From a virus (Duplodnaviria > Caudoviricetes): 46,369 bases of DNA. Made by a program: the position numbers and the translations under genes. The notes beneath the pieces were generated by a model, which was given only the letters and a program-made list of their open reading frames with translations, ran no database searches and was not told where the DNA came from. The stretch spans positions 1 to 46,369 of the IMG/VR virus record IMGVR_UViG_3300012921_000005. One strand, written 5' to 3'. This document shows, one piece after another, positions 1 through 46,369 of this stretch (position 1 is the stretch's first letter; every line of letters starts with the position of its first letter).

Positions 1-400
1 GAACAGCCGGGTGTATAATTCGAAACTGCTGCCCATTGTCGGTCTCCTGTCTCGTGGTTGGTGGTTCTTCCACGACCAGAATACCGCATTGGGCAGCCTT
101 CCTTAAAACTGTCAGGGTATCAGCATTGTCGCCCCTCAACCGGAATAAACAGCATGAGAAGGCGAACAAGAGCGGCTTTGTCTCGTAGTGCAGAAGGTAA
201 CCCGGCAGGAGCGCCAGCACGAAAAATCCATAGACCGAGCCGACTCAGCTTCTGAGGAGCCCTCAGGAGTACAGCAGCTTCGCCTCTTCAGTGAGCCGTA
301 ACAGCCCGGGCGGTGCTTTCCTCGGCCGCGCAGAACCTACCAGCCGCGCTCGCGGCTGGTTCGGTGTGCCCAGGTTTCAAGATACCGGGAGGGCACAGCG

Positions 401-631
401 ATGGCTCGATTCACGAGCGAGAACGCGTTGGAGCACGGCCGGCGGGGTGGGCACCAGTCGCATCAGCGCCTGGAGGAGCAGTACGCCGATCTCGTACTCA
501 CGAACCCCTCGGCGGCCGGGCGCGTGGCCGAGATCATTCGCCAGGGCTACCGGCTGGTGCTGGCGCTGCGGGTCGTCAAGGTGGTCGACCGCATGAACGA
601 AGGGGGCCGCATGAACGAAGGGGGCCGCTGA
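401..631 (+). CDS. Small protein with KGG-like stress-peptide motif
   Basis: ARFTSENALEHGRRGG resembles the KGG motif (FTSEEAxxAGRKGG). GGAGGG RBS; the stop overlaps the radC start (TGATG). Confidence 0.6.
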   Translation: MARFTSENALEHGRRGGHQSHQRLEEQYADLVLTNPSAAGRVAEIIRQGYRLVLALRVVKVVDRMNEGGRMNEGGR

Positions 632-1296
632 TGCGTATCCGTGAACTCCCCCTCCACGAGCGGCCAGCCAGCCGCATCGCCGACCACGGCCCCGATGTTT
701 TGAGCGACGCCGAGCTGCTCGCCCTGGTCTCCGGCCAGCAGGATCTCGAGGTGTGTGCCCAGTGCCTGCGCGACTACCACGGCTGGATCGGCCTGCTCCG
801 GGCTGACATCCGCGCCGTCTCCGCCAGTATCGGCACCCCGCGCAAGGCCGCGAGCCTCAAGGCAGCACTGGAGATCGGGCGCCGCCTCGCCATCGCCGGC
901 TACGAAGACCGCTTCCAGGTCAAGTCCCCCGCCGACGTCGCCAAGCTGTTCATGGTCGAGATGATGGCGCTCGACCAGGAGGTGTTGTGGGTCGCGGCCC
1001 TTGATACCAAGAATAAGTTGATCAAGGTCGCCAAAGTCTATCACGGCTCGGTGAATACCGCGATGATTCGCGTGGGCGAGGTGTTCAAAGAAGCGTTGCG
1101 GCTGAACGCAACCTCGGTGATCGTCGCCCACAACCATCCTAGCAGCGATCCGGCGCCCAGCCCGGAAGATATTCTTGTTACCAGGCAGCTCGTTGAAGCA
1201 GGAAAACTGCTTGATGTCGAGGTGCTCGATCACCTCATCCTGGCCGGAAACCGATATGTCTCACTTAGGGAGCGAGGGTTAGGCTTTTCCAGCTAG
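631..1296 (+). CDS. radC: RadC/UPF0758 JAB-domain protein
   Basis: ERP...LSDAELLA N-terminus and HNHPSSDPAPSPED...LDHLI JAB motif. Start placed at ATG 631, not 313. Confidence 0.93.
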   Translation: MRIRELPLHERPASRIADHGPDVLSDAELLALVSGQQDLEVCAQCLRDYHGWIGLLRADIRAVSASIGTPRKAASLKAALEIGRRLAIAGYEDRFQVKSPADVAKLFMVEMMALDQEVLWVAALDTKNKLIKVAKVYHGSVNTAMIRVGEVFKEALRLNATSVIVAHNHPSSDPAPSPEDILVTRQLVEAGKLLDVEVLDHLILAGNRYVSLRERGLGFSS

Positions 1297-1307
1297 CATT
1301 TCCCTGA

Positions 1308-1335
1308 TGTCCAGAGTTTTGTCCAGAGTTTTGTC
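1308..1335 (+). repeat. 12-bp tandem repeat TGTCCAGAGTTT x2 plus a partial copy
   Basis: Seen directly between radC and the integrase. Confidence 0.85.
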
Positions 1336-1446
1336 ATATTCTCGAATGCACTTTCTGGCTCTACCCTAGAAAGGAAGCCGCTTCCAACGATCGACTGCGC
1401 TGGCAATCCCTATCTGGCAGCCGCGCAGCCTGAAGAGGAGACGACC

Positions 1447-2643
1447 ATGCCCAAGCGACGCGCCCACGGCGAAGGCACCCTGTCCTACGACGAGAAGCGC
1501 AAGCGCTGGTTCTACTACCTGCCCCGCGACGAGACCGGCGCCCGTCAGCGCATCAGCGGCAAGACCCGGGCGGAGGTGCTGGCGAAAGCCGAGGAGCTCA
1601 AGGCCAAGCGCGCCCAGGGCCTCGACCTCGACGCCAAGCAGCCCACCATCGAGCAGTTCAGCGAGGTCTGGCTGCGCGACGTGGTCAAGCGCACCCGCCG
1701 CGCCAGCACCCACGACGGCTACGAGCAGATGTTCCGTCTCTACATCAACCCCAAGCTCGGCAAGATCCGCCTCGACAAGCTCACCGCCGCCCGCGTCCAG
1801 GGCTGGATCAACATGCTCGTCGACGCCGGCCACAGCGCCGCCACGGTGCGCAACGCCTACCTCCGGCTGCGCGGGATGCTCGACGTGGCGGTGCGCTACC
1901 GCCTGGTCAACGCCAACCCGGCCAAGGAGGTCGACTTGCCGCCGCTCACCAATGACCGCCCGCGTGTGCTCAGCCTCGCCGAGGCCCGTGTGCTGCTCCT
2001 CGCCGCCGACGGCAAGCTCGACCTGCGCAAGCCCTACACGACGAAGAATAGGAGGACCAAAAAACAGCCAAAGCTCGGCACACGCTACGCGCTGGTCTAC
2101 CACCTGCTGCTCGCACTCGGGCTGCGCCGCGGCGAGGGCCTCGGGCTGAGCTGGGATGACCTGGACTGGGATGCGGGGACGGTGCAGGTTCGCCGTCAGG
2201 TGCAAGTGGTCAAGACGAAGGTGGTCGTCAGTGAGTACACCAAGACCGACGCCGGGCGGCGCATTTTGCCGCTTGCGCCTGCGCTCCTTGAGCGTCTTCG
2301 CGCCTACCGACAGAATCAGGAAGAGGAGCGAGCGCTGATGGGGCCGGGCTGGAACGAGCGCGGGATGATCTTTGTTACCGAGACCGGTGCGCCGGTGGGG
2401 CCGTCGAACCTGGCCCGCCACTACCGGGTGCTGCTGATGTGCGCCGGGCTTGGCCGCCTGCGCCTTCACGACCTGCGCCACACCTGCGCCACGCTGCTCG
2501 GCGAGCGGACGAGCGACCGGGTGATCGCCGCCATCCTCGGCCACACGCCGGGCACAGTGACGGCACGGTACGCCAAGGTCACGCTGATCCAGACCCGCGA
2601 GGCGCTGGAGGGGCTGTATAGGGAGTTGACTGCGGCGGACTGA
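1447..2643 (+). CDS. int: Tyrosine integrase
   Basis: N-terminal RRxxGEG arm-binding motif and catalytic residues in GLRRGE, LHDLRHT, LGH and TARY. GAGGAG RBS. Confidence 0.96.
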   Translation: MPKRRAHGEGTLSYDEKRKRWFYYLPRDETGARQRISGKTRAEVLAKAEELKAKRAQGLDLDAKQPTIEQFSEVWLRDVVKRTRRASTHDGYEQMFRLYINPKLGKIRLDKLTAARVQGWINMLVDAGHSAATVRNAYLRLRGMLDVAVRYRLVNANPAKEVDLPPLTNDRPRVLSLAEARVLLLAADGKLDLRKPYTTKNRRTKKQPKLGTRYALVYHLLLALGLRRGEGLGLSWDDLDWDAGTVQVRRQVQVVKTKVVVSEYTKTDAGRRILPLAPALLERLRAYRQNQEEERALMGPGWNERGMIFVTETGAPVGPSNLARHYRVLLMCAGLGRLRLHDLRHTCATLLGERTSDRVIAAILGHTPGTVTARYAKVTLIQTREALEGLYRELTAAD

Positions 2644-2703
2644 GGCGGACTGGAGGGGACTGGGGGGGAAAGGGGAGCAAATGGTACTCACAATGGTACT
2701 CAC
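2634..2703 (+). repeat. Left att-arm repeats: GG(C/G)GGACTG-like x3 (10-bp period) and AATGGTACTCAC x2
   Basis: Direct repeats at 2634-2663 and 2680-2703, between the integrase stop and the att core. Confidence 0.75.
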
Positions 2704-2708
2704 CCCCC

Positions 2709-2756
2709 AAAAACAGGGAAAAAGGACGCGGAACCTCTTGCGAGATTCCGCGTCCT
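2709..2756 (-). terminator. Intrinsic terminator downstream of the tRNA 3' fragment
   Basis: Stem AGGACGCGGAA/TTCCGCGTCCT (2723-2756) followed by T-tracts on the minus strand. Confidence 0.8.
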
Positions 2757-2761
2757 GATGC

Positions 2762-2811
2762 GGAGCGGGCGATGGGATTCGAACCCACGACATTCTGCTT
2801 GGAAGGCAGAT
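2762..2811 (-). other. att core: 3' half of tRNA-Gly(TCC), not a complete tRNA
   Basis: Minus strand reads TCTGC-CTTCCAA-GCAGA (anticodon arm), GTGGG-TTCGAAT-CCCAT (T-arm) and CGCCCGCTCC (acceptor 3' strand). The 5' acceptor strand and D-arm are absent. Confidence 0.9.
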
Positions 2812-2911
2812 ACGAGCACAATTGTGCGCCGCACCATAACGCCATGCATCGCATTAGGACGCGATCGGCTGCGGACTGGCGTGCCCCCGAGGGGACACAT
2901 GCGCCCTCAGC

Positions 2912-2933
2912 GAACAGGTACGGAACAGGTACG
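2912..2933 (+). repeat. Right att-arm repeat GAACAGGTACG x2
   Basis: Tandem 11-mers sharing the GGTAC core with the left-arm repeats. Confidence 0.7.
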
Positions 2934-2934
2934 C

Positions 2935-3087
2935 CTACCGGGGCTCGCGTAGACCCGCCAGCACGTCGAGCAGCGCAGCACGGCCCATCCGCCGGCTGAG
3001 GGCGGCGAGGAGGCAGCGGCAGGCCCAGCGATCGCGGCGGAGCTCGGCGGCGTGGAGGGCGGCGATCAGGTCGGTGGTCGTGGACAT
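2935..3087 (-). CDS. Small hypothetical protein (50 aa)
   Basis: AAAGGAG RBS before ATG 3087. Confidence 0.6.
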   Translation of the reverse strand: MSTTTDLIAALHAAELRRDRWACRCLLAALSRRMGRAALLDVLAGLREPR

Positions 3088-3136
3088 CGCGGTACTCCTT
3101 TCGTGAGGTGTACCGCTGGCGAAGGGTGAAGAGATA

Positions 3137-3170
3137 CGGCGCCCCGATCTCGCGCGAGATCGGGGCGCCG
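3137..3170. repeat. Perfect 34-bp palindrome
   Basis: CGGCGCCCCGATCTCGC|GCGAGATCGGGGCGCCG. Confidence 0.95.
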
Positions 3171-3173
3171 CTA

Positions 3174-3239
3174 TTGCACTACGTTGCAACAAAATACTTG
3201 ACTTGTGGCGTGATTTGTCGTATATATAGCTACGTAGCT
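3174..3239 (+). promoter_or_regulatory. Sigma70-type promoter with upstream TTGCA-N6-TGCAA operator and downstream AGCTACGTAGCT palindrome
   Basis: Operator 3174-3189; TTGACT 3198-3203, 17-bp spacer, TATATA 3221-3226; palindrome 3228-3239. Confidence 0.7.
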
Positions 3240-3273
3240 ACGTGTGCATTGTACTTTACGGCAACGAGGAGGG

Positions 3274-3495
3274 ATGATGCTGACACTGTCCATCCCGGAC
3301 GAGCACCGGACGGAGCTGGCGGAGATGGCCCGGCGGCTTGGGCTGGTGCAGCCCAAGCAGCCCGCCACGCCGAACATCTCGCAGCTCGTGCGCCGCCTGG
3401 CCGACCGCTACCGGGACGAGCCCGAGCCCACCATCGCGCTGCTCGCCGCCGCGCTGAGCATCGACGAGATCGGCCCGCCATCCCCGACCTCCTGA
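3274..3495 (+). CDS. Small ribbon-helix-helix-like regulator
   Basis: LTLSIPDEHRTELAEMARR...NISQLVRRLA strand-helix-helix pattern; GAGGAGG RBS. Confidence 0.6.
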   Translation: MMLTLSIPDEHRTELAEMARRLGLVQPKQPATPNISQLVRRLADRYRDEPEPTIALLAAALSIDEIGPPSPTS

Positions 3496-3615
3496 GCACG
3501 TCGCCCCATCCGTCGTGGGTCGCTTGGACCCGCTCCACGACGAACAGGGCGATGCCGGCGCGGCGACGAGGGTTGCCGGCCGGACCGGAAGTGTACCACG
3601 AAAGACGAGGGACCT

Positions 3616-4677
3616 ATGACCCGCCGGCAGCCCCGCGCGGCCGCCCCGCCGCGCATTGTCTCCGCCGTCCGCTACCTGCCCCGCCGCGGGCAAGCGAGTG
3701 CCGCGACCCGCGACCTCGAGCGCTTCGCCCACGGCGAGCGCTCAGCACCACATCTGGAGGACCTGCCCGATGCGCCGCCCCCCGCGCCCTGGGACTGGGA
3801 GGCCTCCGCGCCGCCGGCCGAGCCGGCGCCGATCCGCCGCGCCACCATCCGCCCGACGCGCCAGCAGCTCCAGGTGGCCGGGGGTGCCGTTGGCCTGGCG
3901 CTGATCCTCATCCTCGGCACCATCGCGTTCAGCTCACAGCTTGCCACCGCGCCCGCGCCCGCGCCGGGGCCCTCGGCTGTGATGCAGCCGACCGACGCCC
4001 CCGCGGCCCCGGCCTTCCCGGCCGCCCCCGCGCTGACGGGCTGGTGGTCGCCCGACGGCGAGCTCGTCACGTTCGACACGTGGCCGGCGATGCGGAGCAT
4101 CTGGGCGCGCTGCGGCGACCGCACCGACATCGTGCAGATCGAGCTGGAGGGCGGCGCCTTTGTCTGGTTCCGCACGGCCGACATCGCGGTAGACCCGGCG
4201 ACGGTGGCCGGGCTCGCACGCGACGTGTGCGCGCCGGCGGCCGCCCCCGCCCCCGCGGACCCGGCGGCGGCGGCCCCGGTCGCCCAGCTGGCGGGAGGGC
4301 TTCCCCCGCCCCCTGCCGCCCCCGCCCCGGACTGCGCGGCGATGCGTGAGACCGACACGCTGGCGACCTTCGCGGCCCGCTGCCCGGTCGAGCACGCCGC
4401 CTTTGTGGCGACGGTGGTGGCCGGCACCGGGGAGGCGTGGGACGGCCTGACCCTGCCGACGCCCAACCCGGCCCGGCTCGGCCCCGGGGAGGCGTACCTG
4501 CCGGCTCCGTTCCCGGCCGGCTACGTCGGCCCGGCCGCGGCGCAGCCCGACCCGGCCTGGGACGCGCAGACCGGCCAGCGCGGGTGCTACACCACGCGCG
4601 ATGCGACCGGCGCCGTCACCTGGGCGGGCTGCCCGGACGACGGGTCGCAGGACGCGCGAGTCCTTGCGATCCCGTAA
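3616..4677 (+). CDS. Single-pass membrane protein, Pro/Ala-rich, with possible extracellular SH3b-like domain
   Basis: TM segment VAGGAVGLALILILGTIAF; ARCGDRTDIVQIELEGGAFVWF beta pattern. Confidence 0.65.
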   Translation: MTRRQPRAAAPPRIVSAVRYLPRRGQASAATRDLERFAHGERSAPHLEDLPDAPPPAPWDWEASAPPAEPAPIRRATIRPTRQQLQVAGGAVGLALILILGTIAFSSQLATAPAPAPGPSAVMQPTDAPAAPAFPAAPALTGWWSPDGELVTFDTWPAMRSIWARCGDRTDIVQIELEGGAFVWFRTADIAVDPATVAGLARDVCAPAAAPAPADPAAAAPVAQLAGGLPPPPAAPAPDCAAMRETDTLATFAARCPVEHAAFVATVVAGTGEAWDGLTLPTPNPARLGPGEAYLPAPFPAGYVGPAAAQPDPAWDAQTGQRGCYTTRDATGAVTWAGCPDDGSQDARVLAIP

Positions 4678-4691
4678 GAAGGAGGTCAGCC

Positions 4692-5591
4692 GTGACGAGT
4701 CGCTATCTGGAGATGGTGCGCGGCCAGCGCCGGCGCGGCGGCGGGTTCCAGTTCAGCGCCAAGGGGCTCCTCGCCATCCTCGCCCTTGTCGCCATGGGCG
4801 GCTCAGCCGTCTACTGGTGGGGCGTGCAATCGCAGCTCACCGACAACACGGTGGTTGCGGTGGCGTTCACCGCCATCCTGGTGCTCGCCCCGCCCAGCCT
4901 GACCAGCTTTCTCATCCCCTGGTCGCCGGGTGGGATGCTGCTCCAAAAGATCAACGCCCGGACGTGGGGCTACGCGGTGATCATCGCCGCCGCGCTCTAC
5001 CTGCTGTACTACTCGTTTGAGATCCAGTACTCGTGGTGGGCCTCGCAGCCGACGGTCGCCTCCACCGGCCTGGTCCTCCAGCAGGTGATCATCGGGATCA
5101 TCGGCTTTATTCTCATCCCCGCCCTGCTCTGGACGCCCGTGACCAGCGAGGAGCTGGTCGAGCAGGTGCGGCAGGCCCACCTGGTGCGCCGCTACGAGCT
5201 CCAAACGCAGGCCGACATCGCCATCCTCCGCGCCACCCTGCTGCGCGCACAGGAGAAGGCCTTGATCGGCTTTGCGAACCTGACGGTTCAGGAGAAGGAG
5301 GAGCTCGCCAGCGTCATGCGCGGCCTGGTGCGCGGGATCGACACGACGCTGCGCGACATCGGCGAAAGCGTGAAGACGGTCTCAGGCGCCGCCGTCCCCT
5401 TCGGCTCGCTGGAGGACAACGACGACATCCGCGGCTACCTGGACTACATCCACGAAAGCCTGACGGATAACGCCCTGCTGCCCCGGCGCGGCGGCCACCA
5501 GATCGCCCAGCAGCCATACCCGGATGACACCTACGCCGAGGATGAGGACGTGCGCAGCCGGATCGAGCGCCGGCGGGGAGACACCCGATGA
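4692..5591 (+). CDS. Four-TM membrane protein with helical C-terminal domain
   Basis: GTG start after AAGGAGG; four hydrophobic segments followed by a coiled-coil-like region. Confidence 0.8.
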   Translation: MTSRYLEMVRGQRRRGGGFQFSAKGLLAILALVAMGGSAVYWWGVQSQLTDNTVVAVAFTAILVLAPPSLTSFLIPWSPGGMLLQKINARTWGYAVIIAAALYLLYYSFEIQYSWWASQPTVASTGLVLQQVIIGIIGFILIPALLWTPVTSEELVEQVRQAHLVRRYELQTQADIAILRATLLRAQEKALIGFANLTVQEKEELASVMRGLVRGIDTTLRDIGESVKTVSGAAVPFGSLEDNDDIRGYLDYIHESLTDNALLPRRGGHQIAQQPYPDDTYAEDEDVRSRIERRRGDTR

Positions 5592-5713
5592 TCACGCTAT
5601 ACCTGTCCGGCCCCCAGCTCCTCCTGCTCGCCGCGGGGGCGACGGCCGTCCTGATCGCCCTGGGGGCCGTGTGCCAGTGGGTCGCCGCGCGGCGGCGGGA
5701 CGGTGGCCGATGA
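5588..5713 (+). CDS. 41-aa single-TM peptide (not in ORF track)
   Basis: MITLYLSGPQLLLLAAGATAVLIALGAVCQWVAARRRDGGR; ATGA overlaps at both ends. Confidence 0.7.
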   Translation: MITLYLSGPQLLLLAAGATAVLIALGAVCQWVAARRRDGGR

Positions 5714-5808
5714 TCGCCATCCTGCTCGCCGCCGCCTGGCTGCTTGTCCCGACACTCACCATCATGGCGCTGCTCTGGCTGCTCTTTGGGCCGCGCCGCA
5801 CTGATTAG
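5710..5808 (+). CDS. 32-aa single-TM peptide
   Basis: MIAILLAAAWLLVPTLTIMALLWLLFGPRRTD; translationally coupled to the previous gene. Confidence 0.65.
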   Translation: MIAILLAAAWLLVPTLTIMALLWLLFGPRRTD

Positions 5809-5821
5809 AAGGAACCGGATT

Positions 5822-6799
5822 ATGCCCGCAGGACACGGCCCGAACCTCGGCCACGGCTACGTGAAGTACGTGGTGATCGACCAGCACGGCGCGGAGCTGC
5901 CGCCCGTCGTCTTCCCGGCGCAGATCGCCCGCGCCGGCCGCCAGGTCACGGGGGCCCTCGGCAACGCCCCCATCGTGGACATCGGCGGCGGGCGCTGGTG
6001 GGTGGGCGAGCACGCCGACCTCGACCGGGCACCACTCACCCTGCTGGCCCAGGAGCGCCTGCAGGACCCGGCCTTTATCCCCGCCCTGCTGCGCGGCGCC
6101 CTCGACCGCTTCGGCACGCTCAACGGCAGCGCCACCGGCCCCTGCGTGACCGGCCTCCCCGCAACCTGGGCGGCCGACCTCGGCATGGCCCGCCAGCTCG
6201 GCCAGCGGCTGCGCGAGGCCTGGGGCTACAGCCAGATCAAGGTCATCCCCGAGCCGCTCGGGCTGGTCTACGCGGCCCTGCTCGACAACGACGGGCAGAT
6301 CGTGGGCGACTCGGCACTCGCCAGCGGGCGGGTGGGCGTGGTCGACCTGGGCCACCTGACCATCGACATCGCCGTGCTGCGCGGCGGGGTGCCCGAGAAG
6401 GACAGCCTGGACACCTGGCAGCTCGGCACCAAGGTGCCGCTGGTGACGATCCGGGGCAAGCTCGCCGCCCAGACCGGGCGCGAGCTGACCATCGTCGAGG
6501 CGGATCACGCGGTGCGGGCGCGGGCCATCCGGGTCGCCGGCCAGGTCCAGCCGCTCCAGAAGGGCTGGGACCGGCCGCTCATCGAGCACGGCCCGAAGAT
6601 CGCCGCCAAGCTCGTCGAGGCGTGGGGCAACGGCGCCAGCCTCGACGCCATCCTGGTCGGGGGCGGCGGGGCGGAGAGCGAGCCGCTGGCCGCGGCCATC
6701 CGCCAGCGCTTCCCCCACGCGCAGATCGTGGACGAGCCACAGACCGCTATTGCCCGCGGCTACGCGCGGCTGGCGCGGCGCATGGGTGGCCAGCGGTGA
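5822..6799 (+). CDS. parM: ParM/StbA-family actin-like ATPase
   Basis: Phosphate-1 NLGHGYVK, VTGLP, connect IPEPLG, phosphate-2 VVDLGHLTID, adenosine LVGGGGA and terminal AIARGY motifs. Confidence 0.9.
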   Translation: MPAGHGPNLGHGYVKYVVIDQHGAELPPVVFPAQIARAGRQVTGALGNAPIVDIGGGRWWVGEHADLDRAPLTLLAQERLQDPAFIPALLRGALDRFGTLNGSATGPCVTGLPATWAADLGMARQLGQRLREAWGYSQIKVIPEPLGLVYAALLDNDGQIVGDSALASGRVGVVDLGHLTIDIAVLRGGVPEKDSLDTWQLGTKVPLVTIRGKLAAQTGRELTIVEADHAVRARAIRVAGQVQPLQKGWDRPLIEHGPKIAAKLVEAWGNGASLDAILVGGGGAESEPLAAAIRQRFPHAQIVDEPQTAIARGYARLARRMGGQR

Positions 6800-7173
6800 G
6801 CGGCCGCGCACCACACATCGGGCTGCGGCTGGGCGCGGATCTCCTTGCGCAGATCCGCGCCATCGGCCCCGACTCGGCGGCGGTCAAAGCGCTGCTCATC
6901 CTCGGGCTGCACGCCGCCGGCGCCGACATCACGCCCTACCGGGCGGAAGCCCGGGCCGCGCTGCTCAAAATCCGCCACGCCGGGCTCCACGACGCGCTCG
7001 ATCGGGCGCTGTTCAACCGGGGTTCAACCGGGGTTCAACCGGGGTTCAACCCGTCCCCGGTGGCGCCGCCCCCCGCCCCGCCTGAGCCCCCGCGCACCGC
7101 ATTTCCACGCGCGGAAACGACCCTGGAAGCGCTGCTGTCCGACCCGCTGGCCGGCGTCGGCCTGGATGTATAG
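6796..7173 (+). CDS. ParR-like RHH adaptor
   Basis: GTGA overlap with parM; N-terminal HIGLRLGADLLAQI...AVKALLILGL; flexible linker and short C-terminal tail. Confidence 0.6.
   Translation: MSGRAPHIGLRLGADLLAQIRAIGPDSAAVKALLILGLHAAGADITPYRAEARAALLKIRHAGLHDALDRALFNRGSTGVQPGFNPSPVAPPPAPPEPPRTAFPRAETTLEALLSDPLAGVGLDV
7011..7052 (+). repeat. 11-bp tandem repeat GTTCAACCGGG, about 4 copies
   Basis: Units start at 7011, 7022, 7033 and 7044 (last one partial). Confidence 0.95.
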
Positions 7174-7182
7174 GAGGGCGCG

Positions 7183-7758
7183 GTGGGTGTCACTGTTCGC
7201 GATCTCAACCCCGGCGGGTCTGCCTCCAGGCCACCAAAGGCCCCCCGCCCGCGCAGCGACCTCTCGCTCTGGCTGGGGTTCATCGGCGTGTGGCTGGCGA
7301 TCCTGGCCTTCTGGCCGCCCTTCTGGGCGGTCAACGGCGGCTTCTCGGTGCAGGGCCTGGAGATCGTCGCCAAGCGCTTCAACGAGGCCGGCGCGCTGGC
7401 CTGGGAGTGGATCAGCCTGCTCACGTTTCGCATCCCGATCCGCGACCTGCCCGGCCTCAACGAGACGCAGCCGCTGCTGCCCTGGGTGGGCGTGGTGTCG
7501 GCGTCCATCTTGCAGATCGTGATTGTGGTGCGGAAGCTGCTGGGCAAGCCCATCCCGACCGTTCTGTGGGTTGCGGGTTCGGGTTTGAGCCTGTATGATG
7601 CGGTCACTACGTTTTTTGGCCTCGGCACGGTGGGCTGGGTCCGCACCGCCGGCACGGCCGTCCAGGGCCTCCTCACCCTCATCCTGACATTCACCGGCGA
7701 GCTCGGGGTGGGCGTCCTGGTCAAGCACACCATCGCCTCGCTGCGACGGAGGGAGTAA
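7183..7758 (+). CDS. Multi-pass membrane protein (~4 TM)
   Basis: AGGAGG RBS; several hydrophobic segments. Confidence 0.8.
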   Translation: MGVTVRDLNPGGSASRPPKAPRPRSDLSLWLGFIGVWLAILAFWPPFWAVNGGFSVQGLEIVAKRFNEAGALAWEWISLLTFRIPIRDLPGLNETQPLLPWVGVVSASILQIVIVVRKLLGKPIPTVLWVAGSGLSLYDAVTTFFGLGTVGWVRTAGTAVQGLLTLILTFTGELGVGVLVKHTIASLRRRE

Positions 7759-7761
7759 CGT

Positions 7762-8394
7762 ATGGAGCAGGTCGACGCGGCGCAGATCCACAGCGCGGTG
7801 ACGTTTGGCTTCTGGCTGGCCGTCGCCCTCTTCCTGTACTTCTTCCTCGGCCACGTCGAGGAGGACGGCGGCCCGACGCGCCTGAGCCGCTGGCTGGCGG
7901 CGTGGCGCGAGCCGCGCGCTGTCAATCGTTCCACGTCGGCCGCCCCCGATTATGACAACCGCGCCGGCCGGGATGCCGCCCCGCGATCCGCGTTTCCGGC
8001 GTCCGCGCCTACGGAAACGGAAAAACGCGCGGAAGCGGAAACGGCGGAAACCGACCCCGACCGGGTTGTCATGCCCCGCGAAACCTTTGACAGGCTGCTG
8101 GCCCAGGCCCGGGCACAAGGCTACCTCGACGGCGGCGCGGACGTGTTCGGCGGCCTGCTCGGCGGGGGCTACCTGGCCCAGGTTGAGGCCGACAAGCAGA
8201 TCACGGAGGCCAAGACCTTCGTGTTCGTGGACGCCGACGGCAAGCCGGCGAGCGGGCGGACCATGACCGCGGTGATCAACCCGCGCATCCGTGCGGCCGA
8301 GGCCCGGGCGCGGGCCCGCCGCCCCGAGGTGCCCGAGGAGCTGCGCGTCGTCGGCATCAACGCCCACGGCGAGCGGCAGGAGGTGCCGCTGTGA
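7762..8394 (+). CDS. N-terminally anchored membrane protein
   Basis: TM segment VTFGFWLAVALFLYFFLG followed by a soluble domain. Confidence 0.75.
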   Translation: MEQVDAAQIHSAVTFGFWLAVALFLYFFLGHVEEDGGPTRLSRWLAAWREPRAVNRSTSAAPDYDNRAGRDAAPRSAFPASAPTETEKRAEAETAETDPDRVVMPRETFDRLLAQARAQGYLDGGADVFGGLLGGGYLAQVEADKQITEAKTFVFVDADGKPASGRTMTAVINPRIRAAEARARARRPEVPEELRVVGINAHGERQEVPL

Positions 8395-8720
8395 GTGACA
8401 ATGTGTCTGTTCCGACAACAACCGATCTGTATCACCGGTTAGACAGCGTGATCAGCGCGCTGGGCAACTCCGTCCTGCTTCGCTGGCGCGTCGGCATGCA
8501 GATGTGGCCGCACCTTCGCTATATGGACCCGTCGAGCGCGTCCTTCCAGTCGGACACGCTCCTCGGCTTTCCCGTGGTGATGGACTACCGCGACCCACGG
8601 CGCCTTGCGGTGGAAGTGCTGGTCAACGGCGAGTGGTACGACGCGGAGCACCGCGAAGAAACGCCCGGCCACTGGACACTGCCTGTCTTCACCTTGCACA
8701 AACTCGGCCCGCTCGCGTAA
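8391..8720 (+). CDS. Hypothetical protein
   Basis: GTGA overlap, GGAGG RBS. Confidence 0.65.
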   Translation: MSDNVSVPTTTDLYHRLDSVISALGNSVLLRWRVGMQMWPHLRYMDPSSASFQSDTLLGFPVVMDYRDPRRLAVEVLVNGEWYDAEHREETPGHWTLPVFTLHKLGPLA

Positions 8721-8763
8721 GAGCCCACCCCCACCCCTCGCATTCCGCGCACCCCGGTCGTAG

Positions 8764-9480
8764 CTACCGGGGCGCTGCGATGTGGACGAGCGGCAGCCAC
8801 AGCCGCCAGGCGTCGTCCACCCTCGCCCGCCCCACGCCGAGCAGCGCACCGCCCGGCCCCCACGCCCGCACCTCGACGACATCCCCCGGCACGACCTGGA
8901 GATTGATGTCACGCGCCTTTGCCAGCTCCAACCACCCGCCGGGGCCGCGCAGGCAGGGCTCCAGCGGCTCCATCGGCAGTGGGGCGGCGCGGAAGGCACA
9001 GGCTAATACCTGGCCGGCGGGCGGCTGCCACGTGGCGACGAAGGCCCCCGCCGTGCGGACGACGCGCAGCTCGGCGAGCACAGCCGACGGCGGGACATTC
9101 TGCGGCCAGATCCAGGTCCCGGTACTGAGGGTCGCCCCCGCCGCGTCGTAGGCGGTGAGGTCGAACGTCCTGACGCTGCGCGGCCAGGTGTCCACGACCA
9201 CCTCCCCGGGCGCCATGCTCATGCGCCGCACCTCGGCCCCGGCCACGTCACGCCACACCGCGTCGAGCTTGGCGACGCCGGCCGCGGGGCGCGGCTCGAC
9301 GTGGCGCCGATCCCCCGCGGGGGTGCGCTCAAAAAAGCGCGTGCAGGGGGCCGCGCCCGCAGGGGCCGACGCCGGCTCGACGGGCACGAGGTCAACACAC
9401 GGCGGCCACTCCCCGCCAGCGCGGACGGCGACGGGGGTGAGCAGGAGCAGGACAAGGATGAGGGCGCGCAGCGGGGACAT
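8764..9480 (-). CDS. Secreted protein with signal peptide and C-terminal LWLPLV motif
   Basis: Signal MSPLRALILVLLLLTPVAVRA; C-terminus WRLWLPLVHIAAPR. Confidence 0.75.
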   Translation of the reverse strand: MSPLRALILVLLLLTPVAVRAGGEWPPCVDLVPVEPASAPAGAAPCTRFFERTPAGDRRHVEPRPAAGVAKLDAVWRDVAGAEVRRMSMAPGEVVVDTWPRSVRTFDLTAYDAAGATLSTGTWIWPQNVPPSAVLAELRVVRTAGAFVATWQPPAGQVLACAFRAAPLPMEPLEPCLRGPGGWLELAKARDINLQVVPGDVVEVRAWGPGGALLGVGRARVDDAWRLWLPLVHIAAPR

Positions 9481-9494
9481 GGAGGCCTCCTGGG

Positions 9495-11681
9495 CTACTC
9501 GGCGAGCAGCCGGTCAATGGTCGCGGGCGGCTTCTCGGGCACCACGTCGATCTCGCCCGTGAGCAGGTCGTAGGTGCGCTCGGCGATGCGGAACGTGCGC
9601 AGCCGGTCAACGGTGCCGTCGTAGGCCGGGCTCAGGCCCACCTCGGTGATGGTGTCGCCGGGCCGCACGAGCCACCCCGGCACCGGCACGCCGCCGAGCG
9701 TGCGGATGGTGCGAAAGCGCCAGCGCGCCTCGGGCTTCGGGCTGGCCCCGTCGACGAGTGCGGCGTCGCGGCTGCGCTGCGCCTGGGTGGCGCCGCCGTC
9801 CCGCGTGGCGACCGCTCGCACCCGGCGCAGCCCGTAGCGGCGCACGCTCGTCTCGTCGGCGGCCGTGGCCGTGCGCCGGGTGCGCCCGTTCGCGTCCTCC
9901 CAGGTGCCATACAGCGCGTTGGCCAGGTCGGCGCGGTCCTGCGCCAGCTCCAGCTCGGTCGCGGTCACCGCCCAGGCCTGCCCGCCCGTCCCCCGCGGGC
10001 GGAAGAACACGCGCCGCCCCGGCCCCACCCCCACCTCCCACGGGGCCGTGCCGTCGCCGTCGGCGGCGAGCTGGTCCAGAATCTCCCGCGCGTCGGCGTC
10101 CTCCCAGCGCGCCGCGCTGCGGTCGGTGGCGGTGGCCTGGATGCGCAGCGTGTCCAGGCTGATCTGCCCCGGGTTGGCCCCGGCCACCTGCCCGACGATG
10201 TCGCGGACGATGGTCGCCGGGTCGAGCGCCGCGCCCGTCGTCGTGCGCACCTGCGCCGCACTCACCTCCACGAAGTGGTCGTCGTCGGAGCCGGTGTAGG
10301 CCCCGGCGCCGGCCGCGGCCTCGATCTCGATGAGCAGCGTGTCGGCGGGGTCGACGATGCTAAGGGTCTGGGTCACCGTCGCCACCGCCCCGGTGCCGTT
10401 GATCGAGAGCAGGATGGTGCGCGTGCCGGCGGCGACGCTGCTCACGACGGCGCGGAAGGCGGAGGATGGCAGGTAGTGGGTCAGGGTCAGGCCGATCTGG
10501 GTGATGCCGCGCGTGCCGCCGTCGGGGATCTGGTAGATCACCCCGCCCCGCGTCGCCGTGCCGTAGGTCACGCCGTTTTTCAGGCCGATGCTGATCACCT
10601 CGCCCACCCGGGTGATGAACTTGCCCGGGGTGCGGCCGGCGCGGTCCTGTGCGGTCACCTCGCGCCAGGCGCCGAGGTCCGCCTCGCTCCAGAGATCCGT
10701 CACCGGCACGTCGCCCAGCGCCTCCCAGTAGCCCAGAGCGGTGGCCGCCCAGCCGGCCCGCTCGCCCGCGACGAGCGACGGGCTGGCGACGCGGCCCTCC
10801 CAAATTACGCAATCGCCGCAGCGCGCCTCCAGGTGCAGCGCCCCCCGGCGCAGGTACAGGATCAGAGCCTCGGCGAGCGGGCGGTCGACCTGGAGGCGGC
10901 AGTCGCGGTCGCCGTGCAGGTTCGCCGTGATGACGGCCTGGGTCAGCCACGGTGAGAGGTCGGCGACGATGCCCCCGCCGGCCTCGCGCGGCGCGTCCCA
11001 CAGCAGGAGCTGGAGCCGGGGCGGGGCGATGATGCGCCCCACCGGCATAATCACCGGCACGTCGGCGGGGATGTCGGCCAGCGTGACCACCGTCACCGCC
11101 GCCGACGTCCGCTCGCCGATCGGGTTCGTCGTGACGACCCGGTAGCTATAGGCCGTGGTCGCGGCGAGCCCCGTGTCGTCGTAGGTGGCCAGCGTCGGGA
11201 CCAGGCCGCCGGTGATCGTCGTCCACAGCCCCGAGCCGGCCGGCGCGCGCTCGATGCGCTGGCTGTCGGCCCCCGCGCCGGGGGCGGTCCAGGTCAGGCG
11301 CACGGTGTCGGTGGACAGGGCCTCGGCAGCCAGCCCGAAGGCCGCCGCCGGGTAGGTCAGGGCCGGGGCGGTGTTGCTCAGCACATCCGCGCCGGCGCCC
11401 GTCGCGCGGACGCGGTAGGCGAGCAGGGTGTTGGCGGGGGCATCGCCCGCGTCGTGGAGGAAGGCCCCCGCGCTCGCGCCGAGCCCGGTGGCGATGACCG
11501 CCCAGGCGCTACCCGGGATCTGGAACTCGACCTGCTGCGCCGGGGCCGTGCCCGGCGTCCAGGCGAGCTGCACCCCGTTCGGCGTGGCGGTCGCGGTCAG
11601 GCCGGACGGCGCGACGACCTCAACCCCGCCGCCCTGCCCGGCGACGGCCCCTACGCCAATGCTGCCGCTGCCGGTGCTCAT
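9495..11681 (-). CDS. Tail tip/hub protein with N-terminal fibronectin type III domains
   Basis: Two FN3 repeats (APSGLTA..LAWT..YRVRA; LTWT..YSYRV) and a hub-like C-terminus (SVRRYG, VRPGDTI); second gene after the tape measure. Confidence 0.75.
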   Translation of the reverse strand: MSTGSGSIGVGAVAGQGGGVEVVAPSGLTATATPNGVQLAWTPGTAPAQQVEFQIPGSAWAVIATGLGASAGAFLHDAGDAPANTLLAYRVRATGAGADVLSNTAPALTYPAAAFGLAAEALSTDTVRLTWTAPGAGADSQRIERAPAGSGLWTTITGGLVPTLATYDDTGLAATTAYSYRVVTTNPIGERTSAAVTVVTLADIPADVPVIMPVGRIIAPPRLQLLLWDAPREAGGGIVADLSPWLTQAVITANLHGDRDCRLQVDRPLAEALILYLRRGALHLEARCGDCVIWEGRVASPSLVAGERAGWAATALGYWEALGDVPVTDLWSEADLGAWREVTAQDRAGRTPGKFITRVGEVISIGLKNGVTYGTATRGGVIYQIPDGGTRGITQIGLTLTHYLPSSAFRAVVSSVAAGTRTILLSINGTGAVATVTQTLSIVDPADTLLIEIEAAAGAGAYTGSDDDHFVEVSAAQVRTTTGAALDPATIVRDIVGQVAGANPGQISLDTLRIQATATDRSAARWEDADAREILDQLAADGDGTAPWEVGVGPGRRVFFRPRGTGGQAWAVTATELELAQDRADLANALYGTWEDANGRTRRTATAADETSVRRYGLRRVRAVATRDGGATQAQRSRDAALVDGASPKPEARWRFRTIRTLGGVPVPGWLVRPGDTITEVGLSPAYDGTVDRLRTFRIAERTYDLLTGEIDVVPEKPPATIDRLLAE

Positions 11682-13093
11682 TACTCCGGCACCAGGTAGC
11701 CGCGGCGGCGGCCCGCGCGGACGGTGAAGCCCCAGGTGGCGTCGGTGACCGGGTTGCGGATAGCCCAGGCGGACGGCTCCATCGCCAGGTACGCGACATT
11801 GATCGTCCCGCTCGTGGTGTGCGCCGCGACCGCCCCGCGCGTCGGCAGGCGCGCATACTCGCCGGTGTCGACGCGCCGGATGCGCACGTCGCCGGCCGGC
11901 TGCTCGAGCGGGCGCGGGTCGGCTCGCACGCGCAGGTCGGCGACCGGCAGCGGGGCGCGGGCGCCGTGGACCACCGCGCTGGTGCGCGCGGCGTCGGTGA
12001 CCACCACGTAGTTCAGATCAAGCACCTGCTTGGGCTGGCTGGTGCGGAAGGTAAAGCTGAGCTGACAGCCGGTCGCGGGCGTCGCGGGCATGGGTGCCGG
12101 CGGCATGGTGACGATGAACGGCTGGGCCACCGTGCCGGCGGGCGTTGCGGCGGTGGTGGCGGGGATGCTCACCCAGTCGGTCGTATAGGCGGCGCTCACC
12201 GCGGCGGGGAGGCCCGCGGCGGTGACGGTCATGCGGACCTCGGCCGGCAGCAGCGAGGTGTTGCGCACGGCCAGGTACACGCCCACCATCGACGCCGCGA
12301 CGCCGTCGGTGATCACGCGCGCCTCCGCCGGCCCGCCCGACGCGGTGAAGCGCAGCACCGTCCCCTCGTGCGCCCCCGACGTGCTCTCGCTCAGCGTCGA
12401 CCACGCCCCGCCGCTCAGGGCCTCCGTGGTCAGCGCGGACGGGCCGCGCGTCTGGATGGTGGCGAAGCCATCCCCGATCAGGAACATCCCCGGCTGGTAG
12501 CCGTCCTTGTACGCCTTGGTCCAGGCCGGGAAGTTCCCGGCCTCCACCCAGGTCGGCGACGGGTAGGGCAGCGCCCCCGCGAATCCGCAGAGCGCCACCG
12601 ACGGCCCGGCGACCCCGGCCACGGGGATCGCGGTATCTTCCGCCCCCAGCCACAGCCCGCGCCGCCGGAAGCGCACCCCCGCCCCCTCGATCTCGCGCAC
12701 CATCAGCATGTCGTTGAAGCTCCCCGGCAGCTCCAGCCCCGCGTCGGGGTTGCCGAGCACGGCGCACTCCAGGGGCGCGGGCAGGGCGGAGCCGTCGGGC
12801 TGGTAGCGCAGCCGCACCGCCGGCGCGTCGGCCCCGCCCTCGGCCCAGCGCTCGGCCTGGAGCATGAGCGCCTGCACGGCCTGCAGGCGCTGGTAGAGTG
12901 CGGTGTCACCCGCCGCCCCCCACTGGTTCACCGCGATCTGCTCCTCGACATCCGCGAACGGCCCGCCCCCGCCGAGGGTGGCGCGGTTGAGCGGGGCCAC
13001 GCGCGGCGCCCAGCCCCCTTCTTGCAAGGCGCTGGTCGTCCCGTTGGTCAGGGTGACGGTTGAAATGCCGTCGGTCAGCTCTAAAAATGGCAT
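11681..13093 (-). CDS. Distal tail (Dit-like) minor tail protein
   Basis: Directly after the tape measure; beta-rich. Confidence 0.6.
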   Translation of the reverse strand: MPFLELTDGISTVTLTNGTTSALQEGGWAPRVAPLNRATLGGGGPFADVEEQIAVNQWGAAGDTALYQRLQAVQALMLQAERWAEGGADAPAVRLRYQPDGSALPAPLECAVLGNPDAGLELPGSFNDMLMVREIEGAGVRFRRRGLWLGAEDTAIPVAGVAGPSVALCGFAGALPYPSPTWVEAGNFPAWTKAYKDGYQPGMFLIGDGFATIQTRGPSALTTEALSGGAWSTLSESTSGAHEGTVLRFTASGGPAEARVITDGVAASMVGVYLAVRNTSLLPAEVRMTVTAAGLPAAVSAAYTTDWVSIPATTAATPAGTVAQPFIVTMPPAPMPATPATGCQLSFTFRTSQPKQVLDLNYVVVTDAARTSAVVHGARAPLPVADLRVRADPRPLEQPAGDVRIRRVDTGEYARLPTRGAVAAHTTSGTINVAYLAMEPSAWAIRNPVTDATWGFTVRAGRRRGYLVPE

Positions 13094-13096
13094 GGC

Positions 13097-16000
13097 CTAG
13101 TCCATCCGCCGGCGCACCTGGGCCGTGCGGCCCGCCTCGCGCAGCCCGTCGGCCACGCCCTTCCGTACCGCCCCCTCGACGAACGCGCGCAGCTCCGCCC
13201 CCGGCGTCGCCCCCGCCGGCAGGGTCACGTTGACGCTGAGGTTGAGCAAGTTATCGACGCCGCCCGCGCCGGCCCCGGCCAGCCCCGCCGCCCCTGCGGG
13301 CGCGGGCAGCAGCGTCTGCGGCTGCCAGGCGAGTGCGGGCGGCGGGACGAGCAGCCCGCCCACGGCGGTGGCCGCGGCCCCGGCCAGCGCGGCCCGGCCC
13401 TTCAGCACCTCGGCGGCGATGCCCTGCACGAACGGCAGGCCCAGCTCGCGCCCGGCCACCTTTGACGGCGAGGCGATGCCAAGGCGCTGCTGGGCGGCGC
13501 GGATCGCGGCCTCCAGGATGCCGCCCAGCGTCGTCTGGAGCATCCCGGCCTGGGCCAGCATCCCCTGCGCGATGCCCCGGATGGCGTCGGCCCCGGCGCC
13601 GTACACATCCTCCTGCGAGAAGTAGACAAGGTTGCCGAGCTGCCGGATGGCGTCCTCGGCATCGCGCAGGGCGGCGGCCTGCTCAGTCGCCCGCTCGCGG
13701 GCCTGGGTCGCGTAGAGGCCGAGCTCGTTCTGCTGGGCGGTGCGGAGCAGGGCCAGGCGCTCCTCCAGGCGGGCCCGCTCGGCGTCGTTCGTCGCCGCCG
13801 CAATCTGCTGGCGCAGCCGGGCCTCCTCGCCGATCTGGCGGGTGGCGATCTGCAGGTAGCGCGCCCGCTCGGCGGGGTCTTCGAGCGCGTTCGCCTGCTG
13901 CTGGGCCGCGATGAGCTGCGCCTGGGCCTCGTCGGCGATGCGCTGCTGGGCCGCCTGCACCTCCTGGGCGGCCATCGCCCGCTCGCGCCAGTATTGGCGG
14001 TTCGCCTCCAGCCCGGCGCGCTCGGCCTCGAACGCCGCCTCGGCGCGGGCGCGCTCCTCGCGCAGGCTGGTCAGCGTATCGTTCGTGTCGGCGAGCTGGT
14101 CCTGGAGCCGGTCGCGGGCCGTGTCGCGGGCGCGCTGCTCCTCGGCCTCCAGCTCGTCGAGCTGCCGCTGAAGGTCATCGCGGCGGGCGTCGCTGATGCC
14201 GGGGGCGTCGCGGCGGGCCTCCAGGCTCGCCCGGCGCTGCTGAAAGCGCGCGGCCTCGCGCGGGTCAAGCAGGTCGCCGCCCCCGGCCAGCGCGGCCTCC
14301 AGGCGGGCCCGCTCGCGCTCCGCCTCGGCGATGCGGTCATCGTTCTTCGTGACCTTGCCCCACGCCTCATCAATCGCCTTCTGCGCCCGCTCGATCTCCT
14401 TGACCATCCGGTCAACTTCGGCGTTGGTGGGCGTCAGCTGGTCGATCAGGTCAAGCGCGCCGATCTGCCCGCGGGCGAAGTCGGCCGCCCCCTGGTAGGC
14501 ATCGGCGAGCAAGGGCCCGAGGGCGTCCTGGATGGTGCCGGCGAAGGCCTGCGCCTCCTCCAGCACCGCCCAGCTGATCTCGCCAGCGGCGTCGAGCAGC
14601 ACCTGGAGGTTGGCGAGCATCCCCTCAGCCATACCGGCGGTGATCTGCTGGCCCACCTCCTCGTTAAACAGGCGCGACGGGCTGGCAATGGCCGCGGCCG
14701 CCTGGGTCGCCTGAAGGGCCGCGTCGACCAGCCGCTGGGCGGCGGCCTCGACGGCAGCCAGCCCGGCCTCCAGGCCGGCGACCAGTCCGGCGACCACGTC
14801 TGCCCCGGCGTCCTCCATCTCGGCGGGGGCGTCGCCGGCCGCCTTCGCCAGCGCGGGGCCTGCATCCCCGATGACGCGCAGCGCGTCGGGCAGGGCCTGT
14901 GTAAAGCCCAGCGCGATGCCCTGAGCCACGGGCTGGCCGACCAGCTCCGCCATGACCCGCGACGGGCTGCTGATGCCGAGCGCCTGGCGGATGGGTGCCG
15001 GGATCTGGGCGACCTGCTGCGCCAGCCAGTTCTTCACCCCATCCCAGGCGTTCTGAAAGCCTTGCTTAATACCGTCGACGACGCCCTTGCCGATGCTGGC
15101 CGCGGCCGACACCATCGCGCCGACCTGTCCCCCGATGAAGGCCAGCACGTCGCCAACGAACGTGCCAAGCGCGCCCAGCGCGCCCGGGAGCGCGGTGGTC
15201 AACACCCACTCGACCAGGGCATCAGCCCACGTGACCATCGTGTTGACGATCTCGGGCAGGGCTGCGCCCAGCGCCCCGAGCAGGAGGCCGACCATCTGGC
15301 CGAGGGCGACGACGAGGTCGGCCGCCGTCGGGCCGACCCACGCGAGGAAGGCCAGCGCCCAGGTGCCAAGTTGTGCGGCAATGCCCGGCACCTGGGCGGC
15401 CACCCAGCCGAGTACCTGGCCGACCAGCACGAGCAGGTTGGCGAGCACGCCGGGGGCCGCCTCGATGGCGAATGCGATGAACGCCGCCGCCCAACCAGCC
15501 ACCGCCTCGACGATGCCGGGCAGGGCGGCGCCGACGGCGCCGAGGAGTTGCGCGACGAGCCCGCCGAGGTTGGCAAGTAGGCCGGGGGCGGCCTCAACCG
15601 CCCACTGGGCGAAGGCCAGCGCGTAGGGCTGCACCGCCGCGATGATTTCGGGGATAGCTGCGCCGATGGCCCCGATGACGCCCGAGAGGAGCAAGCCAAC
15701 GCCGGCAATCGCGGCGGGCGCGGCGTCAAGCAACCCCTGGCCGACGGCGGCGGCGATGGGGGCCGCCGCGGCGAGCACCTGCGGCACGGCGTTGACCAGC
15801 CCGCCGATGATGCCGTCGATCAGGCCCTGCACCGGGCTCGCGTCGCCACCCTCGCCGAGCCCCGCGAACAGGTTGGCGAACACCTCGCCCAGGGCGCCGA
15901 AGTCGCCGGCCATCACCGCGGCGCTGACCTCGCCGATGGTGGCACTGATCTGCTGCAACGCACCGACGGCGGCCTGGGCGGGCGCGGAGAGCTGGCCCAG

Positions 16001-17341
16001 CGCCTCCTCGCTCCCCATGATGGCCTGGGCGAAGGTTGAGACAACGTTAATCCCTGGCGTGATCACGTTGTCGAGGAGCGCGGTCAGGACGGGCAGCAGC
16101 GCGGAGCCGATAATAATCTGGAGGGTTTCGATCGACCCCTTCATCGAGTCGAGCGCGAAGTTAAAGCCCTGGTTCTGGACGGCGGCTACGTCGGCGGCCG
16201 TGCCCGCCCCGGCCATCGCCTCGCCCATCGCGTTGAAGCCGTCCGCCCCCGCGCCCGCCAGCGCGACCGCGGCACCCATCGCGTCGTTGCCGAAGATGGT
16301 CTGGAGCGCGGCGGTCTTCTCCGCCTCACTCAGCCCCGCCAGGCTGCCCTGGAGGAGCGAGGCGGCCTGCTCCATGCCGACGAACGCGCCCTCCGCATCG
16401 TAGAAGACCGACGTATCAAACGACTGTACGAACTTCGCCGCCTGCTCGCTGGTCATCCCTTGCTGGACCGCGAGCACGCCGAGTTGGTCTGCCAGCGCCT
16501 CGGCCGAGGTGCCTGCCGGCTCGATGCCCTGCTCGGCAAGATACGCGAGCGCGTCGCTGGTATTGAAGCTCAACAGCCCCAGATCGCGCATCGCATCGAT
16601 GGCCGGGGCGGTCGTGGGCTGGATGCGCAGCAGGAAGTTATTGAGCGAGGTGCCGGCCGTCGAGGCGCTGGCGAAGTTCGGCGCCAGCAGGGCCATGGTC
16701 TGGATCAGATCCTGGTACTCGACGCCGGCCGTCTCCGCCGTGCCCTGCGCGTTGGCGAGGCCGGCGGCCAGATCCTCAACGCCCACCGTCGAGGCGTTGG
16801 CGGCCTGGGTCAGGAGGTCGGAGACCTGCGCGGCCGTCACCCCCTGATCGCCCCACACCCCGAGCTGCTTGGCGACGATCTCAGCCGCGTTTGCCAGTTC
16901 GACCTGCCCCGCCGCCGCGAGGTTCAGCGTGGCCTCGGTCGCCGCGTCCATCACGTCGGCCACGGGCACGCCGCCCTTAACCAGCTCGGTCATGGCGGCG
17001 ATGGACTGCGAGGCGGAGAAGGCGGTGGAGGAGCCGAGGGCGAGGGCTTTGGCCTCGACATCCGCGAAGGCGAAGCCGGCCTGGGCCAGCGCGTCGCCGG
17101 AGATGGCCGCGAGGTTGTTGACCGCGGACTCGAAGTCGCCGGCGGCAGCGATGCTGCCGCCGATGGCCGCCGCAACGCCCTGCGCGGCGTCGTAGGCCGC
17201 GTTGCCGAGCAGCGTAAAGCCGGCGATGGCCGGGCCCGACGCCCCGCCGACGCCCTCCAGCTGGCCGCGCAGCTCCTTCAGGCCGGCCTCGGCATCCGAC
17301 TGGAGCTTGATAATGAGGTTGAGGGTCGAGTCGCTGGCCAT
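13097..17341 (-). CDS. Tape measure protein (TP901-type core)
   Basis: 1414 aa, Ala-rich; ALALGSSTAFSASQ, AGTSL and IFGNDA motifs; periodic W/F repeats; I(S/A)SPS motifs. Confidence 0.95.
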   Translation of the reverse strand: MASDSTLNLIIKLQSDAEAGLKELRGQLEGVGGASGPAIAGFTLLGNAAYDAAQGVAAAIGGSIAAAGDFESAVNNLAAISGDALAQAGFAFADVEAKALALGSSTAFSASQSIAAMTELVKGGVPVADVMDAATEATLNLAAAGQVELANAAEIVAKQLGVWGDQGVTAAQVSDLLTQAANASTVGVEDLAAGLANAQGTAETAGVEYQDLIQTMALLAPNFASASTAGTSLNNFLLRIQPTTAPAIDAMRDLGLLSFNTSDALAYLAEQGIEPAGTSAEALADQLGVLAVQQGMTSEQAAKFVQSFDTSVFYDAEGAFVGMEQAASLLQGSLAGLSEAEKTAALQTIFGNDAMGAAVALAGAGADGFNAMGEAMAGAGTAADVAAVQNQGFNFALDSMKGSIETLQIIIGSALLPVLTALLDNVITPGINVVSTFAQAIMGSEEALGQLSAPAQAAVGALQQISATIGEVSAAVMAGDFGALGEVFANLFAGLGEGGDASPVQGLIDGIIGGLVNAVPQVLAAAAPIAAAVGQGLLDAAPAAIAGVGLLLSGVIGAIGAAIPEIIAAVQPYALAFAQWAVEAAPGLLANLGGLVAQLLGAVGAALPGIVEAVAGWAAAFIAFAIEAAPGVLANLLVLVGQVLGWVAAQVPGIAAQLGTWALAFLAWVGPTAADLVVALGQMVGLLLGALGAALPEIVNTMVTWADALVEWVLTTALPGALGALGTFVGDVLAFIGGQVGAMVSAAASIGKGVVDGIKQGFQNAWDGVKNWLAQQVAQIPAPIRQALGISSPSRVMAELVGQPVAQGIALGFTQALPDALRVIGDAGPALAKAAGDAPAEMEDAGADVVAGLVAGLEAGLAAVEAAAQRLVDAALQATQAAAAIASPSRLFNEEVGQQITAGMAEGMLANLQVLLDAAGEISWAVLEEAQAFAGTIQDALGPLLADAYQGAADFARGQIGALDLIDQLTPTNAEVDRMVKEIERAQKAIDEAWGKVTKNDDRIAEAERERARLEAALAGGGDLLDPREAARFQQRRASLEARRDAPGISDARRDDLQRQLDELEAEEQRARDTARDRLQDQLADTNDTLTSLREERARAEAAFEAERAGLEANRQYWRERAMAAQEVQAAQQRIADEAQAQLIAAQQQANALEDPAERARYLQIATRQIGEEARLRQQIAAATNDAERARLEERLALLRTAQQNELGLYATQARERATEQAAALRDAEDAIRQLGNLVYFSQEDVYGAGADAIRGIAQGMLAQAGMLQTTLGGILEAAIRAAQQRLGIASPSKVAGRELGLPFVQGIAAEVLKGRAALAGAAATAVGGLLVPPPALAWQPQTLLPAPAGAAGLAGAGAGGVDNLLNLSVNVTLPAGATPGAELRAFVEGAVRKGVADGLREAGRTAQVRRRMD

Positions 17342-17455
17342 GGCGCTGCGCTCCCCTGGTCAGGGTGGCAGCGCCTGCCCAGTAGTAGGGGGAGCGCTCA
17401 TCGGTCGCGGGGAAGGCCAGCGGTAGGCGTTGCCCGCGTCCGGGGGAAGGTCAGG

Positions 17456-17659
17456 TTACGGGGCGGCCTGGTCGAGCAGGGCCGCCGCGCTCAGCACGAG
17501 CCGGCGCAGCCCCTGCCACAGCGGGGTGGCGGGCGCCGTCTCGGCGATGAGCTGCCCGGCCTCGGTCGCCAGCCGGGCGAGGCCGCGGTACAGGCGGAGC
17601 TCACGGGCGCTTCGCTGCTCACTCGTCGGGGGCGGGTTTGATCTCGGCAAGGTCGACAT
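17456..17659 (-). CDS. Small helical hypothetical protein
   Basis: ATG 17659 after GAGG; ends in LWQGLRRLVLSAAALLD amphipathic helix. Confidence 0.5.
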   Translation of the reverse strand: MSTLPRSNPPPTSEQRSARELRLYRGLARLATEAGQLIAETAPATPLWQGLRRLVLSAAALLDQAAP

Positions 17660-18367
17660 CCTCACTCACCCATCCGCCCTGCCCGCGGCGGCCCTTGCGC
17701 TGCTGCTTCTTTCGCTCTTCGGCATCCACCTCGACGTCGGCGTTGAGCCGGGCGATCAGCTCGTCGACAAAGTCGGGGTCCATTGCGGCGACCTGCTGCG
17801 GGGTCCAGCCGAACCGCACCGCCAGGTCGACCTCCAGATCGTAGTCGCCGCCGACCGGCTCACCGTTTAGCCGGCCACGTCGACGGTCGCGCCAGCGCTG
17901 CTTGATCCAGCCGTAGTAGCTGGCGTGGCGCTGGCCTCCGGTTTTGGGGCCGGCGCCTGGCGCAGCGGGTTGCGCTTGCCGATCTCCTCGATGACCGCGT
18001 TGACCAGCGGCTCGTCGGCGTCGAGGCGGTCAACGTTCGCCTGGGTGAGCGCCACGCCGGCGAAGGCCGGGCCTTCCCAGCGCAGCACGTTGTGGCGCAG
18101 CAGTGCCAGCGTGTAGGCCCCCATCGACAGGGCGACCTGCGCGACCCCGTTCGTCCCGCCCTGCTGCGCACTGATTTGCATCAGCTCGTCCTGGACCGTC
18201 TTGCGGGCGCGAATGCCCATCTTGCCCGTGATCCAGATCGTGTTGATCTCACCCTGGGTGTGCTCGGCCAGGCCGTTGCGGAAGGCGCGGAACCGGGCCT
18301 CCTCCAGCGCCCCGATCGTGCCGTCGGGAAGCTGGTAGACGACGACGCGCTCGTCGGTGACAAACAT
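17619..18367 (-). CDS. Tail assembly chaperone G (17867-18367) and GT via -1 frameshift
   Basis: Between tail tube and tape measure. Slippery C CCA AAA at 17942-17948; the -1 frame stays open into ...LAVRFGWTPQQV... and stops at 17619. Confidence 0.85.
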
Positions 18368-18378
18368 GGGTAGGCTCC

Positions 18379-19398
18379 TTACAGCGTCGTGCGAGTGTTC
18401 TGGACGCTCATATTGAAGTCATGGCCGGCGGTCACGTCGTACTGGCTCATCACGGTGAACTGGATGGTGCGGTTGGTGCCCTCCAGATCGCCCCAGTCGT
18501 TGAACTCCAGCGGGCCGTAGATCTCGGTTTGGACGTAGTGATAGAATCCATCCTCAATCTCAGGGCCGTTGAGGCGCCAGCGGATTTTGCACGGCGTCGT
18601 GCCGTCGTAGTTCTGGAAGATGTCGTACTGCGCCATGTCGAGCAGCTCGAACGTCATGGACAGCTCAGCGTGGCGCTTACCGCGGCCGGTGCGGATGAAG
18701 TTGCGCCCGCCCGTCGGGCCGACCGCTCCGTGTTTGCGGACGATGCCGGTGTCGTGGCTGAACTCGGCCGAGATGAAGCGTCCGCTGATCTCGGTCGTGC
18801 CGATAGCGCTACTGGTGTCGAGCCACAGCTGCATCTCGGCGGGGGTGATCAGCGGGGCGGTGAGCTGCGGCGGCACGCTCACCGGATCGTTCTGCGTCGG
18901 GAACCGCCCGAAGCCTGACACGCTCATCGTGGCACCGTCCGTGCCCGAGGCGTCAGCGCTGATGGTCAGGTTCTCGATCATGTTGTAGACCGAGCGGAAC
19001 CACTTGGTGTTGGGGTCACCCCAGAACAGCGTCGCGGCGCGCAGATCGTCCGCGGTCATGGTTGGGTTGAACGCCCACAGCCGGGCGCTGGTGGCACCGC
19101 TGGGCGTGGTCGGCGTCGTCACGCCGCCCTTCAGCGCCATGTTGAGCAGCACGGGCAAGAGAAAGTTGTCGAGCGGCCCCTCGCCCTCCCACTCGCTCCA
19201 GTCCCGCACCGGGCGCGAGCGCGAGAACTCGGCCAGGTGGCCGCGGTTCTCCTCGGGGCGGTAGTAGTCGCGGCGCGGGCTGATGCTGCCGGTGAACGGC
19301 ATGTTGTGTGTCGGGGTCGTGGTGGCCGTGCCGCGCTGTGTCGTCGTCGCGCCAGCGCTGAGGCCCAGGAGCAGGGATTCAAAACTGATCTCAGCCAT
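18379..19398 (-). CDS. Major tail (tube) protein
   Basis: 339 aa, beta-rich, strongly biased codon use, directly before the chaperones. Confidence 0.8.
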   Translation of the reverse strand: MAEISFESLLLGLSAGATTTQRGTATTTPTHNMPFTGSISPRRDYYRPEENRGHLAEFSRSRPVRDWSEWEGEGPLDNFLLPVLLNMALKGGVTTPTTPSGATSARLWAFNPTMTADDLRAATLFWGDPNTKWFRSVYNMIENLTISADASGTDGATMSVSGFGRFPTQNDPVSVPPQLTAPLITPAEMQLWLDTSSAIGTTEISGRFISAEFSHDTGIVRKHGAVGPTGGRNFIRTGRGKRHAELSMTFELLDMAQYDIFQNYDGTTPCKIRWRLNGPEIEDGFYHYVQTEIYGPLEFNDWGDLEGTNRTIQFTVMSQYDVTAGHDFNMSVQNTRTTL

Positions 19399-19443
19399 TG
19401 TGATGTCTCCTCAGCGCACGCGGCGCGGGTGCGAAACGCACAC

Positions 19444-19526
19444 AGCCCCGCCACCTCGGGGAGGCGCGGGGCCTGGCGAGGAGACGGGGCCTAGTCAGTC
19501 GAGAAGGCCGTCAGGTTGTCGGGCCG
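19444..19526 (-). promoter_or_regulatory. Structured late leader element, copy 1
   Basis: Near-identical to 24941-25018; GACAACCTGAC followed by two hairpins; upstream of the tail tube gene. Confidence 0.75.
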
Positions 19527-19889
19527 CTACCCCTCGGCCGGGGCCTTGTCGGCCTTGTCGGCCGTGCGCGAGCGCCGGGCGGGCGGGCCGCCGGCGTCGG
19601 GGCTGTCCTCGGCCGGCGCCGCACCCAGCGTGTCGTCGGCCGCCCCATCGGGCTGCGGCGTGGGCGCTTCGCCCTCGGCCTTGGCCTTCGCCTTGGGGGC
19701 GTTGGCCGTGGCGACGTAGTACGGCTGGGCGCGGATGCTGTCCTGGAGCCACTCCGGCTGCTCCAGGAACTCGCGCACGGTCAGGCTCCGCAGCGGCACC
19801 CCGGGGAGCGCCGCGATCGGGGTGCCCTTCTCGTCCTCGTTCCGGTCCTTCCGGTAGGAAAAGGCGATCTTGTCGGCGTCGTCACTCAT
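19527..19889 (-). CDS. Hypothetical virion-module protein
   Basis: AGGAG RBS, coupled start; ALPGVPLRSLT motif and low-complexity tail. Confidence 0.7.
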   Translation of the reverse strand: MSDDADKIAFSYRKDRNEDEKGTPIAALPGVPLRSLTVREFLEQPEWLQDSIRAQPYYVATANAPKAKAKAEGEAPTPQPDGAADDTLGAAPAEDSPDAGGPPARRSRTADKADKAPAEG

Positions 19890-20335
19890 CGTCCGCTCCT
19901 GATGGCTGGGCCCTTCACCAGGGCTGTTGTCGTCACGTCGATCACCCGCTGCCACGCCCCGCCGATGGTGAGAAAGCCCGCCCGCACGTCCCCGAGCTCC
20001 AGGATGCCGCTCGGGATCAGATCGTCGAGGCGGCTGGCCGCCGCCCGGCCCAGCGCGTCGAGGATGGGATCGACCAGGGCGGTCAGGATCTCCTCGGCCC
20101 GCTCCTCGCCGGCCCACGGCCCACAGAGGCGATGGATGCAGGTGTAGCGTCGGGCCTGCACCTGGCCGGTAGCGCTGACCGGCACCGCGTCGAGCAGGGT
20201 GTAGATCATGGGCCAGGTGTTCACCGCCTTCGGCTCAAACCCGAGGACCAGGCGCACCCCCGGTACCGTGCGCAGGTAGCGGTGCTGCGCGTCCCGGATG
20301 GCCGGGTAGGTCGGGACGTGGACGCTGTCACTCAT
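19886..20335 (-). CDS. Putative tail terminator/completion protein
   Basis: Size and position after the gp10-like gene. Confidence 0.6.
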   Translation of the reverse strand: MSDSVHVPTYPAIRDAQHRYLRTVPGVRLVLGFEPKAVNTWPMIYTLLDAVPVSATGQVQARRYTCIHRLCGPWAGEERAEEILTALVDPILDALGRAAASRLDDLIPSGILELGDVRAGFLTIGGAWQRVIDVTTTALVKGPAIRSGR

Positions 20336-20652
20336 CCCGTCACCCCCGACCACACCGCGATCCCAGCCTCGGCCAGGATGCGGTCGATCTCATCCTCGAC
20401 GTCGTCGATGCCCAGCTCCATGAAGGGATTGGTGCGATGCACCGGCCGGGCGTAGATCACGTTCGTGCCGACCACGCCCTCCGTCACCGAGCGCACGCTG
20501 CCAGTGATGGAGCGGCGCAGGTGGCCCGTCCGCACCGGCGTGCGAAGCTTGATGCCCCGCTCGGCGGTGAAGACGATGCGCGCGAGCGCGGGTGCCAGGG
20601 CAGCGGCGATGTCGAGCGAGCCCAGCCGCGCGGCGGCCTCCTCGGGGGTCAT
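20332..20652 (-). CDS. HK97 gp10-like neck protein
   Basis: TPVRTGHLRRSI...VGTNVIYA...PFM motif. Confidence 0.85.
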   Translation of the reverse strand: MTPEEAAARLGSLDIAAALAPALARIVFTAERGIKLRTPVRTGHLRRSITGSVRSVTEGVVGTNVIYARPVHRTNPFMELGIDDVEDEIDRILAEAGIAVWSGVTG

Positions 20653-21509
20653 ACCGGCATCTCCGTGAGGCGGTCCCGCACCGCCCGCAGCACGCTCTGC
20701 TGGGCGCGGGTCAGCCCGCTGACAAAGCGGGTGTAGCTGCCGTCGTCGGCCCCCTGCACCTCGGCAAAGCCCCCCGAGGTTTTGGACCGCCAGATGTTGA
20801 CCGCCAGCTCCAGACAGATCTGCTGGATGCCGGCGGGCGGCGGGCCGAAGCCCCAGCGCGCCGTCACCGTGTAGGTGCTGCCGGCCGCCCAGGTCAGCCC
20901 GCCCAGGGTGCCGACCGGCCAGCCCGCCTCGGGGTAGCTGGCCCCCCAGCCCGTCAGGGCCGCCCCGCTCCACGCCACCGCCGACACACTGCCCGGCGCG
21001 TGCGGTGGGAGCCACAGCACCCCGCCGCCGTAGCTGCGGACCGTGCGCGCCTGGGGCGTGCTGTAGCCGTCGAAGCGGAAGCCCAGGATCTCCTCGATGA
21101 CCCCCGTGGCCCGGTCGAGCACGTCCTGCAGGTCCTGGTCGAGGGTGGGCCGCACGCTCACCGCCACGTTGTCGCCCGTCAGGTCAGCGCCCACCGCCAC
21201 CAGCCGCTCGGCATCGTCGGCGAGCGGCGGGTGGAAGCGGACGCGGTACGGGCCGCCTTTGGGACCGCGCACCTCAACAATCGGCTCGCCGTTGGGCTGG
21301 GCGTATTTGGCGAGCGCGGACAGCCCGGCCAGGGCCTCGCGCACCGTGCGCGCGCTGGCCGGGTACGCCACCGTCTCCGTCTCGCCGTCGTAGCTCAGCC
21401 CGAGCTCGCCCCCGGTCGCCCCGGTGACGGTCACGCGCTGCTCGGCGTTCTCCGGCACCTGGTCGCCCAAGTAGGCGCGGAGGTCGGCGATGGAGGCGTA
21501 GGAGGCCAT
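20649..21509 (-). CDS. Head-tail adaptor (gp6/gp15-like) with inserted domain
   Basis: YASIADLRAYL N-terminus; VTARWGF..PPAGIQQICLELA C-terminus. Confidence 0.8.
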   Translation of the reverse strand: MASYASIADLRAYLGDQVPENAEQRVTVTGATGGELGLSYDGETETVAYPASARTVREALAGLSALAKYAQPNGEPIVEVRGPKGGPYRVRFHPPLADDAERLVAVGADLTGDNVAVSVRPTLDQDLQDVLDRATGVIEEILGFRFDGYSTPQARTVRSYGGGVLWLPPHAPGSVSAVAWSGAALTGWGASYPEAGWPVGTLGGLTWAAGSTYTVTARWGFGPPPAGIQQICLELAVNIWRSKTSGGFAEVQGADDGSYTRFVSGLTRAQQSVLRAVRDRLTEMPV

Positions 21510-21512
21510 CGG

Positions 21513-21914
21513 CTACTTGCCCTCGCCCTCGGGCTTGGGGGCGGCCGCGCGGTGACGTTCCGTCGGCTTCGACGGGCGCCGGCCGGCGGCGGCGGGGGCG
21601 TCCTCCTCGGCGGGGCGGGTGAACAGGTCGGGCGCGACCACCTCGGGCTCGGGCGAGCCGGGCGACTGGCCCAGGGCGTCGAGGGTCGGCGTGGGCACGG
21701 CGCGGTCGGCGGCCTCGCGGGCGGCCTTGATCGCCTCGGGCGTCTGCTCGGGCCCGGCCTGCACCAGGCCGTAGCGCTGGGCCACGGCGTAGGGGATGGT
21801 CTGGCCCTTGCGGCCGACCAGCTCCTCGCGCCCGTCGGGCAGGCGGTTGTAGGTGTCCTCGTCGAGCGTGACGCCGGGCTGGCCGGCGGCGGTGGGCTTC
21901 ACTTCCAGGGGCAT
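21513..21914 (-). CDS. Small protein following capsid gene
   Basis: AAGGAG RBS; LVGRKGQTIPYAVAQRYGL motif. Confidence 0.7.
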   Translation of the reverse strand: MPLEVKPTAAGQPGVTLDEDTYNRLPDGREELVGRKGQTIPYAVAQRYGLVQAGPEQTPEAIKAAREAADRAVPTPTLDALGQSPGSPEPEVVAPDLFTRPAEEDAPAAAGRRPSKPTERHRAAAPKPEGEGK

Positions 21915-21989
21915 CGCGGGCTCCTTCGTGGTGCGGGGCGGCGGGTCGCCACCGCCCCCATGCGATCGGCGGGCGGCCGGGGCCGGGGG

Positions 21990-23252
21990 CTACGGCGTGG
22001 GCTCGGTCAGGGTCAGGACACAGAAGGCCTTGGGCCGCACGACGGCGAAGGCGGCGCGCAGCTCGGCCAGCACGGCCACGGCGTTGCGCAGGAAGAAGTC
22101 GTTGGGCTCGCCGACGCGGATCTCGGTCTCCATGCGGTCCCAGAGGGTGGCCCCCATCGTCCAGTCGCCGACGACGCCCTTGTCCGCCGCGATCACGGGG
22201 GACTCGTAGACCGGCAGGCGCCACAGGCGGCCCGTGGTCGGGTCCCAGATCTTGACATAGTGCTCGTCGTCGCCGCGCTCCAGCTCGATCTCCTCGGTGT
22301 CGGTCGGGTTGAGCAGGATGCCGTTGGGGGTGTAGAACTCCAGCATCACGTCGGTGATCCCGCGCCGGATGGTGTCGGCCACCGAGTCGCCGGCGGCCGC
22401 GCGAGCGCCCGTGCCGCGGGTGCGGGTGAGCACGCCCGAGGCGTTGATGATGCCGGCGAAGTTCTCGCCGCTGCCGCTGCCCGCCACGATCTGCTGCTCC
22501 AGCACCACGCGCAGCATCTCGGTGAGCTGGGTGTCGATGATGTTCTGGAGGTTGGGCGCGTCGCGCAGGATGTTGCGCGAGGCCGGGATCCAGGTGGCGA
22601 TGGTGCGGACGTTCGTCGAGAGCAGGTCGAAGGTGATGCCGCTCTCCGGCTTCAGGCCGAAGTTGCCGCCGGTGTACTCGGCCACCGGGGCCGCGTTGTT
22701 GGTGCGGGTGTCGACCTTGACGTACTCGACGACGTTGGAGTCGGTGCGGCTGATGTTGACGAGGTCGAGGATGGAGCGCGGGCGGAAGGGCAGGTCGATG
22801 ATCTCGGTCTCGCGCTGCGCGTCGAGCAGCGCGCCGCCGGTCGCCTCGGTGCCCTCGTAGAGGGGGGCCTTGACGTTGACCGGCTCCATCCGCTGCTTCT
22901 GGTTGGTCGCCATCCGGCGCCCGGCCTCCGCGGTGGCCGTCTTGAACTGATCGGACTCCACCACGCGCCGGCCCCAGCTCTTGCGGGGCTTCTGGCTGGC
23001 GATGGCCTGCCCGGCCACCTTCGCCTGGCCGGCGGGCTGGTTCACCAGCGCGTCGGCGCTATCCAGCTCCAGCAGGGCCTCCAGCTCGGCCTTCTTGCCC
23101 TTGCCGTCCTCGGTCAGCTTGAGGAAGGCGGTGCGCTCGTCGGCGGTCGCCTTCTCGCCCTTGGTCTCCAGGTCGGCGTAGGCCGCCTTGGCCTGGTTGG
23201 TCAGCGTCTGCAGCTCGGTGCGCAGCACGCGGATTCGCTCGTCGTAGCCCAC
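21990..23252 (-). CDS. Major capsid protein, HK97 fold with delta domain
   Basis: GTG start; coiled-coil N-terminus; KPES, TIATWIPAS, LWRLPV and FLRNAVAVLAELR..VVRPKAF motifs. Confidence 0.95.
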   Translation of the reverse strand: MGYDERIRVLRTELQTLTNQAKAAYADLETKGEKATADERTAFLKLTEDGKGKKAELEALLELDSADALVNQPAGQAKVAGQAIASQKPRKSWGRRVVESDQFKTATAEAGRRMATNQKQRMEPVNVKAPLYEGTEATGGALLDAQRETEIIDLPFRPRSILDLVNISRTDSNVVEYVKVDTRTNNAAPVAEYTGGNFGLKPESGITFDLLSTNVRTIATWIPASRNILRDAPNLQNIIDTQLTEMLRVVLEQQIVAGSGSGENFAGIINASGVLTRTRGTGARAAAGDSVADTIRRGITDVMLEFYTPNGILLNPTDTEEIELERGDDEHYVKIWDPTTGRLWRLPVYESPVIAADKGVVGDWTMGATLWDRMETEIRVGEPNDFFLRNAVAVLAELRAAFAVVRPKAFCVLTLTEPTP

Positions 23253-23253
23253 G

Positions 23254-24909
23254 TCAGGCTCCTTCGTTGAGGAAGATGAGATAGTCGAGGTTGGACTTGA
23301 GCATGGCGAGGCTGGGAACCGACGGTGCGTGCGTGCCCGTGTCCGGGCGGCGCGGCGCGGCCTTCGCATCCTCCTCCTCCTCGTCGGTCATGCCCTTACA
23401 GCTCGTGCAGCCGAGCTGCACGGCGAGCTTGTGGATGGCGTTGAGCGCCCGGACGTCGTCGGCCGAGTGGCGAGCACCCGCCTTCTGGGCGCGGGTTAGC
23501 TGGTGCTCGATCTGGCCGAGCAGGAGATCCAGCGGCATGGTCCAGATCGCCCCGTCGGCTTTGCTGGCCCGGGTGGCGGGGTTGGCGCCCCAGAGCACGT
23601 CGGAGGTTTCCCACAGCCGCTGCTCGTGGATGAGCCGCAGCCGCTGGCCGCCCTGCTCGACGAACTCGAAGCGGATCGGGTCGTACATGTAGGACATCTC
23701 ATAGGGCCCGCCCTTCTGGATGCCCTCAAACACCCATTCCGCCAGGGGGCTGCGCTCGAGATACGTGCGCCGCACCTCGGCCCCGCCCGTCGCCTCGGGG
23801 AAGGCGGCCAGCACCTCCTGGGGCAGCGCGTCGCGGCCGACCTCCTGGAGGCCGTCGATCACGGCGATGGCCGGCTGGCTGGTGTCGTGCTGCCAGAGGT
23901 GATGGATCTTGCCCCGCCGCTCGCGGAAGGTCTTCGCGAACGAGCCCGGCATGCACACGTCGAGGTAACTGTCGACGTTGCCGAAGACGCTGAAGACCCC
24001 CACGACCGTGCGGCCGTCGATGTCCTTGGTGAAGTGGGGCAGGGCCTTGGGGGCGCGGCTGGCCGGGTCGTTCTGCTGGACCAGCGCGCCGGGCTGGCGG
24101 TCCTTCAGCCACAGCGCCGGGGCACTCTTCAGCGCATCGCCCTCGGCGGCGGGGGGCGTCGTGTCGCCCACGGCCAGCGGGTGGCCCTGCGCGTTCAGCG
24201 CGTCGCCGGTCTCGGCGGGGGTGGCGTCAACCGCCGGCTCCGCCACGCCCGCGCCGTCGGCCGGCTCGCCCGCGGCCGCGGCCCCCGCTTGCGCGGCGTC
24301 GACCACGTCCGGCACCGCCTCCCACGGCGCACCCCCGAGGGCGTAGTCGGTGTACGCCGTGCCCCAGCCGAGGGTCACGGTATCGAACCAGACCTCGATC
24401 GGCCAGGGGGCCGGAAGGTCGACGGCCTCGCCGGCGGGGACGTAGGCCAGCGTGATGTGCGGGTCGTGGCCGTGGCGGTCCTCGACGGGGAAGCCCGCGC
24501 CCGCCAGGCCCTCCTGGAGCCGCACGAGCCAGCGGGCCAGGTCGGGGCTGTCGAAGGAGCAGTAGACCGCGTCAACCCCGTCCTCGCCGCTGAACCGGCC
24601 CATGCCGCTGATGGTCCCTGCAACAGGGGGCAGCTCCGCCGCCATGGCCTGCACGACCGCCGCGACGGCCGCGCGCCGGGGCTCGAGATCCGCCGCCTCG
24701 CCCAGGTAGCACAGGGTCAGGTGCAGCTCGTCGGCGGTGTGGACCAGCGCCCCCGCCGGCCAGCGCGCGGCGGGGAGGGCCAGCGTGGCCAGCAGCGGGC
24801 TGCGCAGCATGAGCACGGCCGTGGTGTGCTGCGGGGCCACCACCGTTGTCGTGGTGGTGACGAGGAGCGCCTTCTCGGGTCGCTGGGCGGCGGGGCTAGG
24901 CTTGCGCAT
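23254..24909 (-). CDS. 2H-phosphoesterase (Acb1/LigT-like) fused to HK97-type prohead protease
   Basis: Two HxT motifs (LHLTL, PHITL); protease motifs FGNVDSYLD, LWQHD and LWETSDVLWGANP. Confidence 0.85.
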   Translation of the reverse strand: MRKPSPAAQRPEKALLVTTTTTVVAPQHTTAVLMLRSPLLATLALPAARWPAGALVHTADELHLTLCYLGEAADLEPRRAAVAAVVQAMAAELPPVAGTISGMGRFSGEDGVDAVYCSFDSPDLARWLVRLQEGLAGAGFPVEDRHGHDPHITLAYVPAGEAVDLPAPWPIEVWFDTVTLGWGTAYTDYALGGAPWEAVPDVVDAAQAGAAAAGEPADGAGVAEPAVDATPAETGDALNAQGHPLAVGDTTPPAAEGDALKSAPALWLKDRQPGALVQQNDPASRAPKALPHFTKDIDGRTVVGVFSVFGNVDSYLDVCMPGSFAKTFRERRGKIHHLWQHDTSQPAIAVIDGLQEVGRDALPQEVLAAFPEATGGAEVRRTYLERSPLAEWVFEGIQKGGPYEMSYMYDPIRFEFVEQGGQRLRLIHEQRLWETSDVLWGANPATRASKADGAIWTMPLDLLLGQIEHQLTRAQKAGARHSADDVRALNAIHKLAVQLGCTSCKGMTDEEEEDAKAAPRRPDTGTHAPSVPSLAMLKSNLDYLIFLNEGA

Positions 24910-24940
24910 CGCGTGCTCCAGGCTGGGCGGACATGCAAAT

Positions 24941-25018
24941 AGCCCCGCCACCTCGGAAAGGCGCGGGGCCTGGCGAGGGGACGGGGCCTGATGGAGAGGC
25001 CGTCAGGTTGTCGGGCCG
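24941..25018 (-). promoter_or_regulatory. Structured late leader element, copy 2
   Basis: Repeat of 19444-19526; upstream of the protease-capsid genes. Confidence 0.75.
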
Positions 25019-25019
25019 G

Positions 25020-25148
25020 TCAGCTCAGGTATCGACTGCGCAAATACTTCACGATCATCATCAGCGCATCGTGGACGACGCGGGCCAGGGCGCGGAACTC
25101 CGCCTTGATCGCCTCGGGGGCCGGTTGGACGGTCTCAGGCTCGTGCAT
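25020..25148 (-). CDS. Small helical protein (~42 aa)
   Basis: EFRALARVVHDALMMIVKYLRSRYLS amphipathic helix; start uncertain. Confidence 0.5.
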   Translation of the reverse strand: MHEPETVQPAPEAIKAEFRALARVVHDALMMIVKYLRSRYLS

Positions 25149-25561
25149 CACTGCGCTACTCGCTGGTGGGAGTGGTGCCCCGGCCGTCGCCGGGGCGGGC
25201 GCCCTCATTGCCGTGAGCCCTCGGTGGCGGGCTGTGGCATTGGAGCCACGAGCAGGACTTGCACCTGCGGCCTCCCCGGCGCGTGCGGCCGGGATGCTCT
25301 GCTGCTGAGCTACCGTGACGTGCCGCCGGACTTCCAAGTTCGCCAACTCTCGCCCGGCGTATGATCATTGTCACACGTGACAATTGCCCGCAGTATACCA
25401 TGGCGGTCAATATGCCGCCAAACCAGTTTCGGGCGTTGTCGCCAGTGGCAATCATTATGCGAGCACGGGCGCGGCAGCCGCCAACATGGAGCGAGCGGCG
25501 GAGCGACGTCGCTCGTCAGCGCTGGACAAGGTGATGGGGACAACTTCACGTCGAACTGCCT

Positions 25562-25870
25562 CTAGCGCTGAGCAAACGGATTAAAATTTTTGAATAGACC
25601 GCCCAGTACCGCCATTGGAGGGTCGCATCTCATGCGGTTCCCTTCGTAGGACATGTGCGCCATATAGCACGCAAGCACTAATGCTTCTTCAAGGGTATTG
25701 GCTTCGGACTCACCACCTCCATCACTGATACACACGCGGTACTGCATAGAGATAGTCGAGGTGCCGTCTTTCGCCCCTAGCTTGAATAAAGGCGTGATCG
25801 TAATAGTTTTGTTTGTACGGAGCACAAGGTCGATCATCTGTAGTAGCATTTCCGGCGATGGTGTATTCAT
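25562..25870 (-). CDS. Hypothetical protein, lower GC
   Basis: AAAGG upstream of ATG; resembles 26422-26727. Confidence 0.65.
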   Translation of the reverse strand: MNTPSPEMLLQMIDLVLRTNKTITITPLFKLGAKDGTSTISMQYRVCISDGGGESEANTLEEALVLACYMAHMSYEGNRMRCDPPMAVLGGLFKNFNPFAQR

Positions 25871-25883
25871 GGGCCCTTGCCTT

Positions 25884-26435
25884 TCACACTAAAACGGGCG
25901 CGATCGCACACGTACATCTCGGATGGGCTGGCGGATGGGCGATACCCCGGGCGAACTCCTCGCCCAGGTCGACCACCTGCCCGCCGAGGCCCTGGCAGAT
26001 CGGGCAGGGCTCAGGCCCAAGCAGCCACTCCTTCCCTTGTACCACCCCGCTCGCCCGGTAGGCGGCGATGCTGCCCCGGCTATACGCTTCGGCGCTTTCT
26101 GTAAGCGCGATCAGCCGGGCGCGCTCGCGGCTGTGGCCCTCGCCCAGCCCCTCGATCGCCCGGGCCAGCTGCTCGACGCTCCAGCCCTCGGCGGCGGCCT
26201 GCCCCACCAGCCCGCGGATCTCCTCGCGGGTCGTCTCGGCGATGTCGCGCACACGGGTGGCGAGGTCCGACAGGATAGCCTGGACGAAGGGGTTGTCCAC
26301 GTCGAAAGCCACGTCGACGCCCAGCACGTCGGCGGCGTCGGCGAACGCGGCCGGCAGGGCCAGCAGATAGGCACGGCGCAGCAGCAGGCCGAGCCGGGCG
26401 CCCAGGTCAAGGCCGAGCTGGTCAATGGTGGTCAT
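25884..26435 (-). CDS. Minor head protein, Mu gpF/SPP1 gp7 family
   Basis: RARLIALTE, KEW, CPIC and PPAHPRCTC motifs. Confidence 0.92.
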   Translation of the reverse strand: MTTIDQLGLDLGARLGLLLRRAYLLALPAAFADAADVLGVDVAFDVDNPFVQAILSDLATRVRDIAETTREEIRGLVGQAAAEGWSVEQLARAIEGLGEGHSRERARLIALTESAEAYSRGSIAAYRASGVVQGKEWLLGPEPCPICQGLGGQVVDLGEEFARGIAHPPAHPRCTCAIAPVLV

Positions 26436-26727
26436 CAGTCAGGCCCTTCCTTGCCACCCCAAGCGCCTCAATTTCACGGGCCAGCGCGCCGTCATGGATA
26501 TTGCCAAATGGAAAGGAGGCGTACCAAAGCGCCTCCGGCAAAGAAGGTGCCTGTGCATCGTTGCGCCGCCCATCAGTGCCGCGAAGCAATACAACGTACT
26601 CGGGGCCGCCGGGAAGGCCGGGTACGTCCTCATACCTCAACTCGACCTCGATCCCATGTCGCAGCATCGCCTTTATGATCTCGTATGCGTTGGCCTCAGT
26701 AAATGCGCGATCGTACGTATCGGACAT
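26422..26727 (-). CDS. Hypothetical protein
   Basis: GGAGGGG RBS; overlaps the gpF start. Confidence 0.7.
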   Translation of the reverse strand: MSDTYDRAFTEANAYEIIKAMLRHGIEVELRYEDVPGLPGGPEYVVLLRGTDGRRNDAQAPSLPEALWYASFPFGNIHDGALAREIEALGVARKGLTDDHH

Positions 26728-26805
26728 CTACCCCTCCCTCGCAGCCTTAGCCACGTGCGTGTACTGCGCGCCCAGATCGAGGCCGAGCCGGTCAACGCTG
26801 GTCAT
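26728..26805 (-). pseudogene. 25-codon remnant duplicating the gpF 5' end
   Basis: MTSVDRLGLDLGA vs gpF MTTIDQLGLDLGA; 33/38 nt identical (26768-26805 vs 26398-26435). Confidence 0.75.
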
Positions 26806-27193
26806 GAACCCGCTCTTCACCATGCAGCCGCTGCCGCAGGCGCTCCCATGCCTGCTCAATCATGGCCTCCTCTGGCCACGGAAATGCGTTCAGTGGCTCA
26901 TCCGGCACTGAAGGCAACGGAACCGCGCCTCCCTGCGTGATGAAGTCTATGAACCGCGGCCCTTCCCCGTTCACCCAAACCTCACCCCAGATCCCGATCG
27001 GATCAAAGGCCACGATGTCAACACACGTATGCGTGCGCCGATATGCCATGGCATCGGCCCACGCCTTGCGCGGATCGTCATACCAAGCGGTTGGATTGAA
27101 CATGCCGCCGCCGGTCAAGCGGCTCGCATACGCAAACAGCAGGTAAAACGTCGCGTTGCGCAGCAGATCACCTTCAAGATCATCCGTCGTCAT
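26792..27193 (-). CDS. Hypothetical protein
   Basis: GAGGAGG RBS before ATG 27193. Confidence 0.7.
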   Translation of the reverse strand: MTTDDLEGDLLRNATFYLLFAYASRLTGGGMFNPTAWYDDPRKAWADAMAYRRTHTCVDIVAFDPIGIWGEVWVNGEGPRFIDFITQGGAVPLPSVPDEPLNAFPWPEEAMIEQAWERLRQRLHGEERVHDQR

Positions 27194-27560
27194 CCGCAAC
27201 CTCCTCGCCGGGGCCAAGCAGCTGCATGGACAGCAGCACCGACAGGCCGTCGGGGTAGCCCGCCGATACCATGAGGCTGTCGGGCGCGTCGTCGCAGGCC
27301 GCCGCCAGCGCGTTGGCGGCCTGCACCATCGCCCGCGAGGTGGCCACCGCGCGAGCCACGCGCACCGGGCCAGGGACCAGGAGCTCGGGCGGCAGCACGG
27401 CCCGCTTCGGTGGCGTACCACCGGCTTCGCGTGGTGGCGGTGCATCGGTCGTGGCACGCCGCACGGGGACGGCGGCGAGGGTCGTGCCGGCGGGGGCGAT
27501 GTGGCGCAGGGCCAGGCCGATCAGCAGGGCCGCCAGGCGGCCGCGGGCGTAGGCGATCAT
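27180..27560 (-). CDS. Hypothetical protein
   Basis: ATGA coupling, GAGG RBS. Confidence 0.6.
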   Translation of the reverse strand: MIAYARGRLAALLIGLALRHIAPAGTTLAAVPVRRATTDAPPPREAGGTPPKRAVLPPELLVPGPVRVARAVATSRAMVQAANALAAACDDAPDSLMVSAGYPDGLSVLLSMQLLGPGEEVADDDG

Positions 27561-27916
27561 GGGGTCTTCCTCTCAGGCGGCGACAGCGTGAGCCGCAGCG
27601 TGTCCCCATCAATTTCCATCGTTTCGATGATACCCACCGATCGCAAGGCGAGATCACCCGAGCCTTCACACAGATGGTCGCCGGGCAGCGGAATACACGC
27701 CGGCACGGGCGATAGCTCCACCTCAATGCGCGGTGGCCCAACCGGCTGCCGTATTGCAGGGTGCCGGCGCAGCGATAACAGGGTGAGCACCGTTGCAGTG
27801 TACGCACGCTGCCACCAGGACAGGCGACCCTGGCCCACTTGAAAATGCTGCCACCACAGGCGTGGGGACAACAACAGGCGTCGCCACCAGGGGCGCGGTT
27901 TTAGGCGAATAATCAC
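27557..27916 (-). CDS. Hypothetical Trp/Arg-rich protein
   Basis: GTGA coupling, GGGGAG RBS. Confidence 0.55.
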   Translation of the reverse strand: MIIRLKPRPWWRRLLLSPRLWWQHFQVGQGRLSWWQRAYTATVLTLLSLRRHPAIRQPVGPPRIEVELSPVPACIPLPGDHLCEGSGDLALRSVGIIETMEIDGDTLRLTLSPPERKTP

Positions 27917-28194
27917 AGTGGTGTCTCCCCCGGTTTTGGCACATACTCCGGCCAGTGCCACGAGTCCGGCTGCGTGCCAGTCGGATCGTAGGGGCAGTCG
28001 TCGAGCAGCCAGAGCACACTGCCCGCGTGGCTGCCGCGCTCGTTGATAATGTCCCACGGCTTGACCATGGCCAGCACGCACAGCCGCGCGCCATCCTGTG
28101 GGTCGATGATGTGCGCGGGGCGATGATGGCCCTCGTAGGTCACAATGTGGACCACGCGCCCGACGGCGGGCGTGTGGGGCATTGGTGGAGTCAT
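27913..28194 (-). CDS. Small phage protein (PxVGRVVH...WHWP type)
   Basis: Terminal motifs PAVGRVVH and SWHWP; coupled start. Confidence 0.7.
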   Translation of the reverse strand: MTPPMPHTPAVGRVVHIVTYEGHHRPAHIIDPQDGARLCVLAMVKPWDIINERGSHAGSVLWLLDDCPYDPTGTQPDSWHWPEYVPKPGETPL

Positions 28195-28475
28195 GCCTTC
28201 CTTCGCTTCTTCAGCTCGCGGCGATGCCGGCGCCCGGCAGCACCCCGCCCCGACGGGACCGGAATGCCGGCGCGGCGGGCGTTGCGCGCTAGCATCCGGC
28301 GGCCTGTTGCCAGCACAAAGGTGGCCTTAAACCCGCGCGTTGCATACGTCGTCGGAACAGCGGCCACGTTCGAGTCATTTCCTGCGGTGTTCAGCTCCCA
28401 CTCGACCGCCGGCAGGGCATGTGCCACGCCATCCTTGCCAACCCAGGTCAGACCCGTGCCAACGATGGTACGCAT
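28191..28475 (-). CDS. Hypothetical basic protein
   Basis: TAATG coupling. Confidence 0.6.
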   Translation of the reverse strand: MRTIVGTGLTWVGKDGVAHALPAVEWELNTAGNDSNVAAVPTTYATRGFKATFVLATGRRMLARNARRAGIPVPSGRGAAGRRHRRELKKRRKA

Positions 28476-28828
28476 TACCTTCCCTCACTCACCGGCCGGC
28501 GGCGCACCGCGCGGCGCACGGCCCGCTCGATAGCCTCCTGCTGCTGCTGGGCGAGCTGCGCCGCGTGCCAGTCGCCAGCCATGCGCACGGCCAGCGCCTC
28601 GGGCAGCCCGGCCTCGATCAGCGCCCGGAAGTAGTGCGCCGCAGCCTGGGCCATGTCGCTGAGCACGTCGTGCCGGTCGCGCTTGGGCGGCAGCGACTGC
28701 GCGGTTGTGATCACCGGCTCCACCGCAAGCTGGGTGATTCGGCCGACCACCATCCCGCCTGACCCAAGATGCACCTCGTCGCGGGGCATCGTCGGATCAA
28801 GCTGAACCGGGAGCTTGTGCCACTCCAT
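28475..28828 (-). CDS. Hypothetical protein
   Basis: Overlapping starts and stops with neighbours. Confidence 0.65.
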   Translation of the reverse strand: MEWHKLPVQLDPTMPRDEVHLGSGGMVVGRITQLAVEPVITTAQSLPPKRDRHDVLSDMAQAAAHYFRALIEAGLPEALAVRMAGDWHAAQLAQQQQEAIERAVRRAVRRRPVSEGR

Positions 28829-29069
28829 CGCCTACCCCCCCCTCATACGTGAAGCGCTGCTCGCCGCTCCATAGGATAATGTCGCCCTTCGCCGCGTAGG
28901 TCTGCACGCCGTTGTCGAGCTGGACCAGGAACAGCCGCTGGCCGCCCGGGATGGTCTGCATCTTCACCATCCCCGGCCGGTCGCCGGGCACGAGCTGCCC
29001 GCGCTGGCCCGCCCAGGGGTGGTCACCGCGCAGCTCGATGTAGTCCACCGACTCGGAGGCGTGGCCCAC
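28797..29069 (-). CDS. Hypothetical protein, possible SH3-like fold
   Basis: GTG start just after the portal stop; GAGGAGG RBS. Confidence 0.6.
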   Translation of the reverse strand: MGHASESVDYIELRGDHPWAGQRGQLVPGDRPGMVKMQTIPGGQRLFLVQLDNGVQTYAAKGDIILWSGEQRFTYEGGVGDGVAQAPGSA

Positions 29070-29070
29070 C

Positions 29071-30630
29071 TCAGGCCTCCTCCCGGATCGCCGCGGCCGC
29101 TCGCTGGTACTCGTCGCGCAGGTAGGCGACCAGCTCGCGCTCGAGTGCGGCCGCGATCGGGTCGGTTGACGCTGCCTTCAAGGCCATGGTCGCCAGCCGG
29201 CGCAGCTTGCGCGCCTTCGCCGGCACGTCCTCCGTGGCTGTCGCCGGGTCGCCATCGAGGGTGAGCAGCGGCTCGGCGTCGGCGGGTGCGCGGTCCACCG
29301 ACGCCCCGCCCTGCCCGCTAGGTGAGGCCCCGGCCGGGGTTTCGCCCTCCTCCAGCCAGGCCACCGGCTGCACGGCGATGCCGCGCAGGTAGTAGTCGCC
29401 CTGGGGGTCGCGGTCGAGGCCCACGATCTCGCGGAACTCGTTGAGCAGGATGCCGCCGGCCTTGAGGTTCTCGCGGGCGCGGGCGTGCTTGGCGTCCTCG
29501 TCCTCCTGGAGGGCCGCCACCTCGGAGGTGTCCCAGCGCAGGCGCACCGCCTCGCTCAGCACCCGCTCGCGCCCCTCGAACGCCTCCAGGAGGGTCATCG
29601 TGAGCCACGACAGGATGTCGCCCAGCAGCGGGTCGATGGTGAGGTCCCAGAAGCCAGCGTAGGCCTCCTTCAAATTGGAATAGGTCGCCCGCAGGAGGCC
29701 GGTGTAGGCGTAGACGATGAGCGGCGGCACGCCGAAGGCCATGCAGATGCGGCTCTCGCTCACCCCGCGCACCGTCTCGCTTTCCAGCTCGTCGAGCGCC
29801 GAGCCGACCTTCTGGTACGCCGCCTCCTCGTCGAGCACGGCCAGGTCGTGCTGCGTGCCGCTGCCCCGGCTGTAGGCCGCCCGCCAGCGCGCCTTGAGGT
29901 GGTCCACCTTTTCCTGGTCGAGCCGCTTTTTCACCGTCAGGATGCCCGACGGCACGCCGGCGTTGTTGAAGAAGGCGCGCACGTAGTCGGTCTGCGCGTC
30001 GTCGGAGTCGACGCTGCCAAGTGCTACCTCGGCGGCCGGCGGCTCCACCCAGCCCAGCGGCTCCCAGATCAGCAGCTCCTCGGGGGCGAACAGCACCCGC
30101 GTGGACCCGTCCCGCCACTCCCAGCCCGTGACCACCTGGTGGCCCTGGTCGTTGGCCCCGGCCACGTGGCGAAGCTTGCGCGGGTCGAGCGGGTTCAGGC
30201 CGATCACCGCCCCCGCCGGGCTCAGGAGCTTCTCGGCGAAGAACCGGCCGTAGATGTCGCGCGAGACGATGAAGGCGCGGAAGAAGGCGGCCATGTCCAT
30301 GTGGTCGTTGGGCCGGATGAGCAGGCGCCGCAGCGGGTGGCCCGCGATGGGCTCGTACGTGTCGGTGCCTGTGCGCTTCTCGACCACGAGCTGCGGCTTG
30401 GCCAGCGCGTTGCCCTTGGCCCGGACACAGGCGTAGACCAGCTCGTTGCGGCGCAGCGTGCGGCCCAGCGCGTCGGGGCTCGTGTCCGGGTAGCGCGGGC
30501 GCCCCTGGACGCCCATGCGCGGGCTGTCGGCGGCGATGATCGCCTTGGTCGCCGCCCCGTCGGGGCCCGCCCGCGAGGGGCGGCCGAAGGTGTCGGCCCG
30601 GGCGAGGATGTTCTTCATGGCACGGCTCAT
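29071..30630 (-). CDS. Portal protein (HK97-type)
   Basis: VYACV, FFNNAGVPSGIL, ICMAFGVPP, TYSN and NEFREIVGL motifs. Confidence 0.95.
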   Translation of the reverse strand: MSRAMKNILARADTFGRPSRAGPDGAATKAIIAADSPRMGVQGRPRYPDTSPDALGRTLRRNELVYACVRAKGNALAKPQLVVEKRTGTDTYEPIAGHPLRRLLIRPNDHMDMAAFFRAFIVSRDIYGRFFAEKLLSPAGAVIGLNPLDPRKLRHVAGANDQGHQVVTGWEWRDGSTRVLFAPEELLIWEPLGWVEPPAAEVALGSVDSDDAQTDYVRAFFNNAGVPSGILTVKKRLDQEKVDHLKARWRAAYSRGSGTQHDLAVLDEEAAYQKVGSALDELESETVRGVSESRICMAFGVPPLIVYAYTGLLRATYSNLKEAYAGFWDLTIDPLLGDILSWLTMTLLEAFEGRERVLSEAVRLRWDTSEVAALQEDEDAKHARARENLKAGGILLNEFREIVGLDRDPQGDYYLRGIAVQPVAWLEEGETPAGASPSGQGGASVDRAPADAEPLLTLDGDPATATEDVPAKARKLRRLATMALKAASTDPIAAALERELVAYLRDEYQRAAAAIREEA

Positions 30631-30917
30631 TCGTCAGCACCCCTTCCCAGATTGAAGCCCTCGGCCAGCGACCCCCACACGAAGCCCGCCACCCACGACA
30701 CCGGCCGGCCCACCACCCACCACACCACGCCCACCATCGCCCCCAGGAGGAGCCCCGGGAAGACCAACAGGTACAGCGCCCAGTCGCGCGGGGTCGTGGG
30801 CACGCCGCCGCCGACGAGCACCTGGCGCAGGGCCACCGCGACGATCACGGTGACGAGGACAACCACGGCGCCGCCGAGGGGGGTGTTGGGGTCGAGGGGG
30901 GGCATGGCACTCTCCAT
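30627..30917 (-). CDS. Small membrane protein (2-3 TM)
   Basis: Hydrophobic segments; coupled to both terL and portal. Confidence 0.6.
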   Translation of the reverse strand: MESAMPPLDPNTPLGGAVVVLVTVIVAVALRQVLVGGGVPTTPRDWALYLLVFPGLLLGAMVGVVWWVVGRPVSWVAGFVWGSLAEGFNLGRGADE

Positions 30918-32605
30918 CAGAAGTACACCCCGTCGCCGGGCAGGGCCTCGGCGGCGATGCGGTCGTAGATGCTGGCGTGGAACAGGTGGTCGGGGGCGGT
31001 GTGGGTCCACGTCGCCCGGCTCTGGCCCCGCTCGTCGGCCACGAGCACGCGCACGGGGGCGGTGAGGTGCGCGACCACCTCGCGGTCGTGCACCAGCCGT
31101 GCGTCCCAGCGCTCACCCTTGGGGTGCGCGGCCCCGCGGCTCAGGGCGGCGTACAGCGCGTCAGCGGCCATCGTGCGGTTGATGCTGATCAGCCCCTCGT
31201 CGTCGTCCTTGGCCCGCCACAGCGTGCCCTCCAGCGCCCGCTCGGTCGGGTACAGCGCCCGCAGCACCACGTCGGGGTGCTCGGCCTGCCAGGCCTGGCA
31301 GGCGTGCAGCTCGGGGTGGGCGTCGATCACGCACCGGCGCACGTCCCAGCGGCGCAGCAGCGCGGACAGGTCGGCCCAGGCGGGCGCGGCGCCGGCGTCG
31401 AGCACGTAGCGCTGGTCATCCACCCCTGACACCCCGCTCACGCGGTAGTGGAACTGCCCGCCCACGTCCACGCCCATCGTCACGTCGTGCCAGCGGCCGG
31501 CGGGCAGCGCGGCGGCGGCGTTGGCGACCATCACCGCGTCGACCTTGGCCCCCTTGGGCACGTGCGGCAGGCCCAGGTCGGAGCGGTAGGTCTCCGTGAC
31601 CACCATCGGGTCCGGGTCGACCAGCCGGGCGGCGATGGTGATGAGCGACACGAAGGGGAACCCGTACCACGGCACCCGGTAGCCGCGCGTGTGCGTCACG
31701 TCGGGGCGGAGCGGGCGCCAGCGCCCCGGCCCGCAGTGGTCGAGGGACGCTTCGCACTGGGGGCAGTGCACCGCCGCCGTGGCCGCCTTGACCCGGCCCA
31801 CGTCCCAGCGCTGCCAGGCCGTCCAGGGTGCGTCCCGGTCCTGGTCGTCGGACAGGCGCACCACGGCGGTGAACGGCAGCTCGTGCCAGCTGTCGCACGC
31901 GGGGCAGTGCACCTCCCAGACGCGCTGGTCGGTGCCGGCGTAGGCCAGGTCGATGCCCTGCCCCGGCAGCACGGGAGTGCCGAGGTCGAGGATGCGGCCC
32001 ACCGACGAGGCCCCCAGCCGCTTCTCGGCCAGCGCGCGGGCGCGGGGGTCCTGGCGGTCGAACTCGTCGCGGATGAGCACGTCGGCGCGGAAGGCGTGGA
32101 GGTCGTGCTCGGACTGGGCGCCGCGCATATACAGGTAGCTGCGGCCCACCTGCTTGAAGGTCACGTCGTCGTAGCCCGAGAACAGGCGGCGCAGGGTCTC
32201 CGACTCCGCCTTGAGCCCGGCCACGCGCTCCTTGGAGAAGTCGGAGACGGCCTGCTTGGTCGGGAACAGGTAGCCGACGTTCAGCCCGTCCTCGCCCGTG
32301 TCCCAGGCCTGGGCCCCCACGTCGAGGGCGAACATGGCCAGGTTGATCGCGTACTCCGACACCCCCCGCTGGGCGGCCTTGATGATGACGAGGTGCGGGT
32401 GGGCGTCGGCGTAGATCGCCTCCAGGGGCCGGAAGCGCGCGAGCGTGAACGGCCGCCCGCCCAGCCGGCGGTGCTGCAGCGCCCAGTCCAGCACCGTGCG
32501 CGGGGCGTCGGCCGCGGCCTGGTGGGCGCGGCGGCGCCGCTCGCGCTCCAGCCGGATGGCGGCGAGGGCGGCGGCGGGGGACACGCTGGCGGCCGCGGTG
32601 GTCAC
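30917..32605 (-). CDS. terL: Terminase large subunit, lambda GpA-like
   Basis: Walker A KAAQRGVSE, Walker B LIRDEFD, GTP coupling motif, CPAC/CPQC zinc motif, nuclease GVDVG and DHLFHA. Confidence 0.92.
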   Translation of the reverse strand: MTTAAASVSPAAALAAIRLERERRRRAHQAAADAPRTVLDWALQHRRLGGRPFTLARFRPLEAIYADAHPHLVIIKAAQRGVSEYAINLAMFALDVGAQAWDTGEDGLNVGYLFPTKQAVSDFSKERVAGLKAESETLRRLFSGYDDVTFKQVGRSYLYMRGAQSEHDLHAFRADVLIRDEFDRQDPRARALAEKRLGASSVGRILDLGTPVLPGQGIDLAYAGTDQRVWEVHCPACDSWHELPFTAVVRLSDDQDRDAPWTAWQRWDVGRVKAATAAVHCPQCEASLDHCGPGRWRPLRPDVTHTRGYRVPWYGFPFVSLITIAARLVDPDPMVVTETYRSDLGLPHVPKGAKVDAVMVANAAAALPAGRWHDVTMGVDVGGQFHYRVSGVSGVDDQRYVLDAGAAPAWADLSALLRRWDVRRCVIDAHPELHACQAWQAEHPDVVLRALYPTERALEGTLWRAKDDDEGLISINRTMAADALYAALSRGAAHPKGERWDARLVHDREVVAHLTAPVRVLVADERGQSRATWTHTAPDHLFHASIYDRIAAEALPGDGVYF

Positions 32606-32808
32606 GGATCGGGCACCTCCAACACCTGGGCCACGTCGCTGGCGTCGATCCAGTAGGTGTCGCCGTTCGCGTCCTCAACGCGGTAGCGCCGCCGGTCGCC
32701 AGCGAGCGACGCCGCAACCACGGCGACCTCGGCCCCGCTCAGGCCGCCCAGGTCCTCCACCGCGCGCAGGGCCACGCGCGCCCCAACCGGGATCTCATCC
32801 ATCGTCAT
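32602..32808 (-). CDS. Small SH3-like hypothetical protein
   Basis: IPVGARV...RYRVEDANGDTYWI; coupled to terL. Confidence 0.6.
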   Translation of the reverse strand: MTMDEIPVGARVALRAVEDLGGLSGAEVAVVAASLAGDRRRYRVEDANGDTYWIDASDVAQVLEVPDP

Positions 32809-32813
32809 TCCCC

Positions 32814-35800
32814 CTACCACCGCGGCCGGTGGTCGACGCTCACCAGGTCGATCGCCACCGCCGTGGTGCCGCTGTTCATCGAGATGTAGTTCGACACCCC
32901 GAGGAACGTTGACCCGCTCGGGAGATCCGTAGTCAGCGTACCCGCGGCCCGCGCCCCGGTGCCGATGTTGACCACCTCGTAGTGCACCGGCCCGGCGAAC
33001 GGGTCGGCCGCCAGGTGCAGCCGGTACAGGCTGCTGGCGTCGACCGGGAAGTCCGCACCCAGGTCAATGGCCGTGGCGGTGCCGGAGCTGTCGTTGTGCA
33101 TGATCCGCCACGTCGTCTGCGTCCGGTCAAAGGCCATGCCGATGATGTCGGTCAAGGCGCTCGGCTGCGTGCCGGCAATGATGCCCGAGGGCGCGCCGCC
33201 GCTCGCCGCCGCGCGCAGGCCGATAAAGGCGTTGGTCACACTGGCGACGACCACCCCCGTGCCGAACACGATCGCGTGCTCGAAGCCCCCGCGCCCGGCC
33301 GCCGTGCCGCGGTAGCACGTCAGGAGGCTGGCGCGAATATCGGCCAGGCTGGACGCCGTCGTGCCGCTGGCGTAGCGCTGGCGCACGGCGGCCGACAGCG
33401 GCAGGGCGGTCGTGTCGGGCGTGGGCCGGCTGACCGTCGTCGCCGTGGTGTTGACCCCGCCGCCGAGCACCGTGGGCGAGCTCGACGAGCCGGGGAGGAT
33501 GAGCAGGCGGCCGGCGTCCCAGAACGCCCGCTCCTGGGGCCGCGCGCTGCCGTCGGACGCCATCAGGTGCAGCGTCGGGCGCCCCGCGATCAGGGCCGGG
33601 TACAGGTCGACGCCCGCCACCGGGGCGGCGGGGGCGGCCACCGTCGGCAGGTTCAAGGTACCGTCGGGCGCGAACTGCGGCGTGTTGCTCGCCGTGTGCG
33701 TGATGACCACGCGCTTGGCGCCGGGCGAGAGGGTAACGGGCAGCCCGCCGTTGGACGAGCTGAGGACCGTGGTGCGGCTCAAGGCCCCCGAGCTGAGCAG
33801 TGTCCCGATGCCGACCTCCCACTCGGCGGCGTCACGGTCGCCGATGACGTAGGGGCAGGTGTCGCCCGCGTTGAGCACCGCGGCGAACGTCCGGTGGCCG
33901 GGCAGCGTGTCGCCAAGGACCAGGGCGGCCTGGCCCGTCGTCGCGGTGTACTGCCCGACTCGGTCGGCGATGACGTGCCGCCCGCCGACTGGGGTGCCGG
34001 GGTCCTCGCTCTTGTCGCCCGCCTGCACCGTGAGGCCCGTCGCGATGACGTAGGTGTTGCCCGCCGTCTCGGGGGTCACGCCGAGCTTCAGCGCCGGCAC
34101 GCGCACGCCGGTGGAGGGCACCTGGAGCACAAGGTCGTACAGGGTGGCGGGGTTGTTCGGGTCGGTGATGGGGACGTTGCCCGTCACCGTGATGAAATCC
34201 GTGTAGATCGTCGGCGGCATCCCGGGCAGGAGCGTCGAGAGATCGAGGCTCAGGGTCTGCGACCAGAAGATCACCCCCGCGCGGCGGAGCTGGATCTGCG
34301 GCAGGCGCGACTCGGGCATGGGGCCGTTGCCGACGTTCTGCCAGACGATCTGGAGGGGCGCGGTGTTGCCCAGCGCGATGGGCGCGGGGTAGCGGACGAC
34401 CTTGGGGTCGAAGCGGTAGCCGGCGTCGGTGTACTGCTGGAGGACGCGGGCCAGGTTCGTGGGGCCGTAGCTCGGGACGTGCGTATGGTTGATGCCGCCG
34501 ATAGAGTGGATGCGCATCCTCGGCACGTCGAGGGTGGCCAGCGTGATCTCGTTGGTGTCGGCGGGGTCCTCAAACGGCCCGAACCACTCGCACGACCGGA
34601 ACTCGTCGCGGCCGATCATGCGGTTTTGCAGGCGCAGCGAGCGGTTGAGCCGGAACTGCTGGAGCATGTACGGCACCGCGTCGCGGCCGAGCGCGAACTG
34701 CGAGAAGCCGATGATCTGGGGGTGGTTGAGCGCGTCCCAGAACATCAGCTCCTCGTCCGTGCTCTTCGTGTCCATCGCGTTGATCACAAACTTTTTGTTT
34801 GGGAACGCGTTTGGCATCGCGGTCACGACCAGGGTGCGTGTCGGGCCCGTCGGCACGTCGAGGCCCCAGTCGCCGGCCAGCTCGCCGTACTGCGCCCCGA
34901 TGCCCACGTCGAGCAGGCCGAGGCGGGGATCGTCCTTGAGCTTGACGCCGGGGCTTGTCTCTAGATTAGCGATGGCGTTGGCCAGCATCTGGATACGGCC
35001 GGACGTGCCGTTAGGGTGGAGGTGGTAGCTGTCATTCCAGTTCGGGTATTGCGCCGGCGACGAGATCGAGCCGCTGATGTTGAAGCGGCTCGACGCCATA
35101 TCGGCGGGCAGCGTGGCGGTGTTGCCCGGCACCGAGGTGCGCACCATGATCCAGCCGCGCTGGTTCGTGCCCAGGCTGTTCAGGAACGTGATAATCGGCG
35201 CGATGGTGTAGTTGCCGAGGGTGGGCTCTAAATTCCGCCACTCAAAGCCGACGCGCTTGTACTCGAAGAACTCGCCCGTGTAGCCCGGCACCGTCACGTT
35301 GAGGCCGAAGCCGCCGCGGTGCGGGTTGTCGATGCGTACCGAGAGCGCGGGGTTGGTGGGGGTGGCGGTCACCATCGCCACGCGCACCCCGCCCGTCACC
35401 GTGACCGTGCTGGACGTGCCCCAGGGACCTGGTGTGATGTCGTTCCAGGCCCGCACCCGATAGGCGTAGGTCGCCCCGTCCTGCACGTCGTAGTCGGGGT
35501 AGCTGGTGCCGGTGACCGCGCCATGGGCGGCCGGCGTGCCGCCGTTCTTCACCCGCTCGACCTCGTAATGGGTCGCCCCCGGGATGGCGATCCAGGTGGC
35601 CGTCACGCCCCGCACGCCGTCGACCTGGGCCGCGCCAACCATCGGCGCGGTCAGGGCCGCCGGGTAGAACGTGATGCGGATCGAGATATGCTCCGCCTCG
35701 CCGTCGGTTGAGGTGCCGGGGAAGGCGCCCGGCGAGCCGCTGGAGCTGTAGTTGATGGCGCCACGATAGCGATTGGCGTTGACCTGGCCGCTATAGGTGA

Positions 35801-36302
35801 TGAACTGCGCCCCGCTCGCCACGTTCTCGGTCCACACCCCGACGTGGTAGATGGTGTTAGCGGTGACGGGGATGGCCGTGGCCAGGTCGCCCCGCCACGC
35901 CGCCGATGCCCCGCTGCCAACGCTGAACTCCGCCCCGACGCCGGTGAGGGCGGAGGGGCGCGAGCCGGCGTTGTAGCTCTGCGTGTCGGCCGTGCCGATC
36001 TTGACGTGCCGGTCGGTCGCGTTCCCATTGTCCTGGTACAGCGCGAGCCGGATCTTCTGCGCGTTCGTGCCGCCCTTACAGAACGCCTCCAGCACGACCG
36101 TGCCCGCCCCCGGGGCCTTGAAGAACGGCCCGTAGCAGGTCATGCGCTGGGCCGTGAGCGTGGTCCAGAAGATGTTGCCGCCGAAGTAGGAGGGGTCAAC
36201 GTCGTAATCGTTGCCGTAGTAGACGACGGTCGGGGGCAGCGCCAAGCCGCCATAGCTCCACTCGTTGAAAGTACCCTGATTGCCGGTGGGGGTGACGGGC
36301 AT
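32814..36302 (-). CDS. Modular fibre/receptor-binding protein with FN3 and DUF4832-like glycoside hydrolase domains
   Basis: FN3 (YAYRVRAWN); NPHRG...GYRF...WQNVGNGP pattern; fibre-type domain ADRV..TATTG...WEVGIGT; lectin-like C-terminus. Confidence 0.65.
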   Translation of the reverse strand: MPVTPTGNQGTFNEWSYGGLALPPTVVYYGNDYDVDPSYFGGNIFWTTLTAQRMTCYGPFFKAPGAGTVVLEAFCKGGTNAQKIRLALYQDNGNATDRHVKIGTADTQSYNAGSRPSALTGVGAEFSVGSGASAAWRGDLATAIPVTANTIYHVGVWTENVASGAQFITYSGQVNANRYRGAINYSSSGSPGAFPGTSTDGEAEHISIRITFYPAALTAPMVGAAQVDGVRGVTATWIAIPGATHYEVERVKNGGTPAAHGAVTGTSYPDYDVQDGATYAYRVRAWNDITPGPWGTSSTVTVTGGVRVAMVTATPTNPALSVRIDNPHRGGFGLNVTVPGYTGEFFEYKRVGFEWRNLEPTLGNYTIAPIITFLNSLGTNQRGWIMVRTSVPGNTATLPADMASSRFNISGSISSPAQYPNWNDSYHLHPNGTSGRIQMLANAIANLETSPGVKLKDDPRLGLLDVGIGAQYGELAGDWGLDVPTGPTRTLVVTAMPNAFPNKKFVINAMDTKSTDEELMFWDALNHPQIIGFSQFALGRDAVPYMLQQFRLNRSLRLQNRMIGRDEFRSCEWFGPFEDPADTNEITLATLDVPRMRIHSIGGINHTHVPSYGPTNLARVLQQYTDAGYRFDPKVVRYPAPIALGNTAPLQIVWQNVGNGPMPESRLPQIQLRRAGVIFWSQTLSLDLSTLLPGMPPTIYTDFITVTGNVPITDPNNPATLYDLVLQVPSTGVRVPALKLGVTPETAGNTYVIATGLTVQAGDKSEDPGTPVGGRHVIADRVGQYTATTGQAALVLGDTLPGHRTFAAVLNAGDTCPYVIGDRDAAEWEVGIGTLLSSGALSRTTVLSSSNGGLPVTLSPGAKRVVITHTASNTPQFAPDGTLNLPTVAAPAAPVAGVDLYPALIAGRPTLHLMASDGSARPQERAFWDAGRLLILPGSSSSPTVLGGGVNTTATTVSRPTPDTTALPLSAAVRQRYASGTTASSLADIRASLLTCYRGTAAGRGGFEHAIVFGTGVVVASVTNAFIGLRAAASGGAPSGIIAGTQPSALTDIIGMAFDRTQTTWRIMHNDSSGTATAIDLGADFPVDASSLYRLHLAADPFAGPVHYEVVNIGTGARAAGTLTTDLPSGSTFLGVSNYISMNSGTTAVAIDLVSVDHRPRW

Positions 36303-36320
36303 ACGGTCCTCGCTATCGGG

Positions 36321-36626
36321 CTAATCCTGGCCGTCGTCGGCGTCGAGCCCAAGCGCCAGGAGCAGCCGGCGGAGCGCCTGGAGCACGCGCTCCTCGCGGC
36401 CAAGCATCCGCGCGATAATCGGGCGCATGGCGGCGAGCGTCGTGGCGGCGGCGAGGGCATCCTGGTCGTCGCTGTTCTGCTTTAGGCCGTTGCGGAGCAG
36501 CGGTCGTACCCCGCGCAGGCCATTGGCGGCGGTCTCCAAGCGGACCTGCTCGTCGGGGATGGCGTCGATCAGGGTGTCGACGAGCTGGCCGTTCTGGTAC
36601 ACCTGGCGGGAGCGGTTCGCCGGCAT
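36321..36626 (-). CDS. Small protein, possible fibre chaperone
   Basis: GAGG RBS; lies between the two fibre genes. Confidence 0.6.
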   Translation of the reverse strand: MPANRSRQVYQNGQLVDTLIDAIPDEQVRLETAANGLRGVRPLLRNGLKQNSDDQDALAAATTLAAMRPIIARMLGREERVLQALRRLLLALGLDADDGQD

Positions 36627-36628
36627 CG

Positions 36629-38170
36629 CTATGCCTCTCTGAGCAGAATGGTGTGGTTGAAGCCGTTCGCGGCCGAATCGTGCGCCGTCCAGGCCAGGCC
36701 CGACGACGGCCAGGCCGTGGTGTAGCTCGTCGTGTTGTAGTAGCTGATCGGGTAGGAGGAGCTCCCCAGGGCTGAGGTCACCGCCGGCGCGCCAGCGCGC
36801 CACGTGCGCAGGCCGATGGGTCCGGTGTTACTCCACCTCGCCCGGACGTAGCGCCCGGGTGGAAGCGTGGCCGCGACCACCGCCTCCTTTCCGCCCGTGG
36901 TGTCGCACGCGACCGTGCCCCCGTCGACGAGCACCGTCCCGACCGGCTGGTCGTTCGCATCGGCCGCGAAGATGCCGAGGCGCAGCTCGCTACTCGCGAC
37001 GGCCGTGGTCACCTCGACGGCGATCCGGTCGATGGTCATTGGCGCGCCTTGCACGGTAAACGGCTCGTAGTAGATGCGCCCGGCGACGTGGTTTACGGTT
37101 GTGATGACCGTGAAGTCGACGACGCCGGGGACGATGTAGAACCGGGTGGCGCCGGCCCGCGGGCGCCCGCGCGCGACCGCGCCGCCCCGGGCCGGGTCGA
37201 GGGTGCCGCTCGTGACCTTTGCCGCATCGAGGTTGGGGATGTCCGCGGCCACCAGGGCGCGCAGCGTCGGCGCAGCATCAGCGCCGCTGACTGGGCCGGC
37301 AAACACCCGGTTCGCCGGCTGGGGCTTGAGGGCGAGGGTGAGCGTGCCCGCGCCGGTGACCGGGCTTCCGGTGACGTCGTGCAGCACGCCCGAGGCGGCC
37401 AGGCCCACACTCGTCACCGTGCCCGGCTGGGCGCCGGCGGCCACCCCGTCGAGCTTGGCCTTGTCGCTGGCGCTCATAAAGCCGGCGGCGCTGTCGGTCG
37501 CGTCGGCGTGGCCGTGGCCCGTCGCAGCAGCGCCCACGTCGGCCGCCGTGAGCGTGGCCCACGCGGTGTCGTAGTCGGCACTGCTCGCCTTGCGCGGCAC
37601 CTGACCTGTCGTGCCGCCGGCGGGCAGCCCCGGCCCTGCGGGTCCGGTTGCCCCGGCCGCCCCGGCCGCCCCGGCGGGGCCCTGCGGCCCGGCAGGGCCA
37701 GCATCGCCCGTGTCGCCCTTTGGTCCCTGCGGCCCGGCGGGCCCGGCGGGCCCGGCGGGGCCTGCCACGCCCTCGCCCTCGCCCGCGCGGAGGTATTGGG
37801 GGTGCGGGTCGTCGGCGGCGACGTGCGCGTCGATCGCCGTGGTGATGGCCGACGGTGGCACCGCTGGGCCGCTGGCCGCGGCGAGCAGCGCGGCGAACGT
37901 GGTGGCAGGCCCGGCGGCCAGGGCGACGGTGAACGCGCCGTCGGGCGTCCAGATCGACCACTCAGCCGTGCCGGTCGCGGGGCAGATCAGGATGATGGTC
38001 ACCTCGCCCGCGGCGTCGCAGGTGCGGACGATGCCCGTGTCCGGCGTGGCGATGGTGGTGCCGTCGAGCGCCACCATGCGCCGTAAGGTGGCGCGCACGA
38101 GGTGGCCCCGCTTCGGGGTGCCGTCGGGGGAGACAAAGCGGCCGGTGACCGCGCGCAGTGTGTAGGCCAT
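36629..38170 (-). CDS. Collagen-repeat fibre protein
   Basis: About 15 Gly-X-Y triplets; HVAADDPHPQY, AGFMSASDKAKLDG and GTVTSV fibre motifs. Confidence 0.85.
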   Translation of the reverse strand: MAYTLRAVTGRFVSPDGTPKRGHLVRATLRRMVALDGTTIATPDTGIVRTCDAAGEVTIILICPATGTAEWSIWTPDGAFTVALAAGPATTFAALLAAASGPAVPPSAITTAIDAHVAADDPHPQYLRAGEGEGVAGPAGPAGPAGPQGPKGDTGDAGPAGPQGPAGAAGAAGATGPAGPGLPAGGTTGQVPRKASSADYDTAWATLTAADVGAAATGHGHADATDSAAGFMSASDKAKLDGVAAGAQPGTVTSVGLAASGVLHDVTGSPVTGAGTLTLALKPQPANRVFAGPVSGADAAPTLRALVAADIPNLDAAKVTSGTLDPARGGAVARGRPRAGATRFYIVPGVVDFTVITTVNHVAGRIYYEPFTVQGAPMTIDRIAVEVTTAVASSELRLGIFAADANDQPVGTVLVDGGTVACDTTGGKEAVVAATLPPGRYVRARWSNTGPIGLRTWRAGAPAVTSALGSSSYPISYYNTTSYTTAWPSSGLAWTAHDSAANGFNHTILLREA

Positions 38171-38173
38171 GGC

Positions 38174-38596
38174 CTAGGCCTCCCCTGTTGGGTCGTTGAG
38201 GGCGCCCACCGCCCGCGCGTGGGCGCTCGTGTCAGCGGCGTGCTGCGCCAGCTCCTTGCGCAGCGTGGCGACATCGGCGGCCACGGCCCGCACCATCGTC
38301 CAGAGCTCTGCCCGGTCGGCGGCGGCGTGGTCGGCCCGCCCGGCCATCCGGGCGTAATACTCCGCCATCTCCAGCGCGTGGCCCGCCATCGCCAGCTCGA
38401 CCGCGTCGTAGACGAGCGGGTCGACCTGCTCGCGCAGTTGGCGCTGGCTTTCCTGCAAGGCGCCGATCATGCCGTGGATCTCGCGCAGGAGGCGGTCGAC
38501 GTCGTGCCCGAAGGCGTAGATCGCCGCCCGCCGATCCTGCTGGTCGTCGGGGATGAGGCGGGCGATCGCGTCGAGGTGCTCGCGGAGCGATTTCAT
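38174..38596 (-). CDS. Coiled-coil protein in the lysis cassette
   Basis: Helical heptads; AAGGA RBS. Confidence 0.65.
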   Translation of the reverse strand: MKSLREHLDAIARLIPDDQQDRRAAIYAFGHDVDRLLREIHGMIGALQESQRQLREQVDPLVYDAVELAMAGHALEMAEYYARMAGRADHAAADRAELWTMVRAVAADVATLRKELAQHAADTSAHARAVGALNDPTGEA

Positions 38597-38611
38597 GGGG
38601 TGTGCCGGTCC

Positions 38612-38995
38612 TTAGATGAGGCGAAGCACCAAGAGCGTCAGCACGAAGAGCACGGCCGCGATGGTGAGGAGCTGCCGATCGAGCTTGCGCTGGCGCCGCG
38701 TGCGCTCCTCCTGCTCGGCCCGGCGCTCCGCCTCACGCTCGCGCCGCTCCGCGTCTCGCCGGGCGTCGAGGCTGGCGCGGAGCATGTCCTGCTCATCGCG
38801 CACCCGCTCCAGCTTCTGCGCAAGCCCCGTCGCGGTGCGCTCGTACGCCGCCGTGAGGCTGAGATAAAACTCCTGCTGCCGCTCCAGCGCCTGCATGAGC
38901 TGATCGCCGGTCAGGCCCTGGTACAGGTCGCGCCCGGCCGCGTCGCGGCGGGTGATGTCCCCGGTCTGGGAGCCGGGCGGGATGTCCGCTGTCAT
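38612..38995 (-). CDS. Coiled-coil protein with C-terminal TM (holin-like candidate)
   Basis: C-terminal LLTIAAVLFVLTLLVLRLI; follows the endolysin. Confidence 0.6.
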   Translation of the reverse strand: MTADIPPGSQTGDITRRDAAGRDLYQGLTGDQLMQALERQQEFYLSLTAAYERTATGLAQKLERVRDEQDMLRASLDARRDAERREREAERRAEQEERTRRQRKLDRQLLTIAAVLFVLTLLVLRLI

Positions 38996-39007
38996 CGCCG
39001 CCCCCGC

Positions 39008-40369
39008 TCATCGGCTCGCCGCCCAGAGCGCCTGGGCCGCCGACGCCAGCGTGTCCCCGTACTGCGGGTCCGCCGCCCAGCCGGCCCCCTCGCGGCCCAG
39101 CGGGTTGTGGGCAGTGGAAAGCTGGCGGAGGGTGCGGGCCGAGCCGTGGACGTGCCGGTCAAGCGGGCGGAACTGGAGCGCGGCCGTCACCAGCCCCTGC
39201 TGGATCGGCGAGCGCGCGCCCGGCCGGGTGGCGTAGGCCAGCAGCCGGCCAACCTGGGCCAGCACGCTGTCCTCCCAGCGCGCGAAGCCCACCGCCGGGC
39301 GGTAGCCGCCGACGTCCGCGTCGAAGACCGTGCCCGGGCGGGGGTGCGGCGTCGCCCGGGCCTTTGCCTCCCACACCCCGATCCCGTAGCCGTTGCGCAG
39401 GTTCGCGCCGTCCTTGTCGGTGCGCTGGCTGAGGGCCGAGGTGAGCCAGCCCGACTCGACCCCGAGCTGGGCCAGGGCCACGTACACGTCCACGCCGGCG
39501 GCCTGGCAGCGGCGCAGGGTCTCGGGGACGATCACGCGCCGGATCGGGTCGGCCGCCTCGCGGGTGTAGGGGCTGCCCTGGGCGTGGCAGTGGGCGAACA
39601 TCGCGTCCGCCAGGCGCGCCAGCGTGACGGGCGGCTGGGCCAGGATGGGGCTGTCGGCAGTGTAGGGCCGGGCGCCCGCCGCCAGGCCGCCCGCGCGCGG
39701 CGGCGGCGGAACGGTCGCGGCGAGGTAGGCCTCGGCCTGGGACCACACCCAGTCCTTGGTCACCGCCCGGCCGGGGCAGCTCTTCTGGTCGGTGTAGTCG
39801 CGGTGGAAGCTGATCAGCTGGCGGGGTGCGATGCCGAGGCGCCGGGACAGCCCGGCGAGCACGGCCAGGCTGTGCGCCCAGACGGCGCCGGCCGGGCGCG
39901 CGTCGTCGTAGTCGCCCACCATCTCCAGCCCGATGGAGTACCAGCCCTGGCGCACCGAGCCGTTGCCCGTGCCGGCGTGGATGCCGACCCGCGACATGGG
40001 CGTGGCGAGCCAGATCCCGTCGGGGGCGGTGAAGATGTGGGGCGCCGAGGTCCAGCCCTTCCCGGCGTAGAAGCGTTGCATCCCGCGCATGGTGGCGAGG
40101 CCCGCCCAGCCGTCCTCGGTGGGGACCAGGGTGTGGTGCAGCACCACGCGCGACGGGGCCAGGCTGCCGAAGTCGTAGCCGGCGACATACGACTCCCACT
40201 CGGCCACGCTCAGCCGGCGGTTGATGAACGGCGGCGCACCCACCGTGGGGAAGTCGCGCGGGGGCAGGGGGCTCCCACCCAGCACCAGCTCGTCGAACTG
40301 GAGCGGGGCCGGGCCCTCGTCGGGGTGGAGCATCTCGTCACTGTCGCGGGTCACCAACGGCTCGGTCAT
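39008..40369 (-). CDS. Endolysin: Amidase_2 plus glucosaminidase-like domain
   Basis: VVLHHT, GIHAG, SIGLEMVG and HRD..KSCPG; second domain ALAQLGVESG, NGYGI, WAADPQYG. Start at ATG 40369. Confidence 0.9.
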   Translation of the reverse strand: MTEPLVTRDSDEMLHPDEGPAPLQFDELVLGGSPLPPRDFPTVGAPPFINRRLSVAEWESYVAGYDFGSLAPSRVVLHHTLVPTEDGWAGLATMRGMQRFYAGKGWTSAPHIFTAPDGIWLATPMSRVGIHAGTGNGSVRQGWYSIGLEMVGDYDDARPAGAVWAHSLAVLAGLSRRLGIAPRQLISFHRDYTDQKSCPGRAVTKDWVWSQAEAYLAATVPPPPRAGGLAAGARPYTADSPILAQPPVTLARLADAMFAHCHAQGSPYTREAADPIRRVIVPETLRRCQAAGVDVYVALAQLGVESGWLTSALSQRTDKDGANLRNGYGIGVWEAKARATPHPRPGTVFDADVGGYRPAVGFARWEDSVLAQVGRLLAYATRPGARSPIQQGLVTAALQFRPLDRHVHGSARTLRQLSTAHNPLGREGAGWAADPQYGDTLASAAQALWAASR

Positions 40370-40402
40370 GGCGGGCCCCCAGGGTCGGCCGGACGTGTCG
40401 CC

Positions 40403-40432
40403 AGTATAGCGCGTTCTTGCCCTATTTGGCAA
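40403..40432 (-). promoter_or_regulatory. Putative late-operon promoter
   Basis: TTGCCA-18 bp-TATACT on the minus strand upstream of the endolysin. Confidence 0.55.
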
Positions 40433-40460
40433 TGGTTTGCTCGGTTTTACCTCGTTTTTA

Positions 40461-40507
40461 TTGCATTGTATTGCAACAAATGCTATACTGAGTGCAACGA
40501 AACGCAA
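40461..40507 (+). promoter_or_regulatory. Promoter with two TTGCA-N6-TGCAA operators
   Basis: TTGCAT-17 bp-TATACT; operators at 40461-40476 and 40492-40507 (degenerate). Confidence 0.8.
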
Positions 40508-40525
40508 TACACCGGGAGCACCGCC

Positions 40526-40948
40526 ATGACTGACCTGAGCACCGCGACCATCGCCACCGACGCCGAGCTCGCCGCCCTGCTGGGCCCGGGGTGGGTGGGC
40601 GACAGCAGCCCGCAGGCGTGGGCCGGCGACCCGTCCCACATCGCGGTGTATACGGTCCATCCCAGCGACCCGGCCGCCGTCGACGCCCTGCTCGGTGCGG
40701 TGTGGCGCGGGCCGCTGCGCGGCGAGTACGACGACGGCGCGTGGCACGAGCTCATCCCCGGCCACCTGTACGTGGTCGACCTCGACACCACGAAGAGCCA
40801 GCGCGACGACGTGCCGGACGCCTGGGACGCCCACAAGCACTGGCTCGTCGAGGGCACGCCCGTCCGCACGACCGACCGGCGCGGGCCCGGCACGAAGGGC
40901 ACGCGCGCCCACGCGGGGCTGGGCCCGGTGCTGATCGCCTGGAAGTAG
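40526..40948 (+). CDS. Hypothetical protein (140 aa)
   Basis: GGGAG RBS, high-GC3 codon use. Confidence 0.75.
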   Translation: MTDLSTATIATDAELAALLGPGWVGDSSPQAWAGDPSHIAVYTVHPSDPAAVDALLGAVWRGPLRGEYDDGAWHELIPGHLYVVDLDTTKSQRDDVPDAWDAHKHWLVEGTPVRTTDRRGPGTKGTRAHAGLGPVLIAWK

Positions 40949-40974
40949 GGGACAAGGGGACAAGGAGGCGACCG

Positions 40975-41202
40975 ATGGAAACAATCACCGGCACGGTTGT
41001 GATGGTGCTGCCCGGCCCGAGCGGGCTGACGATCGCGCTTCGGACCACCAGCGGGCCGCGCGTGGGACTCGCCACCGGCCCCCTCGCCGGCCAGCTCGCC
41101 GGCACGATGCAGGCGGGCGAGGTGTGGAGCCTCGACGTGTACCCCAACACCATCGTCGCGGCGGCGCGCTTCGGCGCACCAGCACCAGCGCCGGCGGGGT
41201 AG
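40975..41202 (+). CDS. Hypothetical protein (75 aa)
   Basis: AAGGAGG RBS. Confidence 0.7.
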   Translation: METITGTVVMVLPGPSGLTIALRTTSGPRVGLATGPLAGQLAGTMQAGEVWSLDVYPNTIVAAARFGAPAPAPAG

Positions 41203-41215
41203 GCCCGGCGCACAC

Positions 41216-41255
41216 ACCACCGCGCCCCGGATCGGGTGATCCGGGGCGCGGTGGT
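41216..41255. terminator. Hairpin between convergent genes
   Basis: 18-bp stem ACCACCGCGCCCCGGATC/GATCCGGGGCGCGGTGGT with a 4-nt loop. Confidence 0.8.
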
Positions 41256-41261
41256 TGTTGG

Positions 41262-41762
41262 CTACAGCAGCCCGAGGGAGGCGTTGGTCACGGCCCCCTC
41301 GCCACGATGATGCAGCGCGGCGGCATCGTAGGCCAGCGCAGCCTCGCGGGGGTCGGTGAACAGACCAAGGCGTACCTGGCGCATGTTCACACGGATCTGC
41401 GCGCGCCACTTGCCTGCTCGCTTGTCCCAGCTCACACCCCGGTACAAGGGGGCGGCTGGCCGCGGAAAGCGCCGGGGGTGGCGGCTTCGGCGACGGCGCA
41501 CCACGCGCAGGTTGCTGCGCCGGTTGTCGAGTCCATCGCCGTTGAGGTGATCCACCGTCGCCCCGGCGGGCGGCGCCAGCAGCAAGCGGTGCATCCGAAT
41601 CACTTCCCCATCGACGCGGGCCTGGGCATAACGACCGACGCTTAAACTCCAGCGGTACGGCGCCACCAGCGCAAAGTCAGCGCGGTCGACCAGCGCGAAC
41701 TTGCCCGCCCCGCGCTTGCCGCTCAGCGCGATCCGAATCTCGGCTACAATGTGCTCAGCCAT
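41262..41762 (-). CDS. HNH endonuclease with AP2 domain
   Basis: VDHLNGDGLDNRRSNLR (HNH) and YRGV..KWRAQI..LGLF..EAALAYDAAA (AP2). Confidence 0.93.
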   Translation of the reverse strand: MAEHIVAEIRIALSGKRGAGKFALVDRADFALVAPYRWSLSVGRYAQARVDGEVIRMHRLLLAPPAGATVDHLNGDGLDNRRSNLRVVRRRRSRHPRRFPRPAAPLYRGVSWDKRAGKWRAQIRVNMRQVRLGLFTDPREAALAYDAAALHHRGEGAVTNASLGLL

Positions 41763-41837
41763 CGGAAGTCACCTCTTCCCTGGTAAGCGGTCCGCCTCGG
41801 TCTGACCACCGGGCGGGCCGCGCTCGTGTGTGGCCTT

Positions 41838-41927
41838 AGTATACCACGCGCATTGCACTGTGTGTCAATAATTATGGCACTTATTGCAATCTGTGTCTTG
41901 ACAGCCACACCAGGAGGGTGCTATAGT
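41838..41927. promoter_or_regulatory. Divergent promoters
   Basis: Minus: TTGACA (41863-41868), 19 bp, TATACT (41838-41843) with TGn extension. Plus: TTGACA (41898-41903), 18 bp, TATAGT (41922-41927). Confidence 0.65.
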
Positions 41928-41972
41928 CGGCGCATCGCATCAGAAAGCCAAACCGGCATGAGCCAGAAGCCC

Positions 41973-42298
41973 CAAAGTGTAGAAAGTGTCGCAAAGTGTT
42001 GAAATCAAAAAGCTACACTTTCAAGGGCGTCCCAACGGCCTATTCGGCCAATTTTAACCAAAGTGTAGAAGTGTAGCCCCCCCCTCTCTCTAAAACCAAT
42101 AAATCAGTTTGAGATCACCTTTTTCGCTACGGTAATTTTTGACACCCTAGCCCTTCACAGCAATGCGCTGATCGAGAGAATGGCGATTCGACGTTACACC
42201 AGCTACACCAAGGTTAAAATGGCAGTTTACGGCATTGGGACGGCTCAGAAAGTGTAGAAGCTCAAGTGCTACACCAAGCTACACCAAGCTACACTTTG
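41973..42298. repeat. ~105-bp imperfect inverted repeat built of GTGTAG/CTACAC iterons around an AT-rich spacer (candidate origin)
   Basis: Arms 41973-42077 and 42193-42298 share blocks CTACACTTTC, CGTCCCAA and TTTTAACC in inverted order. Confidence 0.85.
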
Positions 42299-42306
42299 CG
42301 CAGCAC

Positions 42307-42338
42307 AAGGCCCCCGAGTCAGGCGACTCGGGGGCCTT
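42307..42338. terminator. Probable bidirectional terminator hairpin
   Basis: AAGGCCCCCGAGTC-AGGC-GACTCGGGGGCCTT just after the terS-like stop. Confidence 0.8.
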
Positions 42339-42359
42339 TGCGGTGACGGGCTGCGCGGC

Positions 42360-42995
42360 TTAGGGCTTGAGGTGCGCGGTGATCTCCGCCTCGAGGGCGG
42401 CCAGCTCCGCCTCGCTCATCTGGGCAAGCTCTTCGGGGGAGGGCACGCGCAGGTCGATGCGCTCGTGGCTGGTGGGCTCACCCGCGACCAGGCGCCCGGC
42501 GTCGGTCACGGCCTTGAGCAGGGCGGCCACGTCGCGCAGCGTGCCCTTGGGGGCCTCGCGCCGGGTGACGACCTTCATGCGCCGCCCGTCCTCGTCGGCC
42601 GTCACCTCCTCGGTGACGGTGGTCTCGATCGCCGTCTGCTCCAGCAGCTCGCGCACCCGGGCGATGCCGGCCTCGGCCGCCGCCCACACCGTCTCGTTGA
42701 ACTGCGCGGCCCGCCGGCGCCGCTCGGCCTCGCGCGCGGCCAGCTGGGCCTGGGCCTGCTGGGCGTCGTAGGCCGCCACGCGCTCCTGCCAGTGGAACTC
42801 CGCGGACCACACCTTGAGCTGGCTGAGCTGCCGGGTGGGCGGCTTCTCCGGGCCGACTCTAGGCCGGGCCCGGTACGCAGCCTCCAGCTGCGCCAGCGAG
42901 CGCCCCGGCCCGAGGGCGGCGTACTCACAGAGCGCCGTGTGAACCTTGGAGGGCTCGGCGTAGCGGGCCAGCGGGGTGTCGGGGTTCCAGTCCAT
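42360..42995 (-). CDS. Putative terminase small subunit
   Basis: EY..LGPGRSL...WS.EFHWQERVAAYD HTH-type pattern, helical middle region and EELAQMSEAEL tail. Confidence 0.65.
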   Translation of the reverse strand: MDWNPDTPLARYAEPSKVHTALCEYAALGPGRSLAQLEAAYRARPRVGPEKPPTRQLSQLKVWSAEFHWQERVAAYDAQQAQAQLAAREAERRRRAAQFNETVWAAAEAGIARVRELLEQTAIETTVTEEVTADEDGRRMKVVTRREAPKGTLRDVAALLKAVTDAGRLVAGEPTSHERIDLRVPSPEELAQMSEAELAALEAEITAHLKP

Positions 42996-43053
42996 AGGGA
43001 GAGTATAGCACACCCCTATTGCAACGAAGTGCAATGCGTGCTAGGATGGGGCC
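42996..43053. promoter_or_regulatory. Back-to-back leaderless promoters sharing one operator
   Basis: Plus: TTGCAA-17-TAGGAT-6-ATG. Minus: TGC-TATACT-6-ATG. Operator at 43019-43034. Confidence 0.7.
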
Positions 43054-43533
43054 ATGAGCACGACGGCTACCGCAACGACCGCCCGCCCCCGCGCGGCCAG
43101 CCCCGCCACGCGCGCCCGCCGCCTGCGCGCGCTGGCCGAGGAGCTGGGGGTGAGCCTGCGCACGCTGGAGCAGGACTGCCGGGCCCTGGTGAGCGATGCC
43201 GCCGTGGAACAGCAGTCACAGGCCCAGCGCGAGCGCGCGGCGCGCCAGCAGCGCCTCGGGGCCCTGCTGGCCGCGGCCGGCGACGAACTGCCCGATCTGG
43301 GCGTCCTGGCGGCCGAGCTCGGCGTCAGCACGGCCACCATCTCCCGCGACCTGCGCGCGCTGGGCGTGTCCACGCGCCTGCGGGCCGGGGTGCGGCGCCG
43401 CGCGCGCCACCAGCGGCTGCGCGCGCTGCTCGCCGAGGCCCCGCCGCTCAGCCAGGCCGAGATGGCCCGGCGGCTCGGCGTGGACGGGGCCACCATCGTC
43501 CGCGACCTGCGCGACCTCGGCATCGAGCGCTAA
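43054..43533 (+). CDS. DNA-binding protein with three tandem DeoR/HTH_11-like motifs
   Basis: LAEELGVSLRTLEQD, LAAELGVSTATISRD and MARRLGVDGATIVRD. Confidence 0.85.
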   Translation: MSTTATATTARPRAASPATRARRLRALAEELGVSLRTLEQDCRALVSDAAVEQQSQAQRERAARQQRLGALLAAAGDELPDLGVLAAELGVSTATISRDLRALGVSTRLRAGVRRRARHQRLRALLAEAPPLSQAEMARRLGVDGATIVRDLRDLGIER

Positions 43534-43588
43534 CCCCTCCATCGTCAGCTCGCTCCTGACCCCGTGCCCCGATCCCGGGCGCGGGGTC

Positions 43589-43635
43589 TTGCATTGTGTT
43601 GCAACATCTGCTATACTCATTGCAACGAAGTGCAA
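43589..43635 (+). promoter_or_regulatory. Promoter with two TTGCA-N6-TGCAA operators
   Basis: TTGCAT-17 bp-TATACT; operators at 43589-43604 and 43620-43635; near copy of 40461-40507. Confidence 0.85.
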
Positions 43636-43653
43636 CAGCAGCGGAGACACCCC

Positions 43654-43905
43654 ATGGCCACCATCCACCTCGACGACGCGTTCGCTGCCGACCGCGAGCT
43701 CGCAGCCGTCGTCAGCGTCTTCCAGATGGCGCGGGTGGCGATCGACGCCATCATCGTCGGCGTGGACCGGCTGGGGCGCGAGCTGCTGCCGGTGGCCCAG
43801 GCGCCCGGCGACGACGCCGACCAGGCCTACCTGGCGCTGAGCGGCATCATCGACAGCCTGATCGCCCTCGACGAGGTGCTGCGCGACGTGCTGCGGCGGA
43901 TCTAG
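43654..43905 (+). CDS. Small helical hypothetical protein
   Basis: GGAG RBS; first gene after the promoter. Confidence 0.7.
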   Translation: MATIHLDDAFAADRELAAVVSVFQMARVAIDAIIVGVDRLGRELLPVAQAPGDDADQAYLALSGIIDSLIALDEVLRDVLRRI

Positions 43906-44072
43906 CCGCGATCGGCGGCTGGGGTGAGGCATCTGACCCCAGCCGCGGGCAGCGGATGGACCGCTGCCGCAAGCGCGCGCGGAGGTGTGGCCCGTCCTGG
44001 TGTGTGGATGTTGTTGCCGTGGACGGGGTGGCGGGTCTCGCCACCCCGAACGCGACCCGAAGGAGGACGACG

Positions 44073-44345
44073 ATGGATCGGATCGCAACCCTGCGCCGCC
44101 TGGTGGCCGCCTACGAAGCCGAGCTGCCGATGGGCGAGACCTCGTGGGACATCAACGGCAGCGTGTGCCGCGAGCCCGAGGATGGCAGCGCGTGGTACTG
44201 CGAGCGCCAGGGGAAGAAGTTCTGGCTGGTCCGCCTGCCGGCGCGCTACAACACCCCCGCGCTGCGGGCGGTCCTGCGCGCGCGCCGGTCGGCCTCGGCA
44301 GCGGTGTGGGCAGCCGCCGATCGCGCGCTGCGGGCGGAGGCGTAG
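44073..44345 (+). CDS. Hypothetical protein
   Basis: AAGGAGG RBS. Confidence 0.7.
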   Translation: MDRIATLRRLVAAYEAELPMGETSWDINGSVCREPEDGSAWYCERQGKKFWLVRLPARYNTPALRAVLRARRSASAAVWAAADRALRAEA

Positions 44346-44346
44346 G

Positions 44347-44571
44347 ATGGCGCAGCCCTGGACCTACGGCCACGACCACACCCTGTACCTGCGCCAGCTC
44401 GGGCGCACGTATGTGGTCAACCCCGACATGGCACGGCCGTTCCTGGCGGGCCTGCCCCCGCGCGACCAGGTCGTGGTGGCGGCCGAGGTCGCGCTGGCGC
44501 GGGCGGCCCGCGAGGAGCCGGTGGTGCCAATGGACGCGCTGCACGATGAGCTGTTCGGAGGCGAGCCGTGA
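44347..44571 (+). CDS. Hypothetical protein
   Basis: GGAGG RBS, coupled. Confidence 0.65.
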   Translation: MAQPWTYGHDHTLYLRQLGRTYVVNPDMARPFLAGLPPRDQVVVAAEVALARAAREEPVVPMDALHDELFGGEP

Positions 44572-44942
44572 TCGACCTGACGCCCGCCGCTTACCACGCC
44601 GCGTTGGTCGGCCTCCAGATCGGCGACGTGGTGCCGGCCGCGATCTACGTGGCGGACTACCGCGACGGTGGCCGCCCGGCGTGGACGGTGGTCGGCCGTG
44701 AGGCGCTGGGCGAGTGCGGCGTGATGCTGACCCTGGTCGACCCCGGCACGGGCGACATGCTCGATCAGGTCGGCTGCATCGTGCTGGCCTTTCCCGAGAA
44801 GGTGCTGCGTACGCGACTCCAGCCGCACGGACTGACCGGGCCGGCGATCGTGGGCAATCAGCTGTGCAGCCTGCTTCAGCAGGCCCGGCGGGCGGCGAAG
44901 GTGGCCGAGCTGGCTGACGAGGACGAGGGAGGCAAGGAGTGA
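44568..44942 (+). CDS. Hypothetical protein
   Basis: GTGA coupling, GGAGG RBS. Confidence 0.65.
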   Translation: MIDLTPAAYHAALVGLQIGDVVPAAIYVADYRDGGRPAWTVVGREALGECGVMLTLVDPGTGDMLDQVGCIVLAFPEKVLRTRLQPHGLTGPAIVGNQLCSLLQQARRAAKVAELADEDEGGKE

Positions 44943-44965
44943 ACACGCCAGAAAGGATCGTCCGC

Positions 44966-46369
44966 ATGACCACGACCGATATTGGTGATACGTATCCCGA
45001 GCTGCTGACCGCCGTCCGCGAGCGCTGGGCCGAGCTGGTCACCGGCAACACGCCGCTGTTCACGACCGACGCCGACGGCCTGTACGACCTCTACCTGGAG
45101 CACCTGCCGGCTGAGCGGCAGCGCCACACCTGCACCGCTTGCCGCCGCTTCTTCGCGGCCTTCGGCGGGCTCGTCGTTATCGATCAGGACGGCACGCAGC
45201 GATCACCACTGTGGGAGCCATCGCTCGTCCCTGAGTTCTACGTTCCCGCACTGCGTGTGCTGGCCGAGGTTGTGCGGCGCGCCAGGGTGACGGGCGTCCT
45301 CATCAGCGACCAGCGCACCCTCGGCACTCCGATCACCGGCGCTTACACGCACTTCGGCGTGAACCTCCCAAGCCAGCTCGTCCACCACGGCCGTGGCCGC
45401 GCACAGACGGCGCATCAGCGGGCGGCCGAGCTCCGCGAGGACTACGGCACGCTCTGCCGTGCCCTGGCCGACTTCACCCCGGAGATGCTGGCCACCGCGG
45501 TCAACCTGCTTCAAAGCGAGGCCCTGTACCGCTCCGAGCGGGTGCTAGGCCCCGCCCAGTGGCTCCAGCAGCTTCAGGCGCGGCGGGTGGCCGCCCGCGG
45601 TCGCAACCGCGACAATCTGACCTGGCTGGCGGTGGCGACCGCCCCGGCCGGCTTCTGCCACCCGCGCTCGTCGATGATTGGCACGCTGCTGGAGGACATC
45701 GCGAACGGCCTGCCCTTCGAGCAGATCAAGGCGCGCTTCGCCGAGAAGATGAACCCGACCCAGTACCAGCGGGCGCAGGCGGCCCCCGCCGCTGGTGCCA
45801 TCGCCCAGGCGGAGAAGCTCTTCGCCGAGCTGGGCTTAGCACCCGCGCTGGACCGCCGCTACCTGCAGCTCGACGAGCTGCCGCGCGACGTGCTGATCTG
45901 GGCGCCGGCGCCGGCCACGCCCAAGCAGCCGGCGTCCGAGGCCGGGGCATCGCTCTTTGGGCACCTGGCCACGAAGCGGCAGCCGACGGCACCCGCAGCA
46001 CCGGTGACGCCGGCAACCACGGTGACCTGGGAGAAGTTCCAGCGCACGGTGCTGCCAGGCGCTCAGCGCATCGAGGCCCGGGTGCCCGAGACGGCCGACC
46101 GCTTCATGGCCCTGGTTACCGCGGCCGACCCGACCGCCCCGCCGATCCTTCAGTGGGACAACCCGGTTTCCTGGTACTACGCCGGCGGCATCGACGCTGA
46201 GATCCGGCGGCGCCTCGTGCGGGCCGGCGGCCAGTTCGAGAACGTAGACATCCGCGTCTCGCTGATCTGGCACAACGAGAACGACCTGGATCTGCACGTG
46301 TTCACGCCAGCCGGCCAGCACATCTACTACGGCAGCAAGCGGGCGTGCCGGCACGGCGGCTTCCTCGAC
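44966..46369 (+). CDS. Large phage protein with HxCxxC motif and a YfaP/DUF2135-like domain, truncated by the window end
   Basis: Open to the window end, so absent from the ORF track. LFTTDADGLYDLYL..HTCTACRRF; DIRVSLIWHNENDLDLHV. Confidence 0.8.
   Translation, partial: MTTTDIGDTYPELLTAVRERWAELVTGNTPLFTTDADGLYDLYLEHLPAERQRHTCTACRRFFAAFGGLVVIDQDGTQRSPLWEPSLVPEFYVPALRVLAEVVRRARVTGVLISDQRTLGTPITGAYTHFGVNLPSQLVHHGRGRAQTAHQRAAELREDYGTLCRALADFTPEMLATAVNLLQSEALYRSERVLGPAQWLQQLQARRVAARGRNRDNLTWLAVATAPAGFCHPRSSMIGTLLEDIANGLPFEQIKARFAEKMNPTQYQRAQAAPAAGAIAQAEKLFAELGLAPALDRRYLQLDELPRDVLIWAPAPATPKQPASEAGASLFGHLATKRQPTAPAAPVTPATTVTWEKFQRTVLPGAQRIEARVPETADRFMALVTAADPTAPPILQWDNPVSWYYAGGIDAEIRRRLVRAGGQFENVDIRVSLIWHNENDLDLHVFTPAGQHIYYGSKRACRHGGFLD

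Follow-up and report, generated by a model that had tools for sequence, protein, structure and literature searches.

A possible actin-driven docking operon joining a ParM-type ATPase to membrane-protein genes in a Chloroflexales phage

A partial, temperate, Chloroflexales-infecting phage carries an operon in which a ParM-type actin-like ATPase and a ParR-like adaptor stand among six genes for membrane proteins. Our favoured reading, to which we give somewhat less than an even chance, is that this operon delivers excised phage DNA to septa by actin and docks it there, as a motor-less machine of the TraB/Spd kind. This reading is favoured by the gene order, the co-occurrence of the genes in relatives, an 11-bp array within the adaptor gene, the apparently host-derived g3, an operator-like palindrome and the FtsK-type motors that relatives carry in the slot of g9; it is disfavoured by ParM loci devoid of the membrane core, by relatives of g3, g8 and g9 without ParM, and by this window having no motor and this g9 tail matching no HTH profile.

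The phage, the operon and its upstream region

The window, that is, the whole stretch of 46,369 nt analysed, is judged to be a partial contig because it lacks a terminal repeat and its final ORF extends past the end. An earlier note on this DNA had placed the operon beside attP in a phage with an intact integrase, and both claims hold (Table 1). The integrase is complete by Pfam and PHROG, and the 3' half of tRNA-Gly(TCC), whose matching host sequences are tRNA-Gly by ARAGORN, is flanked on both sides by phage genes and is, therefore, attP.

Table 1. Features of the operon and its surroundings
Feature	Position	Strand	Basis or remark
Tyrosine integrase (context)	1447..2643	+	PF00589 2e-19, phrog_1 3e-65
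attP core: tRNA-Gly(TCC) 3' half	about 2762..2811	-	87% over 68 nt to Oscillochloris trichoides locus
Operator-like palindrome TTGCA-N6-TGCAA	3174..3189	.	upstream of operon
g1, 72 aa, likely regulator	3277..3495	+	ORF and codon score
g2, single-pass, Pro-rich	3616..4677	+	SH3-like profile match, weak
g3, 4-TM with long cytoplasmic helical hairpin	4692..5591	+	AlphaFold model; near-copy of a Chloroflexales core gene
g4, 41-aa single-TM peptide	5588..5713	+	coupled ORF, GC3 0.90
g5, 32-aa single-TM peptide	5710..5808	+	coupled ORF, GC3 0.85
ParM/StbA-type actin-like ATPase, Chloroflexales clade	5822..6799	+	PHROG and PDB sequence matches
g7, ParR-like adaptor	6796..7173	+	after ATPase in 38/48 loci; alignment and model
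11-bp tandem array, about 3.7 copies, palindromic core	7011..7051	.	within g7
g8, 3-4-TM protein, slot before motor gene	7183..7758	+	45-47% identity to L035, L122, L168
g9, membrane-anchored, motor slot, without ATPase domain	7762..8394	+	anchor 53% identical to L168
g10, 109 aa, soluble	8391..8720	+	ORF call

The ten ORFs all lie on the + strand (3277-8720; GC3 0.80-0.96), and their nine junctions comprise four overlaps of 4 nt, four gaps of 3-14 nt and one gap of 120 nt between g1 and g2. Hydropathy places membrane helices in six of the ten, namely g2 (1), g3 (3-4), g4 (1), g5 (1), g8 (3) and g9 (1), which bears out the mostly coupled run with six membrane proteins described previously. The last ORF, g10, was absent from the earlier gene list and has no membrane helix. 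We found no relatives of g1, g4, g5 or g10 among 1,605 called proteins, and g1 had no family match in Pfam, PHROG or further family searches.

The single promoter claimed in the earlier note was not recovered: a consensus scan gave no matches, and there is just a look-alike, TTGACT-17-TATATA, at 3198. The palindrome, which the earlier note had not mentioned, recurs mismatch-free at 43019 and 43620, with three further sites at three mismatches, giving six sites versus 0.22 expected for a pattern that was picked after these sites had been seen. It is common to the upstream regions of the operon and of early genes, suggesting that the operon may be expressed early rather than in lysogeny.

The earlier statement that the window, itself part of a partial contig, has no FtsK-like gene was also correct. 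A six-frame translocase search, the control for which contained its own seeds, found no FtsK-type motor in the 46,369 nt, its top match being g9 (E 0.04). Likewise, VirB4, coupling protein and relaxase families were found neither in the operon proteins (Pfam and PHROG, 10/10; NCBIfam, 8/10) nor among 22 further proteins scanned from the window.

The ATPase, its adaptor and the array within the adaptor gene

The ParM-like assignment of the ATPase was confirmed by its match to phrog_691 'partition protein' (3e-27) and by its top PDB sequence relatives, which are ParM proteins (E 2e-6); by these two lines it has the ParM/ALP kind of actin-fold ATPase characteristic of Type II ParMRC systems. Its scores were slightly under the cut-offs of PF21522 and PF17989, and also under the curated cut-offs of NCBIfam; in a viral scan, a single-protein query matched nothing and alignment queries gave matches. 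The Asn noted earlier at the phosphate-1 Asp position is indeed there, and it is invariant in 32/32 aligned relatives and present in 39/41 parsed loci. This invariance rules out a special lesion of this phage and, as judged from the alignments, the Asn is a trait of the whole clade.

The adaptor g7 has a strand-helix-helix start, a disordered tail and a conserved acidic-hydrophobic C-terminal peptide, according to alignment and model. Its position, its extended start with helix-helix topology and its C-terminal peptide fit an RHH adaptor, and sequence and fold searches returned no RHH match above noise. Of the RHH labels previously given to two proteins, that of g7 is tentative and comes from model topology, and that of g1 comes from pattern only.

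An 11-bp array lies inside g7, a feature that the earlier note had missed. It is the sole lag-11 array in the window, and none of 1,000 synonymous shuffles scored as high. Arrays of this period occur in 14/47 adaptor genes of the family versus 0/535 controls (Fisher p 7e-17), including those of the motor-less elements L030, L122 and L132, and their sequence varies from element to element. We propose the array as a candidate parC-like (centromere) or clt-like site; as a clt for a translocase it might serve, but its place in the adaptor gene and its presence in elements without a motor count against that role.

The pair thus resembles Type II ParMRC of plasmid R1, where an actin-like ATPase is followed by a small adaptor and parC is described, in the portion of the source available, as made up of 11-bp iterons (PMC2241845). 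It differs in that the array is within the adaptor gene instead of around the promoter, with only about four copies, and in the clade's Asn for the phosphate-1 Asp, the membrane genes of the operon and the integrating phage that carries it. It also resembles AlpAC of the Corynebacterium prophage CGP3, with its actin-like protein and adaptor, early expression and membrane-guided DNA (PMC4446434, in part). In AlpAC, however, the adaptor precedes the motor, alpS is upstream and the binding site is in the promoter, whereas here the ATPase comes before the adaptor and the candidate site is inside the adaptor gene.

The membrane genes and their neighbourhood in relatives

We compared relative loci (numbered with L), leaving the phage's own record, L123, out of all counts; L017 of Herpetosiphon aurantiacus and L004 and L111 of Oscillochloris belong to cultured carriers. 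Phage and non-phage relatives share a core order of actin-like ATPase, ParR-like adaptor, 2-4-TM protein and an FtsK-type ATPase that has a membrane anchor and a C-terminal HTH; this order holds across very divergent sequences and different actin families. Among 36 distinct ParM loci followed by 3.5 kb or more of sequence, 30 have the adaptor, 15 the membrane-anchored ATPase and four an ATPase-less HTH form; the 2-4-TM slot gene was counted in 21, a figure that is partly circular because the slot profiles came from the same loci. The TM-slot, ATPase and HTH genes are all missing in 11/36, two of which carry g3 and an SH3-like gene, and relatives of g3, g8 and g9 occur without ParM nearby in L034-L036, L168 and L173. 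Co-occurrence of ParM with membrane genes, which the earlier note had set as a test, stands for the TM slot (21/36) and for an anchored ATPase or HTH gene (19/36). It fails for the six-gene set as a unit: of the 28 loci with complete flanks, just 6 have g3 near ParM, each of g4, g5 and g10 is a singleton, and the membrane genes are also found without ParM. The broader idea of an actin and membrane machine fares similarly: motor-bearing relatives and the recurrence of the clade with membrane genes speak for it, and the lack of conservation of the six speaks against it.

These counts also bear on a plainer explanation, the main rival, which we consider somewhat unlikely: that ParM, g7 and the array are by themselves a complete system of the ParMRC or AlpAC type, placing or segregating the free circle for replication, and that the membrane genes belong to an independent cassette, conceivably a DNA anchor like phi29 p16.7, which shares the hotspot between att and tail genes. 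Indeed, the ParM-g7 pair (38/48) is far steadier than any membrane partner, and the membrane genes exist without ParM. There is precedent as well, at least in the available parts of PMC4446434: AlpAC brings CGP3 DNA to the membrane with no membrane parts of its own, and phi29 uses host MreB together with the membrane anchor p16.7. Moreover, 74/125 near-full-length g3 relatives are at least 345 aa, many having HTH-like tails by eye and a few having Pfam HTH matches. Nevertheless, an FtsK-type motor directly follows the pair in 15/36 loci, phage and non-phage, and is superfluous for partition; the order is kept over very divergent sequences and different actin families; and a phage with an integrase has no need of long-term plasmid partition.

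The slot of g9 is where motors are found in relatives, and PF01580 scored above cut-off in L001, L003, L006, L009, L108, L109 and L112. A profile of three ATPase-less tails matched the ATPase-bearing L112 (1e-14) and L110 (2e-12), from which we conclude that motor-less forms descended from a motor gene; in addition, the C-terminal HTH of L168 shares 61% identity with the HTH of the L129 ATPase. Six or more unrelated elements have motor-less forms (L025, L030, L035, L122, L132 and L168), and by sequence comparison we regard g9 as such a recurring form of the motor-slot gene. An HTH in the tail of g9 itself was unsupported in three profile tests, with 50/395 scored shuffles as high. Profile comparison ties the preceding gene, g8, weakly to the family that occupies its slot in elements with a motor (hhalign 67%, E 5e-5), and every one of the Atlas matches of g8 was below 0.9. 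The motor could simply have been lost from a conjugative or spreading cassette of which this module is a decaying leftover, much as g3-only remnants with one TM neighbour survive in four related genomes (L104, L106, L113 and L114). We find this very unlikely, given ten frames that are all open, tightly coupled and codon-adapted, and motor-less forms in so many unrelated elements.

The four helices of the g3 AlphaFold model compare with three to four by hydropathy. Its residues 1-262 are 84-91% identical to the 11 nearest core copies of a family found in 150/167 Chloroflexales genomes and in none of the other Chloroflexota that the search covered, a host-gene copy status that had escaped the earlier note. 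In a quick version of the tree, with six mobile rows on long branches, mobile copies cluster with the core copy of their own host lineage in at least three places. It thus appears that mobile elements captured g3 repeatedly from the host core genome, and the identity and lineage-wise grouping are consistent with selection keeping mobile copies compatible with the host's version. The neighbours of the host copy (a lipoprotein-like gene, an 80-aa gene, a nadD-like gene and rsmG) give no hint of its role. Actin-like genes beside g3 are of at least three kinds: this clade (9/58 loci), the distant L110 type, which is included in those 9, and that of L111/L112.

Searches for the fold of g3 gave no significant match in PDB or BFVD, the best VIA-align Z (7.4) corresponding to generic hairpins, and its shared domain had no family match at cut-off and no match among annotated phages; its Atlas label, 'histidine kinase', was assigned automatically and lacks Pfam support. 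We take the SpdB2-type 4-TM protein to be of the DUF2637 (PF10935) family. PF10935 matched none of the g3 relatives (0 among 47 and 52), Foldseek rows for DUF2637 phage proteins were weak (E 0.4 and 1.5), and a DUF2637 scan run without a positive control found 0/81 genomes. A g3-ParM fusion of 684 aa (L109 = P0241), the sole match among 7,991 longer candidates, was rejected as proof of coupling: it arises from a 1-bp insertion when compared with its paralogue at L108, still has a ribosome site for ParM, and is likely a sequencing error or recent frameshift.

For g2, residues 137-200 (about) likely form a bacterial SH3-like, wall-binding domain, on a weak match: g2 is the best non-member match (E 0.11) of a profile from g3-neighbour genes, with 0/455 scored shuffles as high, and 3/10 members of that alignment match PF08239 (best E 0.001).

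The closeness of g3 to the host protein raises the alternative that DNA is not the cargo and that the membrane genes alter the host septum or division, g3 co-assembling with its near-identical counterpart to open, block or poison junctions (resource flow, filament breakage, phage exclusion). The 84-91% identity and the grouping by host lineage would suit this, as would a copy with neither a motor nor a recognisable DNA-binding tail. Yet g9 relatives, like many g3 relatives, have HTH-like ends, the palindrome suggests early expression, unlike that of typical exclusion genes, and no superinfection-exclusion family matched g2, g3, g8 or g9; we hold this alternative to be distinctly unlikely. The four proteins matched no T4SS family either, and the idea of the earlier note thereby passes this part of its own test.

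A proposed mechanism and its place among known systems

In the docking reading, the operon would be turned on with the early genes, following excision or infection. Bound as dimers to the 11-bp array, g7 would cap the filaments of ParM, which would push the circles to the poles, equivalent to septa in a filamentous host. There, g3 would meet the host's own copy, g2 would grip the wall, and g8-g9 would be the dock. In motor-bearing relatives, the FtsK-type ATPase would then pump double-stranded DNA into the next cell; in this phage, there would be docking only, or a motor supplied from elsewhere.

The closest functional parallel is spreading in Streptomyces (pSVH1), described in PMC4447253, as far as the available text goes, as a coupled operon with small membrane genes, the 4-TM SpdB2 and the FtsK-like TraB, SpdB2 homologues being also present on actinophages. 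Shared features are the coupled small and 4-TM membrane genes, the filamentous host and, in relatives, an FtsK-type ATPase that is anchored in the membrane and ends in a DNA-binding domain; that relatives carry the TraB-like motor absent here supports the analogy. Unlike it, the phage operon adds an actin pair, has a 4-TM gene in common with the host core genome and lacks the motor, and the likeness is without a sequence link to Spd proteins. For CGP3, the accessible text of PMC4446434 reports no membrane or FtsK genes, and phi29 p16.7 is similar by role, as a phage-DNA membrane anchor working with an actin that is host-encoded. The Chloroflexus phage vO23 also infects Chloroflexales and has an integrase and an FtsK/SpoIIIE accessory gene, which is an annotation only in a text that, in its available part, contains neither 'ParM' nor a described module (PMC8597652).

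Chloroflexales cells are connected by septal channels, for which, according to a 2020 report, no genes had been identified (PMC7332563, in part). A bolder extension, which we deem unlikely, is that phages and integrative elements of the order spread within filaments without virions, by an actin spindle to the septum and passage via a captured host septal-channel protein. The host g3, in its lipoprotein-g3-80 aa-nadD-rsmG locus, would then be a septal-channel component, and motor-less phages would rely on force from actin, or on the channel of the host, instead of a translocase.

In all, actin partition and FtsK/Spd-type spreading, known only separately, would be joined in mobile elements from a multicellular lineage with scarcely studied phages. 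The system offers a named adaptor with a named candidate site, plus matched versions from nature that have or lack the motor. Likewise, g3 is a candidate Chloroflexales multicellularity gene, because nearly all genomes of the order have it, the search of other Chloroflexota turned up none, and mobile elements have apparently captured it repeatedly.

The phage and its operon

The minus strand of the phage encodes the terminase, portal, capsid, tape measure and lysin. The window covers an entire virus record (G000) of 46,369 bases, which is partial, because a terminal repeat is absent and the last ORF runs past the sequence end. An intact integrase is followed by the 3′ half of a tRNA-Gly(TCC) gene, which is an attP because phage genes lie on both its flanks; the earlier note was thus correct in placing the operon beside attP in a phage with an intact integrase. 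The operon runs from attP toward the tail genes. Its proteins have named close relatives in Oscillochloris, Ca. Chloroploca and Chloroflexus, and so the phage most likely infects a filamentous Chloroflexales bacterium.

All ten ORFs of the operon (g1 to g10) were independently recovered by a gene caller. Eight of the nine junctions are of 14 nt or less and six products have membrane helices, in agreement with the earlier description of a ParM-like ATPase accompanied by six membrane proteins. The single promoter proposed ahead of the operon was not borne out, as no consensus promoter was found for it. A 16-bp palindrome at 3174 repeats exactly upstream of early genes at 43054 and 43654; allowing up to three mismatches, six matches were found versus 0.22 expected, for a pattern picked after the sites were seen. 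We infer that the operon is under a control common to the early genes, which would suit a role once the phage has excised or infected a cell more than that of a lysogenic moron.

Features of the phage and of related loci (window positions, unless a locus handle, L, is given; G, genome)
Feature	Position (strand)	Observation
RadC/JAB gene coupled to 76-aa ORF	631-1296 (+)	immediately before integrase
12-bp tandem pairs	1308-1335, 2680-2703	flank integrase; possible arm-type sites
50-aa ORF	2935-3087 (-)	strong ribosome site; divergent from operon, reads toward attP
Operon	3277-8720 (+)	g1 to g10
ParM-like ATPase	5822-6799 (+)	sixth ORF
11-bp tandem array, ~3.7 copies	7011-7051	inside g7; only lag-11 array of the window
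Prohead protease fused to 2H phosphoesterase domain	23254-24951 (-)	2'-5' RNA ligase/LigT matches, weak Acb1 match (8e-4); possibly a virion-linked anti-defence enzyme
Palindrome, other copies	40461, 40492, 43019, 43589, 43620	operator-like
Inward-facing ORF, lysin region	40526-40948 (+)	preceded by palindrome copy 40461
AT-richer gap	41970-42300	9-13-bp direct and inverted repeats; possible origin or packaging site
O. trichoides tRNA-Gly site (G003)	L178:1477-1575	bases past the tRNA match phage sequence outside att core, which suggests a related element
ParM-HNH domain fusion (P0089) and M23 peptidase genes	L025:10001-11320, L025:12434-13087, L037:8814-9992	within module, two phages
Different, unannotated actin-like protein and adaptor (G001)	L111:9254-10807	in same g3-TM-ATPase module
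Conserved Chloroflexales g3 locus, example (G003)	L100:7546-10527	lipoprotein-like gene, g3, 80-aa gene, nadD-like, rsmG
Further multi-TM coiled-coil proteins	L034:8831-9877, L035:11453-12706, L036:9091-9879	next to g3 in phages with no ParM close by; L034 protein has C-terminal HTH matches

A ParM-like core with a variable membrane part

Relatives of the ATPase were sought in genome, viral and metagenome collections and in 201 Chloroflexia genomes, which gave 88 matches, 64 without near-copies and 58 after leaving out the window and five distant proteins. The Asn highlighted earlier in the phosphate-1 motif is present; it is not peculiar to this phage, being invariant in the 32 aligned relatives, chosen from the 120 listed of 235 ATPase matches. 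A relative of the ParR-like adaptor g7 comes next after the ATPase in 38 of the 48 loci whose downstream sequence reaches 600 nt or more. When 3.5 kb or more of downstream sequence is required, 36 loci remain; 21 of them contain a slot gene with two to four TM helices (a partly circular count), 15 encode a membrane-anchored P-loop ATPase (a conservative count requiring a strict Walker A), four carry an ATPase-less anchor-plus-HTH gene and 11 lack all of these; the ParM-plus-membrane neighbourhood of the earlier note is conserved in part. Seven of the anchored ATPases pass the FtsK/SpoIIIE cut-off. The module occurs in phage-like contigs, with tail-gene relatives nearby in six loci, and also in elements with an IstB/DnaC-type loader (L001 and L004-L006), in whose flanks no virion genes were recognised.

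In relatives, the g9 slot may encode a motor, a membrane-anchored FtsK-type ATPase with a C-terminal HTH. This HTH is common to ATPase-less and ATPase-bearing slot genes (L168 versus L129, 61% over 36 aa). The g9 anchor matches that of the ATPase-less L168 gene (53% over 51 aa) and is also common to L035 and L122 (E 2e-5), and the g9 tail did not match HTH profiles. In turn, g8 is clearly related to the gene preceding the anchor in L035, L122 and L168, and weakly to the slot family of motor-bearing elements (hhalign E 5e-5; one of 298 shuffles as high). An FtsK-type profile gave nothing significant over the six frames of the window, confirming for this partial record the reported absence of FtsK/TraB. 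From the shared anchor, the profile search and the position of the g8 relatives, we conclude that the phage, as judged by its gene content, carries a motor-less form of the module, a form shared by at least six further elements.

The score of the array within g7 was reached by none of 1,000 synonymous shuffles. In 14 of 47 distinct g7 genes the top-scoring repeat had a period of 11 or 22 and a score of at least 10, the other 33 falling below this threshold, versus 0/535 length-matched control genes; the same test gave 0-4 in 30 synonymously shuffled g7 sets, 1/53 for ATPase genes and 0/22 for g3 genes. These arrays occupy the 3′ half of the gene, encoding a disordered linker, and their units vary between elements and are often palindromic. 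They are not the byproduct of a protein repeat, because a period of 11 cannot come from one. R1 parC is described as consisting of 11-bp iterons, each binding about one ParR dimer (PMC2241845), a unit length also seen in g7-family arrays. We infer that the g7 array is a candidate element-specific centromere inside the adaptor gene; the constant core of ATPase, adaptor and array reads as a ParMRC-like engine.

A membrane protein shared with the host chromosome

The 4-TM protein g3 is 84-91% identical to chromosomal proteins. Of 167 Chloroflexales genomes, many of which are incomplete, 150 encode a member of its family, mostly in single copy. Positives (62 among 201 genomes of the class and 32 among 351 of the phylum) all corresponded to Chloroflexales handles, matched by eye. 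The core copy is flanked by a lipoprotein-like gene on one side and an 80-aa gene on the other, neither with Pfam or NCBIfam matches; after the latter, nadD-like and rsmG genes usually come next. At 50% identity the wider family falls into 241 clusters. A quick tree was made of 20 core copies and 22 mobile or extra ones. On it the core/mobile label changes eight times, three of them forced by strong branches, and the extra copies of G005, of the G123/G153/G185 group and of the Oscillochloris group cluster with the core copy of their own host lineage, a pattern that fits repeated capture or conversion of g3.

In the g3 model (pLDDT 76), four helices cross the membrane and a long hairpin lies in the cytoplasm; the fold search gave no significant match. 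At most 4.5 kb separates the gene from the ATPase in 6/28 fully flanked loci (9/58 overall); g3 also adjoins other actin-like families (L111, L112) and often has no actin-like gene nearby. It is usually accompanied by a gene for a Pro-rich, single-pass protein that has an SH3-like domain, and g2 probably belongs to this family as a distant member.

Possible delivery of phage DNA to the septum

The earlier note proposed an undescribed actin-driven, membrane-anchored machine that tethers excised phage DNA or moves it between the cells of a filament. The conserved gene module speaks for this, as does the anatomy of the relatives, known here from gene content, in which a TM protein accompanies an FtsK-type ATPase that has a membrane anchor and a DNA-binding tail, as in TraB/Spd; against it, the window copy has no motor, and fails membership of TraB/Spd for this reason. 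Moreover, the partition half and the membrane half also occur apart, which makes an independent partition system with a separate anchor cassette the main rival and the second most probable reading. Septum remodelling appears unlikely, and decay more improbable still.

Streptomyces TraB/Spd is reported to spread double-stranded DNA through the mycelium, and SpdB2 homologues on actinophages have been proposed to spread phage DNA (PMC4447253). Adjoining Chloroflexales cells are described as sharing septa that contain channels, and the genes for these were given as unknown (PMC7332563). A literature search at the level of listings, with most subscription papers outside its scope, covered prophage actin-like/ParM-FtsK systems, prophages of multicellular Chloroflexales filaments and SpdB-type septal spreading of phages, and showed no description of this module; a Chloroflexus phage FtsK/SpoIIIE gene receives a passing mention (PMC8597652).

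In all, the operon is a real, conserved and modular system, and the module is a variant of already known kinds of system. ParM actin spindles push their cargo to the cell poles which, in a filament, are the septa, so that a spindle would bring its cargo to the septum. Because of the ParMRC-like core, its TraB/Spd-like continuation, the septal channels and this coincidence of poles and septa, we tentatively favour a role in which phage DNA would be delivered to and docked at the septum, and in the motor-bearing relatives would also be transferred.
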